NCBI RefSeq assembly: GCF_033153115.1
Contig: NW_026889774.1
Span: 26,970,001-27,034,000, forward strand
From: Saccostrea echinata
Lineage: Eukaryota
DNA: 64,000 nt
Direction: 5' to 3'
The position numbers and the translations under genes are program-made. Position 1 is the first letter of the stretch, and each line of letters opens with the position of its first letter. The notes beneath the pieces are model-generated. The model was given only the letters and a program-made list of their open reading frames with translations. It was not told the origin of the DNA and searched no databases. This document shows, piece by piece, positions 1-64,000 of this stretch.

Positions 1-13784: not shown

Positions 13785-14880
13785 TGTTATAGTGTTAGAT
13801 TTATTAATTTATTTAATAAATCTATTATATACTTCATATGCTTTTAATTTGTTAATAAATGAATTGCTATTAAATCTTTAAAGATCAATCCAGTAGAACA
13901 GGCTGTACCTGGACGTAAGTATTATTGCCTTGGGTTATGAAGGTTCTGGTCTTTGGCTGGAAGTATTTTCATTGGTTTGAACTTTGTAAGGTTGTGTTTT
14001 ATTGGTTCAGTATTTTTCCCTCCGAAAGTTGTTGTTTGTTATCCTCATTCTTTTTCCAGTCTTTGAGCAGGAAGGGTTTATGGTTTATATACCAAGTTGT
14101 GTATTTATGACTTTTTGACATTGACGATACGATACTTCTCTCTAAGGTTAGCTAACGTTTATATACTAATTATAATATGATTTCTAATATTTCTAATATT
14201 TTATTTAACTGTAAAGTCTGTAATTCTCCCGAATTTTATTCCATAACATTTTCACAGTAAGGATCTGATTTGAGAGATAACATTTAAGAGGTATCTTTTT
14301 AATTGATAATAGTTTTTATTCTAAATATATAAATACAATGTATTTTTATGATTATAAGTAAACTACGATAATTTGTAGGTTTATGATCTGGAGATACTGT
14401 GAGCCATATTACTGACTATGATCATGATGATGAATGAGAGAGGCTCAGTCCCATAGATAGGTATGATATCAATGTTTTTATATATTTCATGACAATTCTG
14501 AAATAGTAAAGTCTGTGTTGTCATTATAGTAATTAATGGATCAATTTTGTTGTTTAAATGTTTTATTATATTTCAAAACGTATTATTGAAAGGGAGAATT
14601 AATTATGTGTTATTCATGTACAGAGTTACATCAATTTATGCAGCGTTTCTGTTAAATGCAGATTGTAATTACTATATTGATACAGATATAGTAGAATATT
14701 TTATGCTATGTATTTATTATTTTAATTGTTATTATAATTGTTATTATAATTTTTCAGGTCATTTTCCAATTATTTCATAGTCAATTTCAATCAACATATG
14801 TATATCTGTGTAATAAATGGAGATGTCGAACCCTACAACGGACTTATTAACATTTCCATTATAATTAAGACACCGTTACA
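13785..14880 (+). mobile_element. Solo-LTR-like insertion
   Basis: TGTTAT...GTTACA termini, near-TSD CAAT/CAGT, and AATAAA about 65 nt before the 3' end. Shares internal motifs (ttttcattggt..attggttca..tttttccctcc; gaaccct..caac) with 41498..42545. Confidence 0.55.
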
Positions 14881-15649
14881 CAGTAACTAGCACAAAGAAG
14901 ACAGACATTTTATTGCTTGGAAATCAAACATAGTTAAAATATGAAACGTACAATCTCACCTGAGTTGTATGATTCAGTTAACTTCTGATCAAAATAAATG
15001 CACGTATGTTCTTATTATTTCACATTTCCCCAAATCAGCTAATTATTATCAAACTTACCAAAATGCATGGTGAATTAATAAATGGAAAGTCCTTATTATT
15101 ATATGATACTATCTGACCTAAAAGTTTCTAAAGCCAAGATCGACAAGATAAGCAGTTGTTATGATTTACAATGTTAAAGATGAAAATTTAGCTTTTTTGA
15201 GAGCAAGCATATTGACAACACCTCAGTGATCAACATCTTAAAGTGTATAGAAATACAATTTATGAAAGCTTTTTCATTTTTTTATGAGTGTATATAAATA
15301 AATGTCTAAGAAATTGATAATGTGTTTGAAATGCTTTCATCATTTCATGACACTGAATTGAGCAAATTACTTATTACAGTTTATTTCCTCTTGACAAAAC
15401 TTAACAGTTTGAGTGCGTCTTTGTCGTATCTCAGAATGTATTCAAGAAAACTCAGAATATCTGCAGAGAATTTCAATCATTTTATCAAACAGGTACCAAA
15501 AATTAATTATCACACCTACCAGCAGATACTGTTTCATCCTGGACATAAGTGTAAAAGTCTTAACATTAATACATTGGTATTTTCCATTTCACTCACACTG
15601 AACTCCATCCTTTATGACTATATTCAATTGTAACCGCCTAGCTGAAATG

Positions 15650-15760
15650 ATTGATTAATTGATTGTATGCTGTTTCACGTCCTGTTCGAGAATCTTTCAC
15701 TCAAATAGAGACGTCACAATATACCGGTGTAGGGTTTCAAATTTAGACCTTTCCTCGGAA
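15650..15760 (-). mobile_element. SINE 3'-end fragment
   Basis: gattgattgtatg..cgtcc..tcgagaat.tttcactca..tagagacgtcac..taccggtg.agggtttcaaattt.gaccttt matches the reverse complement of the 45990-46085 tail. Confidence 0.7.
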
Positions 15761-18094
15761 TAGTTGCTACCTAATGTTTATCAATTTAGGTCAGTCAATC
15801 AATCAATCAATCAGTTTATTTGCTCAAACCATACAACATGGTACATGAGGAACATAAAGTATATACCTTTTTATATATAAAGTAAAATAAATATCTTAAA
15901 GCTACATGTAAAAAGGATAGACATATAGTAATAGCAGTCGCGACAGGGGCTCGAACCCACTTCCTTCCAATCACCCTAGCTAAAATGACCTTTAACTGAT
16001 AATCAGAGGCCTTTAATACTTTTGTTTCAATTTTCCAGCCATTTCACGCTAAATTGAACTTGCCAATTGATGTAGAAATGGTGCCTCTTGTACCAAGACA
16101 TAACTTTTCAAAAGTCCATCTCTCATCAAGAATGCATGGAATCTGCCAGTTTCTGCCTGATTCCATCCATATTTTACGGGGAATTTGCCTGAAAAATTCG
16201 CACAGGAATGTATATCCTTTGCACTTGTTGTTATGCGATAACTCGTGTATATCATTGCGTAACATTTTCAAATAATTCTATGCAAAGAACTTTACTATAA
16301 TGGAAGAGGGGGTGTAATGAAATAAAGGTTCATATCACATTTCCGTTTGTAAGGGTGTTTTTAGTCCTTTAACAGTCCTAAAAGGGTGTATCTAGCAACT
16401 TTTGAAAGGGGAGGTCCATGGTGATGCCCCCTCCCACACTCAAACATAGATTCACACGCGCAGGAAGAGAAAAATTATTTAAGGCCGAGTTAACTTACAT
16501 CTTTTGTTTTACGTCCCTTAACTCTTTGAAAAGTACCCTCCAGTCAAAATAAAATCAAACACATTCCAAAATCAACTGTACATAGGCATAAAAATGAATT
16601 CATTTGCAGTATTTCAAAAACAAAAATTGTTGAGAATTTGAGAAACTTGTGTTTGTATTTTTTTTTAACTGGACTTTTCTGAAACCCACCAGGAGACGTA
16701 AAACAAATAAATAATTAAATAACTTATTTAAGAGATGATCCGATAATGGTATATAACTAAAGATTGCCGGAGTCTGATATCAAATTGAATCTCGCATATT
16801 ACTTATCATATATTGAAATATACAGAATATTTTTTACCATTTACTTATAAATAAATAAAAACGCCTCTCTTCCTCTATCCATCTCTCTCATTCTCTCACC
16901 TCTCTCTCTTTTTCCCTTTGCTTGGCAAAAAATGAAGAAGGGTTCCAACCCCAGGACCCCCCCCCTCTCAGAATCCACCAATGCCTTAACGGAGGCCTCT
17001 TTGACTCTGTGAGTTTTCTGGTCTATCGAGATTTCAGGAAACTTTCTCTTGTTTTATGATGTTTATTTGGAATAATGCTAGAAATTGATATTATATTTAG
17101 TGATTATCTTATCTCAACACAGTATTAAACCAATCAAACAACGTACGCAAACAGAAAACAATGCAAAAATAATCAGGGTACTACATAATTTTATTTATGA
17201 TGCGCATACAGCTTGAATTTGATAACAAAATATAAGAACTCCTTATACATGCCATTACTTATTACATGTATTTAATTATTAGAAATTCAAATAAGGAGTA
17301 CACAGCAATTAAGTAACGTATTTCCAACTCGGCTTACGTCGCTTCTTAACCTAATGCTTCTATTGCTTTTGATAAGGCGAAATCGATTTACTATAGGAAG
17401 GAATAAAGATGTTCAAAACAACTTTAGATATTTCCGAGATTTATTGCGTATTTCTTTCCGACTGCAGTTTGGTCTTGACGGCACGGCTGTCCGTCTGTAA
17501 CTGATTAACAACTCCTCGAGTTTGAGCAAAACAAAATAAACACAAAAAAGAAGCAAGTGTCACACAAAGAGATGAGATGAAAGGTTGACATTCTTAGATA
17601 AACAATTAAATCAACATATCAAATACAAAAGCATTGTTACTAAATTCACCCGTAAATCCTTGTCGTGGTTAAGGTGTGAAAATTACCTAAACTCTGTTTA
17701 ACGCCAATTGATAATTCGATTAATTCTAAATGATTCTCATGGAATGTAAGATATTTTGCTGAACAACCAAAGGATCAGAATGTTTTCCTAAACATATTAC
17801 AATATAGCTGCAAGAAAAATTAAGTAACCAAACAGAAATTGAAATGACGGTAAACGTTTAGAATCTAATTTTTTTTGTCATCACCACACATGTACAGATG
17901 TATCAATTGAAAGTAAAGTTTGGTGATTCTTGATGAAGACAATCTTTTTTAAAACTCTCGCAATTTCATACAAACGAATTCAACAAATTTGCACTCTATA
18001 CATACATTTTACGATTTGTATTAAACACTTGGAATTCCCTCCTATGATCCCATACATGTGAATGAATTCCATGATAATTTATGTATACTACAGT

Positions 18095-19575
18095 TTACAT
18101 CCTGTATTGAAATACTTTGACAATTCCTTCACGGTATCCCACCCACAGTGTAGACTTGTACAATGATAATCTGGATGGACAGTACACTTCATTGTCTGCC
18201 AGTAAGAACTTCAGGAAATCGCCGTCAGGACTCAGCAGATGGATCTGTTTGTTGTTAAAGTCTGTAACTAGAATGTTACAAAGGGAGTCAGACACTACAT
18301 CAATTGGATCAAAGTTCTTTGTCAGACTCCGTCCACGGTACACAGACTTTATATGACCAGAGGGAGACATAATCACTAGTTCTCCAGAAGAGTCACTTGT
18401 ACGGTTCACAACACAGATATCGCGGTTACTTATCAGTGTGACTCTGTATGGATATGTAAACAGTCTTGTCTGACCGTCCTCCTGGTACTCATATTCATGG
18501 ACGTCACCTGTCATTCTGATGCGTCTTACCAGACGTCTGCTGTGTGAGTCTAATTTGTAATTATCTGATTCCCTGTCTATCAAGGTAACCAGTAGTCCAC
18601 CATCCACTGACTGACAGATCCCTATTGGTACCAGAGGATCTGTATATATGACTATAGAGACAGATCTTGATGGTGACAGACGGCTCATGGAATTGCTAAT
18701 AAACTCAGTAAAATAAACATCGCCATTATCAGTCACACACATGTCATTAGGAGAGATACTAAATTTATGTTCTTCTATGCCTTGCTGATTGACTTTTTCT
18801 ATATATTTTGATCCAAATTCATGTATGTAACATTGGTCTTCACTGAATGTCTCCAAGGAAAGTATTGTTTTATCTCCATATTGAAATGAGTTTATTTGAG
18901 TTACATCGATATTATCCAAGTCCAATGTCTTTCCAACAAAGTGCTCGATTGAGTTAACATTGATTTCACCTTTAATGAACCTCAATGAGTGTTCACAGTT
19001 TGTGGAATGAACCTCCAATTCAGACACATTTTTGTCAGTTCTCTGTGGTTGTCAATCAAGCTGTAATTGGACATTTTGCAGTTGTTCTCCTCCATGAATT
19101 CCACTGTGTTAACAATTCCTCTCTTCCTCTTGTCCAGCTCAGATTTCTCTTGGTTCAATTTATCATTCTTTTTAACAAGATTGTCTTTCAATGTTCTTTC
19201 ATGACGCTGTAAGATTTTTACCAGTCTGGCTAGTAGTGCTTCACAATGCTTATGTAGCCCTTTAATCTCAGAATCACAAAGTTCATTATTTTCTATGATC
19301 TTTTGTGAAATCTTCTCTATTTTCTCATCAATTCCAGGCAGATCCTCTTCCTTGATCTTTGTTAGATATTTAAGCAGACCTCTCCTCTTTTCGGTCGCTG
19401 CTGTAGATAGACTCTTCCATTCGTGATCTCTATGATCTGTTTTGGCACACTTATTACAAATGAATTTATCACAGTCCTCACATATTGTATTAATAGGTAA
19501 ATCATGGGTTTCACACATTTTATTGTCCTCTAGAGGAGAACCCATTAGATATTCTTTTGAGAAACTTTCAGTCAT
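18095..19575 (-). pseudogene. TRIM-like gene copy 4, single 1-bp frameshift
   Basis: ORFs 18982..19575 and 18095..19027 overlap. cagacacatttt at ~19021-19032 versus paralog cagacagcatttt shows one missing base; otherwise the frame is open. Confidence 0.85.
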
Positions 19576-20243
19576 GATTGTCGTTACAACCCAACGTTGT
19601 TGGGCTAGTGTGCGCTTGTTTATATCAATAATTTAATATATATTATCTTGATTGTAAAGTTGAACTTTAATCTCAAGATGAAACTTACCATAATTGAGAA
19701 TGCACGTAATAGGAAGTTCAAATGAAGCACCATTGCCCTCTTTCAAGGATAGATATCTTTTAAATAGGGAATATTTGGTGGCATTATTTAATCATCTAAA
19801 GGTTGCTCGGCGAAAAAGATAAAACTTATGTGAAAACTTACAAATATTGTGTTCATTCAATTTTAATCGAGTATGTAGTTCCTAGGGGTTAAAGGTTGGG
19901 ACACAGTAGGCATTTGATTTTTTACACAGAAAATACAAAAAAAAAAAATCTCAAGAACAGCAGGGTCCTGATAAGTTATAATAATAAACAAGCATTTTCA
20001 AGTAGAGAAAATTGACCACTTGAGTTGGATTGGGCCAAAATACCAGTAGTGGGGATCACAGCTTTTCAAAGGAATATGCAGGACATAAATTTTAAAATCT
20101 TATCAAGAACAGCAGATTGAGCCCTGATAAGTCATATCAATAATCATGTAATCTCACATAGTGCAGATTCATAATTATTTGAAACATGGCCCCAGGAATA
20201 AGGTGGGCCTTTAATAGGGGGTCAAAGTGTAACGTGTAAAATA

Positions 20244-20410
20244 CAGTCTATCTCGTTATCTCGAACTCAATTTGACCCGAGAAAAAAGCTCGAGATATCC
20301 AAGGATTCGAGGTATTGAGGGTAAAATACTTTAAGTATAAATTATTGGGACATTCAAATTACCTTGGCATATACATGGTATCCGAGATATCAGATACCAA
20401 AGTTCAACTG
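20244..20410. mobile_element. pogo/Tc1-mariner-type MITE
   Basis: TA|CAGT...ACTG|TA termini with internal ATCTCG/CGAGAT inverted motifs. Confidence 0.65.
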
Positions 20411-22438
20411 TATATAGGGAAAAAATTATAAATATTCTTCTCAAATACACCAATGCCTTGATTAAAAATATTACTACATATGCATCCCCATGACCCCAGG
20501 GGTAGAGCGGGGCCATAATATGGGACCAAAATTTAACATATTAATAAAATAGGATAAAATTTCTAAAAACCCTCTTTTCAAGGACAGCAAGACCATGACC
20601 ATACAACCATCCGCAGAAAATGCAAAATCCAGTTATCTTCTTCCAATCATGACCCCTTGGGATGAAAAAAAAATGGGGAAACAGAAGGAGGAAACACATG
20701 TAAATATATAGGGAAAATCTTTTTAAAATCTTCCTGTCATAAGAAAAGCAGTGCCGAAATAATCATGCCAATATATATGCAAATATTCTTAGTACATGTA
20801 TTTGCAGATTCTTTGTTCAAATCAAGCTTAAGTCGAGGCGATAGGGTGGAGCAACATTAAGAATTGAAGTTTATTTCGAAGGTCATACATGTAGGTCCAA
20901 GCCCCAGTCATGACAAACTTAATTCAGTATATAAAAAGGGTATATGTAGCAACTTTTTCTTTGCAAAGCACTTAGGGTTAAAAGTAGAAGGTTTAGATTT
21001 TTTAGATGAGACCATGACTGGCGTTGACATGCTTTAGAACCTTCGCTGCTCAATGGCCCTGAGTACTGAGTAAAGGTCTATTTAAAGTCCTATATATACC
21101 AGTTTTTGGTGATGTCTCATATGAGCAAAATAATTTTGCAAGGGGTTGCAAAAATCAATCAATGTCCATCTTTCATGAGACTCATTTGCTTTATCTATTC
21201 ATATATATTTAAAAACATGAAACAGTTCACCAACTCTTCATGACAATTCTCAAAATGCGATGGTGATCTGTTTTATGTTTTAACATCAATTCTCTGTAAG
21301 GACCAAAAATGCTTGGCCACGCACTATCGTGGAATTTTATTTTATCACTATAATATTAGAGAGTGCCCTATATAAAGACTATTGGTGGGTAAATTTTGGG
21401 CAGTACCTCCTTGGTTTCCATAGCAACGACTTTGAAATATTTTGTTATGGCAAAACTGACCTGATTGTCATAACCATGTAAAATAATTCCGTGCTTCCTT
21501 AATGTAGGAAAGTTATGAACATAACATAGTTTTCATTTTATAGCTAAGTAATCAAAGTTTCTGTGCATCTAAATTTTATTCAATTTAACCCAAGGTTTTT
21601 AATATGATACGGATCAATTTACATGAATTTGTCATAAAAATGAATACAAAGGTGCCTATTTCTTGATATCCACATAAATTTTTGCAGGCAATTGAAACTT
21701 AGAAAAAAGATCTTTTTAGTAAGATCGAGCTTAGATCTAAAAGATGCAAAAAGATTTAGTTGGGAAAATCAGTTAAAAGTTATATTCCAATCCCCTCAAA
21801 TTATAACTTTTCCTAAAATTTAACCTAGAGTTATTTCCCTTTCCTGACTCTTTTGCACTGAAAACAAAAAAATTAAACTGGTGTTATTTCCCTTTGTTGA
21901 CTCTCCTGTATTGAAGTCTAAAGAAGTTTATAACAACATGTGGCAAAAACAGACGCCAGAAAAGTAAATATGAATCAATAACAGAAAAATGATGTGTTTT
22001 TCAACTTTTCAAAATGGAATTCAAGTGTGAATGGCAAAGTACTTTGTACTCTAAAACCCATGAGAAAAATGCAAGATACAATTTGAGGAAAACAACAAGC
22101 AGAAGATACGGCAGTCAGTGTTAGAACAACCCTAGGCACAGGTATATATTTTTATGTTTTCAAATATTCATTTTTTATAAATACTACATGTTAGAAGCTT
22201 TTTCAAATAAACTGACATAATTTTTAAATTAAATATTCTTTTTATATAATAGACTTAAGTGGTCTATATTCAAAGATCACCATGTTAGCAGGGCATTCCA
22301 GATATATATCTTATTAATATATTTGCATTAAAGGAATTTGTGCTTGCTTCAGAAAGCAACTTACTTTGGCAAATCATAACTACAAAGTTTATCAAAAGGA
22401 GGAGAATGTTATAGAAGATGTAAGTTTGTATGTAATGA

Positions 22439-22599
22439 NNNNNNNNNNNNNNNNNNNNNNNNNNNNNNNNNNNNNNNNNNNNNNNNNNNNNNNNNNNNNN
22501 NNNNNNNNNNNNNNNNNNNNNNNNNNNNNNNNNNNNNNNNNNNNNNNNNNNNNNNNNNNNNNNNNNNNNNNNNNNNNNNNNNNNNNNNNNNNNNNNNNN
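22439..22599. other. Assembly gap
   Basis: Run of N. Confidence 1.
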
Positions 22600-23346
22600 A
22601 AAATCTGATTTGGCTTAAAAATTAGTAGGTGTATTGGGTAAAAATTAGAGATGGTCGACTTAACGGAAACACATAATTTTTTTTTAGTCTAAAAAGAAGT
22701 CATACAATTCAGATTCACTGTAAAAGAACAAAATATTTAACTGCAGCTAAAAATATATACACATTAATAAGATATAAATACAATATACCCATGTAAATGT
22801 ATGTATTCATGATTGACAATAAGAATGAATTTCTTAAATTTGAAAAAAAATATTTTAAACATATTTTAGATGTACTGGTGCTTTGAAAAGAAAAAAGAAG
22901 ATGAACAGATACACAGAGAAATATTTTCAGTAAAAAGCAGGTGATTTTTTTTAATATAACAATTGTCTGGATATGGAAATGAATAGCATTTTTCATTTTT
23001 TAATGCCACCTACCACAATGAATTTATCAAATCTTTTATAAAAGTCATGATTTTGACAAATTCTGGGGGTGTAGTAATTATGAAAAGAAATACAAATTGG
23101 AGTAGGTGATGGTAAATTGTTTCAGATACTTTTATCTTGCAATTGGCTACAATGAAAATACTGTATGTGTACATAAATTGGCGTATTCAAAATTTAGCGC
23201 AATCACTGGGTATGGAGTGGTTAGTGTAATCATGAATTAGCATTACAGACGTCTACGCCATATATTGTATTTATTTCTGATTTATTTACGGTATTCATTA
23301 ATTAGCGCATTGTTGTCTGCGCCAAAAGCGATAAAATATGAAAAAC

Positions 23347-23614
23347 AGGTGCTTGGGGACCCCCCCCTCCCCCGCGTTCCGTACCCCAAGGGTTCTCCCC
23401 GACTTTTTTTTATATAAAATATTTTTCTATGACACATTCACAAAGTATTACAATTGAAAAATCCAAAATATAACCTAAACTAACCTTTTATAAAAATTCA
23501 TACTCTCTGATACTAAAAGTTTTAAAAATATTTTTATTATATAAAAAAAGTCGGGGAGAACCCTTGGGGTATGGAACGCGGAAGGGGGGGGGGGGGTCCC
23601 GTCCCCAAGCACCT
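23347..23614. mobile_element. Foldback MITE with ~75-bp TIRs
   Basis: aggtgcttggggac..cgcgttccgtaccccaagggttctccccgactttttt is mirrored at ~23542-23614. It interrupts a TACTGTA-type MITE starting at ~23159. Confidence 0.8.
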
Positions 23615-26600
23615 AGTGATATGAAGCCTGCTTTTTTTAAGTACAAATGCAGGAATTTTGAGGCAATTTATTTCGAGGTGTAAATACTAACTACTAGTTT
23701 AGAATTACATGTATATACATTTTAATAATATGTTTTTATGCTTGCATTTGTTATCACATGAAAAATGTAGTAGATATTAAACAATTGATGTTTAATTGAA
23801 GTATACATGTATATGTTTTTTTTATTCCAGGGGAAAAGATGAAGATGATTATTTCAAGTATCACTTTTCATACCCATTTAAAATTCTTCTTGACTGGTCA
23901 GACACAACACCACATAATGGTCAACCTCTGATGTAAAGAGAAATCATGGAAACATCAAGCCTAGCTGTTTCTATTGTCTTCAAAATTGTTATATAACAGC
24001 TATTTTCTACATTTTATGTATCTCTAACTACACATTTTGGATAATGTTTACATGTAGATTCTTGCTTGATTAATAATTTGAAAAAAAAAGTTTTTCAAAG
24101 TAATGATAAAATTATACATATACACATGAATATGTGTATGTTTTCTGATTGTAAGACTATACATTAATGGTTTTATTTTTAATGGGGTATTAATTCATGG
24201 TCAGTCTAAATAATTCTAAATTTCTTTAACCAAATAGAATTAATATATAAAGATATGCATCTGCATGGGAACAAGCAAAATTTAAATGGAGGAAATCAAC
24301 ATAAGCTTATCAAATACTAAACCTGCTAAATTAATATCTACCTACCTATGTATGAAAAAGTAACAATTTATTATCTATTTATTATTTTTTGGTTGAAAAA
24401 GTATCATTAGAGTTTTTATCCATTATCTTTTTCCATTGTTTATCTAGTATTATTGTAATGTTGTTTACTGAAATAAGTTCAGTGAAAAGTTGAATAGCTA
24501 ATTTTCTTTAAATTTTGAGTTATCTGCCCTTTGTAAAGGATCATAGAGAAACAATAATAATTCAATTAATTTAGTTTTATCTTATTTATTATCTTTAATA
24601 ATGTATATTAATCATTCGGTTTGTCTTATTTATTAGTGAGAAAAATGTTTGGAAAAGAAATTTTATAAAACAACCAGTGTCTACTAACATTTTGAACAAA
24701 ATATTATTTGGCAAAATGCCAATTTTCGAAGTTAAAAATATCGAAAACGAAATAAATTCCCACTCTACTTTTCATAAAAGTTAACTAATATTATTATGGA
24801 GTTTTTAAAATTTCAGGTGATTTTTTCTTGAATTGCCTGCATTTCTTTAGAGACTTCTTGAAATATAGGGTAAAAATGACCATTTTCAAAATGTAAGAAT
24901 TTGGTCATCTTCAAGCCATCAATTGAAGAATTTGCAGCGACTTGTAGAATTTTTTGTTATTGTGTTATATAATGCTTCATTTGTTCTATTCATATAATGT
25001 ATGAATTATCTCAAAATAGTAAAGATGATTAAATCACATGAAATCAAGTATATAGCATTTTTATGCTTGAATTGAGAGGAAATGGGGCAAAAATCTATAT
25101 TAGCCCCTTACCATGGCAACCAAGGTAGTAACCTTAATTTTGAATGTTGATTATGTCATAATGTATGGGCATTAATCACCTGAAAAAGTTTCATGAAAAT
25201 CGCTCATGGTGTGTGCCACAGCCCTACAGTAAAATTTTGGTCCTTATAGAGAATTGATGTCAAAGTTTACAACTTTACCTACAGACCCTACTAAATATCT
25301 TCCTGTATCCACTCTAGGGAATTCTCTGCAATTTGAACCTTTAAAAAGGTGTTGGTCTCCAGTTTTTCTTTCTTTTGCAACCATATCTATTATTGAAGGT
25401 CTCATAAGACTTACAGCTATTAACATACATACATGTAAATTAGAACAGTGAAAATTAACGTCAATCTATCTCTTCAGGAGTTAAGAACAATCATGAATGA
25501 ATGTATGTGAAACTTTAAAACAAATTGTATTACTTTAATCATATGTTGGGGCAAACAGGAACTAGAGGAAAATGTTTTTTCATGAATCCTATAGAAATCA
25601 TTTCACTTTGTTCCTTATATGGATATAAGGAATCTCGGTTGTAAGGAAACAATATTTGAGGTCTTATTGTCTTTATTATATTCAAGTTTTACTGTAGCTT
25701 GCGATTGAATATATATACATGTACTACTCAATAATCTTTGATACAATTAATTTCCAAAATCAAGAGTTTATGGAAAGAACTTATCAAAGTTTTAGTACTA
25801 TGTACATATGCACCTGTCAATACATTCTCAGCAGTTGATTCTCTCAATAAAATAACTTCGGTATTGTACCTGAACTAGCAAAAAACCGGATGTTATATGT
25901 CTCTATCTTATAGAGAAAAACCCTTATCATTCATATGTCCAATGTTTGTCTCGGAATATTTCCAAAGAATTTCTTTTCCAAGTTTTGTTTATAAAACTTT
26001 CAAGAGTTGTCGCTGGGAAATCAAATTTCTTTTACGGTGCCCGCATCCCTATTTCTGTCGTACATGTAGTTGTCGTGATCATCACAGTCATAGGCCAGTA
26101 GGGATGCTTTGGGTGCCAAAAGTAAAAGTAGCAGCTTCACAAGTAATCTCTGTATTTAATCCCCTGTTAAATGAAAGATCATTCATAACTCACTGATCAT
26201 TTAATGTTTTTATTTCTAAGAAAAAACAAAAGCTGCAAATATCATGATTTAAATGATGTTTCACCATAATAATGCTTGGCTATTCAATTGACTAACATCC
26301 TTTTTTAAAATGGATCAGGACAAGAAATCATATGTGGTATCTCCGTGATAGTAATTAAAAAACCTTTGTTTTTCATCGTGAATAACACGTTTGAAGTTTG
26401 ACTGAAAATGACGTACTGTGGAATCATCATTGTTCGTGAGGTTCAATTAATGTTCGTGGATGACCAAAATTTGACTGGTTCATGGGGATGTAATTTCGTG
26501 GGTAACTTGCATATTCATTTAGTACATAAATACATCAACTGTGTTTAATGTAAGTGTTTCAATGTTCGTGGGGACGTTAATTCGTCGGTAAGGGTTACTC

Positions 26601-26679
26601 ACAAAATCCACACTCATTCCAAGTATTACACCTGTGGATGGTATAGGTAATAAGTGGCTCATACGGAAATTCCTCTAGT

Positions 26680-26970
26680 TCTAGTTTCAGAAAACAATTG
26701 TCAGCACAAACTCAACACCACCTTACCTCCTCTGCTAACCAGGTGACAGGTTGTAACACTGATGTCTGTCTGTCTGTCTGTTCTACCTGACCAGGGACTG
26801 TCTCAGCATGACCAGATTGTATTAAGACAACTGTAATGTACCTCACTCATATGACTCAGGACAGACTTTTTACCCTGAGCTGTGATTAGGGGGCACCTGT
26901 CATCAATGTTAGCAGGTCAGCTTAGTGTCTGTGTGAGTCCCTAACCTTTTACCATTTATCATTAACCAGA
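26680..26970 (-). ncRNA. Composite C/D-H/ACA scaRNA (U87/U88-like), degenerate copy
   Basis: Homolog of 59137..59425 in the last THOC3 intron. Box C is mutated to ATGATAA. Guide TGGTAAAAGG, H box ACATTA, TGAG loop and D box CTGA are retained. Confidence 0.65.
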
Positions 26971-27606
26971 TTCCTACCCTGTACCCCAGAAAGACAAACC
27001 AATATTAATGATACTCACTAATCTACAAATGATTTTTTTTACCAATTCTGAGTACTGAATCAGATACTAAATAACTTGTTGGTAGTAGTTAAAAGCATCA
27101 AATCTAAATCTTTTAAAAAAAATTCAAAGTGATCAAAATAAAATAAAGAGAAAAAAGGAAATATTGGTAGTTGTTATAGTTGGACTTATTTCCCCTTAAG
27201 GACATCTAAGAAGGGCATAATGTACAGGTACCTATAAATAGCCTTTCTGTCGAAACTTTCTAAATTTTTGACAAATCAATTTAAATATACCAGTTGCAAA
27301 TGTTTAAATATTATCCAAATTTTTTACAAACACGGGGAGAAAATTATTCTATAAGATAATAAGATAATCTCCAAAACAAAAAATGTTATATAGATAAACA
27401 GACAGATGGACAAGTTAACTCCAGCCCTATCCATTTATCCATTCCCCTCAATTTCATATAACTTGGGAAAAACTGCTTATTTAGTTCATCTACATGTATC
27501 TGGAGAACTGTCAGAAACTTGGTGTATGTTACACTTTATCATCATTAAAATGAATCTGTATGTTGTTTTTTTTTCTCACCTGAGTCCACCTCCGCGACGT
27601 CTATAT

Positions 27607-28191
27607 TGGTCATTTACAAAATCATTTTGTTAAAAAGCACTCTGATTGTACATACAAGTACTCCAAATTTGACATTAAAAAGATGTTCGAGTTTCTAATT
27701 GACAATATCTATGTGGTTTTTGGAGACCAGGTCTTCCAACAATCTATTTGAATACCCATGGGTACCAATTGCGCCCCGGTATTAGCAGACCTATTTTTAT
27801 ATTCATATGAAGCAGAGTTTGTTCAAAATCTTTTACGTGAAAAGAAAAAAAAAACACTTGCTGTGGCCTTCAACTCGACATTTCGATATATCGACGACGT
27901 ATTATCAATTAACAATATTTACTTTCATTCATATGTCGACTCGATATATCCCATTGAGCTTATAAAAGATACCACAGATTCTGATACGTCTGTTTCGTAT
28001 TTAGATATTTTCCTAGAAAAAAACGTTAATGGTAACCTAACAACAAAGCTTTATGATAAACGTGATAACTTAAACTTTTCAATTTCCAACTTCCCTTACT
28101 TATGTAGCAATATACCCTTATCACATGCATATGGGGTTTATGTCTCTCAGTTGATTCGATACGCAAGAGCATACTCTACGTATGAACAATT
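27607..28191 (+). mobile_element. Penelope-like RT fragment inserted inside a THOC3 exon
   Basis: ORF 27758..28255 MGTNCAPVLADLFL..FRYIDDVL..YLDIFL..LYDKRD, highly similar to 11840-12420, flanked by the two halves of a THOC3 exon. Confidence 0.85.
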
Positions 28192-28359
28192 TCTCACTGG
28201 CCACTCCAACCTGGAATATATGAGGAAATCGACTTTTTATCACATCTTTCTGTGAACTTTTTCAAAAATTACATGTATAGAAAATGTCTAAGAATGAGGA
28301 ATCCTGCCTTCTTAGACTTTCTTTAAGAGATTCCTAACTTACTGTTTAATCTGATAATC

Positions 28360-29590
28360 TAGAAAGAGTCCTGACATTTCACACATACCAAGAAAGAGTC
28401 CTGACATTTCACACTTACCTAGAAAGAGTCCTGACATTTCACACTTACCTAGAAAGAGTCCTGACATTTCAGACTTACCAAGAGACAGTCCTGACATTTC
28501 AGTCTTACCTAGTCTTACCTAGAGAGAGTCCTGACATTTCAGACTTACCAAGAGACAGCCCTGATATTTCAGTCTTACCTAGTCTTACCTAGAGAGAGTC
28601 CTGACATTTCAGACTTACCAAGAGACAGTCATGATATTTCAGTCTTACCTAGAGTCCTGATATTTCACACTTACCAAGAAAGAGTCCTGACATTTCAAAC
28701 TTACCTAGAGAGAGTCCTGACATTTCAGACTTACCTAGAGAGAGTCCTGACAATTCACACATACCAAGAAAGAGTACTGACATTTCACACTTACCAAGAG
28801 ACAGTCCTAACATTTCAGTCTTACATAGAAAGAGTTCTGACATTTCAGTCTTACCTAGAGAGTCCTGATATTTCAGACTTACCAAGAAAGAGACCCGAAA
28901 TTTTAGACTTACCTAGAGAGAGTCCTGACATTTCAGACTTACCTAGAGACAGTCCTGACATTTCACACTTACCTAGAGAGAATCCTGACATTTCACACTT
29001 ACCTAGACACAATCCTGTCATTTCACACTTACCTAGAGAGAGTCCTGATATTTCACACTTACCTAGAGAGAGCCCTGACATTTCACACTTACCTAGAGAG
29101 AGTCCTGACATTTCACACTTACCTAGAGAGAGTCCTGACATTTCAGACATACCTAGAAAGAGTCCTGACATCTCCCACTTACCTAGAGAGAGTCCTGATA
29201 TTTCACACTTACCTAGAGAGAGTCCTGACATTTCAGACTTACCTAGAGAGAGTCCTTACATTTCAGACTTACCTAGAGAGAGTCCTGACATTTCAGACAT
29301 ACCTAGAAAGAGTCCTGACAATTCACACTTACCTAGAGAGAGTCCTGACATTTCACACTTACTTAGACAGCGTCCTGATATTTCACACTTACCTAGTAAG
29401 AGTCTTGACATTTCACACTTACTTAGAGACAGTCCTGACATTTCACACTTACCTAGAGAGAGTCTTGACATTTCACACTTACTTAGAAAGTGTTCGACAT
29501 TTTCAGACTTATCTAGAGAGAATTGTGACATTTCAGACTTACCTAAAAGAGTGTTGACATTTCAGTCTTACCTCGAGAAAGTCCTGACAT
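28360..29590. repeat. 30-bp minisatellite, about 41 units, derived from a THOC3 exon/donor junction
   Basis: Unit agagagagtcctgacatttcacacttacct; minus strand TGTCAGGACTCTCTCTAG|GTAAGTGTGAAA. Continuous with the exon end at 29572. Confidence 0.95.
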
Positions 29591-29865
29591 CCCATATACT
29601 GAGCAAGGCGTCGGCACATACTGTGGCAAAGTTCTTTCCCTTGGGATCAAATTCGATTCAGATGCAGTTAGCAGGGCGGGCGTTCAGTGTGTGCTAAAGC
29701 TTAAGGTCTGGGAAAATTGACAAGAAAAAAATCATATATTCTAAATTCCAGTTTTGAGTGATGATACCAATGAATTAAAACATTCTATGTCCTCTTTCAT
29801 GGAATTAGAGACTTAAGATTAAAATAAAGAATACTGCTTAAGACTAGGAATCAGTTTGGTGTGGG

Positions 29866-29867
<2 letters not shown>

Positions 29868-29940
<73 letters not shown>
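29868..29940. repeat. (TA)n microsatellite
   Basis: Direct observation. Confidence 0.98.
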
Positions 29941-29943
<3 letters not shown>

Positions 29944-32027
29944 CTCATGTTTATTACAAATGAAAGTTTCAAACAGATTTTAATTTTTGCCACCTATATA
30001 ACTGCATGTTTTGCCCAAAGTATGATCTCTCACATATGTCAGAAACTGCGATTCAGTCCGCATTTGGGTGATTTGAATTCTTGTTTCAAAATATTTTATT
30101 GGTGGATTATTAATCCAATGAAGCAAATTCAATGACATCATTGTGACCAAAATAATAACTTCATTGTTCTCTAGTATAGAGTCTCCTTTACAAAAAAAGG
30201 TTTCTCCCTCTTTCCAAATTATATCTTTACTCATTATTCAGTGACGTTAAGTCAGCAATAAGCACATTAAAATCCTTGCGGAAAATCCGCAAGAAATTAG
30301 AAGTCAAGTATTACCGTATAGCGGGTGCAAAATTTGGCGTTTTGCTTGCTCAAAGGTATGCCAATAATTTTAACGGAAATTTTTTTGGCGGTGTCGCATA
30401 ATATTTGGTCCGCCTCGTTTAAAGGTCCGGGGGGGACATAATACGATAACATATAAGGTCCGCCTTCTATAAGAAAAGGTCCGGCCCGTATATGAAAAGG
30501 TCCGCCTAAGTTTAAAGGTCCGGGTAGTGCAAAATGTTTTAATCTTGACTTAAACACATAAAATTAAAGAGCGTTTGTTTACATCATATGAAGAAAGATT
30601 AAGGATTTACCCTAGCTGTTGTGTTTATTTTTTTCTACAATATATCTCTTAGGGCAGGAATTGCTACTCCATGTTTAGTGTGCTTTTAGCAATACCGTTT
30701 AGGGCAATGATTTTTAAAAAAAATGTCGCATTCATTGGGCTTGTGTTTGTTTTTCCCAAGCATTTGCTTTGTGTAAATTAGGACGATTAAAGGTGTGAAA
30801 TCTGTCGGTGTGTATAGGCAATAAAACAATGGGGGTGTGAAGTATTCGTATACCTGACAGGTACCCGCAGGTAGAGCCCGCGGCAGATAGCAATGACAAT
30901 GTAATGGTCATGTGTTTGCTATGAATTCTATATTTTAATAAATTATGCTGAAGAACAAATTATAATACTATTATGATATTCATGCGTACACATCAAAATT
31001 GTGATATAATTATATAATTATATATAGTCTATTTTTATTACAATATTTAAAGAAATTTCTTATTCCAAGTGCATGTAGAGTTTAATACTAAGACCGATAA
31101 AAAATAAAATTATGTATATGCTTCCCTTTAGTTTTAACAATTAACTTGTTTTCACTTTATAATAATATTTTGCCCTTTATTTGTGGATAGGGTAATATAT
31201 AGCCTAATGTTGTATTCGATCTGTATTTACTGCAGAAACAAAATACATGTAATGTTAAAGCTTAAAACAGGTAATTCAATATTGAAAACATATACATCAG
31301 ATTTAAAGTATAATCATGGTTTGGATTTAATTCTTTCTTATAAAAATGTCACTCTTCTTCGTCATAATGAACTACATATGAAATAATATTTCATTTTTGT
31401 ATTTTTTTTTATTTTTTATTTTTTTATTTTTTTTTTTTTGCCAAAAGAAAAAGAAAGAAAAAGAAATTACACATTTTACTGTGACTATAATAGACAGACT
31501 GTGGGATAATCTAGCAGGCTGTATTGCATGACAGATTAAAATTTGAAATCATTATTGTAAAATATTTTCTTTTATTACCGACATGAAGCATTTTGGGCAA
31601 AGTTGAATGTCCAGTTCTATATAATTAAGTAATTTATGTATCTCACGTCTGTAGGGAAGGGGGAGGGAACATCAGTTGATCCTCTTCCTTTTTTTTTTTT
31701 TTTTGCGTATCAAGGAATTTCTATTTTCTACATTAATTTGTGCTATAACCCCCCCCCCCCCCACAAATGCACCCAGAAATATACTGACTGATTGTTTCTG
31801 GGGACGTTGTCAAGCGTGCGTCATATTTCCCATTTCAAGCTACATGATATGTACATTTTCGTGATGTCGACTAGAAGCGTTTCAGTCTAATTCTAAATCA
31901 AAAATATATTTCTTTTATAAAACGCTGATTATTTAAGATTATTTATTTTATTCATTTTTGGAAAGTGGCAACTCAAGGTTATCCGGAGAAAAAAGGTAAT
32001 TCATGGGGTTTTCCATCATGAGAGTCC

Positions 32028-32190
32028 AAGCTGCAGACAGCTCAGTATTACGTTACGCTACAACTCCATACCAAGTAGTCCCGGAGAATTGACACTGTAT
32101 GGAGTATGACTGAGAGTCATACTCCATACTCTCTGGGACTTCTTTCCCTACGAATAATGATATGGAGTAATACTGAGCTGTCTGGAGCTT
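32028..32190. mobile_element. Small palindromic MITE-like element
   Basis: TIR aagct.cagacagctcagtattac, with central perfect hairpin gtatggagtatgact-gag-agtcatactccatac. Confidence 0.65.
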
Positions 32191-32494
32191 AATTGAGAGT
32201 GGTCTCCCGTGTAGAATTTTCTACGCGGTGAAAACCAATAAAGTGTATTGTTTAGTACCACTACACCTGTTCAAGAGTTTTTGAAAAATTCTTTACTAAA
32301 GATAGGAACTTTGCCAATATCCTTAAATTATCCTTTTCGAAGTCCTCAGTCATTCTCCGTGGTAACCATGGAGGAAATAACACGATCGGTCTCATGTAGT
32401 CATGACAGAATTTTTGAAGTTCGATTTTCATAAATGCTATACATTGCACATATGTTGTTTCGGATATTACCAAATAATTTTGAATAATGATTAT

Positions 32495-32781
32495 ACAGAC
32501 GCGAATCAAGAATTTTTCAATGGGGGGGGGGGGGGCATCCCAGTCAAAAAAAATTCTAACCCAAAAATTTCTTGACAAGAAAGAAAAAAAACCCCGTAAA
32601 ATCCAATTCCATTTCCAAAACTTGAAAAACACCTATTTCGTGGTGGTGATGGTAGGGTCCACGTTTTCTAAGGGGGCCCAAAGTCATTTTTTATTTACTT
32701 CAGTATATACTTTTAATAACTCTGCAAATTCCAGATGGGGGGAGGGTCCCACCGACCCCCCCCCCCTCAGATCTATGCATG
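32495..32781. mobile_element. Short TIR MITE (CAGGCGCGGATC...GATCCGCGCATG type), degenerate
   Basis: cagacgcgaatc at the left end and ccccctcagatctatgcatg at the right end. A related end ggatccgcgcctg lies at 7743-7755. Confidence 0.5.
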
Positions 32782-33289
32782 TTATATGAATAATTTCGGT
32801 AGTGGCTGGAGAAATTTCCGGTAATACATTGCATCTCAGGTGAGGAAGAGGGGGAGGGGTGGCAATAACACCTTCTTTAAATTTCCATCTGCTCCTTGCG
32901 TATCAAGTACGTAGAAAATAAACACCATCTGGTGTATTACAGATTTCTTTTTACTTGTCACACAATCATTTACCACATACATTATGTACGTAGTGTTGAT
33001 GAACCCCTCTCTTATTTTTAAGGTGATTATTTTCCCAATTCATTGTATGAATGCAAAAACAAATACTCCCTCTTTTTCATGCTATATGGATACGGATACA
33101 GTACAACCAATGATCATTCTAACATAACATTTTTGTGATATGCATGGATAATAAATCTGAACATATCTTTTGATTGTATGTGGTGAATATATTCCAGATA
33201 AATATACATTGTACTACCATTATACATTCAGATTCGTCACTGCCTTTTATAAAAGAATCGTCCTACGATTTTCCAAGACCTTGACATAA

Positions 33290-34032
33290 AATAAGAGGCC
33301 CATGGGCCACACCACTCATCTGAGTCAATAAGGCCCTGCTTTTCATCAGCAAATTTATTCTAACATATCTTCCAATGTAAAACATTAATCACTATTGTGA
33401 CCCCACCCTACCCCAGGTGTCATGATTTTTATAGATATAGCGCTAGCCCCACCCTACCCCTCGGGGTCATGATTTAAACAAACTTGAATTTACACTACCT
33501 CAAGATACTTCTATATCAATGTGACTAAACATGGCTTTGTTGTTCCTGAAAAAAAAGTTTTAGAATTTTTCCCCCCATACATTCACATGCTAAACCCTGA
33601 TAATGCATTGTGGCCCATCCTACCCCTAAGGGGTCATGGTTTGATTGATTGATTGATTAGGGTTTAACGCCGAGTCGGCTATATTTCAGCCATATTCCGG
33701 CGGAAAATTAATTTTATATGACCTTTTATCATGGTTTAAATAAATTTGAATCTACAATACCTGAGGATGATTCCATATCAATCTGACTAAAGATGGCTTT
33801 GCTGTTCTTGTGGAGAAGATTTTTCGATATATATATATATATCCTATGTAAAACTTTGATCGCCCATTGTGACCCCACCCTACCCCGGGGGTCATGATTT
33901 GAACAAACGTACATCTACACTAACTGATGATGCTTCCATATTAATATGACTAATCATGACATTGTTGTTCTTAAGAAGAAGATTTTTGAAGACTTTTTCC
34001 AAGATATTCCTTTGTAAAACCTTAATCCCCCG
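33290..34032 (+). mobile_element. Non-autonomous Helentron-like element with ~170-bp Cg170-type tandem units
   Basis: 5' end aagaggcccatgggccacaccactcatctgag and repeated ccccaccctacccc..ggggtcatgattt.aacaaacttgaat.tacactacct. Confidence 0.7.
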
Positions 34033-34049
34033 TTTTGATCTGTCTACTA

Positions 34050-36085
34050 CAAAGAGAAAATTATAAACAGGGTTTTTTTTCTGTAGCATGGAAAATAGAG
34101 AAAGGGGTAGGGCGGACCTTAAAACGCAGTATAATAAAAGCCCCGCCTTCTGTATTTCAGATATCGTACTATTGTCACACCTAGATTTTGACTGTTTTTA
34201 TTTTTTTTTTTGTATAAATCCATTCAGTCGCATATAAAGCCCTTATTTTAGCGTAAATATAGTTTTATAGCCTTGTCTTAAGAATTAAAATATGTAACAT
34301 GTGTTTTCATTAATACACTATTTTCTGGTTGTTGTATAAATGTGTGAAATGTCTTATAATTTCTACTTAATGATTCAAAGTATATTTTCTTTAAATTGTG
34401 ACATCTGAGTCTAATTGTATTTGAGTCACTTTTTACCTTTAATGTAATTATTTTTTTCTTGCTGTCAGACAGGTGTAAACCAATTAATTGTTCAAACACC
34501 AGATGTCATAACTGAGTACCTTGTTTACTCAAGTTGAGTTGTTTTAGCGAAAAGTTGTGTAACTGTCGTTTAATTATCATTACTCGTTAATTGTCTTTTC
34601 ACTAATTGTTCTCTGAATATCCTGAGTTATAATTTTTGATTGGTCCTTTTTCAAGAACTAATTCTTTAAAATGGGCAAGAGTTGGGAAATGCGCATCACA
34701 TCCATGATTGCGTTAATAAAGACATAAAGTTTATATTTCCCACTCTTCGCCTCTATTTCTAGGTATGTACTGCATTTAAATTATTTACTTTCATTTTTTT
34801 TAAAGACGGGTTTTATTAATTTTGGAATTAAGTTCAGAATTTGGTTTCTTATTTTTGTCTAAAAATGTACACTCAACTTAGAACTTTATTTCTTAATTTT
34901 CTTATTGGGTTTAACAATTAATAAGGATACTTGTAAATACACTTTCTGCATTTATATCATGTTTTATTATTTTGACAATTTTAAATATAGTTAGCTAAAG
35001 GGAAATAATACATGCATTTGCTTATCAACAAGTACAACTCTTTCTCCCTCTCGCAATCATGGATGTGATGCGCATTTCCCAACTCTTGCCCATTTTAAAG
35101 AATTAGTTCTTGAAAAAGGACCAATCAAAAATTATAACTCAGGATATTCAGAGAACAATTAGTGAAAAGACAATTAACGAGTAATGATAATTAAACGACA
35201 GTTACACAACTTTTCGCTAAAACAACTCAACTTGAGTAAACAAGGTACTCAGTTATGACATCTGGTGTTTGAACAATTAATTGGTTTACACCTGTCTGAC
35301 AGCAAGAAAAAAATAATTACATCAAAGGTAAAAAGTGACTCAAATACAATTAGACTCAGATGTCACAATTTAAAGAAAATATACTTTGAATCATTAAGTA
35401 GAAATTATAAGACATTTCACACATTTATACAACAACCAGAAAATAGTGTATTAATGAAAACACATGTTACATATTTTAATTCTTAAGACAAAGCTATAAA
35501 ACTATATTTACGCTAAAATAAGGGCTTTATATGCGACTGAATGGATTTATACAAAAAAAATAAAAACAGTCAAAATCTAGGTGTGACACTATTACAAGGC
35601 GAAAACTTTGAACAGGTTTATTTTCGTAGCATAAAAACTAGAAAAAGAGGCAGGGCGGACCTTAAAGCGCAGTAAAATAAAAGGTCCGCCCTCTGTTTTT
35701 CAGATATTTTACCATTAGAAAGCAAACATTTTGGACAGTGTTTATTTCCGTGACATAAAAACTAGTCAAAATGACAGGGCGGACCTTAAAACGCAATATA
35801 ATAAAAGGTCCGCCCTCTATATTTCAGATATCTTAGTATTACAAGGCGAAAATTTTGAACGGGGTTTATTTTCGTAGCATACAAACTAGAGAAAGAGGCA
35901 GGGCGGACCTTAAAACGCAGTATAATGAAAGGTCCGCTCTCTGTGTTTTAGATGTCTTACTATTACAAGGCGAATATTTTAAACAGAGTTTATTAAAAGT
36001 TATCGTAGCGTAAAAAAAAAAATCGTTAAAATGGCAGGGCGGACCTTAAAACGCAGTATAATAAAAGGTCCGCCCTCTGTTTTTC
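34050..36085. repeat. ~124-bp tandem repeat, 5 units, interrupted by a foldback element
   Basis: agggcggacctt at ~34109, 35652, 35776, 35900 and 36036. Each unit forms the hairpin agggcggacctt...aaggtccgccct. Confidence 0.85.
34173..35588. mobile_element. Foldback element with ~540-bp near-perfect TIRs, TGT...ACA ends
   Basis: Arms 34173-34712 and 35052-35588, spacer about 340 bp, exact TSD CTAT (34169-34172, 35589-35592). The mirrored ORFs 34278..34499(-) and 35265..35486(+) differ by one residue. Confidence 0.9.
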
Positions 36086-39000
36086 TTTTTTCCCACATAC
36101 ATGTATCTCACTTACAAAGCAAAAATTATGGAAATGCTGTAAGTTCCTATTGTTTTTTTTTCTTTGTTGGTTCATGTGTTTTTCCAGAGTAAAAAGATAA
36201 TTAGGTTTTTAATTTTAGGATGGACGCTAAATTAACTTAGAAAACTCTTGGAATGGCCTAATTGTGCATAAGAATTGCATATATACTACATGTAGTAGTG
36301 TACTTTTTTTCATTTAATATGCTGACAAAAAGAAAAAACTTTAATGTCAATTAATTATCCACTCTATGTACGTTTGCAGGAGATGTGTCTACTGTATTGT
36401 ATATCTATATGCAACTATAAACATCTGTCTGAAGGGACCAAGGATATATATTATTATTTAATTAGTAATGTTGATGACGTGCAACAAGAGAACTATAACC
36501 CCCCCCCCCCTATCACACACACATAAATAAAAAAGAAATAGCCGCTTAAAGTCGTAGAAAATCTAATTTAAACCAAAATCAAAATAAATATAAAAAATAT
36601 TAACAAAAGAACACGATTTGGTGGTTTTTTAAGAATTTTTATATCAGTCACGATCTCAACTGACACTTTCCTTTTTATTTTAGGGGGAAATACATGTCAA
36701 GTTGCTCTGTAAAACCCCTCTGTAAATAGTGTGGGTGGATAAGATTCTCCCTAGTAAGAAGGTGGAAAAGGAGAAAATTCTGTACTGAAGCGTACTGAGT
36801 ATTTCCTATGGTGGATAATAAAGCCGGGGTTGTTTCTTCCAAGCTCGCTGCATGTCATTTCCGAAATTTTGCATTGCATATCCGACATTTTTTTGTTTTC
36901 ATTTTACAATACAATCAACACTAAGTCTAGTAAAAATACAAAGTTTAGTAATAAAATGCAATAATTTTAATAATAAAACATGCAATTTTTGATCACCATA
37001 TTTTAATGCCCACTGAATTATATGTGTTTGAAAGCACCGAAAAACAGAATCTCCTCAACTTTGATTACTTTATTCCGTCAAACATAGTTTCTGTATGTCA
37101 TAAATTCTATCTAAATCTTTCTGATCTCAAATTCAGTCTGATTATCTTGATTTGAAAAGATGAACAAAAATTCACAACTTACACTTACATGTGTCCGAGG
37201 ATAAAATCGTCATAAGATTCTTTTAAATATAAGCAGAACTTATTATTTGGAAATCAATGAATTATTCTTGATTTATTCTTTAATTTTTTTATAAGGGAAA
37301 TTTCAATTTTGTTTTCATTGCCGGAAAAGTACTTTATGATGATAAATGTCAGAGATGAAAATTTTAAAACGTCAGAAATGAAAACTACAAAATGTAGGGA
37401 ATGAAATAAAAAAAAATTCCGGAAATAAAATCCTATGCTAGGCTCATTTTCCAAAAGGGGAGGGGTCTTTAAACCCAAGCTCGTTTTTCCGGGAAAAAAT
37501 ATTAATGCGGGAGGAAAGTCTACAACATCAGTACTTTTTAAACTATTTGACATCTATCAGCATAATTTTGCTATACCCCACCCACCAAAAATACAACAAC
37601 ACCATTTATAATCTTTTCCTTTTTTGGGGGAGGGGGTGTTTTATTGCTTAAAATGTTCAACTCGATTGACTTTGGTTTGATTTTGACAATTAATGCACAT
37701 CTTCCTTAACCAGTGTTAACCCCGGGGTAATATCAAGTAGAATGAAATAATTCTTAGTTTTTAACTGGATAAGAAACGATGGTTATAAAAACACGGGGGA
37801 TATGCGACTTCAAGTGTGTCAGGTGAGACAATAGGCCTACCCCCCAAAGCACAAACATGTTGTTTTAACAACAACGGGATAGGCTAGTACACCGTAACAC
37901 AAGTCCCTGTCAAAGTGACCCTCCAATTATTTTATAGTTAGGTACAATATGAATCGTAAGAATTATGCATAATTATTATTAATGATATAATGAAATATCT
38001 TTCGAAAGATATGAAAATTCTTTTTGGGAAGTGGAAGTCGAACGTTGTTAGGAAAGAGACTGTAATGAAATGATCATTGTTGGACTTACGAACACCATAT
38101 ACTGAACAATGTGCCAGTGAAGGTATGCGTATTATATATATGTATTTTTTTTTAATTTTGCAATGATAATATTGATATCACTTAAACTATAAAAGACACA
38201 TGTCGTACATGATTTTCCCATAAGGTAACTCGATCAACAGATCTTTGCATCTTTATATTTTTTGTTTTGTGCACTACCTGGGAGGTATGTACTACGATAA
38301 GGAGCTAACAGTTAATCAGTGCTAACATCAAATTTTGAATAATTTTTTGATAGATAATTTGAGGTTTTGTACTGAAATATATCATAATATTAGAAATATA
38401 ATTAATTAAAATTGGCTAACGAAATCTAGCAACTAGCGAGATATCGCAAGACTTGATCCTTTTAGTATATATACAATGTACATACATGTACGTCCCTGGA
38501 ACTCCATTTTGCTGGGAGGGACACTTTTATAACAACTATATCTTAAATAATTTAAAAAGATTAATTAAGCAAATTAATTTCGAATCAATAAAGGAGAAAA
38601 ATCTGCAAATCAAACCGAAGGCGGGTCTTTTATTATAGAGGCAGGTCGGACCTTATATGTTATCGTATTAGGTCCCCCCGGACCTTTAAACAAGGCGGAC
38701 CAAATATTATGCGACAGCGGTCACGCAGTTCAATGACGTTGTAAAAGCAAGAAAGTTCATCTTTTCAGTACTTTTTATTTACGTTTGATACCGATTCACA
38801 CAGAATTTGAGTAAAACTAATAGCAATTGAAAGCTACATTGTTAAAGAACATACTTCTTTTCGCTTGTTACTTATACACAAGGGTACAAATTCAGCGATC
38901 GAAATTTTACCGGACTGCTTCAAAACCGCTAAAATAAGCCAAAATTAGCACCCTGCTAAAAATTCCCGTTATACGGTATTTCGGGTTTACAAAACTTTCA

Positions 39001-39825
39001 ATGACCATCTACAACAATTGATTTTTTTACTCCAACAAATAGTATATCATTTAAAGATGTAAATATGGAGTTTATCTATTTAATTTCAACATAGGGTTTC
39101 AGTAATTTACCCCCCAGGGAAAAATATTCTAAGCAATAAAGTGCTGTGAACTGAAATCACTGTTACTTACTATTCAATTTTTACTCACACTCCTCATTTA
39201 GTTCCTCTAATTAAGGATCCCACAAATACACGATTTATCTAAACTTTTTTGAGCCCTGCATGAAAATGCACGAGCCCAATAGAAATTTCACTGTCCGGCC
39301 GTCTCCGTCAACACTAAGTCTTTATCTCTGTACTTGTGACGAAATAACTCAAATATATATAGTGTCAATGATATGTTTTCAAATTTTGTACATACAAATG
39401 TAAGTTCTTAAATATATGAGGAAGTGCCTTCTAGATTTTGGGAACCATCCATATCTTTTCATTTATCTGTCCCTCAACACTTGTTGTGACACAGTAACTC
39501 AGATTTCATTGATATGTTTTCGAATTCTGTACATATGTACTTTGGCATAAAACCAAGAAAAGATTTTATGATCCATCTGTCTGACCATCCGTCCGTATGT
39601 CCCCCAATACTATTGTTGTGATTCCATATTTCAAACAATTTTCAACAAACCTTTTTTTTTTTTAAATTTGTACATAAGTACTTTACTATAAGCAAAAGAG
39701 AATATCACCGTCTGTCTGTACACTGGATATTTGTTTGAAGTATATCCAGGGCACTTTTTTGTGGTCTACATGTATATTTCAAATAGTTTTCAATGTAATT
39801 TTAAAATTTTGTACATAGTTAGTGA

Positions 39826-40090
39826 CCTGAAATATATGGAGATAACGAAGAGTATTCAAGTTCAAAAGTCCATTAAACATTACAAAATAGGTGCAGAGCA
39901 AACACGGACCTCCAAAACATCAGAGGTGGGATCAGGTGCCATGGAGGAGTGAGTATCCCCTGCCGACCGGTCACACCCGCCGTGTGCTCCTTGTCATGAT
40001 CGGGAAATAACGGAAAAATCCGTCGACAATTCAGTGTGTAAATACTGGCCTAACAATTAGTATGAAAAACTTCAGTCAGCATTTGACTCT
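39826..40090 (-). mobile_element. Penelope-like element 3' end, 5'-truncated
   Basis: Near-identical to 11445-11703. Confidence 0.85.
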
Positions 40091-40409
40091 AATAGCAAAA
40101 AAAAAAAACACCTACAGACCTGTTTGCTGTTTGTATGTATGTTTAAATATATGTCCTTAACACTTGTTTTTACTCGATAATTCGTACAATTTTCAACGCT
40201 AAATTTAAAATTCTACGCAGAAGAACGTTACTGTAAGAGAGGTGTAATGAATTTAAGGTTCATATCACTTTGTCTGTATGTATGTTTGTTTTCTAATTCT
40301 TTAACAGCACTTAGCGGGACTCTGTCAGTTTTCTAGTTTATTGAGATTTCAAGAATCTTGTTCTTACTCTATGGTTTTGTTGGAATATTGCTGTGATCAT
40401 TATTTATTA

Positions 40410-53627: not shown

Positions 53628-53965
53628 GATATCTGCCAAGAAAGCTCTAATGGTAGAGCACCTGACTAGAGATGCAGGGGTCCCGGATTTAATTCCCGTA
53701 GTTGCATACATTTCCTCCTTTCCTTTTACCTTAAAATTGCTGCCACAGATCATGACCACCCCTGAACTTGCAAGTGAAAGTCCTGCCATGAGCAAATAAG
53801 AACTTGGGTTTTGTCTTCGAGGGATAGGACAATTTAAGTTGGGAGAAATGTAATGGTTTGGGCCGTGGATATCAGCCTGGAAAGCTCAGTAGAGCACCTG
53901 ACTATTGAAGCAGGGGTCCCAGATTCTATTCCCTGTCTAGCCATACATGTTCTCCTTTCCTGGTA
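53628..53965 (+). repeat. Two degenerate tRNA-like repeat units
   Basis: gatatc.gcc...aaagctc..gtagagcacctgacta..ga.gcaggggtccc.gatt..attccc at ~53628 and ~53868. B box is degenerate. Confidence 0.6.
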
Positions 53966-54462
53966 CATAAATTTACAGGAAACCATTTCGCATATATTTT
54001 TGACACTTTTATTGTTACTAAAAACTTGAACACTTTTCAATGTATATGTATATATACTGAATAATTTATTTGACATGTATTGCAGCTTTAGTACATCTTT
54101 TCAAGGACTATTTCTCATTCATTATTGATTCACTTATCATTTATCCTCCCACCTTTGATGACATTTATCTGTACAACTTCCACATTAATTTTGAGGGCAT
54201 TTGATGTAAATAATGTATATATGTTTCCTTAGTCCTTGAACAGCCCTTAGCCAGGCCTCTTTGGCTGTGTCAGTTTTTCTGGTCTCCTGATATTTAAAGA
54301 ATCCTGTTCTTGCTCTGTGATGTTTACTTGGAATATGTTGTGATAACAGTGACTAATTTACCGATATGGTATGAAAGCAATCAAATATAAAGTAAACAAA
54401 CTGAGATCTCATGCTAAAACAATTAGCATAATATATCATTCTGATTATAATGTGAACATGTG

Positions 54463-54775
54463 TTTGGGTTTTTTTTGTTTGTTTGTATGTTGTTTAACGT
54501 CCCTCTCGAGAATTTTTCACTCATATGAAGACGCCGCCACTTGCCGGTAGAGAGCTGCAAATTTTGTCCTATACTCGGCACTTACGGCCATTGACCAGTG
54601 AGGGATCTTTTTTCGTGCCAGCACTTACTGCGACACGGGACCTCGGTTTATACGGTATCATCCGAAGGACCGGTCTCCACGTCCCACACTGGGATTCGAA
54701 CCCGCGAAGTAAGGATCAACTCCTTACTTCGCGACTCTAGAGCAGACGCTCTAACCACTGCGCCACGCGGGCGAC
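54463..54775 (-). mobile_element. Full-length tRNA-derived SINE
   Basis: A and B boxes, 12-bp TSD tgtgaacatgtg (54451-54462, 54776-54787). Confidence 0.9.
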
Positions 54776-55031
54776 TGTGAACATGTGTGATTTTGATAAC
54801 AACATATGAGAACTCATACATGTACAGCTGACATATCATACTAATTAATTAAAGTTTGATGATTTTTGATGAAGACAATCTTTCATACAACTCTTTTAAT
54901 TTCATACAAATGAATTCAATCATTTTGTATAACAAATTTACAATTTGTATTTAAACACTTTGATATTTCCTCCTCTATATACCATTCATGTGAAAGAATT
55001 CTATAATAATTTATGTATGTTACACTATAAT

Positions 55032-56516
55032 TTACACTGTGTATTGAAATACTTTAACAAGTCCTTCACTGTATCCCACCCGAAGTGTAGACTTATATAG
55101 GGACAGAGAGACTGGACTGTTCACTTCGTTGTCTGTCAGTAAAAACTTCAAAAACTTCCCATCAGCACTCAGCAGATGAATTTGTTCATTGTAAGAGTCA
55201 TTAAGAAGGATGTTACAGAGGGAGTCACACACTACATCAGCATGAGTAAAGTTCTCTGTCATGTTCTGTCCACGGAAGACAGACTTCATACGACCAGAGG
55301 AAGACATAATTAATAGTTCACCTGTAGTGTTATTTGCATGGTTCACAACACAAATATCACTGTTACTGCTCTGTGTGACTCTGAGTGGTAATGTAACCAA
55401 CCTGGTCTGACCGTCCTCCTGGTACTCATATTCATGGATGACATCACCTGTCACTGTGATGTGTCTCACCAGACGTCTAATGTGTGACTCTAATTTGTAA
55501 TGATCTATTAATTCCATGTCTTTCAAGGTGACCAGTAGTCCACCGTCTTCTTACTGACAGATTCCTACTGGTACCAGTGGATCTGTACTGGTGACTGTAG
55601 AGACAAATCCTGATGGTGACAAACAGCTGATGGACTTGTTTTAATAATCAGTGAAATAAATATCACTGATATCAATCACACACATGTCATTAAGAAAAAT
55701 ACTAAATTTATGTTCTTTAATGCCTTGCTGATTAACTTTCTCTATATACTTTGATCCAAATTTATTTATGTAACATTGGTCTTCACTGGATGTCTCCAAG
55801 GAAAATATTGTTCTATCTCCATATTGATATGGGTTTATCTGAGTCACATCAATGTCATCTTAATTCAAAGTTTTTCCAACCACAGACTCGAGTAAGTCAT
55901 GATTGATTTCACCTCTAGTGAACCTCAATGATTGTTCACAGTTTGTCATTTTAACCTCCAATTCAGACAGCATTTTTGTTAGTTCTCTGTGGTTGTCAAT
56001 CAAGCTGTAATCTGACATGGTGCTGTTGTTCTCCTCCAAGAATTCCACAGTGTCAATAATTCCTCTGTTCTTCTTGTCTAACTCAGTTTTCACTTGGTTC
56101 AATTGATCATTCTTTTTAACCAGGTTGTCTCTCAATCTTTGTTCCTGGCGTTTTTTGATTTCTGTTAGCCTGGCCATTATCTCATCATAATGCTTCTGTA
56201 GCTTTTTCATCTCAGACTCACACAGTTCTATATTTTCTTTAATCTGTTGTGGAATTTTCTCTTCTCATCAATCCCAGACAGATCCTCTTCCTTAATCTTT
56301 TTTCAGAAATGTAAGTAGAACTCTCCTCCTTTGGTTGGCTGCGGTGGGTAGAGTGTTCCAATCATGATCTCTATGATCTGTTTTGGCACATTTACCACAA
56401 ATGAATTTATCACAGTTCACACATAAAATATCAATTGGTAATTAATGGGAATCACACATTTTGATGTGCGCTAGAGGTGAGCCCAATGAATATTCTTCTG
56501 AGTTACTTTCAGCCAT
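55032..56516 (-). pseudogene. TRIM-like gene copy 7, multiple stops and frameshift
   Basis: ATG at 56516. Fragments 55860..56210, 55641..55847 and 55032..55526 are separated by stops. Confidence 0.9.
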
Positions 56517-57438
56517 GATTGTTTGGTATAGCCAACTTGGTAATGACGTTGTTTTTAGTGTGCTAGTGTATGCGTGTTAGATAACTACCAGGATTGTGAA
56601 GTTGGACTTTAAATTTATCAAAAGACAACTAGATATACAATAAATGTTGAACATACACGTGTCTACTAGCTGTGACATTAACATGACACATTGAATTTAA
56701 CACATAAAAAATTGATACAAATACAATTTTTCAGATGTTTAAGTCATTTATGAATTAAATATAAAAAGACTGTAAATTTTCTTCTCCAGAATCATGAAAA
56801 TCACTCGGTCAATATCAAGCAAACTTGCCAAAATTGATAATGCATGCAAAAGAAAATATTTTATTCAAATGAAGCCCTACTGCCCTCTTTTCAGGTGAGT
56901 TTTTTTTTTAAATTGGAAAATTTGGTCACATCATTAAAAAATCTTCTATGCTTTAAGGCCAATTGGCCAAAAAATGCAATCTTACAGACATTGTGTAGAT
57001 TCAATTTTAATCAGTACATACATGTAGCTCCTGGGGTAAAGGGTTGGCCCACAGAATGGATTCAAATTTTTTACTTACAAAATAGAGGAAAAAAATCTTC
57101 TCAAGACCAGCAGGGTCCTGATTAGGTATATTAATAATCAAGCATTATCGTGTAGTGCTAGTGCACCTTGAAGTGTTCACGAATCATAGTCCCTTGGGTT
57201 GGTTTTTTGATTGGGAGAACATGAGTTCAAGTCACAGCCATGACAAACCTTATTTAATATGAAATAGGTAGCAACTTTTCCTTTGCACTAGGGAAGTTTA
57301 CATACAGTGTAGGATATGGGGATTTTTAAAAAACAAAATTGTTTTAGGTTTGTTTTTTTTTTTTTTTTGGATTTATGACATTATAATTTTGTCGTAAATT
57401 GATAATCTATGAATTTCAAGAAATGTTGAAAAGTCCTG

Positions 57439-57656
57439 GCCCCAGGATCATGAAACATCTTAAGCTTGAGTCAAAAATTTTATGTTGTATAAAAATGTTG
57501 TAGTAGCCAAGCAGACAAAAATTAAAATATTTTTCAATATTGCTTCACAATAGTGTTGTTATCTGCAAATTTAGAGATTAATTCAATAATTAATAAACAT
57601 TTTACAGCCGTTTGAAAATTTGACTTAAGTCTAAGTCTGTTTCATGATCCTGGGGC
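57439..57656. mobile_element. PIF/Harbinger-type MITE
   Basis: TIR gccccaggatcatgaaaca with 3-bp TSD CTG on both sides. Confidence 0.75.
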
Positions 57657-59136
57657 CTGGAGTCTATATATCTGTTAAGGGATGGGCGGTCCTAAAAAGG
57701 ACTCACTTTGATAAATGTAAATACATTAGCACACTCAAAATTAAGGGCATTCTATCTTTTCTACTGATTAGCGCAATCATAAATTAGTGCACTTGTGACT
57801 TTAAAACAAATTGTATCTATAGTTAAATCAAATATAAGGGTAAAGTTTACCCTTAAACTAATACAATTCTGAATAAATTAATGGACAAGTAGCATGAAAG
57901 ATGCTTAAATATTATTAAGACTAAAATAAGTATTTTACAGTATGTTTGTCTATCATAGAATTGCTTATGTAGGACTCTATTTGTCTGTTGTATGGTGCAA
58001 TTATATCCATGTGAGACTGTGTCTGTCTATTGAAGGACTCACTATCTCTGAATAAATATACAGCACTACACCATATCAATTTAAAACAATCCCTTGTATG
58101 ACTGAAAATGTGTTCCAAAGGATTGCTCTGTTTTACCGTGTCCTTGTTGAAAAATTGTAGACAAATCATCAGAATTGCTTGAAAGTTTAAAGTACTACAA
58201 ACGAAAAAAAGCACACAAAAAGACATGGGATGCATTAAATACTTTTATTTATTATATTCCACATAAGAAAATCTGCAAGTCTTGAAATAAAGAACTATAA
58301 AGGTTTGGCATAAAAGCTTACAATTGAGTAACATGTACACTTACAGGTACTCCTCAATAATCTTTAATTTTTTTTCCCAAAATCATGTCTTTGATAAAAC
58401 TTTCAGCAATATGTACAAGTGTTCCAGTCTCTATTAATTCTTGGTAGTTGATTCCTTCAATACCATAACTTCGGTATTGTATCAACAAACAAACAGATGC
58501 CATTTGTCTCAATCTTATTGAGAAAAAACACTGATAATTCATCTGTCCAATGTTTATCTTGGAATAACTCCAAGCCAAGTCACTCCCAAGTTCAAGTTAT
58601 AAAACTTTCAAGAGTTGTCACTGGGGAATCCAAACACTTTAACGGTACCTGCATCCCGATTTCTGTCGTATGTGTCTCTATAATCACATGCATAAGGCAG
58701 TAGAGGGCGCTTTGGGTGCCAGACAACAGTAAACGTAGGAGCTTCACAGGTAATCTCTGTTGTTTTCTCACCTGTAAATGATGGATCATTTATAGTTCAC
58801 TGACCATTGAATATTTCATTTCAGTGAAAAACAAAGGCTGCAGAGGAATTAATTTGCATTGACTTCTACGAAGTATCTTCATTCATTTTTGTAGATTCAC
58901 AAACTTTATATGTCTATTTTATACAAATATATATGTATATATGGAACAATGCCTTTCTTGTTTTTAATGAGTATGAATGGTTGAAATCATTGTAGAAAAA
59001 AATTGGAGTTGGTTATGTTTTTCCCCCTTAAAATATTGCAACCATTCATCCACTTATTAACAAAGAAAGCATTTTATTATTTAAGATATTATGCATGTAT
59101 GGTAAACAAACGACAAATTCTACTTTTTTCCCAGAT

Positions 59137-59425
59137 TCTGGTTTCAGAAAGCAGTTGTCAGCACAAACTCAGCACCACCCAGTCACCTCTGCTAACTTGG
59201 TGACAGGTTGTAACACTGATATCTGTATGTCTGTTCTACCTGACCAGGGACGGTCTCAGCCTGACCAGATTGTGTTAAGACAACTGTAATGTACCTCACT
59301 CATATGACTCGGGACAAAGACTCTACACCCCGTGCTGTGATAAGGGGGCACCTGTCACCAAAGTTAGCAGGTCAGCTTAGTGTCTGTGCGAGTCTCTAAC
59401 CTTTTACCATTCATCATTAACCAGA
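59137..59425 (-). ncRNA. Composite box C/D-H/ACA scaRNA, U87/U88 (SCARNA5/6)-like, predicted U5 snRNA Um41 guide
   Basis: Terminal stem TCTGGTT/AACCAGA, C box ATGATGA (59411-59417), U5 loop-1 antisense TGGTAAAAGG (59400-59409), ~20-bp stem (59350-59370 with 59189-59208), H box ACATTA (59287-59292), CAB-like TGAG loop (59255-59258), ACA (59224-59226), D box CTGA (59144-59147). Intronic and sense to THOC3. Confidence 0.85.
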
Positions 59426-59861
59426 TTCTAAACTTACTACACAAAGATTAGCCATCACACAGTAGTCAATATAATGGGAGAAATAAGTCCTAAAGGACAA
59501 CCAAAACAGCATAATATAAATAGGCAAACTTTTCTGTCAAAACTGTTCTAATGACATATCAATTTGAAAATACCATCTGCAATGTTTAAATGGCATCCAC
59601 TTTTATTAATTTTACAAGACTGGTTGAAAATTATTGTTATTTATAAGATAATCTTCTGGCAAAAAGATGTCTTACCGCTAAACATACAGATTTACAAGTT
59701 AATTCCAGCTCCATCCACCATTCCCCCCCCCCCCCAATTTCATTTGCCATGAGAAATGAAATGCTTACTAAATTCATCTACATATATCTGGACAATTTTC
59801 AAAAACTTGGAATCTGTAACACTAAGTCATCATAAAAATGAATCCAGGTGTTGTGTTTTGT

Positions 59862-60150
59862 CATACCTGAGTCTGCCTCTGTGATATCTATGTTTACCTA
59901 AGTTGACATCTGTGATATCTATGTTTACCTGAGCCAACCTCTATGAAATCTATGCTAACCTGAATCGACCTCTCCAACATCTATGTTTACCTGAGTCAGC
60001 CTCTGTGATATCTATGTTTACCTGAGTCAACCTCTGTGTTATCTACCTGAGACATCTTCTGTGATATATGTGTTTACCTGAGTCAGCCTCTGTGATATCT
60101 ACCTGAGTCAACCTCGTGAAATCTACTTGAGTCTACCTCTGTGATGTCTA
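59862..60150. repeat. 24/31-bp minisatellite, about 10 units, derived from a second THOC3 exon/donor junction
   Basis: Minus-strand unit ATAGATATCACAGAGGTTGACTCAG|GTAAAC = codons IDITEVDSG plus a donor. Confidence 0.9.
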
Positions 60151-60536
60151 TGATGAAATCCTCTGAGGCTAACATTCTGCCGTCGTGACTGAAGCTTAAC
60201 GTTCTCACTGTTCACTCTAACCTGAAATATACGAGGATCCAAAAAATACTTTTTTCACACTCAAAACGGATTTTATCTTAACTATGTGCAAGCATTTTGG
60301 AAGGTAGAGATATATTCAAGAACCAGCTATTAATAAAGCGCAGCTACAAAGTCGACATAACTCGTGAACAGAATTGTGTGAAATGTGTGAAAAAAATATC
60401 ATACAATACACTAAAAAAGTTTTCAGTGAATTATGTTGAAAAACACATGTAACAAAGATGTCTAGGAATGAAGAATTCTTACTTATTAGACTTTCTATGA
60501 GAGATTTCTAATTTTATGCTTAACTTGATGAATCTA

Positions 60537-62790
60537 CTAGAAAGAGTCCTGACATTTCACACTTACCTAGAGAGAGTCCTGACATTTCAGACTTACCTAG
60601 AAAGACCTGACATTTCAGACTTACCTAAAAAGAGTCCTGACATTTCACACTTACCTAGAGAGAGTCCTGACATTTCACACTTACCTAAAGAGAGTCCTGA
60701 CATTTCACACTTACCTAAAAAGAGTCCTGACATTTTACACTTACCTAAAGAGAGTCCTGACATTTCACACTTACCTAGAGAGAGTTCTGACATTTCATAG
60801 ACTTACCAAAAGAGATTCCTGACATTTCACACTTACCTAGAGAGAGTCCTGACATTTCAGACTTACCTAGAGAGAGTTCTGACATTTCACACTTACCTAG
60901 AGAGAGTCCTGACATTTCACACTTACCTAGAGAGAGTTCTGACATTTCAGACTTACCTTGAGAGAGTCCTGACATTTCAGACTTACCTAGAGAGAGTCCT
61001 GACATTTTAGATTTACCTAGAGAGAGTCCTGACATTTCACACTTACCTACAGAGAATCCTGACATTTCAAACTTACCAAGAGAGTCCTGACATTCAAACT
61101 TACCTAGAGAGTCCTGACATTTCAGACTTACCTAGAGAGAGTCCTGACATTTCAGACTTACCCTGAGAGAATCCTGAAATTTAGACCTACCTGATGAGTA
61201 CTGTCATTTTAGACTTTCCTAGAAAGAGCCCTGTCAATTTAGACGTACCTAATGAGTCCTGTCATTTCAGACTTCCCTAGAAAGAGTCCTGACATCTCAG
61301 ACTTACCTAGAGACAGTCCTGACATTTCACACTTACCTAGAGAGAGTCTTAACATTTCAGCTTTACCTAGGGAGAGTCCTGACATTTCATACTTACTTAA
61401 AGAGAGTCCTGACATTTCAGACTTACCTAGAGAGAGTCCTGACATTTCACACTCGCCACTATGTAGAGATTTCACACTCACAAAGAGAGAGTCCTGACAT
61501 TTCAGACTTACCTAGAAAGAGTCCTAACATTTCAGACTTACCTGGAGAGAGTCTTAACATTTCAGACTTACCTAGAGAGAGTGCTGACATTTCAGACTTA
61601 CCTAGAGAGAGTGCTGACATTTCAGACTTACCTAGAGAGAGTACTGACATTACAGACTTACCTAGAAGGAGTCCTGAAATTTCAGACCTTCCTAAGGAGT
61701 CCTGTCATTTCAGACATCCCTAGAAAGAGTCCTGACAATTCAGACTTTACCTAGAGAGAGTCCTGACATTTCACACTTACCTAAAGAGAGTCCTGACATT
61801 TCACACTTACCTAGAGAATCCTGATATTTCAGATTTACCTAGAGAGAGTCCTGACATTTCAGACTTACCCTGAGAGAGTCCTGAAATTTCAGACCTACCT
61901 AATGAGTACTGTCATTTCAGACTTCCCTAGAAAGAGTTCTGACAATTCAGACCTACCTAATGAGTCTTGTCATTTCAGACTTCCCTAGAAAGAGTCCTGA
62001 AAATTTAGACCTACCTAATGAGTCCTGTCATTTCAGACTTCCCTAGAAAGAGTCCTGACATTTCACACTTACCTAGAGATAGTCCTGACATTTCACACTT
62101 ACCTAGAGAGAGTCTTAACATTTCAGTTTTACCTAGAGAGAGTCCTGACATTTCACACTTACCTAGAGAGGGTTCTGACATTTCAGACTTACCTAAAGAG
62201 AGTCCTGACATTTCACACTTACCTAGAGAGAGTTCTGACATTTCAGACTTACCTACAGAGAGTCCTGACATTTCAGACTCACCTAAAGAGAGTCCTGACA
62301 TTTCAGACTTACCTACAGAGAGTCCTGACATTTCAAACTTACCTAGAGAGAGAGAGTCCTGACATTTCACACTTACCTAAAGAGAATCCTGACATTTCAG
62401 ACCTACCTACAGAGAGTCCTGACATTTCATACTTACCTAGAGAGAGAGAGAGAGTCCTGACATTTCAGACTTACCTAGAGAGTCCTGACAATTCAGACTT
62501 ACCTAGAGAGAGTCCTGACAATTCAGACTTACCTAGAGAGAGTCCTGACAATTCAGACTTACCTAGAGAGAGTCCTGACATTTCAGACTTACCTAGAGAG
62601 AGTCCTGACATTTCAGACTTACCTAGAGAGTCCTGACATTTCAGACTTACCTAGAGAGAGTACTGACATTTCAAACTTACCTAGAGAGAGTACTGACATT
62701 TCAAACTTACCTAGAGAGAGTCCTGACATTTCAGACTTACCTAGAGACAGTCCTGACATTTCAGACTTACCTTGAGAGCGTCCTGACACA
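60537..62790. repeat. 30-bp minisatellite, about 75 units, derived from a THOC3 exon/donor junction
   Basis: Same unit as 28360..29590. The first unit is the true exon end TGTGTCAGGACGCTCTCAAG|GTAAGT at 62771. Confidence 0.95.
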
Positions 62791-64000
62791 TGCTAACTCT
62801 GCAACATCCCAGATAATGACCAAGGCCTCGGCCATTCCCGTGGCAAAGTACTTCCCCTTGGGATCAAACTTGATACAGATACAGTTAGCAGGGTGAGCAT
62901 TCAGGGTGTGCTGGAGTTTAAGGTCTGGGTATCTGCTGGCAAAAAATCATAGATTCAACACCTTATCGTTTAAATAAAGCATGCTTAGGGCAAAGTGCCA
63001 GTGATGAACAATATCCAGTACATTTTAAATTGTAGTTAACTTTGACCTATGACTTCTGACATCTATAAAAGTGATGAGGTAATTCTTGTTCCCCACTGCT
63101 ATAGTGCTGCCATCTGGTGACCAGCATATATTTATTTTCACCTTAAATATACATAATGATGTTGATAGATCTATAAAATTAACATCAAGTTTTCCTATAA
63201 GGACGTACAACACACCCACCACCAAAAAATTCCTTTCGTTTAATTTTCGCTATTTTTATATAATTTATACATGACTATATATACAGTGCGTATGCACATT
63301 TTGGACAAAATCGTTTGAGTCGTATTTGGACAGGAAGTTCCAAAAGTTACCCCTTTTGATTGTTCACGCGGAGAATAAATTTTCAATCGGCTAATTATAA
63401 AATCCTTGATTTTCCAAAAAGTCCAGCTAGTCTGGCTGTCAAATTTCATCGTCTCATTCATTTAACCATTAACCACACAAATAAAGTATTTTTGTAGAGG
63501 TACACATCGCCAAAACATTTTTTGAAGAACTTAACCTGAAAAACTATGGTTCATTTAAGCCTTAAAAATGCGTATTTTTCAATTTTAATATATTTTTACG
63601 AAGAAACCTATCGTTTAATTTTGGAAAAAATACTTTTTTCATGTAACTGGGTACAAAAGTAATCTTGATAATTTTTTGTAATTTTTTTAAACGAGCCGTT
63701 TTGAATTTATAGTGAAAAAATCACCCCCCCCCCTCCCCCTTCTCCTTAAGTCACGTTTCTCAAGCGTCTTTCAGACGTGGGACGAAAACATTGTTAGATC
63801 TACAAATACACATGAAAAACTCCAAGCTAGAAAATATCTTTTGCTTTAAAAAAAATTATTTACATTATATATCAGAGTTCTTAAAACTTTTCAGTTCATT
63901 GAAATGCAGGTGTATAGGCAATTTTTGACTAACCACTTTTTGGGACGCAGTCATTAGAGCTTGATGAAACATAGGATACCCTCGAGATATATATATATAT

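Follow-up and report, generated by a model that had tools for sequence, protein, structure and literature searches.

The window under study, a 64,000-nt stretch of a Saccostrea echinata contig, contains on its minus strand copy A, a truncated duplicate of the gene THOC3 that comprises exons 4-6 together with part of exon 3 and is missing exons 1-2 (Table 1). Copy A lacks the complete open reading frame of a functional gene, and exons 1-2 had no match in a 204-kb region that holds five THOC3 pieces amid repeated genes. Exon 5 of copy A carries two lesions, a TGA at 60214-60212 (TGG in the intact copy) and a 6-nt deletion, and its first donor, CAA followed by GTAGAT, is weakened. The intact THOC3 is copy C, located 30 kb from copy A (locus L011), which has six exons with open frames and is represented by spliced contigs. 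The THOC3 beta-propeller family PF25174 was the best family for all four copy C exons scanned and for copy A exon 4, with single THOC3 exons scoring below its whole-protein cut-off. A genome search with THOC3 exon 4 matched copies A, B and C alone.

Between window positions 83 and 55550, repeated 2-kb gene segments are interleaved with THOC3 fragments, and one of the segments encodes a B-box zinc finger. Duplication of the 2-kb segments seems to have taken the THOC3 3' ends with it. We take the repeated genes around the THOC3 pieces to be TRIM-like. The insertion within copy B exon 5 (27607-28190) is presumably a reverse-transcriptase fragment; the open frame scanned in it gave no Pfam hit.

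Table 1 THOC3 and WDR11 features, in window numbering (values above 64,000 extend the same scale beyond the window)
Feature	Position	Strand	Evidence or remark
THOC3 copy A, fragment of exon 3; upstream limit of similarity to the intact gene	63040..63143	-	
THOC3 copy A, exon 4	62771..62932	-	PF25174, E 5.6e-19
Exon-4 donor array, copy A: 30-bp unit (18 exon nt + 12 intron nt), 75.6 copies	60537..62788	-	
THOC3 copy A, exon 5 (95 nt)	60127..60221	-	Alignment to intact copy C; exon identity via Pfam PF25174 on copy C exon 5
Donor-spanning minisatellite: nine 24-31-nt units, each GTAG/GTAAAC + last 21-26 exon-5 bases	59867..60126	-	
Terminal donor (GTATGA, at 59866) and start of original intron 5	59820..59866	-	Matches intron start of copies B and C
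THOC3 copy A, exon 6 (last coding exon)	58608..58771	-	PF25174 on matching copy C exon
Exon-4 donor array, copy B: 30-bp unit, 40.6 copies	28359..29590	-	
THOC3 copy B, exon 5, split by insertion of ~580 nt; single strong donor at 27580, no exon-5 array	27580..28211	-	
WDR11 donor arrays at exons 6, 11, 20, 24 and 25; pseudo-acceptor array before exon 17	96940-134360 (L012-L014)		

A donor-spanning minisatellite at THOC3 exon 5

The exon-5 donor array of copy A occupies 59865-60151 on the minus strand and is composed of the exon end (60151-60127) and nine repeat copies behind it, which measure 24, 25, 31, 25, 31, 31, 31, 31 and 31 nt. The units thus span the exon-intron boundary, and the outermost one is the real exon end. 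All ten exon-end copies are followed directly by GT, in the form of GTAGAT (three), GTAAAC (five), GTTAGC and the terminal GTATGA, and in copy C the same holds for 9 of 10. Beyond the last donor the sequence aligns to the beginning of the intron in copies B and C, which places the array between exon 5 and its original intron. Tandem Repeats Finder (TRF) called the array at 59864-60101 (period 31, 7.9 copies, 74% matches, score 252) and, in a second call, at 59988-60150 (period 25). Over their last 19 nt the units show a between-unit mean identity of 0.74. The 31-nt unit corresponds to approximately 26 exon bases and 5 others, while the 25-nt unit may be read, judging from the letters alone, as a duplication extending to intron base +4, donor GTAG having its counterpart in exon ATAG.

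These data agree with the preliminary description of this DNA, which reported about ten units of the exon end plus GTAAAC or GTAGAT and a single donor in copy B exon 5, where GTGAGA is found. Its further statement that the units are unrelated to those of the 30-bp exon-4 array was correct in that the two units differ (the consensus sequences were compared by eye), but they are alike around the donor. Dispersed oyster satellite families, which have 128-169 bp units at many unrelated loci, do not fit the array; a genome search with it gave at least 4 matches, all in the THOC3 cluster.

Two independent arrays inherited by THOC3 duplicates

The same exon-5 array is present in copy C, with 10 exon-end copies, and in copy D, with 16, both outside the window. 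Hence the array is not peculiar to a dead copy. Copy number among the paralogs is therefore 10, 10, 16 and 1 for A, C, D and B at exon 5, and 76, 41 and 2 for A, B and C at exon 4, where copy C has in intron 4 (L011:6550-6580) a single degenerate extra unit that departs from the A/B consensus at 6 of 30 bases. An assembly or haplotype artefact can be discarded, given the 8-12% divergence of A from C over aligned bases and their unlike array content.

The exon-5 units are as alike between A and C (identity 0.76) as within each array (0.74 and 0.78), and the A/C flanks are 88-92% identical. Copy B is the most distant of the copies (0.23-0.27 from the others over 433 columns) and A-C the closest pair (0.11). 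This suggests that the exon-5 array was born once, after copy B split off, and was then inherited by the three duplicates A, C and D; the tree of THOC3 copies is unrooted, so the array may instead have been lost from copy B. At exon 4, the arrays of copies A and B share a nearly identical consensus. Because the exon-5 array is found in A, C and D but the exon-4 array in A and B, the two represent separate events, each a single old one common to duplicates, which bears out the preliminary description in its claim that two consecutive THOC3 donors gave rise to independent arrays. The largest exon-4 arrays reside in dead copies (76 and 41 units versus 2 in the intact gene), which fits tolerance of the repeats and not benefit from them.

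Splicing uses the first of the repeated donors

When contigs from four runs were mapped to copy C, exon 5 was spliced to exon 6 from the authentic first donor in three of the four, and no joint at a downstream donor of the array was listed among the contigs of the four runs. The contigs, which we take as RNA because they contain spliced GT-AG joints although no matching run listed is recorded as RNA, derive from one study and at most 2 samples, and contig assembly drops rare isoforms. In two runs a divergent contig is spliced at the place equivalent to the copy C first donor. The same pattern was seen in a second gene, WDR11, in which 4/4 runs splice the exon-11 array at its first donor and exon 17 at the acceptor adjoining the exon. 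Scored with a frequency matrix, the first donor of copy C reaches 7.5 bits and four downstream donors score higher (8.3, 8.3, 8.3 and 10.1), and the single donor of copy B scores 11.7.

Spliced THOC3 contigs that are approximately 8% divergent from copy C were also observed (L011:4853-8582). These match none of copies A, B, D and E, and may come from divergent alleles, from an additional paralog or from a second species among the samples. The variant contigs on copy C do not stem from copy A, which matched them at only 2/8, 1/8, 2/4 and 1/5 variant positions.

Use of the first donor makes it likely that the array is tolerated. Could the extra donors instead serve a function, as decoys or spares that tune THOC3 output by unproductive splicing or extra U1 loading? 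The intact copy C does retain 8 downstream GT donors, and splicing at any of them would bring translation to a stop codon 24 nt beyond the first donor. However, no such joints occur in the contigs, the units share 78% identity and are in decay, conservation of GT in the exon-4 arrays does not clearly exceed that of the other unit positions, and the dead copies harbor arrays of equal or larger size. An adaptive role is therefore highly improbable.

Long arrays are over-represented at splice sites

The preliminary description went beyond THOC3 and proposed a recurring bias toward exon/donor junctions, to be judged by comparing arrays at donors with background. Three tests, each imperfect, gave an excess beyond chance. 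The first employed WDR11, whose homologues place the organism among oysters (98% identity to Ostrea and Saccostrea proteins over 55 residues), whose 29 exons were mapped by protein and RNA joints, and which was picked after TRF had flagged arrays in it. Five of its 13 arrays in 37 kb span one of the 28 donors, where 0.32-0.41 were expected (P 5e-6 to 4e-5), corresponding to a 12-15-fold excess inside this gene. None of the 28 acceptors is spanned, with one array ending 16 nt from an acceptor. The WDR11 exon-25 array, composed of ~14 near-identical 65-nt units (97-99% matches) with GTGAGT donors, would provide a good test of the rule that the first donor is used. Beside the WDR11 5' end there is also a 64-bp acceptor-like array on the plus strand (L016, 138388-138937 on the window scale).

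The second test used 43 stretches sampled at fixed positions (1.39 Mb), which contained 217 arrays; 150 recurrent ones were set aside, 11 failed a period/complexity filter and 56 locus-unique arrays were kept. A donor of at least 9 bits occurred in 9/56 of these versus 2.5 in GC-matched random sequence (P 0.0006), and at 8 bits the numbers were 11 and 4.2. On inspection by eye, some only of the 9-bit donor arrays, among those listed, had a clear exon upstream. The recurrent family arrays (150/217) contained 25 donors versus 14 at 8 bits, but 8 versus 8.8 at 9 bits. For acceptors the 56 sampled arrays gave no excess (5/56 versus 5.5) by a matrix that performs poorly on short units.

The third test searched the genome for a word occurring three times at 25-35-nt spacing. 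With AGGTAAGT there were 86 matches at 28 places, 23 of them independent after exclusion of the two THOC3 arrays and of three duplicates; control words of the same composition gave 5 places (the reversed word) and 4 places. A further control word, GAGGATAT, had 206 matches, with at least 9 places among the matches listed, indicating that the word test is noisy. Triplets of AGGTGAGT were found at 11 places versus 1 for the control. In 21 of the 23 independent AGGTAAGT arrays the 100 nt upstream had a higher GC content than the 100 nt downstream, with one lower and one tie (P 1e-5), and frames upstream of these arrays had Pfam hits in 3/21 cases (beta-lactamase, AdoHcyase and Nudix) versus 1/30 control frames. 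A crude codon-based exon model was positive upstream of 7/23 arrays versus 7/64 lone donors and 3/72 reversed words; it is insensitive and missed two Pfam-confirmed exons.

For the acceptor pattern TTTACAGG there were 160 matches versus 45 for the reversed word, both figures counting matches and not places. Nine distinct TTTACAGG arrays were inspected, of which 3 were anchored on acceptors, 1 probably so, 3 on donors and 2 were unclear. Two of eight control loci inspected proved to be donor arrays on the other strand, so the controls are impure. Taken together, long arrays are over-represented at splice sites in this genome. The proposed bias thus stood as an excess at splice sites but not as one confined to donors, given that acceptors are also affected.

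One AGGTAAGT array, a 10-15-nt GGTAAG-rich repeat, lies antisense beside an ELP1 exon (L167, G000:C2:26368378). Junction arrays are present in conserved genes at L212, L215, L218, L220, L162 and L163, which we take to include HELQ, arginine kinase, DNA polymerase theta, CAND1 and a myotubularin-related gene.

The excess resides in expanded arrays

When 85 locus-unique arrays (period 20-80) were divided by copy number, a strong donor was present in 0/34 with fewer than 2.6 copies (1.8 expected), in 0/15 (1.0 expected) and 2/16 (1.2 expected) of the next bins, and in 8/20 of those with at least 8 copies, versus 1.6 expected (P 4e-5); the bins are small and were picked after the data were seen. 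Under 4 copies, 0/49 arrays had a strong donor, versus 2.8 expected. An excess among arrays of at least 8 copies and none under 4 points to biased expansion rather than targeted birth, and the claim in the preliminary description that arrays are born preferentially at donors was not supported by this comparison.

Nor was a fixed breakpoint at the donor seen: the intron part of the units ranges from ~2 to ~27 nt, with several loci split by eye. There was also no consistent gradient of unit homogeneity away from the exon, as polar growth would leave (15/27, P 0.56, with 8 short arrays left out). The spread of breakpoints, the lack of a consistent gradient and the split by copy number together make a cut directed to the junction less plausible, and favour a seed that, having come to straddle it, expands or lasts more than others. 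Duplication coupled to splicing or R-loops, as had been suggested for these arrays, likewise finds no support here, with breakpoints lacking a fixed offset.

Instability coupled to transcription and splicing could still act after birth, if reiterated donors attract U1 or promote RNA-DNA hybrids, with junction arrays growing longer as the ensuing lesions are repaired. It would account for a splice-site excess that is seen within one gene, WDR11, and only in high-copy arrays, and for the predominance of donors over acceptors in WDR11 and THOC3 (5/28 donors and 0/28 acceptors spanned in WDR11). However, the longest THOC3 arrays are in truncated copies without exons 1-2, and acceptor arrays exist, as do the variable breakpoints just described. 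We consider this explanation unlikely.

A simpler possibility is that nothing special happens at junctions, and that GC-richer, exon-derived units slip, persist or are detected better, with the exon shielding one side from deletion. Indeed, mean GC is 0.41 in arrays of at least 4 copies versus 0.34 in those under 2.6 copies, and the scattered breakpoints and the lack of excess among 2-3-copy duplications are as this would have it. But the excess outlasts GC matching (8/20 versus 1.6; 10/27 versus 2.4) and amounts to 12-15-fold inside WDR11, which leaves composition or retention, in our view, a slightly poorer prospect still than coupled instability.

Discussion

The architecture of the THOC3 array has been described before in other systems, and a single such array is ordinary. 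The closest parallel is provided by the lancelet "mirage" minisatellites, which are documented in Adh3, the globins BflGb6 and BflGb9, troponin C and PGBD5; they are tandem copies of exon-intron boundaries, at 5' and 3' boundaries alike, with units of 10-160 bp and normal splicing, and their origin mechanism is called unclear (PMC3087553, PMC3902484). In the oyster genome, too, both donor and acceptor boundaries are affected. Mirages are known from a handful of genes and were suggested to be possibly general in cephalochordates, in passages that contain no background test (PMC3087553, PMC3902484), whereas here the host is an oyster, the excess was measured and it was located in high-copy arrays.

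Two human systems are also instructive. The 37-bp VNTR in intron 7 of F7, which has similar counterparts in 6-16, CBS, LAMIN B2 and PDGF, resembles the THOC3 array in that its first unit covers the end of the exon, the pseudo-donors behind it are silent and the most upstream donor is used; experiments in mammalian cells showed that this donor wins even over stronger downstream sites (PMC1557585). The F7 unit, however, has 4 exon and 33 intron bases (PMC1557585), while the oyster THOC3 unit is mostly exon (~26/31). As a result, the active THOC3 donor takes its +4 to +6 bases from the repeat junction and is weaker than the terminal donor. Internal tandem repeats of human segmental duplications are similar in having ~30-bp units whose copy number varies between recent paralogs, some at exon-intron boundaries, but often remain exonic or create new introns, in contrast to the oyster copies, which are wholly intronic and lie in broken paralogs (PMC2812944). 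A literature search, which mostly covered work outside subscription journals, returned no report of junction-spanning arrays in bivalves and no test of array enrichment at splice sites.

We favor, with a probability of roughly 0.6, the reading that the array, a minisatellite across a splice donor of a broken THOC3 duplicate, arose by duplication of the junction, was tolerated owing to first-donor use and grew by unequal recombination between haplotypes. It would have started with one short tandem duplication across the exon-5/intron-5 junction, made by an ordinary microhomology slip, that was near-neutral since the upstream donor wins. Growth would have followed by unequal exchange between haplotypes that pair via the conserved exon and misalign within the exon-like repeats that follow. 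Both oysters and lancelets show high polymorphism, and haplotype exchange is preferred because it accounts for donors, acceptors and dead copies alike and is in keeping with the polymorphism of the two groups. As the general cause of the junction excess, recombination at the exon edge may be the explanation, with a little under an even chance among the causes considered.

Junction-spanning repeats have so far been treated as gene-by-gene oddities of unclear origin, and it is for this reason that a measured excess matters. What is new here is measured support for a wider splice-site bias of arrays. Scaled to 923 Mb, the excess would amount, by rough extrapolation, to ~1,000-10,000 donor arrays. 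We tentatively propose that exon-intron boundaries are hotspots of minisatellite expansion in this oyster, with thousands of introns bearing repeats of their own splice junction, which would make up approximately one-third of long locus-unique arrays, and that each duplication of a donor can replace the intronic half of a functional site with bases of exon origin. First-donor use, established in mammalian cells, also has many natural test cases in this genome. If the preference of long arrays for exon edges is indeed ~5-15-fold, splice sites would be places of raised repeat instability, which would bear on intron length, donor turnover, intron gain and exon annotation. If true, the proposal would imply a genome-wide mutational process at splice sites, perhaps common to highly polymorphic marine invertebrates, and the question of how mirages arise would become testable.
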